42,575 nucleotides of DNA from a virus (taxonomy: Duplodnaviria; Heunggongvirae; Uroviricota; Caudoviricetes). Below are positions 1 to 42,575 of the stretch, piece by piece (within the stretch, counting starts at the first letter, position 1; each line of letters starts with the position of its first letter). The stretch lies in IMG/VR virus record IMGVR_UViG_3300035670_000071; one strand, 5' to 3'. Both the position numbers and the translations under genes were made by a program. Under the pieces are notes generated by a model. That model was not told where the DNA came from. It was given only the letters and a program-made list of their open reading frames with translations, and ran no database searches.

Positions 1-1
1 T

Positions 2-3000
2 TTTCTGGAAATCTCCTGCATAATCTGCTATAAGATTATCTGTTACCCAACTTGATACTCCTTTTTCTGGCCCAAGTGCCCCAGCATAATTTCCTGGATA
101 CCCACCTGCCAAATTATCTCCTGTTGGAATATTTGGTTCAATGTTTGTTGGAATATCAGTTTGTGTTCCAGTCTCAACATTAACATTTACATTTGTGTCT
201 GCTCTTGTTGTAGTTGATGCTGGTGTGTTTGTTCTTGGTCTTACATCTGCTCTTATATATGTAGATGTTCTTGTTGATGGTCTTGGTGATGTAGGCAAAG
301 TCTCTGTAAGTGTAAGTGAAGCTGGTGCAGTAAACAATCCAACTTGTTGCATTAGATTTGCATTATATTCTGTTCTAACCCCTGATGCAATTTGTGTTGG
401 TGTAAGTATTCCTGATTTTGCATCTGAATATATTGTCTGTGCTTCTTCTAATGTTGCCCCAGATGACATTAAAGCAGACATAGCTTCGTGTTTAGATAAT
501 GATTTATCCTGAACTTGAGTTACAACCGCAGAAACAACTCCTGTTGGAACGTGCATTCCTCCTGCACCACCAGCATATGCAGCAACACTTGGGAATACTT
601 TCTCAAGTCCTGTAGCAATTAAGTCTCCTGGTAATTCAGCAACATCTGTAACATACGTTCCATACTTAGCAACAGCTCCCGCTCCTTGTTGAGCTGTCTT
701 ACCTACAAATCCTGTTGTTGCTGGTGCTGTAGCTCCTCCTACCATTAGTCCACCAATGGTTCCTGCAGATAAATAACCTACAGCTCCACCACCTAATATT
801 GTTGTTTCAGTATCAATAAGTTTTTGTTGTTTAACTTGTCTTGCAGTCATTATTGCAGTTCCTTCTACAAATCCTGCTTTTCCTACTTCAGTAAATCCTT
901 GGCCAAATCTTTGTGCATAGTTTACGAAAGCATTTTTAGATGTTCCAACTATTGGACCAGTAGCAGCTTGTTTAGCTGCAAATAAATGTCTTCCAAGTAA
1001 TTCTGAGCCTACGTTTGCACCTATAATTCCAACACCTTCTCCTATCTCTCCACCTGTTCTTGATTTTCTTAATTGTTTAGCAGCTTTTTCTGCATCTGCT
1101 TGTGAATATCCTTTATCCTTATAATATTGAGCAACCCCTACTTCGAAAGCATCTCCTTCTCCCCATATTGCTTTACCCATAGGCATCTCTGAAACAAATC
1201 CTTGTAACCAGTTTCCTTTTTCTTGAATAGCACCTTGTTCAAAGGCCATACCTCTTTGCATAGCTCCTCTTGCAAGAGTTCTATCGGAAGTTACCAATGA
1301 TACTGATTCATCATCACCAAAATATTTTGGAATCTCTGTTCCTAATTTAGCTCCACCTGCAGCAAATACAACTGGTTTAGCAAGAGCAACACCTGTCTTC
1401 AATACCGCACTCTTTGCAGCAGTTCCAAATGCTCCAACTCCTGTAGCTAAAAGTGCTGTATCTACAACACCCTCAACACCCTTCCAATTTACTTCTTCAA
1501 CAAACCCAAAGAACCCCTCTCCACGTTCTCCTTGTAATGGGTCTTCCCAATCGACAATATTTTTTCCAACATATTTTGTATAAGCACCTGGGCCAATACC
1601 AGTAACATAATCTGCAGCATCACCTAAACTTCTTGTCGCTTTTTTTGCTCTCCAAAGTTCAAACTCAGCCATTGCTTTTCCCGATGTAACAACATCTTTT
1701 AATGCTCCGCCTTGTTCTAATTCTGTTGAAAGTTCTCTTGCCTTTTCGGGATTCTCCTGTGCCCATTGAAGAAGGTCTTCTTGTTTATCTTCCTTCCACT
1801 CTCTTGCTGGTCCAGTGATAAGAGCATCTCCAATACTGGCTCCTATATCAGCAACAAATAATCCAAATCTATTAACTTGATTCAATGCTTTTGCTGGTGC
1901 ATTTGCCCACGACCAATCTACTTCCTCATCGAATTTTCTTGCTTCGATTCTTTTCTTTGTAACATCATCAAGCATATCTATCTTTTCAAGTCCTTCCTCG
2001 GTATAATTTCTTATAGTTGAAAATTTATCATTTGTAATGTCAGATAGTTCTTTTGCTTCATTAGTGAAAAAAGTAGCTTGTTGTTCTGGTGTTAGTTTTT
2101 CATACTCAGACCACTTCTCTGGATATTTCTGTCTAAGAACTTCAAAAGCTTCTTGTCTTTTCTTATCCTGTTCTTCAAGCGGCATAAGATATGTAGACTC
2201 GAAATCACCAACAAGTTTTTCTCTTTTAGTCAAAAGATTCTGATATGATGCATAATCTTCTGGGTCTAACTTAGGAACCAACTCTCCTGTTTCCTCTGAA
2301 TACTCATATGCAGCAGCATTATTTGAAACGAAATCATTTATCTGTGCATCTATTGTTACAATATTTGTATCATAATATTCTTGAGCCTTTTCATTAAGAC
2401 CTACTTGCACAACTGCCTCGCTATTTACATCTATAAGTAAGTTAGCAAACTCTTCAAGTTGAGCTTTTTGAGATTCATAATTATCATATTCTGTATTGAT
2501 ATACTTATTACTTAAGAAAAGATATACATCCTTTATATCATCTTGTTTTTTCTTATCATAATTAAATTTAGTTTCTGTATCTCCTTTCTCTCCAACCTGC
2601 ATTGCATATGACAAATCTCTGAGAGCTGTTTCAAAAGGAACTTGTGTAACTACATTTCCAAATTCACCTTCAAGATAATCTTGTTTATTCTTATATGTTC
2701 CATCATTGAATTTTTGTTTTACACTTCTTTCCCAAGCTTCTCTTTCTTCTATAGTGCTATATTTTGTTCCAAGAATACTCACATCTTTATCAGAACCTTT
2801 CAACACTGGCTCTCCTGCAATATTTACTACATCTTCGGGAGCTACAGACATCTTGAGAGCAATTTCATCTGCTCTTAATTTTTGTCCATACTCATTTGTG
2901 TATTCTGTTGCAGCACCAGTTGAATCAAGTGATGAAGGTAAATACCCTTCTGGCACATTTGTCATACCATAAGGAGAATAATTAGGGTCGGTGAATGCAT

Positions 3001-4750
3001 TAGGTGGATACATAGTTGATTGAGGTTGAGCAGGTTCTCTTTCGCTTCTTGGTTTTTCATCAAATATAGGATAAGTTGTTGTTCCAGAATCATACCCGAC
3101 AACCTTTCCTGAATCATCTTTTAAAGGAGTAAAAAGAGTATATCCTTTAGGGTCAGCAACATTTTGTTCTCCTATTTTATTTCCATCTTTATCAACAATA
3201 TATCCTTTGGTATCTACTCTTCCAACAATCTTACCAGACTCATCTTTAACTCTTTCCCCCGCTTTAGGTGGTTCAAATATTGTGAATGATGTTACCATAT
3301 CCATATCAGGAGATTCTACTTCTCTCATTTCTTTAGCTCTTCCTGCTTCAGACTTTCCTTCACCAGCAACAACATACTCTTCTATTCCGCTTCCGCTTAA
3401 GTCGGTATATGTTGCTACCTTAGCGTCCTCTGGAACAACTGTTGTATTAGGATTTACCTTGGCCCTAAGTTTTGCTTGGTCCTCTGGTGTTAACTGCACT
3501 GGTATATTTGTAAAATCTATTTGAGAGAAATCTATAGATACTTCTGGTTCTTTCGCTGTTGTTGGAGCACTAAGAATTTCTATTGGAACTTCAGCATATG
3601 CTGTTTGCATTTCCTGTGTATATTGTGTAGGGTCATCATCAGGTGCAATAGACATACCTGTCATTGTAAATCCTGTGAATGGACCTGCTTGTTGAGTTGA
3701 TACTTTAACATCAAGTTCTTTCTTTATATCATCATATGATTTACCAGTTGCTGATGTTTGTGTTCCAACTCCTGCAAGAACATTATTAGCATCAAATGAT
3801 TGTCCATATCTATCGAGTAATACTGTAGATAATTTATCTCTTTGTGTTTGCAACTGCTTTCCTTTTTTGCTATCTGCTTCAAAGAATCCTTTTTGATTAT
3901 ATCCATTTGCATCGGCATTAAATAATGATACATCTGTTGCTAACTTATCAGAAGACACTGCACTTCTTCCAGACTGCAAATTTAGTGTTTTATTTCTTCC
4001 TGTTTCTGCAGCCAATGATGATGTTGCCTGAGTCAGTCCACCAAACATTAATGCATCTGTCGATTGTTTTCCTGTTGACGTATCTGGTCTTGCTCTATCA
4101 ACTATAGTAGCAGCATTAACTTCTCCTCTTGATTGTGGCCTTTCATATGTTGCAAACGAAGTCATAAAATTTCCAGATGATGGTCTTGCATTAGCTACAC
4201 TTGCTGTTTGTCTTGTAGCTTGTTGTGACGCAACCCTTTCTCTTGCTTGTTGCAAAGATGATTGGGCCGCACCTGCAAGATTAGTCAATCCTACTACAGC
4301 CTTCTTTCCAGTGTCTGCAACACTTCTTCCATAATCGACTACTCCAGAAGCAATCTTCTGAAATATGTTTGAACTACTTCCTGATGAACTTGAACTTGAT
4401 GAACTTGAACTTGATGAACTTGAACTACTTCTTGAACTACTTGAAGAAGATGATGAAGAGCTAACGCTTGGTGCTCTTGATTGTTGTTGAGAAGAAGATT
4501 GCTGACTACTTGAATAAGGAGAAGAGGTAAATACACTTGTTGTAGGTTTAGATACACTTTGCTGTGAAGAACTCACTGGTTGTGAAGCTGGTTTCTGTGC
4601 AGTTGTTGTTTGTGTTACTGTAGTTGCTTTTGGAGCTACAACATTAGAAACAGTTTGAACTACACTTGAGACTCTTGAGCCTATAGCTGCGGCAGCAGAA
4701 GATACTGTGTTCTGTGCTACCTCCTTTGCTTTTTCCCACCAGGATGCCAT
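2..4750 (-). CDS. Giant (>1580 aa, 3'-partial) Ser/Thr/Gln-rich protein with Gly/Ala-rich hydrophobic segments; putative virion/DNA-delivery protein
   Basis: Not in the ORF track. ATG at 4750-4748 with SD GGCGAGGTG upstream. Manual translation (MASWWEKAKEVAQNTVSS...) stays open to the left window edge. Contains a poly-Ser run, an acidic helical middle and GA-rich hydrophobic stretches (e.g. TALLATGVGAFGTAAKSAV, ILGGGAVGYLSAGTIGGLMVGGA). Function is inferred only. Confidence 0.8.
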   Translation of the reverse strand, partial: MASWWEKAKEVAQNTVSSAAAAIGSRVSSVVQTVSNVVAPKATTVTQTTTAQKPASQPVSSSQQSVSKPTTSVFTSSPYSSSQQSSSQQQSRAPSVSSSSSSSSSSRSSSSSSSSSSSSSSSSGSSSNIFQKIASGVVDYGRSVADTGKKAVVGLTNLAGAAQSSLQQARERVASQQATRQTASVANARPSSGNFMTSFATYERPQSRGEVNAATIVDRARPDTSTGKQSTDALMFGGLTQATSSLAAETGRNKTLNLQSGRSAVSSDKLATDVSLFNADANGYNQKGFFEADSKKGKQLQTQRDKLSTVLLDRYGQSFDANNVLAGVGTQTSATGKSYDDIKKELDVKVSTQQAGPFTGFTMTGMSIAPDDDPTQYTQEMQTAYAEVPIEILSAPTTAKEPEVSIDFSQIDFTNIPVQLTPEDQAKLRAKVNPNTTVVPEDAKVATYTDLSGSGIEEYVVAGEGKSEAGRAKEMREVESPDMDMVTSFTIFEPPKAGERVKDESGKIVGRVDTKGYIVDKDGNKIGEQNVADPKGYTLFTPLKDDSGKVVGYDSGTTTYPIFDEKPRSEREPAQPQSTMYPPNAFTDPNYSPYGMTNVPEGYLPSSLDSTGAATEYTNEYGQKLRADEIALKMSVAPEDVVNIAGEPVLKGSDKDVSILGTKYSTIEEREAWERSVKQKFNDGTYKNKQDYLEGEFGNVVTQVPFETALRDLSYAMQVGEKGDTETKFNYDKKKQDDIKDVYLFLSNKYINTEYDNYESQKAQLEEFANLLIDVNSEAVVQVGLNEKAQEYYDTNIVTIDAQINDFVSNNAAAYEYSEETGELVPKLDPEDYASYQNLLTKREKLVGDFESTYLMPLEEQDKKRQEAFEVLRQKYPEKWSEYEKLTPEQQATFFTNEAKELSDITNDKFSTIRNYTEEGLEKIDMLDDVTKKRIEARKFDEEVDWSWANAPAKALNQVNRFGLFVADIGASIGDALITGPAREWKEDKQEDLLQWAQENPEKARELSTELEQGGALKDVVTSGKAMAEFELWRAKKATRSLGDAADYVTGIGPGAYTKYVGKNIVDWEDPLQGERGEGFFGFVEEVNWKGVEGVVDTALLATGVGAFGTAAKSAVLKTGVALAKPVVFAAGGAKLGTEIPKYFGDDESVSLVTSDRTLARGAMQRGMAFEQGAIQEKGNWLQGFVSEMPMGKAIWGEGDAFEVGVAQYYKDKGYSQADAEKAAKQLRKSRTGGEIGEGVGIIGANVGSELLGRHLFAAKQAATGPIVGTSKNAFVNYAQRFGQGFTEVGKAGFVEGTAIMTARQVKQQKLIDTETTILGGGAVGYLSAGTIGGLMVGGATAPATTGFVGKTAQQGAGAVAKYGTYVTDVAELPGDLIATGLEKVFPSVAAYAGGAGGMHVPTGVVSAVVTQVQDKSLSKHEAMSALMSSGATLEEAQTIYSDAKSGILTPTQIASGVRTEYNANLMQQVGLFTAPASLTLTETLPTSPRPSTRTSTYIRADVRPRTNTPASTTTRADTNVNVNVETGTQTDIPTNIEPNIPTGDNLAGGYPGNYAGALGPEKGVSSWVTDNLIADYAGDFQK
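4382..4426. repeat. 3 perfect tandem copies of 15-bp TGATGAACTTGAACT, encoding the poly-Ser tract of the giant ORF
   Basis: Read directly: 4382-4396, 4397-4411, 4412-4426. Confidence 0.9.
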
Positions 4751-4805
4751 TTTAACTAAACACCTCGCCTACTTCTTTCATAGAGTGATGACTTGTCATA
4801 TCATC

Positions 4806-4839
4806 TTTAAAAGCCATTGCCTTTATATATATATTTTTT
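4806..4839 (-). promoter_or_regulatory. Class-2 (putative late) promoter AAAAAATATATATATAAA-N10-TTTAAA
   Basis: Minus strand reads AAAAAATATATATATAAAGGCAATGGCTTTTAAA. The same motif occurs at 5976-6010 (-) and 17703-17738 (+). Confidence 0.7.
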
Positions 4840-4861
4840 ATCTAATGGAAGAAATAGAGAT

Positions 4862-5968
4862 TTATTGTATACGCTTGACTACTGGTGCTGGGCCTGTGCT
4901 TCCTGGAGCACGAACTTGTATTAAAACTGGCTTCCCACCAATAACTTCTACTCCAGTTCCAGAACTATGCTGATATGTCTGTTTTTTTCCATCAACTACA
5001 ACAGAAGTGGTTTTAAACTCTTGTTGAGGTTGTTGTGTGACAACTGGTTTTGCTGCTTTAAAAGAATATTCTGTTGTAGGCCTATTATAATCTGTCTGCA
5101 TTCCAGATGTATAATCAACAACTTTCTTAAGATATGTTCCATATTCTTCTTTACTTCGCCCAGACTCATAATCACGTTGTTCTTTCTTATAATCATCCCA
5201 CATCTGGGACATCTTCTTTCTATTATTCTCAAATATGGTTTCCTCAGCTACCATAACTCCTTTCTTTCTTTCGTAGCCGTCATCATCTGATTCCTCATAG
5301 GTGCTATAGTCTTTTCTCTTCACAACCTTAAGAAGATTACCTTGTTTATCAAGAATAGCCTCAACAGGAATATATGTGCCATAATCCTTTTTTGATTTAT
5401 CTCCAGACCTTCGTTTAGATGTTAAATATTGTTTTTCCCCTGCTAATATCTTAAACCCATCATCTGTAGCAACTTTTGTATATCCTTCTGGTGTGAATGC
5501 TTCAACACCTTTTAATTGAATCTGTCCATAACCCATTGGGTCATCAACATATTTAAATTTCTGGAATCCTGTAAGAACATCAATCTTTGAACCTTGTCTA
5601 AGAACTTGAGCATCATCACCATATTCAGACTTTATGTTAGTCATCCAAGCCTGAGTATTTTTCTCCTTTGTTTGTCTTCTTCCTATCTCTGCATTCTTAT
5701 CTCTAAAATAACCCATCTTTGTTTCTCTTGTCTTAGGAGCAAATATATCCCACGAAGAATATTTCGATGGTTTTTGAGTAGTAGTTGTTTGCCCTACTTG
5801 AGGAGCTGCAAACGAAGAAGTTAAAGAGTTTTGTCTCAATTGCTGTTCGGCAAGAAGCTTTTGTTTTTCGGCAAATATATCTTTCTGGAGTTCTCTACCT
5901 ATAATGTTCTTTTCTACAGTTCTAAATGCTCCTACCTTGCCACGCATAGGGCCTGTTGCCGTAACCAT
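4862..5968 (-). CDS. Hypothetical 368-aa protein, possibly structural
   Basis: Long ORF on the gene-dense strand with its own class-2 promoter about 24 nt upstream (leaderless geometry). No motif recognised. Confidence 0.75.
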   Translation of the reverse strand: MVTATGPMRGKVGAFRTVEKNIIGRELQKDIFAEKQKLLAEQQLRQNSLTSSFAAPQVGQTTTTQKPSKYSSWDIFAPKTRETKMGYFRDKNAEIGRRQTKEKNTQAWMTNIKSEYGDDAQVLRQGSKIDVLTGFQKFKYVDDPMGYGQIQLKGVEAFTPEGYTKVATDDGFKILAGEKQYLTSKRRSGDKSKKDYGTYIPVEAILDKQGNLLKVVKRKDYSTYEESDDDGYERKKGVMVAEETIFENNRKKMSQMWDDYKKEQRDYESGRSKEEYGTYLKKVVDYTSGMQTDYNRPTTEYSFKAAKPVVTQQPQQEFKTTSVVVDGKKQTYQHSSGTGVEVIGGKPVLIQVRAPGSTGPAPVVKRIQ

Positions 5969-5975
5969 AATTGGA

Positions 5976-6010
5976 TTTAAATGGCTCTGCCTTTATATAT
6001 ATATTTTTTT
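5976..6010 (-). promoter_or_regulatory. Class-2 (putative late) promoter
   Basis: Minus strand reads AAAAAAATATATATATAAAGGCAGAGCCATTTAAA, 7 nt before the ATG at 5968. Confidence 0.7.
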
Positions 6011-6016
6011 GCAATA

Positions 6017-6547
6017 TCAAAAAACAGGCGGCCTTGATTCGTGGTCTTTCACCCATTCAATATGAGTGATGATACCCATCTCCAAAAGTTTATTCGCAAT
6101 GTTGTTATCTGAAACAGCACCATATCCTTTCTCATAAGCTTCACTTACTTTTGTTGCCGTAAGTATCTTTGTCTTAAAGTGCTTATTCAGATTCTCATCC
6201 TTGGGCATATCCTTCTTGAAAAGCACACCAAGTGGTTTATAGAAATCTTGGATGTCTTTCATCTCATCCGCTTCCTGTTCTTCTGTGCCTTGTATGATTA
6301 GCTTCTGCCACTCAATAAGATAATTCAAGTCTTCAACTTCCTCATCCTTTGTTAGAACAAATTTTAGACCACTATATTTCTGGTCCTCCTTTGCCGAAGC
6401 ATTTGCTTTCTTTGTTGCCTGTGATAATCCAGACTTAATCATAGTCCAGATATGTTCTTGAAAACTTAAGATACCTTGCAGTTTCTCGCCTTGCCTTTTC
6501 AGCCATCTTCGTGGCACCCTTCTACCCACGTTGAAGTATATTGTCAT
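6017..6547 (-). CDS. Hypothetical protein (176 aa)
   Basis: ATGA overlap with the upstream ORF, operon-like. No motif recognised. Confidence 0.75.
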   Translation of the reverse strand: MTIYFNVGRRVPRRWLKRQGEKLQGILSFQEHIWTMIKSGLSQATKKANASAKEDQKYSGLKFVLTKDEEVEDLNYLIEWQKLIIQGTEEQEADEMKDIQDFYKPLGVLFKKDMPKDENLNKHFKTKILTATKVSEAYEKGYGAVSDNNIANKLLEMGIITHIEWVKDHESRPPVF

Positions 6548-7089
6548 TTTTTCTTCCCTCCTCTAAGCAGGACAGATAAGTCCGATTTCTGCAACCCTGC
6601 TTTACCCAGTATATAATTCATCCCAAGCGGGAATAAAATAATAAACACAACTGCCCAAGCTAAGGATATACTAATGTTACTAATGAACAGGATATATTTA
6701 AATGTTCTGAATATCACAATATATATTGCTATAGTTAGTAGAAGCTTATTTAACCATAACCAAGTGAACTTCCACTTTCCACTGCTACCGCTTCCATACT
6801 TAAGTGCTATAAATTCTTTTTGCTGTTCAATCGTTTTTACAGGAATACATCGAAGTTCATCAAGTCTCCTATTGTTTTCTGCAACTCCTTTTCGAGCATC
6901 TTTATTTGTAAGCATCTTAAAAATGTATTTGACATAGTATGTAATCACAACCAACACAAGTATACCTGGTATACCTACACTTGGTGCAGATAAAAATTTC
7001 ACAAAGAGTGCTAACACACCGAGTGCCAAAAGAGGCACCATCATAATTGGTGATGACATCACATTCCGATAAATGTTTTTTATATCCAT
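6544..7089 (-). CDS. Membrane protein (about 4 TM segments)
   Basis: Two pairs of hydrophobic helices separated by a charged loop. Confidence 0.75.
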   Translation of the reverse strand: MDIKNIYRNVMSSPIMMVPLLALGVLALFVKFLSAPSVGIPGILVLVVITYYVKYIFKMLTNKDARKGVAENNRRLDELRCIPVKTIEQQKEFIALKYGSGSSGKWKFTWLWLNKLLLTIAIYIVIFRTFKYILFISNISISLAWAVVFIILFPLGMNYILGKAGLQKSDLSVLLRGGKKK

Positions 7090-7493
7090 TTTTTTATATT
7101 CCCCTCAAACAATACTCTCTCTCCATCTTGCTCAACCCATTTATTATCATCGAGCTTCCAGTGTCTGCCAAGCTTGATATAGAATCTGCTAATCTTTTCA
7201 TAGTCGACAAAATAATAAACATCACTTCCCACATTCTTTCCTTCAACAAGTATAAAATAATTTTTCTGTTCGTGATAAAATATTGCCATACCAAATCTTG
7301 TTCCTGGTATTGCCATCTTGCAAAGGTCGCCACGCTTAAGGACCTTGCTGAGTTTCCTACGTAGTATGAACTGAAATGTTCCATTATCCTTCTCCTCTTC
7401 AAGAAGGGTATTATAAGTGTGAGGCCGTTTTCGACATTCGTCGATAACAAGGCTAACATCATATACCCTTGCCTGGACTTCTTCCTTTGTCAT
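7080..7493 (-). CDS. Hypothetical protein, possible N-terminal winged helix
   Basis: Operonic ORF. The helix/helix/strand pattern (ILRRKLSKVLKRGDLCK) resembles wHTH, but weakly. Confidence 0.6.
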   Translation of the reverse strand: MTKEEVQARVYDVSLVIDECRKRPHTYNTLLEEEKDNGTFQFILRRKLSKVLKRGDLCKMAIPGTRFGMAIFYHEQKNYFILVEGKNVGSDVYYFVDYEKISRFYIKLGRHWKLDDNKWVEQDGERVLFEGNIKKWI

Positions 7494-7496
7494 TGT

Positions 7497-8585
7497 TCAT
7501 AGTTTCATTGATTCTTCACGAACCTTACTGATTAAGTGTTTCGCATCTGTCAATATATCACTGACGTTTGTCTTCGATATGGGTATATCATATTCATTCT
7601 TGATATGCAATATTATACGATTCATCGACAGCGTTGTATCGTGCATCATAATATCTCTCAAAGAAAGAACCAGCAATGCACGATGCACATCTTCTGAAGA
7701 TACGTCTGCTAACACATTGTCATCATCATAAATGTTCTTCTCTCTCACCATCAGGTATCTATCGTATAGCCATCTCGGTGGTTTAGGGAATTTAATGATA
7801 CGCCAGAAGTTCGGGTGCTTCTTCAGAATCTCCTGAACCTTTGATATATTGGTGAACTCCGTATAGGAACCAATCTTCTGGAACTCTTTCATTCTCCACG
7901 AATCCTGAACTGGGTTTCTATCCTTAACATAGATAGCACCAACTCCTCTTCCAAACAAGTCAATCCAATAGTTTACATAAGACTCAAGGTATGTCTTCTC
8001 AAGCTTGTAAATCTTAAGAGGGAAGCAAAGAATATACAATAGGTGTTTGGTTCTTACCTGTGCAAGTTTCTTCTTCAGTTCCTTATTCTCTTTTCTGTTC
8101 CAATCTGCTGCTGATGCGAATCTGATAGCCTCGTCGCAAATGATTGGCTCGAACTTATTCAACTGGTCAATCTTTCTCATAACATCGCCGTTGTTATATG
8201 CGATGTGTCTGTTAGGGTCGAACTTGATTCCGATAATCTTACACCATTCCCTTGCCAACATAATGGCTGCGGATGATTTACCAGTTCCTTTTTCCGACGT
8301 GAGTAGAATCATACTATCGTAGTTTGCGATGTTACGATACAATAGGTGTCTTGCAAAATCACCAAATACATAGAAGCCTTTTCTTGGTGCAGTGTTGTCA
8401 TCAAAGTATGCCTTACCTTCTTCGTGCTGCATCTCTTGAATTATGAACAGAACATCCTGATAAGTAAATACCTTCTTGTCCCAAGGAGTCTCTACACCCC
8501 AGTTTTGTTTTATGATTTCGGCAATCAACTTCTGTTTACCAAAACCCAATTTGTTCTCTTCTACGTCTGAGTTCTCCATTGACAT
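7497..8585 (-). CDS. P-loop ATPase, FtsK/HerA/A32/Zot-like; candidate genome-packaging or extrusion ATPase
   Basis: Walker A SEKGTGKS, Walker B IICDE, downstream QVRTKH plus hydrophobic strand (Arg-finger position). C-terminal helical HTH-like tail. Confidence 0.7.
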   Translation of the reverse strand: MSMENSDVEENKLGFGKQKLIAEIIKQNWGVETPWDKKVFTYQDVLFIIQEMQHEEGKAYFDDNTAPRKGFYVFGDFARHLLYRNIANYDSMILLTSEKGTGKSSAAIMLAREWCKIIGIKFDPNRHIAYNNGDVMRKIDQLNKFEPIICDEAIRFASAADWNRKENKELKKKLAQVRTKHLLYILCFPLKIYKLEKTYLESYVNYWIDLFGRGVGAIYVKDRNPVQDSWRMKEFQKIGSYTEFTNISKVQEILKKHPNFWRIIKFPKPPRWLYDRYLMVREKNIYDDDNVLADVSSEDVHRALLVLSLRDIMMHDTTLSMNRIILHIKNEYDIPISKTNVSDILTDAKHLISKVREESMKL

Positions 8586-8587
8586 TG

Positions 8588-9868
8588 TTAGTTTAAGACA
8601 AGCCTGTCTCCCTCCCTATAAATGATTTCTCTATAATCCGTTGAAAGCTCCTCGAATAATTCTGCCCTTTTATCTCCGTAATCTTCCTCAATAGTCTGAA
8701 CACAATATATTTGATAAAGATAACTTGATTTATCTTTCTTCCTTAATACTCTTCCCATACGCTGAATGGTTTGTTTAGGAGAGCTGTCACCAGCCATAAT
8801 GATTGCGACATCAAGCTTCGGAAGATTATATCCTTCATCGAGAACCTTACTCGTCAATAAGACATTGAATTTATCATTCCTGAAATCAATAAGTGTCTGG
8901 TCCCGTGTCTCTTTCGGAATCTCACTATGTATAACTCTCGCCTTGATTCCTATATCGAGCAGTTCCCAATACAGTTTATTTGTCTGCTTGTTGAACTGAT
9001 TAAATATTATGACTTTATCTTTTTTGTGTTTCTTAACAATCTCTTTTGCAACTTCGAACTTCAAGTGATAATTATTGACAAGTTCTTTCCTATCATTCAT
9101 CTTCGAGAGCATTGTAAGTTTTATTGGAGACTTGCCTTTCATTATTCTATTGAACCCACCACCAGCTCTGAATATCATATTGAGAGCTTGAGTAAGTTCT
9201 TCATATTGGTCATATGAATCGCTGTCCATAACGACACCAACATTGACAAACATAAATGGATTAAGAACTTGGTCGGCCAATGCTTCCGACGGAGAATACT
9301 TAAAGATATTATAATCAAACATCTCAAATATTTTATAATGAGTATTATCCATTCTTTCAACCGTCGCTGTCAATCCTAATTTATACTTGACAGGATAGGA
9401 AACATACTCAAGCAATCTGGTTGTTCCATAATTATGCAGCTCGTCAAATATTATGAAATCAAAAAGCTGTAAAGCAATCTTATCAAGGTTCTGCATATTT
9501 GTTATTGTTATTGGCCCATACTCTTTTATGTGACCATAGAATATACCAATATTCTGAATAGGAACTCCTGCGTCGGAAAGTTCTTTATACCAACCAGTTT
9601 CCATAATGACATTCTTAGGAACAACAATCAACGCTTTTGCATAAGGGTCTTTCTCCCAAATCTGTCTCATTATTTTAATAGCTACAAATGTTTTTCCTGC
9701 ACCTGTAGTTACTTCAAATATTGCTTTATGATTATGCGTGAAGAAAAAGTCTATTGCCTCAATCTGCCATCTATAGAGTTCTATTGATTTCTCTTTCATC
9801 TCTATAGCAAAATCTGAAACAAGGTGATGCCCATCATCAATATGTATTCCAAACTTATCTTCATCCAT
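8588..9868 (-). CDS. Superfamily 2 helicase (XPB/Rad25/UvsW-like)
   Basis: Q motif LYRWQ, motif I TTGAGKT, II DELH, III LTAT, V LDEGYNLP, VI QRMGRVLR. Confidence 0.9.
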   Translation of the reverse strand: MDEDKFGIHIDDGHHLVSDFAIEMKEKSIELYRWQIEAIDFFFTHNHKAIFEVTTGAGKTFVAIKIMRQIWEKDPYAKALIVVPKNVIMETGWYKELSDAGVPIQNIGIFYGHIKEYGPITITNMQNLDKIALQLFDFIIFDELHNYGTTRLLEYVSYPVKYKLGLTATVERMDNTHYKIFEMFDYNIFKYSPSEALADQVLNPFMFVNVGVVMDSDSYDQYEELTQALNMIFRAGGGFNRIMKGKSPIKLTMLSKMNDRKELVNNYHLKFEVAKEIVKKHKKDKVIIFNQFNKQTNKLYWELLDIGIKARVIHSEIPKETRDQTLIDFRNDKFNVLLTSKVLDEGYNLPKLDVAIIMAGDSSPKQTIQRMGRVLRKKDKSSYLYQIYCVQTIEEDYGDKRAELFEELSTDYREIIYREGDRLVLN

Positions 9869-10087
9869 TCATAACACCCACAACAAAAGCAACACATAAA
9901 ATGCAGGGAACCACGTAGCTAAAAAATTTGCTATACGTGCAATCCGCATTTCTTCTTCTGTAAATTCTTCTGTCGTCTTTCTTTTATCATAATGTCTTGA
10001 AACTAAAATTATTCCCACGTGCAAAATAATATAAAGAAAAAAATATCCGACAAGAACCATTGGGTCAAGTTTACTTATTTCCGTCAT
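9869..10087 (-). CDS. Small membrane protein (2 TM)
   Basis: Two hydrophobic segments; operonic spacing. Confidence 0.7.
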   Translation of the reverse strand: MTEISKLDPMVLVGYFFLYIILHVGIILVSRHYDKRKTTEEFTEEEMRIARIANFLATWFPAFYVLLLLWVL

Positions 10088-10409
10088 TACTTTCTCCTCC
10101 TAACACAATCTTCTTGCCTTGAGCCAACAGCAACATATTCTCTCTATGTTTTGTGTTCTGGTCCAGCATATCCTTCATTATTCCAAGACTGCGTTTACCT
10201 TCATTAAATGTTTTCTCAATCTTGAAAAGATAAGCATACATCCCCGTAACATCGTCGTAGTTTACCTTATCGTGGCATTCTCTGCAGATAGGAATCATAA
10301 TATTTTTCTCTGGTTTAAGATGCTGAGGTATTCCGTGATGAATTGTCATATTGGGTTTTGCTTTACCACACATCCAGCAATCCTTATCGTGGACTGTTAT
10401 ACTTGTCAT
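10071..10409 (-). CDS. HNH endonuclease-like zinc-binding protein
   Basis: CWMC...IHHGIP...N..PICRECH. Start moved to ATG 10409 because of SD GGGGTG. Confidence 0.8.
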   Translation of the reverse strand: MTSITVHDKDCWMCGKAKPNMTIHHGIPQHLKPEKNIMIPICRECHDKVNYDDVTGMYAYLFKIEKTFNEGKRSLGIMKDMLDQNTKHRENMLLLAQGKKIVLGGESNDGNK

Positions 10410-10815
10410 AGCTTTCACCCCACTCAAAGTTTCTTGCCATCATCATCTCGAAAAATGTCATCCCGTGCCTTTCACTATACATAAACGGCAGAAATACCTC
10501 TGCAATGCTTACGTTGCCTGATTCTACAAGCGGAACAACATCATCAATCCATCCACGAATAACTCCGCAGCAAACCCGATAAGCCCTCTCATCAGAAATA
10601 TTATGTATGCTCTGCACATACTGCCACTTGAAAGGAAGCTTAATCATAATATATCTGTCACCTGCTTTGACAGAAAATACTAATGCAACCACTCTTCCGT
10701 CTACAAGTCGCTTCTCTATTCCTGTAAGGCCGAGGCTACGAAGGGAACGCTCTATCTTATCTATATTGAACGCTGAACTCTGTAGACCTGCTATTGAGAG
10801 GTCCATAGCCTTCAC
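10384..10815 (-). CDS. Conserved phage-type hypothetical protein
   Basis: The C-terminal pattern RAYRV...WI...LVESG.VSIAEVFLPF resembles a recurrent uncharacterised phage family (from memory). GTGA overlap. Confidence 0.6.
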   Translation of the reverse strand: MKAMDLSIAGLQSSAFNIDKIERSLRSLGLTGIEKRLVDGRVVALVFSVKAGDRYIMIKLPFKWQYVQSIHNISDERAYRVCCGVIRGWIDDVVPLVESGNVSIAEVFLPFMYSERHGMTFFEMMMARNFEWGESYDKYNSPR

Positions 10816-11534
10816 TTCCCAAGCATTCGTGATAGACGCTCATTGGCGATGTCACCCTCACTCTTATACTCGGTGGGTTTCTTCTTTTTCTTAGGCTCAT
10901 ATATTTCTACAGGAGTTACGTCAATAATCTTAGAAGAGTTCTTACCCTCGTGCCAAGTCATCTTCTCCTCAATCTCCTTGTTAGAAATATTCTTCCTTCC
11001 CTGCCCAATGCCGTCAATAATCTCATCGTTGTTGCGTGGTAGTCCTCTCATAGAGCCACCCATCGCACCTGCGATTTGGTCATTTGACAATCCACCATAC
11101 GCACCCATACCAGTCGGGTCACGCCCTCGCATTTGCTGATTTCCAGTGCCGCCAAGCATCTGCCCTAATTTGTCATTCGTATTAAATCCGTCGAGTTTGA
11201 AGGCATCTCCGAATTTCTTTAATTTGTCTTTCTTTGCTTCACCTGTCATTTTCCTCATTTCCTCTTCCTTCATCTTTTCTATGAGGGTTGGTTCAAGTTC
11301 GTCGAATGCTTTCTCTCTTGCCTTTCCTCTTATCTCGTCAAGCCTGGCTTTTACTTTCGCTTCAGCCGCAGCTTCCTGTTCTTTCTTTGCTCTCTTCTTC
11401 GCTATCATTTCTGGGAATACTGTTGCGTTCCAAAGTCTCTTCAGAGCAGACTCTTTTTTCTCTTTTGGTTTATTTGCGGAACGCCCCGCAGAATTGACGG
11501 CGAGGACTTCTTCTACGATTTTATCGTCTTGCAT
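10812..11534 (-). CDS. Charged coiled-coil hypothetical protein
   Basis: Start moved to ATG 11534 (SD GGAGGAGG). K/E-rich helices followed by a Gly/Met-rich linker. Confidence 0.7.
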   Translation of the reverse strand: MQDDKIVEEVLAVNSAGRSANKPKEKKESALKRLWNATVFPEMIAKKRAKKEQEAAAEAKVKARLDEIRGKAREKAFDELEPTLIEKMKEEEMRKMTGEAKKDKLKKFGDAFKLDGFNTNDKLGQMLGGTGNQQMRGRDPTGMGAYGGLSNDQIAGAMGGSMRGLPRNNDEIIDGIGQGRKNISNKEIEEKMTWHEGKNSSKIIDVTPVEIYEPKKKKKPTEYKSEGDIANERLSRMLGK

Positions 11535-11754
11535 TTTTTTCCTCCTCCGTTGGTTTCTCACTCTTTTTGTTGTCTTTATTATCTGGGTCGTCTTTGTCCT
11601 TAAATAGTTTAGCTATACCATACGCTATAGTTAGTGCACAATACCAGAATACATAAGTGAACCACTTAAACATTCCTACAGGCTCATCCTTGTATATCTC
11701 TGAGATGTCAAGCGAAGCCCTGTGCACATCCTTAAAAAACTCCTTAAGTCCCAA
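11521..11754 (-). CDS. Small single-TM protein
   Basis: TTG start with SD GGGGAG; one hydrophobic helix; first gene after the promoter at 11802-11815. Confidence 0.65.
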   Translation of the reverse strand: MGLKEFFKDVHRASLDISEIYKDEPVGMFKWFTYVFWYCALTIAYGIAKLFKDKDDPDNKDNKKSEKPTEEEKNARR

Positions 11755-11801
11755 ATTTATCTCCCCAAATTTTATTACATTTAATGATATGAACGCTTTA
11801 A

Positions 11802-11815
11802 TATATAAATGTTTC
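11802..11815 (-). promoter_or_regulatory. Class-1 archaeal promoter (BRE+TATA) GAAACATTTATATA
   Basis: Identical 14-mer at 36874, 39992, 40552 and 41327 (+); one mismatch at 24701. Confidence 0.75.
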
Positions 11816-11927
11816 TAATGTGTTCTGCCTAAAATTTCCTAATTTTTTATTTATAAACCTTTCGGTTCTTTGAAAAAAATTGGAATGAAATATTTTTTTC
11901 TCAAAAAAAGTGCACCCCCTTTTTTAT

Positions 11928-12389
11928 AGGACCTTTGTAATTTTTTGTAATTAGCTAACATAGTTAGTATATGTATGTTACACTATTTTTTTCATATATG
12001 TATATACTAACTATAAAGCCCATCGTTACAAAAAGTTACAATTTTTACAATTTTATTTTTCGTTTTGTAACGGCTAAAACCCTCAAATTCAGCTCTTTCA
12101 AGACTTAATTACAATTTATTACAAAGGTCTATATAACACACTATACACTTTTTTAGGATTGATTTTTTTGGCCGATTTTGCTTAGTTTATGAAATTGTAA
12201 TTTTTTGTAACGAATTGTAAAAAACTGTAATTTTTGTAATTTTTGCCCTCCAAAAGCGATGCTATCCCTGGTCTAACTATGCGAGTCATAGATGTCGTAT
12301 ATGTTGACATTTGTATACTAATATCTCTTTGTTACGGATTTGTGGTATTTTCTTGAAAAAAGGCATTAAACCTTTGTATTTTTTTGTAA
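11928..12389. repeat. Cluster of TTGTAA/TTACAA hexamers with inverted repeats; candidate replication origin
   Basis: TTGTAA at 11935, 11945, 12065, 12195, 12205, 12215, 12234, 12384. TTACAA at 12026, 12036, 12045, 12109, 12119. Lies at the coding-strand switch, upstream of RHH and MCM. Confidence 0.7.
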
Positions 12390-12414
12390 ATAATTTTTTC
12401 AAAATAGTCAAAAT

Positions 12415-12430
12415 AAAAAACTTTATATAT
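12415..12430 (+). promoter_or_regulatory. BRE/TATA promoter of the replication operon
   Basis: AAAAAACTTTATATAT about 90 nt upstream of the RHH start. Confidence 0.55.
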
Positions 12431-12518
12431 TAGATATGTTCCGATATTGTTGATATGTTTATATGCGTCGAAGGTGTGGGTAAACTGCGACGTGAAGACA
12501 TTTAGGGAGGATGAAAAA

Positions 12519-12710
12519 ATGGCAAGACTTTTTGTATTTGTCCCCGAAGATTTACACGATAAACTTCGGATAAGGTCTATAGAGACAAAGCTGAATCATA
12601 GTGATTTGGTTGTAGAAGCACTTGAGCAATATCTTGGCTTTATAAGTCAGATGAAGAATCAACCACAAGACGGCGAAACACAGGACACCGATATTAAGAA
12701 GACGGAATAG
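12519..12710 (+). CDS. Ribbon-helix-helix (CopG-like) transcription regulator
   Basis: ATG 12519 after SD GGGAGG. RLFVFVPEDLHDKLRIRS...NHSDLVVEALEQYL fits the RHH strand-helix-helix pattern. Confidence 0.8.
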   Translation: MARLFVFVPEDLHDKLRIRSIETKLNHSDLVVEALEQYLGFISQMKNQPQDGETQDTDIKKTE

Positions 12711-12742
12711 ACGGTCTTAGGTAATTACAATGAGGCCGCACT

Positions 12743-14941
12743 GTGGTTGAAACTAAAGATAAAAAGGAAGTTGTAGCTCGACGGGATGAGTTTCTTATAT
12801 CTGAACATATGAGAAATAAGCAGATTATCTCTTTCGTTAAGAAACACTTTAAAGGAAGAATCAGCAGACAAGGTTCTGTAAAGCTTATAGAATTATTATT
12901 AAATAAAGTTTCTACAATAAAAGCCCAGGATATACAGAAGAAGATTTCTGGTATTACACACCACAACAAAACAAAATTTGATGATATAGATGGAACATCT
13001 TATTTGAAGAAAGAGGAAATAGATTATCTTTTTGATAATATTAACAGGATTCTTTTACAGCTTGGAAAAGAGATTCCTATATATGATGAGACAAAGCATA
13101 GTGGCTTGAAGATTAAAGATGTCGAAGACTCCGAAGTTGATTGTTATGTTGTTGATAAGGACACAACATATGAACAAGTGAGAAAGGTGCTTTGTGATAA
13201 TTTAGGAGAAGCCGACTTCTTCTATGATTTTGAAGAACCAGATATGCCCATAACAATTCCTGCTAATAAAGATACATTGCAACGATGTATTGTCCAGATA
13301 CTTGGTAACAGAGTTAAGTTTGATTACCCTGTAGAGTATGTATATAGATGTAGTCAATGTGAAAATGTTGAAAGAAAGAAATCATATCAAGTTACGTCTA
13401 CAAATGGAAAGATAAAATGTTCAGGAGAGGTATTCAGTAATAAAGGAATGCCTGGAACGTGCAAGACGCAACTCTCCCCAGATAATGAAATATCTTCAAC
13501 CAAGGATGCCTTCTATGTAGACATCAACTATGAGGATTCAAAGATTGGGCAACAGACTTCTGGTTCGATTACGTTTAAGGAGTTCAAGCCAGGATTCTAT
13601 GAAGTCGTATTGTTTAGAGTAAAGAATCCGATGAAGACTGAATTATTTCAGATTGTTGACATCAAGCCTATTGAGACAGTGCAGATGGAGATTCCTGAAA
13701 AGGTTGCAGGAGAAAATTATGTATTGACTTTGGTAAAGGCGTTTGATAATTTTATTGAGAAGCAGACAAAGATGAGAATTTATGGTTTGCTTCCTGTTAA
13801 GATTGCTATGATAGTTCAGGCACTGTTTAGCATATTGGGGTTCCAGCTTCTTGCTAATATTCAGATTGTCGGTGACCCTTCAACTGGTAAGTCCACAGTA
13901 TTCAAGTATTGGGGTTACCTATTACATAATCACTTGCAGATGTCAAGTAATGGATTATCCATTTCTGTTCCAGGCCTTAGAGGAACAAGGACAACAATCA
14001 ACTTACTTGGTAAGGAGATTCAGATTATCACTACAGGATTTTTAGGAGTATATAGAATTATTCACGTCGATGAAGCTGGAGAAAATAAAGAGCTTGTTAT
14101 ACAGATGAAGTCGTTCCTTTTGGAAACGAACTATTCATATGATAAGGCAGGAAGTCAAGGAGTCACGCAGAGAAGAACCGCACATATGAATATCAGCCAG
14201 AATATTGACCAGACACACCTTGGTATGTATATTGGTCAGATAAGAAAGATTTACAAGCTTGACCAATTCCATATGCAGGATGTTGAAAAACAAGAATGGA
14301 ATGAGGACTGGGATTTGTTCAAGCCACTTCACGAATATGATAATCCTTATTTGAGAAAAGTTATTCGAGATGTAAGAACCAATCTTATCAAGAAGCAGGT
14401 CTGGTGGGTTGACGGGTATGATTATGCGTTGCACCAAAGGTTCCCATTCTACTTCTACTTAGTTAATGAAAAGAAGAATGTGGAACTTGAAGAGACTGTC
14501 AAGATGAATGTATCTCGTAATGCATTGAGCGAGAATCTTGATTTGATTAGGGCGTTGAACTCAGAATCTATTGGGCAGTTCTTTGAGTCATTGAAAAAAT
14601 ATATGGAAACAAAAACACCCGATAGAAATGATTTTGGAAAGGTAGATGACATATTGGATTCTTATGGTATACAGACGGATTCAAGAACAAAAACATTCTT
14701 CTACACTTTCATAAAGATTATAAGAATATTGAATCAGAGATATGAAACAGAGGAGAGCGACTTTGATATATTGAAGTATATTATAGAAAACACAAATATC
14801 AAGGTTGATGTATCAACTACATCTGCCTTTAAGGTTGTCGGACACCCAGATATAGAAAAAGCTAAAAAGGAGATGGATGAAATAGATGATAAGATGGGAG
14901 ACCTTAAGGATAAGTTCTCATTGGGAGATGATGAGTTTTGA
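12743..14941 (+). CDS. mcm: Divergent MCM-family replicative helicase
   Basis: C4 zinc finger (CSQC...C...C), Walker A GDPSTGKST, SxPGLRG, Walker B HVDEAG, Arg finger HQRF. Confidence 0.85.
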   Translation: MVETKDKKEVVARRDEFLISEHMRNKQIISFVKKHFKGRISRQGSVKLIELLLNKVSTIKAQDIQKKISGITHHNKTKFDDIDGTSYLKKEEIDYLFDNINRILLQLGKEIPIYDETKHSGLKIKDVEDSEVDCYVVDKDTTYEQVRKVLCDNLGEADFFYDFEEPDMPITIPANKDTLQRCIVQILGNRVKFDYPVEYVYRCSQCENVERKKSYQVTSTNGKIKCSGEVFSNKGMPGTCKTQLSPDNEISSTKDAFYVDINYEDSKIGQQTSGSITFKEFKPGFYEVVLFRVKNPMKTELFQIVDIKPIETVQMEIPEKVAGENYVLTLVKAFDNFIEKQTKMRIYGLLPVKIAMIVQALFSILGFQLLANIQIVGDPSTGKSTVFKYWGYLLHNHLQMSSNGLSISVPGLRGTRTTINLLGKEIQIITTGFLGVYRIIHVDEAGENKELVIQMKSFLLETNYSYDKAGSQGVTQRRTAHMNISQNIDQTHLGMYIGQIRKIYKLDQFHMQDVEKQEWNEDWDLFKPLHEYDNPYLRKVIRDVRTNLIKKQVWWVDGYDYALHQRFPFYFYLVNEKKNVELEETVKMNVSRNALSENLDLIRALNSESIGQFFESLKKYMETKTPDRNDFGKVDDILDSYGIQTDSRTKTFFYTFIKIIRILNQRYETEESDFDILKYIIENTNIKVDVSTTSAFKVVGHPDIEKAKKEMDEIDDKMGDLKDKFSLGDDEF

Positions 14942-15357
14942 AACAAGAATATAAACAAATATTTGATACAGCACGAAGCCGTGAGGAATTTGTTGGCACC
15001 CTGTTGTTAGAGGATTGGAATATGCCACGGGCCACGGCAGTTACACTATGGAATAAATTATCTAAGGATGTAAAGAAGGAGGCATCAAAGAAAAAGGAAC
15101 AACCAAAGGAAGTTACTATGGTGTCGATGCACCAAGACCCTAAAAGGATATTTCCTGTAGCTGACCATTTTCCTTTAGATGAGAAAGAAGCTCCTCGCAG
15201 TTTTAAGTGGATGGAGTTCAAGGATATGTGCAGGTTCAATAATACAAGAGACAAACTTACACGAGACCAGTTGACACGATATGGATTTACAACCCTTGAA
15301 ATAAATTGGCTCATTGATAACGGATATATAAAATATGATTATGGAGGGAACAAATGA
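14938..15357 (+). CDS. Hypothetical protein (139 aa)
   Basis: TTGA overlap with mcm; operonic. Confidence 0.65.
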   Translation: MKQEYKQIFDTARSREEFVGTLLLEDWNMPRATAVTLWNKLSKDVKKEASKKKEQPKEVTMVSMHQDPKRIFPVADHFPLDEKEAPRSFKWMEFKDMCRFNNTRDKLTRDQLTRYGFTTLEINWLIDNGYIKYDYGGNK

Positions 15358-15506
15358 AAGCAGCATTGAAGCTGACCCAAAAGGATGTCGACTATATCAA
15401 TGCCGTCTGGAAGGATTTCAAGACAGCAAGAAAAGATAAGATGCACATCGCTATTGAGGAAAGCATAAAAGATAAGGAATGGAAAGTAGTTGAATTAAAA
15501 AAATAA
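15354..15506 (+). CDS. Small hypothetical protein (50 aa, MKAALKLTQKDVDY...)
   Basis: Not in track. ATGA overlap, SD GGAGGG, fills the gap before the exonuclease. Confidence 0.65.
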   Translation: MKAALKLTQKDVDYINAVWKDFKTARKDKMHIAIEESIKDKEWKVVELKK

Positions 15507-15519
15507 CGAGGTAGTAAAT

Positions 15520-16101
15520 ATGGATATTATCATAATAGATACAGAGACAGGAGGCCTCGTGGCCGAAGAATGTGGATTGTGTTCTGTGACTTTGAAGGTA
15601 TTGAATGGTGAAGCAATAAAGACAATATATATTAAGCCAGAAAAGGATTTGAGATATGAGCAAAGTGCTTTTAATGTTAACAAGTTGTCTATTGAGAAGC
15701 TTGAGAAGATAGGTATTGCACCAGAGAAAGCAATACAGGAGATAGCAGCTTTTATCAGTTATCACTTCAACAGCAAACCGTATATGCTGGGGCACAACAC
15801 AACATTTGATTTAGGATTTCTTACAGCATTCTTCAAGAGGAATGGTAATGTAGATTTTAAGCGAATGGTAAATTATCATTTGATGGACACGATGTATTAT
15901 GCACAGGTATTACATTTCAGTGGAATAAAACCATTTGATAACTTCAAGTTGAAGACAATACACTTCACATTATTTCAGAAAGAAATAGAAGATGCTCACA
16001 CATCTGAAGGAGATGTATTAGCGACGGAGAGAGTATATAATCGATTGTTCAAGATTCTACAGGATATGCGGGAAGTTGCAATGAGGAACTTGGGTAAATG
16101 A
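15520..16101 (+). CDS. DEDDh 3'-5' exonuclease (DnaQ-like)
   Basis: ExoI IDTETGG, ExoII GHNTTFD, ExoIII HTSEGD. Confidence 0.9.
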   Translation: MDIIIIDTETGGLVAEECGLCSVTLKVLNGEAIKTIYIKPEKDLRYEQSAFNVNKLSIEKLEKIGIAPEKAIQEIAAFISYHFNSKPYMLGHNTTFDLGFLTAFFKRNGNVDFKRMVNYHLMDTMYYAQVLHFSGIKPFDNFKLKTIHFTLFQKEIEDAHTSEGDVLATERVYNRLFKILQDMREVAMRNLGK

Positions 16102-16102
16102 A

Positions 16103-17704
16103 ATGGAATGGTATGATTATTCGGAAGCGGACAGGGTAAGCAACGTATATGCTAAATACTCTATTGCGGATTTTTGGAAGTGGTGGAGTAGAGGTAAGAA
16201 TGCTTGGATGGAAGTCCGTTTCAAAACAGATTATTCATACGTAAAAGAAGTATCTGATAAACTTCACATTCCTCGTGGAACACCTGGTGTATATGTTAAT
16301 AGTGGAGAAGAACTCAAGAAGGTTGTTACACTTGTAAGGGAAAAGACTCCTGTATGGTTTGGAATAAATCCGAGAAGAAAGGCATATAACAAATGGGGGT
16401 CTCAATCTCTTGGCGGAAGAGATGCCAATGTTGCAGAGATAGGATACTTGTTTTTTGATATTGATAGGACAGAGAAGAAAGGACAGGCACAGCCTTTTGA
16501 GTTAAAGAATGCATATACATTAGCCAAACTCATTCTTGGGCAGTTTGGAAAGGTTGGGTGTGATAAGAGCTATTGTATAATATGTTCTGGTAATGGAGTT
16601 CAGCTATTGATACAGCTTGATGTTCCTATCTGTTTACCTGTGTTGACATATGACAAGCAACGCCAGATGTTTGAATATTCAGAAGAGTTTGATAGGCTTA
16701 AGAATATAATTAAAGAAGGTATTGGAAAAGAGACAATGAAGTTTGCAGCTCAATATGAAGCATCTCTAAAAGTAAATATTGATTCTGTTGCACTTAACAT
16801 TGGAAGGGTTGGTGCTCTTCCTGTAACAAAGAATTTTAAGTATGGTGGGTTCACTTGGAGAGGAATTGTTGAGATGCAGTCAGGTGTCAATGAAGGACTG
16901 TCAGATTATATATTGAGTAAGAAAAGAGATAAGCCTAAGTTTAAGGAATATACAAAGAAAGTATTTGCAGGAGTTACAGTTCAGGTAGGTAATAATTATA
17001 TTGAACCTTTTATTCCTGGTAAGTTATCTGAGCATCCTTTGATACAAGCATTCAGATATAAACTTGATTGGAAGAGCATTCACGACATTAACAATAGATT
17101 GTGGCTTGGTTTCAAGATGTTATTATGTATCTATGAGTTCTATGATATAAAGACATTCAGAATTAAACCAGAATATGCTGAAGAGGTTATGGCTATTCAC
17201 GCAGAGTTCTCTGCATTATCAGGAAGAGGATTGCCGATGAACGTAGAGTATTGGATGTTTACGGCAAAGATGGAAACAGCATTGAATAAGATAAACGAGA
17301 CATTCATATTAAACAACGCACCTTTGTCATTGCCTCCACTTATTGGATATAATCTTTTGGTGACAGGTAAGTATCCTGTAGAGCTTCCTGGTGTTAAGGA
17401 TATTGTTCCTGTGCAAGAACCATTAGTTATGAATGAAGCAAATAAGTATGAAACCACGTTGGTTTGTGGTAAGGAAGCAATTAGTATAATTGAAGGGTTA
17501 AGAGATGAACCTGGCTGGGAAGACCTTCGGGATGAGTATCTTCAATCACAGAGAAACCAGAAGGTCAATACATATGTTAAAAGGTTTGCCGCAGGGTTTC
17601 TCGAAAGATATGGGGCGGAAGATTATCAATATATGTTAGAAAGCAACATTTTCTATAAGGCGTTTAATTTTAAGCAGAAAGAAAAGGACCCTGAAAACCT
17701 GTAA
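16103..17704 (+). CDS. Archaeo-eukaryotic primase (AEP) superfamily primase/primase-polymerase
   Basis: Motif I LFFDID, motif II SGNGVQ, motif III D...IGRVGALPVTKN; helical C-terminal domain. Confidence 0.75.
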   Translation: MEWYDYSEADRVSNVYAKYSIADFWKWWSRGKNAWMEVRFKTDYSYVKEVSDKLHIPRGTPGVYVNSGEELKKVVTLVREKTPVWFGINPRRKAYNKWGSQSLGGRDANVAEIGYLFFDIDRTEKKGQAQPFELKNAYTLAKLILGQFGKVGCDKSYCIICSGNGVQLLIQLDVPICLPVLTYDKQRQMFEYSEEFDRLKNIIKEGIGKETMKFAAQYEASLKVNIDSVALNIGRVGALPVTKNFKYGGFTWRGIVEMQSGVNEGLSDYILSKKRDKPKFKEYTKKVFAGVTVQVGNNYIEPFIPGKLSEHPLIQAFRYKLDWKSIHDINNRLWLGFKMLLCIYEFYDIKTFRIKPEYAEEVMAIHAEFSALSGRGLPMNVEYWMFTAKMETALNKINETFILNNAPLSLPPLIGYNLLVTGKYPVELPGVKDIVPVQEPLVMNEANKYETTLVCGKEAISIIEGLRDEPGWEDLRDEYLQSQRNQKVNTYVKRFAAGFLERYGAEDYQYMLESNIFYKAFNFKQKEKDPENL

Positions 17705-17738
17705 AAAAATATATATATAAACGTAGGGACGGTTTAAA
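17703..17738 (+). promoter_or_regulatory. Class-2 (putative late) promoter
   Basis: AAAAAAATATATATATAAACGTAGGGACGGTTTAAA immediately before ATG 17743. Confidence 0.7.
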
Positions 17739-17742
17739 TAGA

Positions 17743-20700
17743 ATGATGGTTAATAGGGGCCTAAAAGGGAAACCGAAACAGATTGATGTCTTTGATAGTA
17801 TTCACGCTTCTTCTTTGCTTAAAACCCAAACGAGAAGGCCCTTTGCGACGGGGAGCCTCCCTACTCCCCTCGCATCTTTTTCCCAACCAATGAATGGGGC
17901 TTCTCAGGCAATGCAAAGGCAATGGGCAAATATGCCAATAGAACAGAGGGCGATGGCCAGAGTTCAATATAAAGATACAGATGGGGATAATGTTCCAGAT
18001 AAGTTTGATTGTTCTCCAACCAATGTAATGAGACAGGATTGGAATATTCCAAAAGCAAAACAGGAAGCACAATATGTTAAGTGGATGACTCCGCAGGAAT
18101 ATCTTGCAAAGACAGGCCTTGACCCTTTTAATAATCCAAGACATAAACGTATGCTTGAGACATATTATGATAAGGAAACTCAGAAGTCTGAACCAATAGA
18201 AAAGCTTGGTGGATATATCAAGGACCCAAATGTTATGGTATCAATTCCTTTTGTCGGTGATTATGAAGCTGACCACGAAGGAAGACATAGAGCTTATGCT
18301 GCTCATCTTAAAGGTGAGAGGCAAGTTCCTGTTATTGTAAGACCTCCAGAGTCTTGGAGAGCACCAGAAGTTGTTGAAGCATTTATTCAGAAAAGATTTC
18401 CAGATAGTGGTTCAGATTATAAAGCTCAATGGAGAAGAAGATTCGAATCAACTTTTCCTCAATCACAAATGGATAGGCAATCAACAGAAGCATTCGTTAG
18501 CGTATTGAAAGATAAAGACCTTTGGCAAGAAGATGTTTCTCGACCATTCAAGACAGTTCGTAATAAAGATATGACTGCTGCTCAAAGATTCGGTGGAGCT
18601 AATATTCAGAACCTTCCAGTGCTTGGGCAAGGAAGAGATAGGAAAGTCTATGAACTTCCAGGACAAGGAGTTGTTGTAAAGGTTGCAAAGAATCCAGGTG
18701 GACTTGACCAGAACTCTTCAGAGAGAGGTGGGGACGTAAAGATATATGAGGAAGGAAAAGATTATGTTATTGCAGAGAAAGTCAATCCTCCAGGTAAAGC
18801 AGTCAAAGAAGTTGTAAAGACACTAAAGCCTTTTTCTCAGACTGACTTTGATAATCACACTTCAGAATTGCAGGATGCATTTGAGAAACTTGATAGAACG
18901 GACTTGTTAAGTTATGACGTTGTTATGGGGGACCTGAAGAGAAAGAGTTCGTGGGGAGAGAAATATGGAAATCCTGTCATTGTTGACGGTGGGTCTACTA
19001 ATAAAAGTAGTATTGAGCATCATCGTATTCGTGATTTACAAGAAGCTGCGAGGGACCCGAGGAAAGGAGAATGGGCAAGACAGCAACTTAAAGATTGGGA
19101 AGAAATAAAAAGAGAACGTAGACAATATAAAGATAAGGGAGCAAAAGAAGGTCCTGATTATTCTCGATATGGCGGTCAACAAGTTGATGTAGATGTAGGA
19201 GAGTTCTATGATACAACAAACAAGATGTATGGGGAAGTTGTTGAAGAGAATGTTGATGGTATAATATTCCCTTCTAATATTGGAATTGAACCAGAACGAA
19301 AGAAAGAACTTATCGAGCATATGAAGAAGACTCACGATGATAAAACCAGACAGAAGTTTGATTATGTTTACAAAGGACGTGGCACTTGGCAAGGAAGACA
19401 ATCCGATGATTATGAATTTGATGTATTCCCTAAAGGTCAAAGATGGGAAGGTAAGAAAAAGAAACTCGATGTTCAGAATACACAGCTTACTCCTTGGAAT
19501 GAACTGAAAGCCCAGGATGGTGTTGTTTATCGTGGAATGAATGAAGAAGAATATAATGAAGCAATGCAGCAAGGATTCTTTAAATCAAAAGGAGAACATA
19601 ATATAGGACAGAACGAAGGTGACTATACTTTTGGAACCAAGGATATTAAACAGGCTTCATCTTATGCTTCAGGATTTGCACCGAAGCTTCAGAAACCACA
19701 GGTTGGTGGTCCAACAGGAATTATAGTTGGATTCAAGAAAGATGAGAAGTGGGAAGAAGGAAGTATGGAGAATCAAAAGGAGAAGTTTATTCCTGTTGGA
19801 GAGATGGCTACTAAAGAAAAGATTCCAGTAACTGATGTTCAAGAAGTTTACAAATATGTTCCTACTGAAGCAGAGAAAGGACAATACTGGGCACATAGAG
19901 GATGGGGCGAGTTCGAAAGAAGTATAGACCACATTCCAGATACAGAAGGTGGATGGCAAAAAGAAGAACCTCCTCAACCAAAGAGACAGAAGTATTATCA
20001 CGGAACAAGTAAAGTAGGAAGCGTTGGTGCAATACACGAGGGATTAAAGACTGCTGCAGAAGTTGCAAAGGATATGCCTTTTGTTTCTGACCCTGCAATG
20101 AGTGACCAGACAGACCCTAATTATACTTACTTCTTCAAGGATGCACATCACGCAGATACTTGGGCAAAGGTTGTTGCAAAGAGAACAGGATTTAAACCAG
20201 AAGTTCTTGAAGTAGAACTTGAGCCAGATAAGATGGAACGTGATTTTAATATGCCTTTCGGTGAATCATATAAATATAAAGGTTCAGTTCCTAAAGAGCA
20301 AATAAAAGTTTATCAGGGTGATGTATCATATCCCGAAGAGAAAAAGAAGAAAACAAAGGAAGAAGAATATTATGATGACTTTGTTGAGGATGCAAAAGTT
20401 GCAGGGAAGTTTGTAGCAAAGAATCTTGGTGCTAATGTTCTTGACTCTCAAGTTGTTAGTGGGGTAGTTCGTCACAAATCACCATATAGGAAAGATGTTG
20501 ATGTTCTTGTAAAGGTTGATGATGCAAATAAACTTAGAGGAAAGAAGTTTACAAACACAGATGTCAATGGAATCCCTGTTGATGTATTTGTTGAAGATGA
20601 TAAAGGAAACAAACTTGTTGGTGAAGATAGAGGGCAACAAAGTCAATTCATAGATATATCTCCGAAGAAAAAATCAAAGACAGTAAAAATTCCATTAGAC

Positions 20701-21147
20701 CAGGCTTGGGAGATGAGAAGAAAACAATCAGGTATTGGTGATATGACTCCTAAGCGTGAAGACTATACGATGGAAAGAATAGGCAAAGCTATTGACAATG
20801 GAACTATAGACCCTATTGAAGTTGACTATGAAGATTATCAGAGAGGAGTTCTTACCGACGGTAAACACAGACTTAATAAGTATAAAGAAAAAGGATATAC
20901 TGATGTTGAGATTCAAGTAAATAATGTTCCTGAAGATGTTGAAGATTCTGTTGAACAGCAATATGATAATGCTGTTGATGCTGAATTTAATAATGCTTTG
21001 TTAGAGGAAACCAAAGAAGAAGCAGAGGAAGCATTTGAGGATGCACAAGAGAAAGCCGCCTTTGAAGAAATGGGTGATGAAGAAGTTGAGGAGGAATACA
21101 ATGAAGAAGCTGAAGAGGGTGAACAACGAAAAGAAAAAGACATATGA
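17743..21147 (+). CDS. 1134-aa multidomain (polyvalent-type) protein: DxDxD motif, ParB-like, kinase-like, ART-like x2, nucleotidyltransferase-like, ParB-like, acidic tail
   Basis: DTDGDNVPDKFDC (aa ~78), HEGRHR (~178), LGQGRDRKVY/VVKVAK/GDL/IVDGG (~294-416), YRG (~596), YYHGT (~751), G..R....DVD..D (~907-950), DGKHR (~1039). Domain calls are by eye. Confidence 0.75.
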   Translation: MMVNRGLKGKPKQIDVFDSIHASSLLKTQTRRPFATGSLPTPLASFSQPMNGASQAMQRQWANMPIEQRAMARVQYKDTDGDNVPDKFDCSPTNVMRQDWNIPKAKQEAQYVKWMTPQEYLAKTGLDPFNNPRHKRMLETYYDKETQKSEPIEKLGGYIKDPNVMVSIPFVGDYEADHEGRHRAYAAHLKGERQVPVIVRPPESWRAPEVVEAFIQKRFPDSGSDYKAQWRRRFESTFPQSQMDRQSTEAFVSVLKDKDLWQEDVSRPFKTVRNKDMTAAQRFGGANIQNLPVLGQGRDRKVYELPGQGVVVKVAKNPGGLDQNSSERGGDVKIYEEGKDYVIAEKVNPPGKAVKEVVKTLKPFSQTDFDNHTSELQDAFEKLDRTDLLSYDVVMGDLKRKSSWGEKYGNPVIVDGGSTNKSSIEHHRIRDLQEAARDPRKGEWARQQLKDWEEIKRERRQYKDKGAKEGPDYSRYGGQQVDVDVGEFYDTTNKMYGEVVEENVDGIIFPSNIGIEPERKKELIEHMKKTHDDKTRQKFDYVYKGRGTWQGRQSDDYEFDVFPKGQRWEGKKKKLDVQNTQLTPWNELKAQDGVVYRGMNEEEYNEAMQQGFFKSKGEHNIGQNEGDYTFGTKDIKQASSYASGFAPKLQKPQVGGPTGIIVGFKKDEKWEEGSMENQKEKFIPVGEMATKEKIPVTDVQEVYKYVPTEAEKGQYWAHRGWGEFERSIDHIPDTEGGWQKEEPPQPKRQKYYHGTSKVGSVGAIHEGLKTAAEVAKDMPFVSDPAMSDQTDPNYTYFFKDAHHADTWAKVVAKRTGFKPEVLEVELEPDKMERDFNMPFGESYKYKGSVPKEQIKVYQGDVSYPEEKKKKTKEEEYYDDFVEDAKVAGKFVAKNLGANVLDSQVVSGVVRHKSPYRKDVDVLVKVDDANKLRGKKFTNTDVNGIPVDVFVEDDKGNKLVGEDRGQQSQFIDISPKKKSKTVKIPLDQAWEMRRKQSGIGDMTPKREDYTMERIGKAIDNGTIDPIEVDYEDYQRGVLTDGKHRLNKYKEKGYTDVEIQVNNVPEDVEDSVEQQYDNAVDAEFNNALLEETKEEAEEAFEDAQEKAAFEEMGDEEVEEEYNEEAEEGEQRKEKDI

Positions 21148-21433
21148 AGCTTATCATAAGTTAGTCAATATGTCTATCAAAGAACTTACCGAACTGGGAA
21201 GGTATGTTCTTAGATATAGAAAATATATGACAACAAGGCCGATAGAAAAGAATATCAAATTGTTGGCCAAGCCACTTTCTGATTGGAGTATGACCGATGT
21301 TTCTATTGCAAATCATATAGTATATTATATTAGTGAGATGCGTAAAGTTCCGAATGAATTAAATAATGAAGGTATTCCATCAAATAGGGATGTGTGTTTA
21401 ATGATGTGGGGCCACGACCCAAGAAAGAATTAG
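21101..21433 (+). CDS. DUF3140-like protein
   Basis: LVNMSIKEL...LMMWGHDP matches my recollection of the DUF3140 consensus (VNM..ELxxxL...LxNWGHDP). ATG 21101 has SD GGAGG and overlaps the upstream gene by 47 nt. Confidence 0.7.
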   Translation: MKKLKRVNNEKKKTYEAYHKLVNMSIKELTELGRYVLRYRKYMTTRPIEKNIKLLAKPLSDWSMTDVSIANHIVYYISEMRKVPNELNNEGIPSNRDVCLMMWGHDPRKN

Positions 21434-21446
21434 GGAGGGGTAGATT

Positions 21447-21653
21447 ATGTTAGGGCAAGAAGAAAACAAATATATAAGTAGATTGGTGCAGCTAACGCAT
21501 CAGAAAGACCTTGAAGTTCTTGTGAACGACCACGATAGAATATTTAGGAAAACTATGGAAGACCATCCAGGAAAAACTTTCTCAGAATATATAGATATAA
21601 CAGAATGTCGATTAGTAAATTATTATAAAGCATATGGAGTGAATAAAAAATGA
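21447..21653 (+). CDS. Small hypothetical protein
   Basis: SD GGAGGGG; operonic. Confidence 0.6.
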   Translation: MLGQEENKYISRLVQLTHQKDLEVLVNDHDRIFRKTMEDHPGKTFSEYIDITECRLVNYYKAYGVNKK

Positions 21654-21808
21654 TGGGCGATAAGACATTATTTCAAGGAAGAACTCCCGAAGAAGCAAAG
21701 ATGAATGCTCAACGAGCAGGGTATACTGTTATAGGTGTATCATTTAATCGAGAGAAAGGATATTGGGTTGCCTTTGCGAGAAAGAACAGCGTCAATAGAT
21801 TTGTATAA
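21650..21808 (+). CDS. Small hypothetical protein (52 aa, MMGDKTLFQGRTPEEA...)
   Basis: Not in track. ATGA overlap, SD GGAGTG. Confidence 0.55.
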   Translation: MMGDKTLFQGRTPEEAKMNAQRAGYTVIGVSFNREKGYWVAFARKNSVNRFV

Positions 21809-21810
21809 TC

Positions 21811-21850
21811 GTAAGCTTTTTATATTAGTTAGTATACCCAATCCATTGAG
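21811..21850 (+). promoter_or_regulatory. Putative TATA promoter of the SSB/recombination operon
   Basis: TTTTATATTAGTTAGTATAC resembles the 24701 promoter (TTTATATATTAGTTTAGTTATAC). Confidence 0.45.
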
Positions 21851-21922
21851 TAAGATGTAGATACTTTCTGATGTATTGAACCTTATTCAAACCACGTAAA
21901 AACCACGTAAGGAGGAAACAAA

Positions 21923-22516
21923 ATGGCCAAAAATGAGTTCGAAGATTTGGTCGAGTCAGAAGGACTTGACAACGATTTCTCGGAAGAGATACCAGGTAAG
22001 AGCAACGACTATACAGAAACCCAGGATGATATTATTTCTGAAGGCAGTGCTGGGCAGAAGTATGATTGGTCGAAGGCACCAGAAGGAACAAAGGCACCAC
22101 CAAGAGTCAGCCTAAATGGTATGACTGTGACTATTAAGAAGGCAGAGATTGTTCTCCCGCCAATTGATAGGGAATGGGCTTTGTCAAAGAGTGGAAAGAT
22201 AAAATATAAATATTGCACTTTCCGATTGTTCTATGACAAGGAAGGACAGCAAGAGTTCTACTCAGGTGTCAGAGTGTTTGAGAGGGAAGGAAAGTATTCT
22301 CACCCGTCAATCACCAGGGATATGAACAACCAGGCAAGTAAGCTTATGGGTTTGTATGCAAAGTTTAGAGGCAAGGACATCAATGAAGTAAGCTTGAAAG
22401 AGTTTATGGCATTCTTGAATGGACAGCCAAAAGCAGTTATCAAGACTGAGACTGTTGTAAACCCACAGACAAACGCCAAGATTGAAAAGAACCTTGTCGA
22501 CAAGTTCGTTGCATAA
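21923..22516 (+). CDS. Putative single-stranded DNA-binding protein with acidic N-terminal tail
   Basis: Strong SD AAGGAGG. Acidic disordered N-terminus, beta-rich aromatic core; position before the nuclease-helicase. SSB identity is inferred. Confidence 0.45.
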   Translation: MAKNEFEDLVESEGLDNDFSEEIPGKSNDYTETQDDIISEGSAGQKYDWSKAPEGTKAPPRVSLNGMTVTIKKAEIVLPPIDREWALSKSGKIKYKYCTFRLFYDKEGQQEFYSGVRVFEREGKYSHPSITRDMNNQASKLMGLYAKFRGKDINEVSLKEFMAFLNGQPKAVIKTETVVNPQTNAKIEKNLVDKFVA

Positions 22517-22556
22517 AGCAACAAATTTTTTTATTTTTTCTTTGAGGTAGCATACT

Positions 22557-24701
22557 ATGGATAAACCTACATCATTTAGCCAGAACAAGATGTTCACAGA
22601 ATGTCCCAGGACTTGGTATTATAAATATATCAAGAAGGTTCCTACTGTTGAGGATTTAGTTTATGCTAATGGAGGAAGTTGTATTCACGATGCTATCGAA
22701 TTTTATTTTACCAATAATGCAACCATCGAAGCAACCAAAGAAGTCTTCAAGAAAGAATGGGCAAAGTATAAACTCGCCGATACGATTCTCAAATACAAAG
22801 AAGACATCTATTGGAATATGGTTCTCACCGCAATCAATCTTCCTTTCAAGCCAACGTCTTGTGAGATGAAAATATTCTTTTCTGATGTTGTTGCATATCT
22901 TGATGCAGTCAATACAACAACAGACCACATCGTTGATTGGAAGTCAAGCACACGAGGAGAGTGGAATGAAGAAGAATATAAGTTGCAATTACAATTCTAC
23001 TGTTATCTTTATCAAAGGAAGTTTGGAAGACTTCCAAAGTTAGCAGAAGTATACTATCTAAAATATACTGATAATAAGATTTCGTTTATACCAACGGAGG
23101 AAGATGTCAGAATAGCCAGAGAATGGCACGAGGGGGTAAGGGTAAAAATGCAACATTACATTGACCACCCTGAAGAGCTTCCTCCGTTTAATGAGAACTA
23201 TACTTGGTCACCTTATAAAGTTTTGTGGGATTCAGAACGTGGTGACAAGATTAAATGGATTCTACATATCACGGGGAACTTCATTAAAGTAGAAGGACCG
23301 ATACCAGACTTATTATTGAAACAACTTAAGAGAAAGTTTGGATATGAATTGAAGAGTGCATACTTTATTAAGAAGGCAAAACCTTGGGCCAGAACCAGAG
23401 TTGACTTCTGGGAAGATAAGCAACGCAGGTTGCCGATTGGATTCAAGGATGAACTGGTTAAGACATTGCGGGATTATGCAGAGTATAAGAAACTTCTTCC
23501 TGCTATTGATATTGTTGACCATAGGATATTTGATACAACAAATATTCCTATGCCTGAAGCATTTATCAATGGTAAAGTATTAAGAAACTATCAGGTTGAT
23601 GCGGCAGATACATTCATACGTCGAAGCAATATATCTATTCTTGAAATTGGAACAGGTGGCGGAAAGACTGAGATAGCCATAGAATGCATAAGACAATTAG
23701 GATTCAAGACATTATTTATTGTCGATAAGATAGAACTCTTAAGACAGACTAAGAAACGTATAGAAGATTCACTGGGTATTTCAGTTGGGGTAATTGGAGC
23801 GGGAGAGGATGACATAAAGGATGTCACCGTGGCAACCGTGCAGACTTTAGCAAAGCACGTTCAACAATACGAGGCATATCTAAAGTCTGTTCGGTTCGCT
23901 ATCTTTGATGAGACACATAAGGTTGCTGCTGCAAGTTATTTCAAGATAGCCAAGTGGTTGACTAATACAGAATACAGACTTGGAATATCTGGAACAGCAT
24001 ATCGTGATGATGGAAATGATATGATGATAAATGCTGTGGTCGGATATAAATCATATGACCTTAGCTCTAAGGTATTGATTGAGAATGGATGGTTGATGAG
24101 ACCACGAATACAATTCATAAGAGACTTCTGTGATGAAGAAGAAGTCAAAAAGAAAGAGAAGTCACTTAAGGAAGGATTGATTAATGAGTCTCCAGATTAT
24201 GCTAAATGGTATGGCACATTTATATCAGAGAACCAGGAAAGGAATAATCTATTACAGGAAATCGTAGAGAAACACAGGGGTAAAAAGATTTTAATTTTGA
24301 CTAAATTGATTGCCCACGGTGTTTATCTAAAGCAGGTTATTCCAAAGAGTGAACATCTCTATGGTGATACAAAGAAGGAAGAGAGAGAAAAGATATTTGA
24401 GGCATTCACATCAGGTTCATTGGATGTGCTAATAAGCACAATCAGTATATTTGCTGAAGGTATTGATATTCCTAAATTGGATATGGTTATCAATGCGGCA
24501 GCTAACAAGGGAGATGTCAAGACCATACAGGTTCTTGGTAGAGTTCTAAGGAAGCTGGAGGGAAAGTCTAACGCTTATTATATAGACTTCCACGATGTAA
24601 CCAAGTTCTTTGCCTTGGCCAGTAGTTCAAGAAAGAAAGCCCTTAGAAACGAAGGACATAATGTAGAGCTGATTAGTATAGAAGAATGGAGACGAGAATA
24701 G
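22557..24701 (+). CDS. PD-(D/E)XK (Cas4/AddB-like) nuclease fused to UvsW-like SF2 helicase
   Basis: N-term SFS...CPR.WYY, G..IH, D...IVDWKS, QLQFY. C-term LRNYQ, GTGGGKT, DETH, SGT, EGIDIP, QVLGRVLR. Confidence 0.85.
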   Translation: MDKPTSFSQNKMFTECPRTWYYKYIKKVPTVEDLVYANGGSCIHDAIEFYFTNNATIEATKEVFKKEWAKYKLADTILKYKEDIYWNMVLTAINLPFKPTSCEMKIFFSDVVAYLDAVNTTTDHIVDWKSSTRGEWNEEEYKLQLQFYCYLYQRKFGRLPKLAEVYYLKYTDNKISFIPTEEDVRIAREWHEGVRVKMQHYIDHPEELPPFNENYTWSPYKVLWDSERGDKIKWILHITGNFIKVEGPIPDLLLKQLKRKFGYELKSAYFIKKAKPWARTRVDFWEDKQRRLPIGFKDELVKTLRDYAEYKKLLPAIDIVDHRIFDTTNIPMPEAFINGKVLRNYQVDAADTFIRRSNISILEIGTGGGKTEIAIECIRQLGFKTLFIVDKIELLRQTKKRIEDSLGISVGVIGAGEDDIKDVTVATVQTLAKHVQQYEAYLKSVRFAIFDETHKVAAASYFKIAKWLTNTEYRLGISGTAYRDDGNDMMINAVVGYKSYDLSSKVLIENGWLMRPRIQFIRDFCDEEEVKKKEKSLKEGLINESPDYAKWYGTFISENQERNNLLQEIVEKHRGKKILILTKLIAHGVYLKQVIPKSEHLYGDTKKEEREKIFEAFTSGSLDVLISTISIFAEGIDIPKLDMVINAAANKGDVKTIQVLGRVLRKLEGKSNAYYIDFHDVTKFFALASSSRKKALRNEGHNVELISIEEWRRE

Positions 24702-24741
24702 AAACCTTTATATATTAGTTAGTTATACTATGCAACATAGT
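24701..24741 (+). promoter_or_regulatory. Class-1 promoter with downstream TATACTA-N7-TAGT operator-like site
   Basis: GAAACCTTTATATA (24701-14), then TATACTA TGCAACA TAGT (24724-41). Confidence 0.65.
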
Positions 24742-24758
24742 TAATGGAGGTAGCAAAA

Positions 24759-24956
24759 ATGCCAAACGTAAACATAACAGTATATTTGTCGGATGAGGAA
24801 TACCTTGCGTATGTCCCAGCGAAACAAGAAATTAACGAGAACGCAAGAACGCTTGTTAAGAGTGAAGTCAAAGCACGAATGACACCAAAAGTAAAGACAC
24901 CAAAGAAAGCTCCTGAAGATGGGGCAACTGAGGGCGGTGCTCAAGATGAAAATTGA
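24759..24956 (+). CDS. Small putative RHH-like regulator
   Basis: ATG 24759 after SD GGAGG. The N-terminal alternating strand NITVYLSDEEY is RHH-like. Confidence 0.55.
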   Translation: MPNVNITVYLSDEEYLAYVPAKQEINENARTLVKSEVKARMTPKVKTPKKAPEDGATEGGAQDEN

Positions 24957-25641
24957 GAAGAAAAAACTATCCGCATTTCTAAAGAAAGTTCATATGAACG
25001 AAATAGACGAATGCCTATTTGAGTTCTCAGAAACAGGATTGAAGATTACATCTACAACTCCTGCGAAGATGTCTTTCGTTGATGCAATTCTTTTGAAGGA
25101 AGCATTTACAGACTACGAGATATTCGGTGCTATTGCATTGAATGACCTTAGAAACTTGATGAATGCTATTGACCACTTCGGTAAAGAAGTTGAACTGAAA
25201 AAAGAAGGAAACATATTAACCATCAAAGAAGAAGGTAAGTCTCTTGATGTAGAGCTTATGGCTAAACAGTTTCTTGAAGATGCACAGAAGGTTCCTAACA
25301 TTGTTCCTGATGAGACATTTACAATCACAGCAAAACAACTTTCAGGAATATTCAAGGATGTATTGATGAACAAGGATTCAGAACTTATCATTGAAACAAA
25401 ACCTGGTGCAGTAAGATTTAGAAATACTGGTAAGTATAAGTTCACAAACGATTTCCTTATCGAGGGAGTTACCAAAGAAATAAAGGTTAAGTTTGGAATG
25501 CCATTGATTGATGCATTAAATAATCTTACAGACAACATTGAGTTTGGTGTCAAGACAGATTATCCTGCAATCATAAAAGAGAAGACTACCGAAAGTGTGA
25601 TAACAATTATTGTTGCTCCGAGAGTTGGACAGGACGAGTGA
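24946..25641 (+). CDS. pcn: PCNA-like sliding clamp
   Basis: Two-domain pattern (FEFSETGLKI...AFTDYE; FTITAKQL...; DYPAII; IIVAPRV); adjacent to RFC. Confidence 0.85.
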   Translation: MKIEKKKLSAFLKKVHMNEIDECLFEFSETGLKITSTTPAKMSFVDAILLKEAFTDYEIFGAIALNDLRNLMNAIDHFGKEVELKKEGNILTIKEEGKSLDVELMAKQFLEDAQKVPNIVPDETFTITAKQLSGIFKDVLMNKDSELIIETKPGAVRFRNTGKYKFTNDFLIEGVTKEIKVKFGMPLIDALNNLTDNIEFGVKTDYPAIIKEKTTESVITIIVAPRVGQDE

Positions 25642-26555
25642 TTAAGATGGAAAAGAATTTTAACCCACTGGATGCAATGTGGACAGAGAAGTATAGACCA
25701 AAGAAGATTTCAGATATGGTTGGAACTTTTAAGGAAGAGATTCTTGAGAAGCTCAAAGAGCCTCAGACAATGCAGCATCTTCTTTTGTATTCCAAATCAC
25801 CTGGAACAGGAAAGACTACTTTGGCTAAAGCCATTATTGCAGAGCTTGGAGCTGACTATATCGTTATCAATAGTTCCGACGATAGAAAGATTGAAACAGT
25901 AAGAGATAAGGTAAAAGCATTTGCAAACACACAAAGCACCAAGCCTGGAATCCGTAGGGTTATATTTCTTGATGAAGCAGATGGTATGACCAAACAAGCA
26001 CAGGAAGCATTGCGTAATATGATGGAGACATTTGCTTCAAATGCTTTATTCATTTTAACCTGTAACGACATTGGAAAGATTCACGAAGCTATTCAATCAA
26101 GATGTTCTAAGATAACATTTGCTTATCCTGAAAAAAATGATATAGCAATATACTTGACAAAGATATGTGTCGCAGAGGGCCTTGCACATACGAAAGAGGG
26201 AATCGATAAGATTATAGAATTACATTATCCGAGCATCCGTGATTGTGTTACAGTGCTTCAGGATTTGTATTCGATGAACAAACCTATTGTTCCAGATAAT
26301 GTTCAGCCACACAGTCCAATCTTTGATGTGATGTGGAAGGAACTTATCGAGAATAAAAACTGGAAGAAGGTAAAGGAATATATTTATCAGACCACAGTTG
26401 ACCCAAGACAATTAAATAAATTCTTTTGGGAGAAAGCAGTGGAGACTGAGAATGTGAAACTGATTCAAAGAACTTGTTTGAATGAAGTTCATATGTCGTA
26501 TGGTTCAGACCCAAAGGTAATCCTTACAACTTCCTTAATAGAGATGGTGAAGTAA
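25638..26555 (+). CDS. rfcS: Clamp loader AAA+ subunit (RFC small / gp44-like)
   Basis: WTEKYRP, Walker A PGTGKTT, LDEAD, SRC motif. Confidence 0.92.
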   Translation: MIKMEKNFNPLDAMWTEKYRPKKISDMVGTFKEEILEKLKEPQTMQHLLLYSKSPGTGKTTLAKAIIAELGADYIVINSSDDRKIETVRDKVKAFANTQSTKPGIRRVIFLDEADGMTKQAQEALRNMMETFASNALFILTCNDIGKIHEAIQSRCSKITFAYPEKNDIAIYLTKICVAEGLAHTKEGIDKIIELHYPSIRDCVTVLQDLYSMNKPIVPDNVQPHSPIFDVMWKELIENKNWKKVKEYIYQTTVDPRQLNKFFWEKAVETENVKLIQRTCLNEVHMSYGSDPKVILTTSLIEMVK

Positions 26556-26747
26556 ATGGATAAGTTGGAATATATACAGATAGGATTGAGGGTGCTGATG
26601 TTCATAGGACTCTTTTATGTCTTGTTTAGTTTCAAGAGTTATATCGCATCCGATATAGTATTTGATATAGCGTTCTGGGTTTACGCCGCAGTTCACGCCG
26701 CATATGTTATCGTGCAGTCATACAAAGAATATGAGGATTCAATATGA
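26556..26747 (+). CDS. Small membrane protein (2 TM)
   Basis: Two hydrophobic helices. Confidence 0.65.
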   Translation: MDKLEYIQIGLRVLMFIGLFYVLFSFKSYIASDIVFDIAFWVYAAVHAAYVIVQSYKEYEDSI

Positions 26748-27247
26748 ATATATTTCAGATACTCAACAATCTATATACGCAGACAAATGCGAAGTGGATG
26801 AGAGAGTTATCAGATACAGATGTAGAACCATACATATTGAATAGATGGATTGCTATGAATGATAACGCAAGAAGTCACGCAAGTTGGTTAGATAAATATG
26901 TGTTCACGTTACCACCCAAGATGTTTGTGAGTCTTGCTTGGTCTGTATTACCTAAGATGCAGAAGGCTCCGTTTGTAAAATATATAAAACAGATTGAGGA
27001 CGATGAAGAATACAATTTTATTTATGCAAGAATCAGAAGACAGTTTGAAATATCAGACAATGATTTTGCTGTAATAAAACCAATGCTGTATAATGCTATC
27101 AAGACAGATATGGTAAAGTGGTTTTCATATTATGGAATACCAAAAACATATTGGAAAAAGTATTTACTTGATTACACTTTGATGAAGAACTTCAATAGAG
27201 AAGAAGCAAAGAGACCGACACAAGGATTAGGAGCGTGGGGGTTTTAA
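26744..27247 (+). CDS. T4 gp62-like clamp loader small subunit
   Basis: MNIFQILNNL...PYILNRWIAM...FVKYIK resembles the gp62 family pattern (F.FLN.I...PF.INR.LS...F.KW.K); context next to RFC and PCNA. Confidence 0.6.
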   Translation: MNIFQILNNLYTQTNAKWMRELSDTDVEPYILNRWIAMNDNARSHASWLDKYVFTLPPKMFVSLAWSVLPKMQKAPFVKYIKQIEDDEEYNFIYARIRRQFEISDNDFAVIKPMLYNAIKTDMVKWFSYYGIPKTYWKKYLLDYTLMKNFNREEAKRPTQGLGAWGF

Positions 27248-27248
27248 G

Positions 27249-27593
27249 ATGTGGACAGATAGAGATACTATTGTTGTCCCACATTTTTTGATTGTGCTTA
27301 GGGAACTTGCAATAAGACCACAGAGTGTAACGGACTTATTTGAAACAACGAAGATAACATATTCACATATACATAGTATGAAGGGAGTGTTCCTTGATAA
27401 AGGTTGGGTGACAGCACACAAAGAAGATAAGAAAATTATATTAACACTAACCGATAAAGGAAAAGAGATTGTGACTATTGCAGTCAAGTTGCTTGATGCT
27501 ATGGATATAACAGTTGAAGATATTAAAATATATCTTGAGGAATCAAAGTTAAATAGAAAGGGTAAGACAGATGAGAATAGAGAGAATATATAA
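27249..27593 (+). CDS. Winged-helix (MarR-like) DNA-binding protein
   Basis: ITYSHIHSMKGVFLDKGWV...ILTLTDKGKEI is a wHTH wing signature. Confidence 0.8.
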   Translation: MWTDRDTIVVPHFLIVLRELAIRPQSVTDLFETTKITYSHIHSMKGVFLDKGWVTAHKEDKKIILTLTDKGKEIVTIAVKLLDAMDITVEDIKIYLEESKLNRKGKTDENRENI

Positions 27594-28185
27594 TACGTTC
27601 ACAGACCTTGTGGATATTGGGCGGTTAGCTTTATTCATAGAGATGAATACAAAAGGCTCTCACCACAATATCGAGGATGTTGTCGAACAAGCAAAGCATT
27701 TTAATCTTGTAGTGCTAACTGGAGAAGACCCATTTCATCAACGAGAGGATGTTGCCGAGTTCATTAAGAAATATAAGAAAGCAAATCCTTTTGGTTTTGT
27801 GCAGGTTATAACTGATGGAGTTACACGCCCAGTCTCTTTAAATAATCAGAAGGATGTTACATATATTATCGGTGTTGCATTGAAGAACTCTGGCAAAGAT
27901 TATGAGAAGAGAGTTGATGAAAAGGTATTAAAATGGTTTAGAGATGCACCATCATCTTACTTTGTGTTTATGGTATTTGACGAGGATGACTTTGATGAAG
28001 TAAGTCTTATTGTGTCGGCTGTTGAAATAAGAAGACATCAAGTATTTATTATTCCAGGTGGAGATATACAAGAGATATGTCTTGCTGCGAAAGTTAGAAA
28101 ATATAATATAACATTTAAAGTAGGGGCAACTATTTGGGGTGACCTTGATGATGAAGAAGGAGGATGTTCAGGCGAACATTCGTGA
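27571..28185 (+). CDS. QueE-like radical-SAM fold protein lacking the CxxxCxxC motif
   Basis: RIYNTF..L..IGRLALFI, VVLTGEDPF, ITDG, LKNSG, FVFMV, VFIIP, IWG align with QueE landmarks; the cysteine triad is absent. Confidence 0.7.
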   Translation: MRIERIYNTFTDLVDIGRLALFIEMNTKGSHHNIEDVVEQAKHFNLVVLTGEDPFHQREDVAEFIKKYKKANPFGFVQVITDGVTRPVSLNNQKDVTYIIGVALKNSGKDYEKRVDEKVLKWFRDAPSSYFVFMVFDEDDFDEVSLIVSAVEIRRHQVFIIPGGDIQEICLAAKVRKYNITFKVGATIWGDLDDEEGGCSGEHS

Positions 28186-28660
28186 ACTAAGAATCAAACA
28201 AAGAGACTTGATGATTAAAGAGGATAGGCGTGAAATAACAAACGCCGAATATAAACAGCAGATTACACCAATAGAACAAAAGATTGTTGAGTTGAATCAA
28301 CAATTGATTCAGATACTTACGGCAGAAACACAAGATAGATTAGTGATGCCAACACCAGAACAAGTCACAGTTGATGAGCAGATTAAAAAGATAAAGGAGG
28401 AACGTGGCACTAAGGTTGGAAGGAAAAGAGAATCAGGAAGCTGGTTATCTTTGATTTTGAAAGCTTTGGAAACAGGCGAGTGCAAAGACGTATCTGATGT
28501 TATCAATAAGGTTCATCAATGGAGGGCAGGTCGGGATAATGCTAAGACAGAGCACCAAGTGAAGGTGGCTATATATAGAGTAAAGAAACAGTATCCTGGT
28601 CCTTATCAGGATTACATATGGAACGAAGAGAAATACAAATTGGAGAGGAAGACAAAATGA
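28148..28660 (+). CDS. Coiled-coil hypothetical protein with possible C-terminal helical DNA-binding domain
   Basis: SD GGGGTG before ATG 28148; heptad-rich N-terminal half. Confidence 0.65.
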   Translation: MMKKEDVQANIRELRIKQRDLMIKEDRREITNAEYKQQITPIEQKIVELNQQLIQILTAETQDRLVMPTPEQVTVDEQIKKIKEERGTKVGRKRESGSWLSLILKALETGECKDVSDVINKVHQWRAGRDNAKTEHQVKVAIYRVKKQYPGPYQDYIWNEEKYKLERKTK

Positions 28661-28848
28661 AAGGCGTTGTGAAATTTTATAACGAGAAGAAAGGCTTTGG
28701 TTTTATCAACACAGAAGAGAGCAATGATTTGTTCTTTCATATTACCGATGTTGTCAATCAGGAAGTATTGAAGGAGAAAGATAGAGTTAAGTTTGAAGTC
28801 GTGACAGGAGATAGAGGTTTGAAAGCTGTTAATATTGTCAGACTTTAG
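28657..28848 (+). CDS. csp: Cold-shock domain protein
   Basis: GVVKFYNEKKGFGFI (RNP1), LFFH (RNP2), GDRGLKAVNI; ATGA overlap. Confidence 0.95.
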   Translation: MKGVVKFYNEKKGFGFINTEESNDLFFHITDVVNQEVLKEKDRVKFEVVTGDRGLKAVNIVRL

Positions 28849-28859
28849 GGGGAATTAAA

Positions 28860-29063
28860 ATGAATAAGAAGGGTCAGTATCAAATGCCGCAGCGTCAGTA
28901 TTCGAGTGTCAGCCCTGTTCTTATCATTGGTATTGTAATTTTTGTTATTCCTTTTTTTAAATTTATAATTCCGTTTACAATACCAAAGTGGGTAAGTTTA
29001 GCAGGATTGATACTTATTGGAATCGGGGCAGTTCATTCCATAATGTTGGCGAATGGGGATTAA
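28860..29063 (+). CDS. Small membrane protein with class III (pilin-type) signal-like N-terminus MNKKGQ
   Basis: KKG/Q motif followed by two hydrophobic segments; SD GGGGG. Confidence 0.65.
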   Translation: MNKKGQYQMPQRQYSSVSPVLIIGIVIFVIPFFKFIIPFTIPKWVSLAGLILIGIGAVHSIMLANGD

Positions 29064-29066
29064 AAA

Positions 29067-29264
29067 ATGTTTGAGGATACAAGCAGAAGCACGAGAGAAT
29101 ATTTGATGAAGCAGTATACTATATTATTTGTAGTGTTCTGTTCTTTCATATTAGGATTCTTTGTGAGTGCACTATTCTGGATTGTATCCGTCATAGGCGG
29201 TGGTCTCAGTGTATGGACGTATATCACCTTTGCCCAAGAAGGTAGAGGAAGAACAAAACAATGA
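29067..29264 (+). CDS. Small membrane protein (2 TM)
   Basis: Hydrophobic hairpin. Confidence 0.65.
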   Translation: MFEDTSRSTREYLMKQYTILFVVFCSFILGFFVSALFWIVSVIGGGLSVWTYITFAQEGRGRTKQ

Positions 29265-29412
29265 ACACAAACCAGGGTGCTACGGAACGTATGAGTTCAG
29301 TCCAAAGAGTGGAATATGTAAAGGGTGCCGATACAACTTGGGATGTGCTAAGGTAATTTTTGAGGTAGAACACAATGGGGAAAAACGTAAGGATAATAAA
29401 AGTTGTAAGTAA
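29200..29412 (+). CDS. Small 4-Cys putative metal-binding protein (start uncertain)
   Basis: C-x13-CxxC-x5-C (GCYG...ICKGCRYNLGC). Only GTG/TTG starts overlapping the upstream gene are available. Confidence 0.4.
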   Translation: MVSVYGRISPLPKKVEEEQNNEHKPGCYGTYEFSPKSGICKGCRYNLGCAKVIFEVEHNGEKRKDNKSCK

Positions 29413-29617
29413 GAACTTTGTCCTTGATTGGTGGGCTAAGATTCAGAATCTTTTTGGCTACAATCTTACTCCTTACGAGGATATGATTGACAAAGGAATG
29501 AAGCAGATTGAATCTGAAGTTCAAGAGAAAGGATATGTGATGGCGTGGTATAGATATGAGATGGCACAATTAATGAATGGTGCAGTGGTCATTACATTTT
29601 ATGGTGAGGCCAAATGA
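29375..29617 (+). CDS. YbjQ/UPF0145-like small protein
   Basis: VSKNFVLDWWAKIQNLFGYNLTPYEDMI resembles the YbjQ pattern (D..A..RN.FGG....Y..L). Confidence 0.6.
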   Translation: MGKNVRIIKVVSKNFVLDWWAKIQNLFGYNLTPYEDMIDKGMKQIESEVQEKGYVMAWYRYEMAQLMNGAVVITFYGEAK

Positions 29618-30090
29618 GACCACGCTTTCCTTGGTTTATGGTTTTGATAGTATTCTTCTTTGTTACGACAATTCATATAGGTGATATACTTTATGAAGAA
29701 GACAAAGACCTTGGTATGAATAGGAACATATATGAGTATACTGAAAGAACATTTAAATGGAATAGTTCTCTTGCTCCTATTCGAGAAGTAAATGATTCAA
29801 TGAATATAACAGCTACATCTCCAATCAGAATTAATAATATATTAAATAAAGGTGTTGACTGGTTTGGATTCACATTCTTTGAAGTAGGAAAGCTTGGTGT
29901 TGAGATAGGATATTATGGCGAGGGTAGTTACAAACTTGCAGGTTTACTTACAGCAATCAAATGGCTAATCTATATTGTCATCGGATATTATCTATTGATG
30001 CCAATGGCCGCAATCATTATCATATGTATTCATTCATACGATTGGATAAAGAAGAAACTACTTGAGAGGGTATTTAAGAATGGAAAATAA
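29614..30090 (+). CDS. Membrane protein
   Basis: N- and C-terminal hydrophobic helices around a polar loop. Confidence 0.7.
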   Translation: MRPRFPWFMVLIVFFFVTTIHIGDILYEEDKDLGMNRNIYEYTERTFKWNSSLAPIREVNDSMNITATSPIRINNILNKGVDWFGFTFFEVGKLGVEIGYYGEGSYKLAGLLTAIKWLIYIVIGYYLLMPMAAIIIICIHSYDWIKKKLLERVFKNGK

Positions 30091-32098
30091 ATATGGGGAT
30101 AACATACTGGTCTATGATATAGAAACATTGACCTATGGAAAGCCAGACCCGCAGAAGGATGAGCTACGACTCTTCGGATGCTATAGTTATCTGAAGAAGA
30201 AGTTCTATCTACTTACATCTCCTCAAGATATTCAGAAAGTTATATCAGCACACAAGTTCCTTGTAGGATTTAATAATCAGGATTATGATAATGAAGTGCT
30301 CAAGAGATTCGGAATCAACTTTGAATATAAATTAATCGTAGACCTGTTTCAGATATTTAAGAAACGTGCAGCAGGTATGATGACAAAGAAAGGTATGCTT
30401 GGAAATGTCCTGATGGAATACAAGCTTGATTACATCACAAGAATGCTTGACCTTGTTACAGATGAGGAAGCAAAGATTTCTATTGATTATAAATTATTCC
30501 AGAAGAAGAACTGGACAGCAGAAGAGATGAAAGAGATAATTGCTTACACCAACAGAGATGTAGAGATTACAAAGAAGTTATATGAATGGTGCGAGGAATA
30601 TTTCTGGAGCTTCCGAGACTTTATCAGTCAGGAAGATGTAGATAAGAAGAAGTATCTTACAGACACCACAGCTAAGTTTGCATACAAAGCTATTTGTAAA
30701 GCAATGGGTTGGGAAGAACTATATAACAAGAACTTTGCAGAGATAGATGATGAAGATAAGATAAGTGGTGGATATGTTTCTTATCCTGCAGGAGAAAGAT
30801 TTGAAGGCAATCTTTATTGTCTTGACTTCAACAGTCTTTATCCTCACATTATGATTCAGTGTAATCTTTATGGTAGATATAAAGGTGAAGAAGTCAATAG
30901 ACCTTTGTGGACAGGAAAGAATATATGGGAAGTTCAAGGTGAATACTTTGCTGACGAGATAAGTGGAGTTGGTAAGCTATTACGTAAATGGTATTTTATG
31001 AGATTATATTTCAAACGTAGCTTTGTTCATAAGGATAAGAACATCTACAAGATGAAGAACATTGCAAAATATAAAGGCGATACTATTTGGGTTGTTGATA
31101 TTCACGACAGTAAGAATCTTGAATTGATGAAGCAGGTTGTTGATGATGAACTTATTAAAACATACGAAGCTCTTGCAGACCTTGGTGACGATAGAAGAGA
31201 ATACACAGTTAAGATTATCATTAACACTATATATGGAATATTGAATACACCATACTATCAACTTGTATTCGATATGGTTGCTGGTGGGGATTGCACCAGG
31301 ATAGGAAGACAATGGACCAAGTATGCACGTAAGGTATTTAGAGAAGCTGGATATGTTATCATCTATTCCGATACAGACTCGTGTTATATCGGAGACCCAT
31401 TCAACGATAAGGAAAAGATGTTGACTGTGAAAGATAAAATAATAGAAGGTATCAAAGAAACAGTTCCTTTCCCTCAAGCAACATTTGATATGGGAATCGA
31501 TGATGAGATAAAGTATATGTTCTTTTTCAAAGGAGAGAAGCAAGGTGCTGAACACGACGATGAAATGGATGAAGATGATATTAAGCACAAACCACTTGGA
31601 TTGATGAAGAAGAATTATATATATGTTACGCAAGATAATAAATTAAAGATAAAGAATCTTGGGATAAAGAAGAAGAATATCACAGCAGTATCAAAGAAGA
31701 TATTCTGGAATGATATGGTGCCAAGAATAATATCAGAAGGTCGTGCAACATTCCCAAGAACGATGGTGCAGAATCTCTTGATTAAATATCTTCAAGCAGA
31801 CCCATCACTTGCAGCGACAAGAAAGATGGTAGGTAAGTTTGAACAATATGAAAAGTCGGCACCAAATAGTTTTCCTGCACAGATTGCAAAACAATATGGA
31901 GAGGGAGTTCATTTTATGATTCCAAACACAAGAGGGCTTGGTGTTGGAAAGAAGACAAAGTATTGCACAGTTGAAGAGTTCAAAGAAAATAAGATGACAT
32001 TTGATAATATAGATTTGTCAGCAGTATGGAGTGAGCTTGGATATTTTATAGAGCCTGTTAAAATAAAGAACTTATTTGAGTTCGGAGAGACGGCATAA
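30080..32098 (+). CDS. polB: Family B DNA polymerase (RNA-primed type) with 3'-5' exonuclease
   Basis: ExoI YDIET, ExoII FN..YD, ExoIII Y...D; motif A DFNSLYP, B KIIINTIYG, C YSDTDS, KKNY. Confidence 0.95.
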   Translation: MENKYGDNILVYDIETLTYGKPDPQKDELRLFGCYSYLKKKFYLLTSPQDIQKVISAHKFLVGFNNQDYDNEVLKRFGINFEYKLIVDLFQIFKKRAAGMMTKKGMLGNVLMEYKLDYITRMLDLVTDEEAKISIDYKLFQKKNWTAEEMKEIIAYTNRDVEITKKLYEWCEEYFWSFRDFISQEDVDKKKYLTDTTAKFAYKAICKAMGWEELYNKNFAEIDDEDKISGGYVSYPAGERFEGNLYCLDFNSLYPHIMIQCNLYGRYKGEEVNRPLWTGKNIWEVQGEYFADEISGVGKLLRKWYFMRLYFKRSFVHKDKNIYKMKNIAKYKGDTIWVVDIHDSKNLELMKQVVDDELIKTYEALADLGDDRREYTVKIIINTIYGILNTPYYQLVFDMVAGGDCTRIGRQWTKYARKVFREAGYVIIYSDTDSCYIGDPFNDKEKMLTVKDKIIEGIKETVPFPQATFDMGIDDEIKYMFFFKGEKQGAEHDDEMDEDDIKHKPLGLMKKNYIYVTQDNKLKIKNLGIKKKNITAVSKKIFWNDMVPRIISEGRATFPRTMVQNLLIKYLQADPSLAATRKMVGKFEQYEKSAPNSFPAQIAKQYGEGVHFMIPNTRGLGVGKKTKYCTVEEFKENKMTFDNIDLSAVWSELGYFIEPVKIKNLFEFGETA

Positions 32099-32658
32099 TG
32101 ATTTGCATTGGAATTGATAACGGATTGGGCGGTGGTATTGTCGCAGTCGAAGACCAAGAGATACCAACGAACCAAGAGTATGCTAAGAACCAACCTGGGT
32201 TGTTTGATGACGAGACAGGAACATATGCGTGGGTTATGCCAGTTGTTAAAGGTTCTGGCAAGAGCTTTTATGATATAGGAAGAATAGCCAAAATACTAAA
32301 ATATTTAAAGGAGTATGCGAGATTGAATCGTATGCCTATATATGCTGTAATAGAGAAGGCACATATACTACCTAAGAACGGTGGTAGAGCTAACTTCACC
32401 ATAGGTGAATGTTTTGGTATAATGAAAGGATTATTAACAGCTCTTGAGATTCCTTTTGAGATAGTCAGTGCAAAGCAATGGCAACAGAATATCTTTCAAG
32501 GTCAAACAGTTGTTGATACAAAACAATCTGGTATATTGTTTTGTCAGAATAAGTTTCCTAAAGTTGATTGGAGAATATCCAAGAGAGGAATCAAACCACA
32601 CGACGGCAAAACAGATGCTGCGTGTATAGCAGTGTATTGTCATAGGCTGAATAAGTAG
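32098..32658 (+). CDS. RuvC-like Holliday junction resolvase
   Basis: IGIDNGLGGGI, VIEK, HDGKTDAACI acidic tetrad. Confidence 0.85.
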   Translation: MICIGIDNGLGGGIVAVEDQEIPTNQEYAKNQPGLFDDETGTYAWVMPVVKGSGKSFYDIGRIAKILKYLKEYARLNRMPIYAVIEKAHILPKNGGRANFTIGECFGIMKGLLTALEIPFEIVSAKQWQQNIFQGQTVVDTKQSGILFCQNKFPKVDWRISKRGIKPHDGKTDAACIAVYCHRLNK

Positions 32659-32670
32659 GAGGGGCAGAAA

Positions 32671-33525
32671 ATGGGAAAGCAAATGATTTGGATTTTACCG
32701 TTGATGATGTTACTGACGGTTGCAATGGTCGCTGCAGATTTGAATATCAAAGCAGGACAACAGTATACATTGACAAGTATCACACAATGTGTTGGTGATG
32801 TGGAAGTAAATTTACGTGCAGAGAAACCAGTAGAGCCTGGTGAGTATGTTGTTATAGGATGTTCAGAGCACGGTGCTAACTCTTGGTTGTGCCCGTGTGT
32901 TCCTCAAGGTCCTACAGACATAAAGTTTCAGACTAAGAATACAACAGCCAATACATATGACGCAGCAATGGAATATTATATTGCAGCTAAATTACCAGAG
33001 ACAGGTAACGATGCTAACTCGACAGTCCCTTCTCAGAACGCTATAACAAATGACAACAATAGAAGAACAGTTTCTGTCGGAAATATTGCAGTATCTTCAG
33101 CTACTGAAGCAGCACCAAAGAAAGATGTGCCTCAAGTAAATACAAAGGATACACCAAAGGCTATGATGGTATTAGGTATTATTGCTCTTGTGTTTATTAT
33201 GATAATCTTGCTTGTTGCAAAGTGGTTATATAATTCACGTGAGAACAAATTAGATGAGGAGAAGAAAGTTAGTAAGGGTGATATGCTTGAGTTCCATAAT
33301 AGAACAACAACCAATGGTGCTCCTGTAACACGGATGAATTTCTTTGATAGTTCATCTAATTCACATACACACGAGCAGGTTCCTATATATCAGCAGTCTA
33401 AGAAGGTGGCTCCTGAGTTTATCCCGCCTCCACCACCAATGAGTGTGTTCAGAGGGCCAGAGTATAAACCGAAGCCTAAAGAAATAACAAGTGAGGACGT
33501 TGATGACTTCCTTGATAGGATTTAA
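32671..33525 (+). CDS. Type I membrane/surface protein (signal peptide, Cys-containing ectodomain, TM, Pro-rich tail)
   Basis: N-terminal hydrophobic signal ending AMVAA; 4 Cys in a beta-rich domain; TM at about aa 165-187. Confidence 0.75.
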   Translation: MGKQMIWILPLMMLLTVAMVAADLNIKAGQQYTLTSITQCVGDVEVNLRAEKPVEPGEYVVIGCSEHGANSWLCPCVPQGPTDIKFQTKNTTANTYDAAMEYYIAAKLPETGNDANSTVPSQNAITNDNNRRTVSVGNIAVSSATEAAPKKDVPQVNTKDTPKAMMVLGIIALVFIMIILLVAKWLYNSRENKLDEEKKVSKGDMLEFHNRTTTNGAPVTRMNFFDSSSNSHTHEQVPIYQQSKKVAPEFIPPPPPMSVFRGPEYKPKPKEITSEDVDDFLDRI

Positions 33526-33532
33526 TCAAATG

Positions 33533-33577
33533 GTAAAATTTATATACAATGTAAATTATACTATATATATTAGTAGG
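33533..33577 (+). promoter_or_regulatory. TATA promoter with TATACTA-N7-TAGTA operator-like site
   Basis: TTTATATA at 33539-46; TATACTA TATATAT TAGTA at 33557-75. Confidence 0.6.
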
Positions 33578-33581
33578 GGTT

Positions 33582-33968
33582 ATGAAAATGGGTAAGCAAA
33601 ACGAGAAGATAAGTGTAATCTTAGACGGGCTTGATGACAAAAGCATATCTTCAATCCTAACTAAATGGAAAGAGATTGCCGAGGTAAAGAAGGAACTCGA
33701 AGAGCTTGAGATAATGTTAAGGGCCAAGGTCCGTGCATATCTTAAGGAGAGACGATGGTCTCAGTATAAAGATGAGGAGACTGACATCAATGTAACATTG
33801 TCTTCTTTTAAGACGGAGACCATTGATAAGAAACAACTCAAGTTAATGTTGAATGAAGCACAGTATGCACAGGTTCTTCAGACAACAACTTCAGAGCGGT
33901 TAACTATTGTCACTCCTGAAGCAAGAGAGAAATTAAAAGATAGATTCGGTAAGAAGGAGGGCAGATGA
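33582..33968 (+). CDS. Coiled-coil hypothetical protein, weakly Mu Gam/Gp157-like
   Basis: Long amphipathic helix followed by a small beta domain (TIDKKQL). The similarity is impressionistic. Confidence 0.5.
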   Translation: MKMGKQNEKISVILDGLDDKSISSILTKWKEIAEVKKELEELEIMLRAKVRAYLKERRWSQYKDEETDINVTLSSFKTETIDKKQLKLMLNEAQYAQVLQTTTSERLTIVTPEAREKLKDRFGKKEGR

Positions 33969-34870
33969 AAATGGGATGGTTCAACTGGGGTAAACCTAAA
34001 CAACTGTCGGAGCGACAGAAAGAAAAGCTCATAGATAATATAAGACAAAACAAAGAAAAGATTGCACGATTAGAAGCAAGAGCTGAAGTCTCTCCGCTAT
34101 CGAAAGGCGACACAAAAAAATATATGAAGTTGAAGGAGGAGAATGTTAAAATGGCAAAATTGATTTTAAAGGATGGAAAACTGCAGAAGGTTGAAGAACC
34201 AAAGACAACACCGACACTTGGTGACTTACCACCATTGCCGCCTATTCCGACACCACCTGAAGGAATGGCACAACGACCACAGCAACAGTATGAACAGCCA
34301 CCACAGTATTCACAGCCACCACAGCAGAACCCTCCACAACAATCTCCATTCCCACAAGAAGGTGGATTTGGATATGGATATAATACACAGGCACAGCCAA
34401 CAAGGAGGGAACAACAAATGGTAGGAGAACCACAATTTCAAGCACAGATGCGTAATGCACAACAACCAGTTCCTCAAGCACCGCCACAACCTGACCCATA
34501 TGTTCAGATGTTGCAACAGCAAGAGGCAGTTACAAGACAACGAGAGATGGATGCAGTAAGAGCAAGACAAGAAGCTATTGCAAGAGCACAGGCTCAGGCA
34601 AGACTTCAAGCTATGGCACAAGCTCAAGCACAAGCTCAAGCACAAGCTCAAGCTCAGGCAGCACAGTTTGCACAAGCAAGAGCAGGACCTGCAGTTGTTA
34701 CCGCAGCTATTTATCTTGTAGAGAACAAGAAGGTAACTGGCCAGATTCCAGAGACTGAGATTGTTGATTTCATTGAACAGATTAGAGTTGCAATAAATAC
34801 TCAGTCGACATTCCAGTTCGGGGATAGGTTCATCAATGGAAGGCACATTATCTTTTACGAGATAGAGTGA
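33965..34870 (+). CDS. Gln/Pro/Ala-rich low-complexity protein
   Basis: PQQ- and AQAQ-rich centre between a coiled-coil N-terminus and a compact C-terminal domain. Confidence 0.8.
   Translation: MKMGWFNWGKPKQLSERQKEKLIDNIRQNKEKIARLEARAEVSPLSKGDTKKYMKLKEENVKMAKLILKDGKLQKVEEPKTTPTLGDLPPLPPIPTPPEGMAQRPQQQYEQPPQYSQPPQQNPPQQSPFPQEGGFGYGYNTQAQPTRREQQMVGEPQFQAQMRNAQQPVPQAPPQPDPYVQMLQQQEAVTRQREMDAVRARQEAIARAQAQARLQAMAQAQAQAQAQAQAQAAQFAQARAGPAVVTAAIYLVENKKVTGQIPETEIVDFIEQIRVAINTQSTFQFGDRFINGRHIIFYEIE
34616..34651. repeat. 3 perfect tandem copies of 12-bp GCACAAGCTCAA, encoding AQAQ repeats
   Basis: Read directly. Confidence 0.9.
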
Positions 34871-34903
34871 ACCCATTGGAACAGAAGTGGGAGGTAAGTT
34901 AAA

Positions 34904-35038
34904 ATGGGGAAAACTTTTAACGAGTTTATGAGCGAACAGCAGACTATCGATAGATGGTTTGTATTGAGAGTTGCAGTTGTCGGTGGATTTTTAGGTGCAC
35001 TGTTGGCTGTAGCTTTTGTATTGTTTGCTTTAACGTAG
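34904..35038 (+). CDS. Small single-TM protein (44 aa)
   Basis: Not in track. SD GGAGGT; C-terminal hydrophobic helix. Confidence 0.65.
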   Translation: MGKTFNEFMSEQQTIDRWFVLRVAVVGGFLGALLAVAFVLFALT

Positions 35039-35046
35039 AGGGAACA

Positions 35047-35529
35047 ATGAAGAAGAACCCCGTATTATTTTGGTTGGTTCTTGTTTTCATCCTGGTTAAT
35101 GTATTGGATATAGTAACAACATTCTTTATATTACCAGGGGAAGCAAATCCAATCGTATTGTTGACAAAGACACCGTTGAGTCTTTTGTTGATAAAGGTAG
35201 GTCTCATCATAGGAATATATTTAATCTACAGAAAGAATATTTATCCTACGAGGATAACATACTTTGGGTTTCTTCTTACATTAGTATTGGGAACCGCCGC
35301 AATGGGCCTTGCAGTTTATGGGAATATATTAGGGATGATGAATCCACAAGTTGTTGCTCAAGCAGCAGCACTATCAACGGAAGAGAAGGTGAGAGGGTAT
35401 AGCCAGTTCATCACCATATTTTATTTGATACCTATAGTAATGTCGATGGTTGCATTTTGGCTATATGATAAATCATTAGACAGTGTGGTATTGAAGAAAG
35501 AGAATTTCAAATGGTGGTGGAAGAAGTGA
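35047..35529 (+). CDS. DUF5658-like 4-TM membrane protein
   Basis: Start moved to ATG 35047. LD..TT..IL.GEANP motif as I recall it for DUF5658. Confidence 0.65.
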   Translation: MKKNPVLFWLVLVFILVNVLDIVTTFFILPGEANPIVLLTKTPLSLLLIKVGLIIGIYLIYRKNIYPTRITYFGFLLTLVLGTAAMGLAVYGNILGMMNPQVVAQAAALSTEEKVRGYSQFITIFYLIPIVMSMVAFWLYDKSLDSVVLKKENFKWWWKK

Positions 35530-35657
35530 ATGTTTCAGGACAAGAAGTTGCGACGGGTGTGGCAGACCCAACAGTAATGATTACAGTTGTTGGTGTTATA
35601 TTTGTTGTGATATTTATTGTTCTCGTGGGGTATGCAATATGGAAGGCAGTAAGTTAA
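35526..35657 (+). CDS. Small single-TM protein (43 aa)
   Basis: Not in track. GTGA overlap, SD GGTGG, hydrophobic helix. Confidence 0.55.
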   Translation: MNVSGQEVATGVADPTVMITVVGVIFVVIFIVLVGYAIWKAVS

Positions 35658-35935
35658 CGACAAAGAAAAAGATTATGGCAGGAGTATTGATAGCAGTCAT
35701 TATAGTAATGACGGCTCTTGCAATTATACTCAAGGACCAATGGTTCATTCAGAGAACAACAATAACATATCCAGATGGTTGTAAAGAGAAATATGAGAAT
35801 GATATTTTATTAACTGATGTTTGTGAGAATGGCCGATTCCTTGAGGAGCAAAACAGTATGAGGAAATATAGACAATGGCCGATGAACCCGAACCTGAATT
35901 TCAGTCTCAATATAACTCTGGCAAATCTAACATAG
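35639..35935 (+). CDS. Membrane-anchored hypothetical protein
   Basis: N-terminal TM helix; Cys pair in the ectodomain. Confidence 0.65.
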   Translation: MEGSKLTTKKKIMAGVLIAVIIVMTALAIILKDQWFIQRTTITYPDGCKEKYENDILLTDVCENGRFLEEQNSMRKYRQWPMNPNLNFSLNITLANLT

Positions 35936-36141
35936 ATATACCAGAGATGATGAGAAGGCTGGATAAGTTGTATGATGATGAGGAGAAGTTATTAGGTGAA
36001 GCTCGTCAACATCAAGAAGCCATTCGTAAACTTAACATTCTCTATAATCAAAAGAGAGAAGAGATTGACCTTATGCAAAATATGATTATGCATATGAGCA
36101 ACAAGAAGAGAAGACAACAGGAATGGGATAGAAAAGTTTGA
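35875..36141 (+). CDS. Coiled-coil hypothetical protein
   Basis: Heptad-rich ORF filling the gap between neighbours. Confidence 0.6.
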   Translation: MADEPEPEFQSQYNSGKSNIDIPEMMRRLDKLYDDEEKLLGEARQHQEAIRKLNILYNQKREEIDLMQNMIMHMSNKKRRQQEWDRKV

Positions 36142-36710
36142 GGACTCGCATAATGGAGAACGCAGAGAAGTTAAAGATTATTCGGAACTTGTTCCGAGAT
36201 ATATTTACGAACACAGCAGAGTTAAGTATAATCACGATAGCCAAATTAACTAAGCTCTTTAAGGTAGTAAATCCAGGTGGACCTGATGAATCATTCAGTA
36301 TAGAACTTAAAGGAGTATATTGTTATGACCAAGAGAATGCAGATATGGTTGTTGAGTTTAATACAAAACATATTCCTGAAGAGGTTATAAAATCATACAA
36401 TGATGCGAATGGTGTTGTTGAATCAATCATAGGACGTAATCTTTCAACAAAGGAAGCATTGGAATTTAAGAGATTGTTTATACAACACGAAGCAGATATA
36501 TTTGGTAAGATAAACTATGCTTTGAATGTTGATTGGGTTTCACGAATCATAATTCAGATAAGAAAAATATCAGAGGAAGTTGAAGGCTTTGACTTTACTT
36601 CTTGGGATGACTTGGTTGTTGAGTTCTCTCTTGATAATAAAACATATTTCATTGATATATGGAATGATTACTTGGTAACAGATAGTGAAGGGAATGAGTT
36701 GGATGCATAA
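36138..36710 (+). CDS. Hypothetical protein (190 aa)
   Basis: Operonic ORF; no motif recognised. Confidence 0.7.
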   Translation: MRTRIMENAEKLKIIRNLFRDIFTNTAELSIITIAKLTKLFKVVNPGGPDESFSIELKGVYCYDQENADMVVEFNTKHIPEEVIKSYNDANGVVESIIGRNLSTKEALEFKRLFIQHEADIFGKINYALNVDWVSRIIIQIRKISEEVEGFDFTSWDDLVVEFSLDNKTYFIDIWNDYLVTDSEGNELDA

Positions 36711-36868
36711 TGATAAAGAAGATAATTGCATTGTTGTTGATTGCAGGTTTGATAATCTCTTTACTGAAAAGAGTATTCATCTGGTTCCTAATTATTGTTG
36801 CAATCCTATTTGCTATACGTCTTTTAGCTGATTTGTTTTGGTGGGGAAAGGATAATGATAAGTGGTAG
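36710..36868 (+). CDS. Small membrane protein (52 aa)
   Basis: Not in track. TAATG overlap; almost entirely hydrophobic. Confidence 0.6.
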   Translation: MIKKIIALLLIAGLIISLLKRVFIWFLIIVAILFAIRLLADLFWWGKDNDKW

Positions 36869-36935
36869 AAAACGAAACATTTATATATAAGTATACTATA
36901 CCCATTAGTATAACCAGATAGCGAGGTGCTACCAA
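36869..36935 (+). promoter_or_regulatory. Early-type promoter cassette (BRE-TATA, TATACTA-N7-TAGTATA, SD AGCGAGGTG)
   Basis: AAAACGAAACATTTATATATAAGTATACTATACCCATTAGTATA is identical to the copies at 40.5 and 41.3 kb. Confidence 0.85.
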
Positions 36936-37571
36936 ATGAAACAAACACTAAGTGAATATGAAAGAAAGGTCCTGAAGGAAACTCCAGGAGATTACGACGC
37001 AGATTGGATGATGGTCCAATGTGGGCAATGCCAGTTCTGTGGGCATATATCCAAGATGGGATATTGGGTCACACAGAAGATAACAGGAAAGAGATTGCTT
37101 GTTGGCACAGATTGTGTTTACACTTTGACAAACCTTGATAGGGCACAGAAGAAAGTATTTGATGGGATTGTAGCAAGACAGAAACACGCAAGGAAGTATG
37201 CAAAGGTATTGGCTTATCTTTTAGAGACACACAAGACTGAATTGATAACAACACTTGAATCATTCCACAGATTCCACAAGACCAGATATGATGTGACAAA
37301 CCAGGATGCTGAGTGGGTATATTATAATTGGGTTTCAAATGAGACCAATGAGATATGTCTTAAGACAAAGATGAGAGTTGCAGATTGGGAACAAAGAAAC
37401 AATACTTATGTTGCGAACTATGATTGGAATGCTCCGAAGACGGCACATAACATTGCAGCGATAATTATTAATAAGATAGAAACTACACGAAGCACAATCA
37501 ACAAGTATTGGCTAACAACATACAAGGAATTAACGGGGGTTGACTTGGCCCCAATGACAAAGGTGGAATGA
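36936..37571 (+). CDS. Zinc-ribbon-containing hypothetical protein
   Basis: CQFCGH...VGTDCV motif. Confidence 0.7.
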   Translation: MKQTLSEYERKVLKETPGDYDADWMMVQCGQCQFCGHISKMGYWVTQKITGKRLLVGTDCVYTLTNLDRAQKKVFDGIVARQKHARKYAKVLAYLLETHKTELITTLESFHRFHKTRYDVTNQDAEWVYYNWVSNETNEICLKTKMRVADWEQRNNTYVANYDWNAPKTAHNIAAIIINKIETTRSTINKYWLTTYKELTGVDLAPMTKVE

Positions 37572-38710
37572 TGAAACATATAATTTATATTTTATGCTTT
37601 TTGATATTGGTGACGGGTTGCACTCAATCCCCCGACAGTATTATTAAACCCCCAACAATTAATGATTCTAATGGGGGGTTGACGCAGCCTGTTATGAATG
37701 AAACTTATGTTCCTATTGAATCTGATTTTGAAAATACTCCTGTCGATGTAGTATATACTTGGGTATATAGAAGTAAGAATCATTCGGTCAATGTCACACT
37801 TTTTGAGGAAGAGTTCCAATACTTCGCTGGGCTTAATAGAACAGGTAATGATAGACAGGTAGAGTTCTTTGTTCCGTTCATTCATCACGAATGGCAGCAG
37901 GATACAATAGAAGACATTGTAGAAGACTTAAAGGCCTACGGGTATGATGAGCAGGAGACTGTAAGGTTGGCCATCTCAATGCTTCAGAAGATGCCTTACA
38001 ACAATACATATGATAGATGGACTTATGCCTACGAAACAATGTATGCTAAGAGTGGTGTGTGTTCAGATAAGACATTCCTTGCTGTAGCTATAATTGATGA
38101 GCTTGGGTATGATACAGTTATCTTTGATTATGAGACAGCAAATCATATGGCTATAGGAATCAAGTGTCAAAAGCAATATGCTTATTGGGAAGATTATTGC
38201 TTTGTGGATGTCACAACACCACACTCATTTATTACGTATGATAATGTTACTTCAGCTACAGGGGAAACACTTGGAGAACCAGATAGAGTATTTGATGCAT
38301 CAACAGGAACTAAGAGCTTTGATGTATCTTGGGATTACTTCCAGGACCAGAAGTTGGGTCGCTATATAGAGTCACAAGTTAACCACACAGATTGGCTTAC
38401 TGCAGTTAGGGATGAGCTTGACTTGGCACTCAAGGACCTGAATGAATATAGAGAGGAGATAGGAAGAATCAACTATCCATCTAAGGCGGCGGCTGAAGCA
38501 GACAAGAAGAACTATTACGAGTATCAGGCTGAATACTATAGGGTCGAGGCATTGTGGGATAGCGTCTATAGTGAGTGGGTAGATGAGACCAGGTGGCTCA
38601 TAGCATATGAACGTGAGTATGGAGTTGACTTAGGTATACTCAAGTATATAGGAGCCGACAGAAGATATGACCTTACATCTACATCCAGTGTGTCTATCAT
38701 TGTTGAATAA
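37568..38710 (+). CDS. Lipoprotein with transglutaminase-like (papain-fold) domain
   Basis: Lipobox LVTGC; putative triad GVCSDK (Cys), NHMAIG (His), FVDVT (Asp); coiled-coil C-terminal half. Confidence 0.8.
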   Translation: MMKHIIYILCFLILVTGCTQSPDSIIKPPTINDSNGGLTQPVMNETYVPIESDFENTPVDVVYTWVYRSKNHSVNVTLFEEEFQYFAGLNRTGNDRQVEFFVPFIHHEWQQDTIEDIVEDLKAYGYDEQETVRLAISMLQKMPYNNTYDRWTYAYETMYAKSGVCSDKTFLAVAIIDELGYDTVIFDYETANHMAIGIKCQKQYAYWEDYCFVDVTTPHSFITYDNVTSATGETLGEPDRVFDASTGTKSFDVSWDYFQDQKLGRYIESQVNHTDWLTAVRDELDLALKDLNEYREEIGRINYPSKAAAEADKKNYYEYQAEYYRVEALWDSVYSEWVDETRWLIAYEREYGVDLGILKYIGADRRYDLTSTSSVSIIVE

Positions 38711-38926
38711 CATTGATGCGGATGAATATTATCAATGAGTGGCCATAAGAGTTAACACAAGTCGGGTCGAGCATACAGCATTTGATTTAGATTTTTAATT
38801 TCAAATTCTTTATTATTTTTTTGATAGAAGCGAGGGTTCTTCTTTAGGTGGGGGATGTATTCTGGTGTTGTGTAGAGCGTCGAAAGTGTGGCTTTTAGAT
38901 TTTCTTCTCCGTCGACAAACACATTA

Positions 38927-39028
38927 CTCAGGTATACCTGGCAAAATAAGTATACTTTTTTTCTCAGGTATACCTGGCGAGATAAGTATACTTATTTAGA
39001 AAAGTATACCTGGGGGTTTAGGTATACT
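38927..39028. repeat. Six GTATAC-centred palindromes at exact 18-bp spacing
   Basis: GTATAC starts at 38932, 38950, 38968, 38986, 39004 and 39022. Confidence 0.95.
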
Positions 39029-39253
39029 AAAGATGGAATTGCAAGTTTCTATAACTATTAAACACTAAGGAGTTTCATCATTCTGGTTGCCGAATGGGAG
39101 GATAAAATAGCTCTTTCTTTCTAATTTTAAATTACTTTGATTACACTCATTTTTCTGGCTGGGGAAAAAGGTCCTTGAGCAAAAACAATGGCGGTCCGTT
39201 GGGTTGGGGGTAGCCAAAATAGGGGGGACGGTGGGGGGTCATTTTGGGTCCAG

Positions 39254-39275
39254 AGAAAAAAAAATTTTTTTTTCT
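39254..39275. repeat. Perfect 22-bp palindrome AG-A9-T9-CT
   Basis: Read directly. Confidence 0.85.
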
Positions 39276-39311
39276 GGCTCCAGGTCCTCCCTCCCAGGGT
39301 TGCATTTGAAT

Positions 39312-39525
39312 TGCAATTTGAATTTCAAATGCAATTGAATTGCAATGTGCAATTCAATTAGGACAGGTGCAATTCAATAGGGGTATAGGTGCAATTCGGG
39401 GCTTTTGCAATTAAATTGCAATTCGTTTGCTTAAGCTTAAAATTGGTGCAATTCGTCGACGTGGTGCGGTAATTGGTGCAATTCAATTTAAACGGCAATT
39501 TAGCCAAAATTAAGCGGTGCAATTC
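39312..39525 (+). repeat. Array of 11 TGCAAT(T) motifs, five as GGTGCAATTC
   Basis: TGCAAT at 39312, 39330, 39341, 39348, 39368, 39390, 39406, 39417, 39447, 39477, 39518 (and 39872). Confidence 0.9.
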
Positions 39526-39585
39526 AAACGTAATATATAGGGCAAAAGAACCGCTTAATATTGGCTAAATCAAAACGGCAACGGC

Positions 39586-39765
39586 ACGGGACACGAAAAC
39601 AACGGGACGGGCTTTATTTTGGGACACGGGACGGGACGACGGGACGGGACACGGGACAACGGGACGGGACACGGGACAACGGGACACGGGACGGGACGAC
39701 GGGACGGGACACGGGACAACGGGACACGAAACGGGACAACGGGACACGGGACAACGGCACGGGCT
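39586..39765 (+). repeat. GGGAC-based satellite with 20-bp higher-order units
   Basis: 21 GGGAC copies; 20-mer blocks from 39621 in the order A B B A B C D. Confidence 0.95.
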
Positions 39766-39990
39766 TTTAACTACTTTATAGTGGTGCGATTTATTTATAT
39801 ATTCACGTCGATTTATACCTTTAGAAACGGCGATTTATCGACGTGGTGCGGTGACGTGGTGCGGTGCTTTATGCAATTAGTAACCACTTAATAGTAATAG
39901 ATTTATAAAAAATGGCTATTTGAACCGCCGACACGAAAATTTAAAAGCTTAAAAGTTTTAATCATTTCTTAAAAATTTAAATTTCAAAAT

Positions 39991-40059
39991 CGAAACATTT
40001 ATATATAAGTATACTATACCCATTAGTATAGTTAAACAATAGCGAGGGGCTACAAAAAA
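39991..40059 (+). promoter_or_regulatory. Early-type promoter cassette
   Basis: CGAAACATTTATATATAAGTATACTATACCCATTAGTATAGTTAA, then SD AGCGAGGGG. Confidence 0.85.
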
Positions 40060-40404
40060 ATGAACTACAAAACATTTAAACAAAACTTTGAGGCGAATAG
40101 CGACGGGGCGACGTTTCATTTAAACGGCAATTTAGCCAAAAATAAAACGGGCTTCTATTGTAGTATAACCAATAACAAATTTAAGGGCTTAAGCTTTCGG
40201 GCTTTTCAAAAAGTCTTTAATCAGGCGACGGCTATAAAAAGCCGTAAAGCATATATAGGGTATTGGTGCGACAAAAACACGGGCTTATATTATATAGACG
40301 TTACCTTTAGATTTTTGAAAATCGAAACGGCAACGGCGACGGCACGGGCTTTTAATCAGTTGGCTATTTTTGATATAGCCAATTTAAGCGAGGTGCGAAT
40401 ATGA
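40060..40404 (+). CDS. Small early protein; G.W.D...Y.DV...A...NQ.AIFD phage family, possibly SAM-lyase-like fold
   Basis: First gene after the non-coding hub. The motif family is recognised from memory; the functional guess is speculative. Confidence 0.6.
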   Translation: MNYKTFKQNFEANSDGATFHLNGNLAKNKTGFYCSITNNKFKGLSFRAFQKVFNQATAIKSRKAYIGYWCDKNTGLYYIDVTFRFLKIETATATARAFNQLAIFDIANLSEVRI

Positions 40405-40547
40405 ACCACGAAAAAATTTTTATTCTCAATAGCGACGGCGATTTTAAAAAAGCCGAAAGATATAAAGCCACGTTGGAAAATCGAGGGCTTAAAGTTGCCG
40501 TCACTACTTACGGGCTTAACGGCGTAAAAATCACGGGGGCAAACTAA
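40401..40547 (+). CDS. Small early protein (48 aa, MNHEKIFILNSDGDF...GAN)
   Basis: Not in track. SD GCGAGGTG, ATGA overlap. Confidence 0.7.
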   Translation: MNHEKIFILNSDGDFKKAERYKATLENRGLKVAVTTYGLNGVKITGAN

Positions 40548-40636
40548 AAACGAAACATTTATATATAAGTATACTATACCCATTAGTATAGTTAACTTAA
40601 TTCAGACGACAAAAACAAAATAGCGAGGTGCTACAA
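40535..40636 (+). repeat. 102-bp exact direct repeat, copy 1 (end of upstream CDS + promoter + operator + SD)
   Basis: Identical to 41310-41411. Confidence 0.95.
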
Positions 40637-40637
40637 T

Positions 40638-41084
40638 ATGGCAAAAGATAAAAAGGCGGTATTAACCGCATATATAGACGGGCTTAAGTTTTCACTTAAG
40701 GATATTCAAAAGACACGGGCAAAACACGGCGATTATAAGGACGAGCAATTTAAAGAACTTATAGCCGACAACAGCGAGGAAATAGCCGAACATTTAGCCG
40801 AACTTAAGGGCGACGTTTTGGCTTCTCTCAATAGTGGCACGTCGTTTTATAAGGATTTGAATTTGACGAGCAAAAGCGATATAAGGAATTTTAAGACTTT
40901 TGTCAATTCAAAGACGAGGGAACTGAACACGGCTTTTATAAAAGGGCTTTGCGACAGCGACGAGAACGACAACACTATAAACCATTTTGCGATTAAATTC
41001 TATTTGCAATATTACGACGACGTTAATAAGATTATGCACGACGTAATTAAGGCACGTTTTGAGGACGTGACGGGGGGCGATTAA
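40638..41084 (+). CDS. Early hypothetical protein (148 aa, helical)
   Basis: Directly after the promoter cassette SD. Confidence 0.75.
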   Translation: MAKDKKAVLTAYIDGLKFSLKDIQKTRAKHGDYKDEQFKELIADNSEEIAEHLAELKGDVLASLNSGTSFYKDLNLTSKSDIRNFKTFVNSKTRELNTAFIKGLCDSDENDNTINHFAIKFYLQYYDDVNKIMHDVIKARFEDVTGGD

Positions 41085-41085
41085 A

Positions 41086-41322
41086 ATGATTTCAAAGCGA
41101 TATTATCAGGAACTTTTAAGCGACACAGCAGGGACACGGGACAGAACCAAAACCGAAACCAATTTATTTAGCTATATTATAGACAGCGAGATAAACGGCA
41201 ATTTTTCGCAGGTGCGGGACTTTGTGAACCGCTTAAGCCAAAAGCAATATAACAGCTTTTTGGTATTTTTGCAGGACAACGGGACGGCTATAAAGCCGTG
41301 CTTTTTCAGGGGGGCAAACTAA
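41086..41322 (+). CDS. Early hypothetical protein (78 aa)
   Basis: SD GGGGGG; ends inside repeat copy 2. Confidence 0.7.
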   Translation: MISKRYYQELLSDTAGTRDRTKTETNLFSYIIDSEINGNFSQVRDFVNRLSQKQYNSFLVFLQDNGTAIKPCFFRGAN

Positions 41323-41411
41323 AAACGAAACATTTATATATAAGTATACTATACCCATTAGTATAGTTAACTTAATTCAGACGACAAAAACAAAATAGCG
41401 AGGTGCTACAA
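41310..41411 (+). repeat. 102-bp exact direct repeat, copy 2
   Basis: Identical to 40535-40636. Confidence 0.95.
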
Positions 41412-41412
41412 A

Positions 41413-42024
41413 ATGGAAAAAATCAAAGAATACAAAAACAAAAAGGACGGGAGAATTTTCAGAATTTTAAGCGACGAGTGTCCCGAAAGCCCGAGAGAGT
41501 GGGACAATTTCGGCGTAATGATTTGCAGACACAGAAACTATATTTTAGGCGACGAGCAATTAAGCCGAGATTTCGAGGGCAGTTTCGAGGATTTGAAAGA
41601 CCACTTAATTAAGGAACGTGGGGCAGTTGTTATATTGCCGTTGAGGTTATACGACCATTCAGGTATATCGATTTCTGTAAGTAGCGAATACCCGTATAAT
41701 TGCCGTTGGGACAGCAGTAAAGTGGGCTATATTTTTGCGACGGCAGAAGCCATAAAAAAGGAATTTTCAGTTAAGAAAATCACGGCAAAGCTAAAGGCAA
41801 AAGTTGAGGCAATTCTAAAGCAGGAAGTTGAAACTTACGACCAATACTTAAGGGGCGAGGTATACGGCTTTGAAGTTGTGACTACAAAGACGTGCAATTT
41901 AGGACACAGCCACGAGGAACAGCTTAATAGTTGTTTTGGTTTTTTCGGGAGTGATTTCAAAGAAAGCGGACTATACGACCACGCCGACGTGGGCGATTTA
42001 TCCGAGTGGGACGAGGTGCAATAA
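41413..42024 (+). CDS. Conserved mobile-element protein with SPREWDN / YDHSG / WDS..VG / YL.GEVYG motifs; function unknown
   Basis: Motif set recalled from uncharacterised phage/plasmid proteins; first gene of its cassette. Confidence 0.7.
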   Translation: MEKIKEYKNKKDGRIFRILSDECPESPREWDNFGVMICRHRNYILGDEQLSRDFEGSFEDLKDHLIKERGAVVILPLRLYDHSGISISVSSEYPYNCRWDSSKVGYIFATAEAIKKEFSVKKITAKLKAKVEAILKQEVETYDQYLRGEVYGFEVVTTKTCNLGHSHEEQLNSCFGFFGSDFKESGLYDHADVGDLSEWDEVQ

Positions 42025-42025
42025 A

Positions 42026-42331
42026 ATGGCAGATTTCAGAATATCCGAAATTGAGAACGCCGAGAAAGACCACGACCACGTTTATAAATTTCATATTGTT
42101 GTGAGTGGCACGGCAAACAAAAGCAAACACTTAAGCATAACCGACGAGGAACTTAACAAAATTAAGGCGGTATTGACCGAGCAGAACGGCGAGAAATTCA
42201 GGACGCTTAAAAATCTCAATTCCAAAATTCGAGATTTTGAAATGGACAACCTTAAGCCGTATAATTACGCCGAGCTAATTAACGAGCTAATTGCTTTCAA
42301 ACAACACGCAGAGCAGGGGGGCAGGTGCTAA
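42026..42331 (+). CDS. Early hypothetical protein (101 aa)
   Basis: Start moved to ATG 42026 (SD GAGGTG). Confidence 0.7.
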   Translation: MADFRISEIENAEKDHDHVYKFHIVVSGTANKSKHLSITDEELNKIKAVLTEQNGEKFRTLKNLNSKIRDFEMDNLKPYNYAELINELIAFKQHAEQGGRC

Positions 42332-42333
42332 AA

Positions 42334-42471
42334 ATGGCGACCAAAACCCGAGAGCAGACAGCAGACAGCAACGGCTTTTATTATTGCCGTTGCGGTATTT
42401 GTGGGCTTAAGACAAAGACACAAAAGAACACGGCAAACGAGGGAGTTTGTTATAGTTGCAGGTGCATATAA
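42334..42471 (+). CDS. Small Cys-rich zinc-finger-like protein (45 aa)
   Basis: Not in track. SD GCAGGTG; CxCxxC...CxxCxC. Confidence 0.6.
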   Translation: MATKTREQTADSNGFYYCRCGICGLKTKTQKNTANEGVCYSCRCI

Positions 42472-42575
42472 TGAAAGACAAAGCTATAATTAAAAAGTGC
42501 GACGGCGAGGCACACAGCAACCCGTTTATAGATAATTGCGGTATTTGTATGCCGTTTTGGGAGTATTACCCGATT
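42471..42575 (+). CDS. 3'-partial small Cys/His protein (MKDKAIIKKCDGEAHSNPFIDNCGICMPFW...)
   Basis: TAATG overlap, SD AGGTG; runs off the right edge. Confidence 0.55.
   Translation, partial: MKDKAIIKKCDGEAHSNPFIDNCGICMPFWEYYPI

What the first reader, a model, noticed from the sequence alone, without database searches (positions are those of the whole stretch)
39300..42575. Right-hand region is purged of extra restriction-like motifs: possible first-entering DNA (two-step entry)
Seen: reading 39300-42575 I found no GATG/CATC, GANTC, GCNGC, CCNGG, GGNCC or GGCC, all common in 1-39.2 kb. Asp and His before G are always GAC and CAC, which raises CpG to about 4 per 60 nt versus about 1 in lines I sampled in polB. 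The gene at 36936 uses the same promoter and SD but has ordinary composition, so the bias depends on position rather than expression class. Knowledge: T7 early DNA and T5 first-step-transfer DNA lack host restriction sites because they enter before anti-restriction proteins act. Inference: this segment enters or is exposed first, expresses small anti-defence proteins, and only then is the rest admitted. The repeat hub could be the terminus or an injection-stop signal. I am not aware of this being described for an archaeal virus.
Basis: partly seen in the sequence, partly recalled or inferred. Interest (0 to 1): 0.82.

Follow-up and report, generated by a model that had tools for sequence, protein, structure and literature searches.

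The report
Graded restriction-site purge in virus DNA
The last 3.3 kb of this probably archaeal virus contig is the start of a 20-25 kb zone, beginning at one sharp border, where many extra restriction-enzyme-like words are forbidden and then re-allowed one by one with distance. This is the pattern expected if this end of the genome meets the host's DNA-cutting defences first.

Summary
From 39295 to the contig end there is no GATG/CATC, CAAG/CTTG, CCAG/CTGG, GGCC, GANTC, GCNGC, GGNCC, GAAGA, CTNAG or ACNGT, although all are common to the left. Nine further motifs are absent from the whole window.

- **Statistics:** the depletion survives amino-acid-preserving and codon-usage-preserving shuffles.
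- **Non-coding DNA:** it also holds in 761 nt of non-coding sequence.

Three related lineages carry the same sharp, one-sided border at the same intergenic repeat hub, so it is not a chimera.

Two relatives show what lies beyond the window. Avoidance is released motif by motif over 20-25 kb, in the same rank order and strictly nested. The extra motif sets are partly lineage-specific.

Four dipeptides (Ala-Ala, Thr-Val, Gly-Pro, Pro-Gly) are missing from 7,030 residues of early proteins.

The best reading is position-dependent restriction avoidance in the leading, first-exposed end, as in T5 and T7-like phages. The many release points fit progressive entry better than a single T5-like stop.

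This scan had not noted the same thing on other DNA.

The parts
39295..42575 (.). Window's share of the extra-purged zone. It runs off the contig end. In relatives the zone is 20-25 kb long.
   Evidence: Zero counts of about 13 extra motifs. Codon-controlled tests, gap scan.
38927..39028 (.). Array of six GTATAC palindromes at 18-bp pitch, on the ordinary-composition side of the border.
   Evidence: Positions. Nearly invariant in relative L009. A like array of six sits in the 50%-identity lineage L015.
39150..39298 (.). Junction proper: G tracts, an A9/T9 palindrome and a C-rich tract. It is the least conserved part of the hub and still contains forbidden words up to 39294-39298.
   Evidence: Sequence. 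Alignment with L009. 30 extra motifs in 38711-39298.
39299..39530 (.). First purged DNA: an AT-rich TTGCA/TTGAA near-palindrome followed by TGCAATT boxes (five GGTGCAATTC).
   Evidence: Conserved in L009. An analogous GAATTGAAATTTCAATTG element sits right after the border in L015.
39586..39765 (+). GGGAC tandem array. It is lineage-specific: the third lineage has a different tandem repeat at this place.
39985..40059 (+). First early promoter cassette: BRE/TATA-like TTTATATA, operator TATACTA-N7-TAGTATA and a GAGG ribosome-binding site.
40060..40404 (+). Early gene 1, 114 aa, no family match.
   Evidence: Syntenic in L002, L009 and the P0130 contig.
40401..40547 (+). Early gene 2, 48 aa.
40548..40637 (+). 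Second promoter cassette.
40638..41084 (+). Early gene 3, 148 aa.
41086..41322 (+). Early gene 4, 78 aa.
41323..41412 (+). Third promoter cassette.
41413..42024 (+). Early gene 5, 203 aa. It belongs to the widespread phage family phrog_6186, of unknown function.
42026..42331 (+). Early gene 6, 101 aa.
42334..42471 (+). Cys-rich 45-aa gene, absent from the close relative.
42471..42575 (+). First 35 codons of the homologue of the relative's 116-aa gene, cut by the contig end.
36870..37571 (+). Control: the same promoter cassette and a 211-aa gene left of the border, with ordinary motif content.

Best explanation
Segment 39295-42575 is the start of the leading, first-exposed end of the virus genome. 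Restriction enzymes, or other defences that read short words, select against recognition sites far more strongly here than elsewhere.

The proposed course is this. DNA enters, or becomes accessible, from the hub rightwards. The operator-controlled TATA promoters just inside the end fire at once. As early products neutralise host nucleases one after another, sites further in stop being dangerous. Each motif is therefore forbidden only up to its own distance from the end, between about 2 and 25 kb. Nine motifs whose enzymes are never neutralised are forbidden genome-wide.

Shown:
- The zone has a sharp, one-sided onset, and the motifs are released in a nested, graded way.
- The depletion does not depend on codon or amino-acid content.
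- The forbidden words are under ongoing purifying selection.
- The extra motif sets are partly lineage-specific.
- Transcription points away from the border.

Inferred:
- The border adjoins a physical genome end.
- This end enters first.
- Early proteins inactivate restriction.
- Entry is progressive (T7-like) rather than a single two-step stop.
For: 1. Zero counts against 20-40 expected, robust to codon-preserving controls, with control palindromes unaffected.
2. Non-coding DNA is purged too: 0 against 40 or 16.5 expected. The 588 nt on the other side of the border hold 30 such words, so the effect is at the DNA level and polar.
Random placement gives 30 (minimum 13 in 2000 trials).
4. The border is at the same hub in L009 (77% aa identity) and in L015 (50%), in independent assemblies.
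5. Beyond the window, relative 1 (22 kb) has first occurrences at these contig positions (add about 0.7 kb for distance from the border): CAAG about 1.8-4.3 kb, CCAG 3.3, GATG 5.1, CCTTC 8.8, GAAGA 12.2 (then at the normal rate at once), CTNAG 13.7, GCATC 19.5, GANTC 20.5. GGCC, GCNGC, GGNCC, CCNGG, ACNGT and GGATG are still absent at 22 kb.
6. Relative 2 (31 kb) gives distances from the border of CAAG 3.8, CCAG 7.1, GATG 8.3, CCTTC 10.8, AGCT 17.4, GCNGC 19.0, GGATG/GCATC 20.1, GGNCC/CCNGG 22.2 and ACNGT 24.9 kb. The rank order is the same.
7. No motif is common near the border yet absent further in, so the sets are strictly nested.
8. The extra sets differ by lineage. AGCT is avoided only in relative 2. 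GANTC, GAAGA, CTNAG and GAGAC are avoided only in the window's lineage. This is expected from different host enzyme repertoires.
9. All called genes of the zone (61 in relative 1) are on the strand reading away from the border, behind five operator-bearing TATA cassettes in the first 5 kb.
10. Precedent: T5-like phages are restricted only through sites in the first-step-transfer DNA (PMC10644984). T7-like phages are restricted only through Type I sites in the first-injected region (PMC12455610).
Against: - No physical end has been mapped. Several contigs read straight through the hub (L009, L015, the P0130 contig). The junction therefore exists as continuous DNA, either in replicative forms or because the genome is circular or permuted.
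- No early protein matches a known anti-restriction family or fold.
- The 23 identified motifs reproduce only about half of the codon and CpG shift, so another force also acts on this zone.
- Directional, timed DNA entry has not been described for archaeal viruses, as far as the searches showed.
- The host and its enzymes are unknown.
- The purged zone of this genome itself is seen for only 3.3 kb. The graded release is read from relatives.
Confidence: 0.55

Rival explanations
1. Headful packaging from a pac site at the hub. Successive headfuls end 1, 2, 3... terminal redundancies past pac, so segments ever further from the hub are the first-ejected DNA in ever fewer virions. Selection against sites would then fall stepwise with distance, without slow entry. 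This variant still rests on first-entering DNA.
For: Avoidance declines with distance over about 20% of a genome of about 100 kb or more. The release of GAAGA at 12.2 kb is abrupt. Contigs read through the hub, as expected for concatemer-derived permuted genomes.
Against: The release points form a near continuum (1.8, 3.3, 5.1, 8.8, 12.2, 13.7, 19.5-20.5 kb and beyond 22 kb) rather than equal steps. The onset at the hub is perfectly sharp, and the DNA just upstream is not purged at all. No terminase or pac evidence was examined.
Confidence: 0.15
2. Cassette mobility. The early genes, flanked by identical promoter cassettes, are exchanged among viruses with different hosts. They must then avoid the union of many hosts' restriction sites, while core genes need avoid only the current host's.
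For: Identical promoter cassettes flank small gene modules. Gene content differs between relatives, for example the extra 45-aa gene here and different genes 2-8 in L015. Leading regions of phages are known to be highly variable (PMC12455610).
Against: A site anywhere in a genome is equally lethal unless position matters. The avoidance sets are strictly nested by distance, not patchy gene by gene. The non-coding hub DNA is purged as well. The gene at 36936 has the same cassette but lies on the other side of the border and is not purged. Collinear, vertically diverging relatives keep the words out.
Confidence: 0.1
3. Position-dependent protection rather than position-dependent exposure. Most of the genome would be shielded in the virion or at entry by a base modification or bound protein that does not cover the 20-25 kb next to the hub, so only that part must lack sites.
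For: Partial-genome avoidance needs some positional asymmetry. P1 DarA/DarB-type protection by co-injected proteins is known (cited in PMC12455610).
Against: No methyltransferase or modification pathway was found among the genes scanned. Known DNA modifications act by sequence context, not by map position. A graded, motif-specific release is hard to obtain from a shield with an edge.
Confidence: 0.08
4. The shift is codon adaptation of the very first genes to the host's tRNA pool, needed before the virus's own tRNA set is expressed. It would not be restriction avoidance.
For: Forcing avoidance of the 23 motifs reproduces only part of the codon shift. CpG comes to 32/kb against 63/kb observed, and the GGC, AGC, ACG and CCG preferences are not reproduced. 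Leading regions of plasmids show codon adaptation rather than motif depletion (PMC13478746).
Against: It cannot explain total absence of specific words under a shuffle that keeps the segment's own codon usage. It cannot explain the purge of non-coding DNA, the loss of dipeptides or the motif-by-motif release. It may act in addition to avoidance.
Confidence: 0.04
5. Assembly chimera, or a recent horizontal acquisition from a source with another composition.
For: Composition changes abruptly at 39295. The segment lies at a contig end.
Against: The segment shares the genome-wide absence of nine motifs. It shares the promoter/operator cassette with a gene left of the border. The same junction is assembled independently in three lineages from different samples. 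The contrast between the two sides has persisted over divergence to 50% protein identity, and it is maintained by selection.
Confidence: 0.02

Closest known systems
Phage T5 / BF23 first-step-transfer (pre-early) region (Davison and Brunel 1979; PMC10644984)
   Same: Restriction sites matter only in the DNA that enters first. That DNA lies at a genome end, carries many small host-takeover genes of unknown function, and adjoins a long repeat-rich non-coding region.
   Different: T5 has one injection stop at about 8% of the genome, and the region is a 10-kb terminal repeat. Here the release of avoidance is spread over 2-25 kb (about 20% of the genome). The repeat hub sits at the start of the zone, not at its far end. 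No terminal repeat or A1/A2-like genes are shown. The number of avoided words (more than 20) is far larger.
T7-like (Autographiviridae) leading end with progressive, transcription-coupled entry (PMC12455610; T7 knowledge of my own)
   Same: It has a fixed leading end, short repeat arrays, then several strong early promoters reading inwards, then small early genes. Only motifs in the early-injected part sensitise the phage to restriction.
   Different: Those cases were shown for one Type I motif in bacterial phages of about 40 kb. Here the virus is a genome of about 100 kb or more, probably archaeal, with TATA-type promoters and a graded series of many Type II-like words. No Ocr-like protein was recognised, and entry kinetics are unknown.
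Genome-wide restriction-site avoidance in prokaryotic viruses (PMC6286503)
   Same: Short palindromes and Type IIS-like words are under-represented. The nine motifs absent from the whole window are a classical, if extreme, case.
   Different: Published analyses treat the genome as a whole. Here a second and third layer of avoidance is confined to one end and decays with distance.
Leading regions of conjugative plasmids (PMC13478746)
   Same: The first-entering DNA is enriched in anti-defence functions and has a distinct composition and codon usage.
   Different: That survey found codon adaptation but no consistent palindrome depletion. Here motif depletion is absolute and reaches the protein sequence.

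Membership tests
Restriction-site avoidance (virus against host restriction-modification) | Specific short words are significantly under-represented after control for composition, codon usage and amino-acid content | tested here: met
   codon-preserving shuffles; Markov and non-coding controls; gap scan.
Restriction-site avoidance (virus against host restriction-modification) | The avoided words equal recognition sites of enzymes present in the host | not testable with these tools
   The host is unknown. No own genome is held and there was no match in species genomes. From my own memory, most of the words equal known Type II specificities (for example HinfI, Fnu4HI, Sau96I, DdeI, MboII, FokI, SfaNI, AluI). 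That is a lead, not a test.
Restriction-site avoidance (virus against host restriction-modification) | Avoidance is maintained by selection and varies with lineage or host | tested here: met
   (1 against about 30 created words). (AGCT avoided only in lineage 3; GANTC, GAAGA and CTNAG only in lineages 1-2).
T5-type two-step entry (first-step-transfer region) | One injection-stop site, so that all site-free status ends at one common distal border | tested here: not met
   The release points are spread from 1.8 to beyond 22 kb in relative 1 and from 3.8 to 24.9 kb in relative 2.
T5-type two-step entry (first-step-transfer region) | The region is a long direct terminal repeat present at both genome ends | not testable with these tools
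T5-type two-step entry (first-step-transfer region) | Sites are absent from first-entering DNA but present and tolerated elsewhere | tested here: met
   This covers the sequence pattern only; tolerance is inferred.
T7-type progressive entry from a fixed leading end | Early promoters and genes lie just inside the end, all reading inwards | tested here: met
   Cassettes at 39985, 40548 and 41323, and five in the relative's first 5 kb. All called genes of the zone are on the plus strand.
T7-type progressive entry from a fixed leading end | A unique physical genome end lies at the border | not testable with these tools
Contigs both break at the hub (L002, L010-L012) and cross it (L009, L015).
T7-type progressive entry from a fixed leading end | A recognisable early anti-restriction protein (Ocr, ArdA or SAM-lyase type) | tested here: inconclusive
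   No Pfam or PHROG function, no PDB sequence match, and no fold match for the 203-aa protein. The other small proteins were not folded.
Foreign island or assembly chimera | Its composition is unrelated to the resident genome and its junction is not conserved | tested here: not met
   It shares the absence of nine motifs and the promoter cassette, and the junction is conserved in three lineages.

The most novel reading that the evidence does not exclude
The genome carries an 'avoidance ramp': a written record of directional, timed genome delivery in a probably archaeal (possibly DPANN-infecting) virus. The distance at which each word is re-allowed would then report how quickly the matching host nuclease is neutralised after the leading end arrives. 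Entry polarity, the length of the vulnerable phase (about 20% of the genome) and the host community's restriction repertoire could all be read from sequence alone. This would be the first evidence for staged genome entry in an archaeal virus.
Probability: 0.4. Interest if true: 0.88.

Novelty: new variant of a known kind. Interest (0 to 1): 0.78.

Why it matters
- **Entry mechanism:** nothing is known about how tailed viruses of archaea deliver their DNA. If this reading is right, a purely computational signature gives the leading end, the direction of entry and the length of the vulnerable phase for uncultivated viruses. That makes the entry question testable from metagenomes.
- **Restriction-avoidance studies:** whole-genome counts can miss or dilute strong sub-genomic selection, a point raised for T7-like phages in PMC12455610.
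- **Protein evolution:** defence pressure here reaches protein sequence. Four dipeptides are excluded from about 7,000 residues.
- **Host prediction:** the lineage-specific word lists are a ready-made prediction of the hosts' restriction enzymes. They could help link these viruses to hosts.

Tried and rejected
- **Own genome:** none is held. The contig is not in the phage collection or in IMG/VR by promoter pattern. Look-ups by identical protein returned only a 1,085-nt identical fragment from another JGI sample, not the 106,575-nt contig.
- **Metagenome scan:** It gave only one 46%-identity fragment.
- **IMG/VR scans:** these gave only G+C-rich bacterial phages with a 35-41% homologue of the 203-aa protein. 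They show no local motif purge and served as negative controls.
- **Species-genome scan:** a search with the promoter cassette found nothing.
- **Sequencing runs:** Read-end mapping, coverage and read laying could therefore not be used.
- **Closed circle:** I looked for evidence that the contig is closed. No homologue of the relative's next gene (667 aa) is on a 106,575-nt contig, and look-ups in earlier notes found nothing. The contig is probably open.
- **Function of the early proteins:** Pfam and PHROGs gave nothing beyond phrog_6186. The Atlas gave only unnamed viral clusters. There was no PDB sequence hit. An AlphaFold model of the 203-aa protein with pLDDT 94 has no Foldseek match in the PDB.
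- **Palindromic hexamers:** there is too little power to add motifs. GATATC and GAATTC are absent everywhere, but only 3-8 were expected.
- **Simple GC3 or compositional shift:** rejected as an explanation. Lys, Phe, Ile and Leu shift towards A/T-ending codons while Gly, Ser, Thr and Pro shift to C/G.

Full report
**1. The observation**

The window is the last 42,575 nt of a 106,575-nt contig, so the segment in question is the contig's right end.

They add CAAG/CTTG, CCAG/CTGG, GAAGA, CTNAG, ACNGT, GAGAC and CCTTC.

At the rate of the rest of the window about 39 GATG/CATC, 41 CAAG/CTTG, 22 GAAGA and 19 CCAG/CTGG were expected. None occurs.

CpG rises from 18 to 63 per kb.

Nine motifs are absent from the entire window: CATG, CCGG, CGCG, CTAG, GATC, GCGC, GTAC, CGNNCG and GCNNGC. 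A first-order Markov model expects between 20 and 187 of each.

**2. More than chance or protein content**

I kept the eight protein sequences and redrew synonymous codons with the usage of the rest of the window. This gives means of 20 GATG, 19 CAAG, 8.4 GANTC, 8.2 CTNAG, 7.6 GAAGA and 5.5 CCAG. Zero was reached in at most 1 of 2000 trials.

A shuffle that keeps the segment's own, already distorted, codon usage is still significant for every motif. Six control palindromes are not depleted.

- **Non-coding DNA:** the 761 non-coding bases right after the border contain none of twelve extra motifs. Forty are expected at the left-hand rate and 16.5 from their own dinucleotides. The 588 bases just left of the border contain 30.
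- **Gap scan:** a scan for the longest motif-free run scores 42, 41.5 and 24.6 for this segment. The background maximum inside 1-39299 is about 16, and it is about 12 in unrelated phage loci.
- **Vocabulary:** the segment uses 926 distinct hexamers per 3 kb, against 1140-1306 elsewhere.
- **Dipeptides:** under the full forbidden set, seven dipeptides cannot be encoded at all (Ala-Ala, Thr-Val, Pro-Gly, Gly-Pro, Trp-Met, Trp-Pro, Met-Met). None occurs in the eight proteins, where 10.5 were expected.

**3. Not a chimera or foreign island**

The segment shares the nine genome-wide absences. A gene left of the border (36936) has the same TATA/operator/ribosome-binding cassette but ordinary motif content.

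Independent assemblies from other samples carry the same junction:
- L009 (77% identity in the flanking 380-aa protein) switches regime at the homologous point.
- So does L015, a lineage with only about 50% protein identity.

A 1,085-nt contig from another JGI sample is identical to 41088-42172.

**4. Ongoing selection**

Window 39998-42334 and the closest relative differ at 133 of 2,337 aligned positions. The same number and kind of substitutions placed at random create 30 on average, with a minimum of 13 in 2000 trials.

**5. What lies beyond the window**

The closest relative is a 23.8-kb contig, read as L002 plus L013 (21,984 nt). It starts at the first early gene and is collinear with the window.

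Along this contig the nine genome-wide motifs stay absent. The extra motifs come back one at a time, at these positions on the contig (which starts about 0.7 kb past the border):

| Motif | Returns at |
|---|---|
| CAAG, CCAG | about 2-4 kb |
| GATG | 5.1 kb |
| CCTTC | 8.8 kb |
| GAAGA | 12.2 kb, then immediately at the normal rate |
| CTNAG | 13.7 kb |
| GCATC | 19.5 kb |
| GANTC, GAGAC | about 20.4 kb |
| GGCC, GCNGC, GGNCC, CCNGG, ACNGT, GGATG | still absent at 22 kb |

CpG falls from about 60 to 19 per kb.

Shuffles that keep the codon usage of the 0-12 kb genes expect 37 GAAGA, 28 GANTC, 27 CTNAG, 26 ACNGT and 21 GGCC, where none is found.

The 61 early proteins (7,030 residues) contain no Ala-Ala, Thr-Val, Gly-Pro or Pro-Gly. 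At the rate of the window's other proteins 33, 22, 10 and 17 were expected.

No motif is common near the border and missing further in, so the sets are strictly nested.

The third lineage (L015 plus L018, 31,152 nt) shows the whole cycle. There are ordinary counts for 4.6 kb, a sharp onset at position 4606, and then release at these distances from the border:

| Motif | Distance from border |
|---|---|
| CAAG | 3.8 kb |
| CCAG | 7.1 kb |
| GATG | 8.3 kb |
| CCTTC | 10.8 kb |
| AGCT | 17.4 kb |
| GCNGC | 19.0 kb |
| GGATG, GCATC | 20.1 kb |
| GGNCC, CCNGG | 22.2 kb |
| ACNGT | 24.9 kb |

The rank order is the same as in the first relative.

The extra set differs in part. AGCT is avoided only in the third lineage. 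GANTC, GAAGA, CTNAG and GAGAC are not avoided there at all.

**6. Anatomy of the border**

All three lineages share this order:
1. An array of six GTATAC palindromes at 18-bp pitch, on the ordinary side.
2. A poorly conserved stretch with G tracts and an A/T palindrome.
3. The switch point.
4. An AT-rich TTGCA/TTGAA-type near-palindrome.
5. Lineage-specific tandem repeats. These are TGCAATT boxes and GGGAC units here, and a different 14-mer in the third lineage.
6. The first early promoter, about 0.7 kb from the switch.

All called genes of the zone read away from the border. The first 5 kb hold five operator-bearing TATA cassettes.

**7. Interpretation**

The words are of the kind restriction enzymes read. 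From my own knowledge, most equal known Type II specificities.

The features established above are these:
- the avoidance is selected
- it varies by lineage
- it acts at the DNA level
- it is polar
- it decays with distance from a conserved non-coding hub

A site anywhere in a genome is lethal unless position changes exposure. The simplest account is therefore that this end meets the host nucleases first and the rest becomes safe later. This is established for T5-like phages, which are restricted only through sites in first-step-transfer DNA (PMC10644984). It is also established for T7-like phages, which are restricted only through Type I motifs in the first-injected region (PMC12455610).

The many separate release points argue against one T5-like stop. 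They favour progressive exposure, or possibly a series of headful ends. The hub is at the start of the zone, so it cannot be an injection-stop signal for it.

I put 0.9 on restriction-type avoidance, about 0.55 on leading-end exposure as the cause of the positional pattern, and about 0.1 on a true two-step entry.

**8. What remains open**

- **Early proteins:** none has a recognisable anti-restriction family or fold.
- **Codon shift:** forcing avoidance of 23 motifs onto the window's codon usage reproduces the Asp, His and Lys preferences. It gives only half of the CpG rise (32 against 63 per kb) and does not reproduce the GGC, AGC, ACG and CCG preferences. Either many longer words are also avoided, or the first genes are adapted to host tRNAs as well (compare PMC13478746).
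- **Asymmetric tetramers:** GATG, CAAG and CCAG match no enzyme I know exactly.
- **Contig:** it is probably not closed, so this genome's own ramp is seen for only 3.3 kb.
- **Host domain:** that the virus infects archaea rests on the TATA-type promoters seen here and on earlier notes of this scan. I did not test it.

**9. Novelty**

Location-dependent restriction avoidance is known in a few bacterial phages. What appears new is the following:
- a graded, nested series of more than twenty words over about 20% of a large genome
- conservation of that series in architecture, with variation in word content between lineages
- pressure strong enough to ban dipeptides
- its occurrence in a probably archaeal virus

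I did not find this described. I class it as a new variant of a known kind.

Noticed in passing
window 1-42575; also L002/L013, L009-L012, L015/L018: Nine motifs (CATG, CCGG, CGCG, CTAG, GATC, GCGC, GTAC, CGNNCG, GCNNGC) are completely absent from the whole window and from every related contig, including the 50%-identity lineage. A Markov model expects 20-187 of each in the window. This is an unusually extreme genome-wide avoidance.
   Followed up: partly
L002+L013 (61 genes, 7,030 aa); window 40060-42575: DNA-level avoidance makes the dipeptides Ala-Ala, Thr-Val, Gly-Pro and Pro-Gly unencodable. They are absent from all early proteins, where 33, 22, 10 and 17 were expected.
   Followed up: yes
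window 41413-42024: The 203-aa early protein belongs to a very widespread phage family (phrog_6186), with more than 1,290 homologues. It has invariant P27 R28 W30, D81 H82 and C174 G176. Its AlphaFold model is confident (pLDDT 94) but has no Foldseek match in the PDB. Function unknown.
   Followed up: partly
window 42334-42471: A 45-aa Cys-rich (CxC..CxxC...CxxC-like) gene is inserted here. It is absent at this place in the close relative, which goes straight to the 116-aa gene.
   Followed up: no
window 38927-39028; L009 about 4550-4660; L015 4237-4345: The array of six GTATAC-core palindromes at 18-bp pitch is kept in all three lineages, although flanking sequence has diverged. The same core lies in the early promoter cassettes of the two closer lineages (window, L002, L009).
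   Followed up: partly
L002 5124-5714 and 7820-8200; L015 12008-12598 and 13975-14349: The purged early zone of the relatives encodes a ThiF (E1-like) and a Prok-JAB protein a few genes apart. It also encodes ParB_N, a GHKL-ATPase/HExxH or SprT-like protein, DUF7694/DUF7715, DUF1281_C and HNH genes. This is a candidate counter-defence kit.
   Followed up: no
window 37568-38710: The 380-aa protein just left of the border has a lipoprotein-like N-terminus (LILVTGC). It has a weak transglutaminase-like (DUF553) match, below the Pfam threshold.
   Followed up: no
window 39300-42575 against 1-39299: AATT, TTAA, ACGT and CTTAAG are enriched about 3-fold in the purged segment, as are CpG-containing words such as ACGG, CGTC, CCCG and GGGAC. 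These appear to be the 'safe' vocabulary that replaces the forbidden words.
   Followed up: partly
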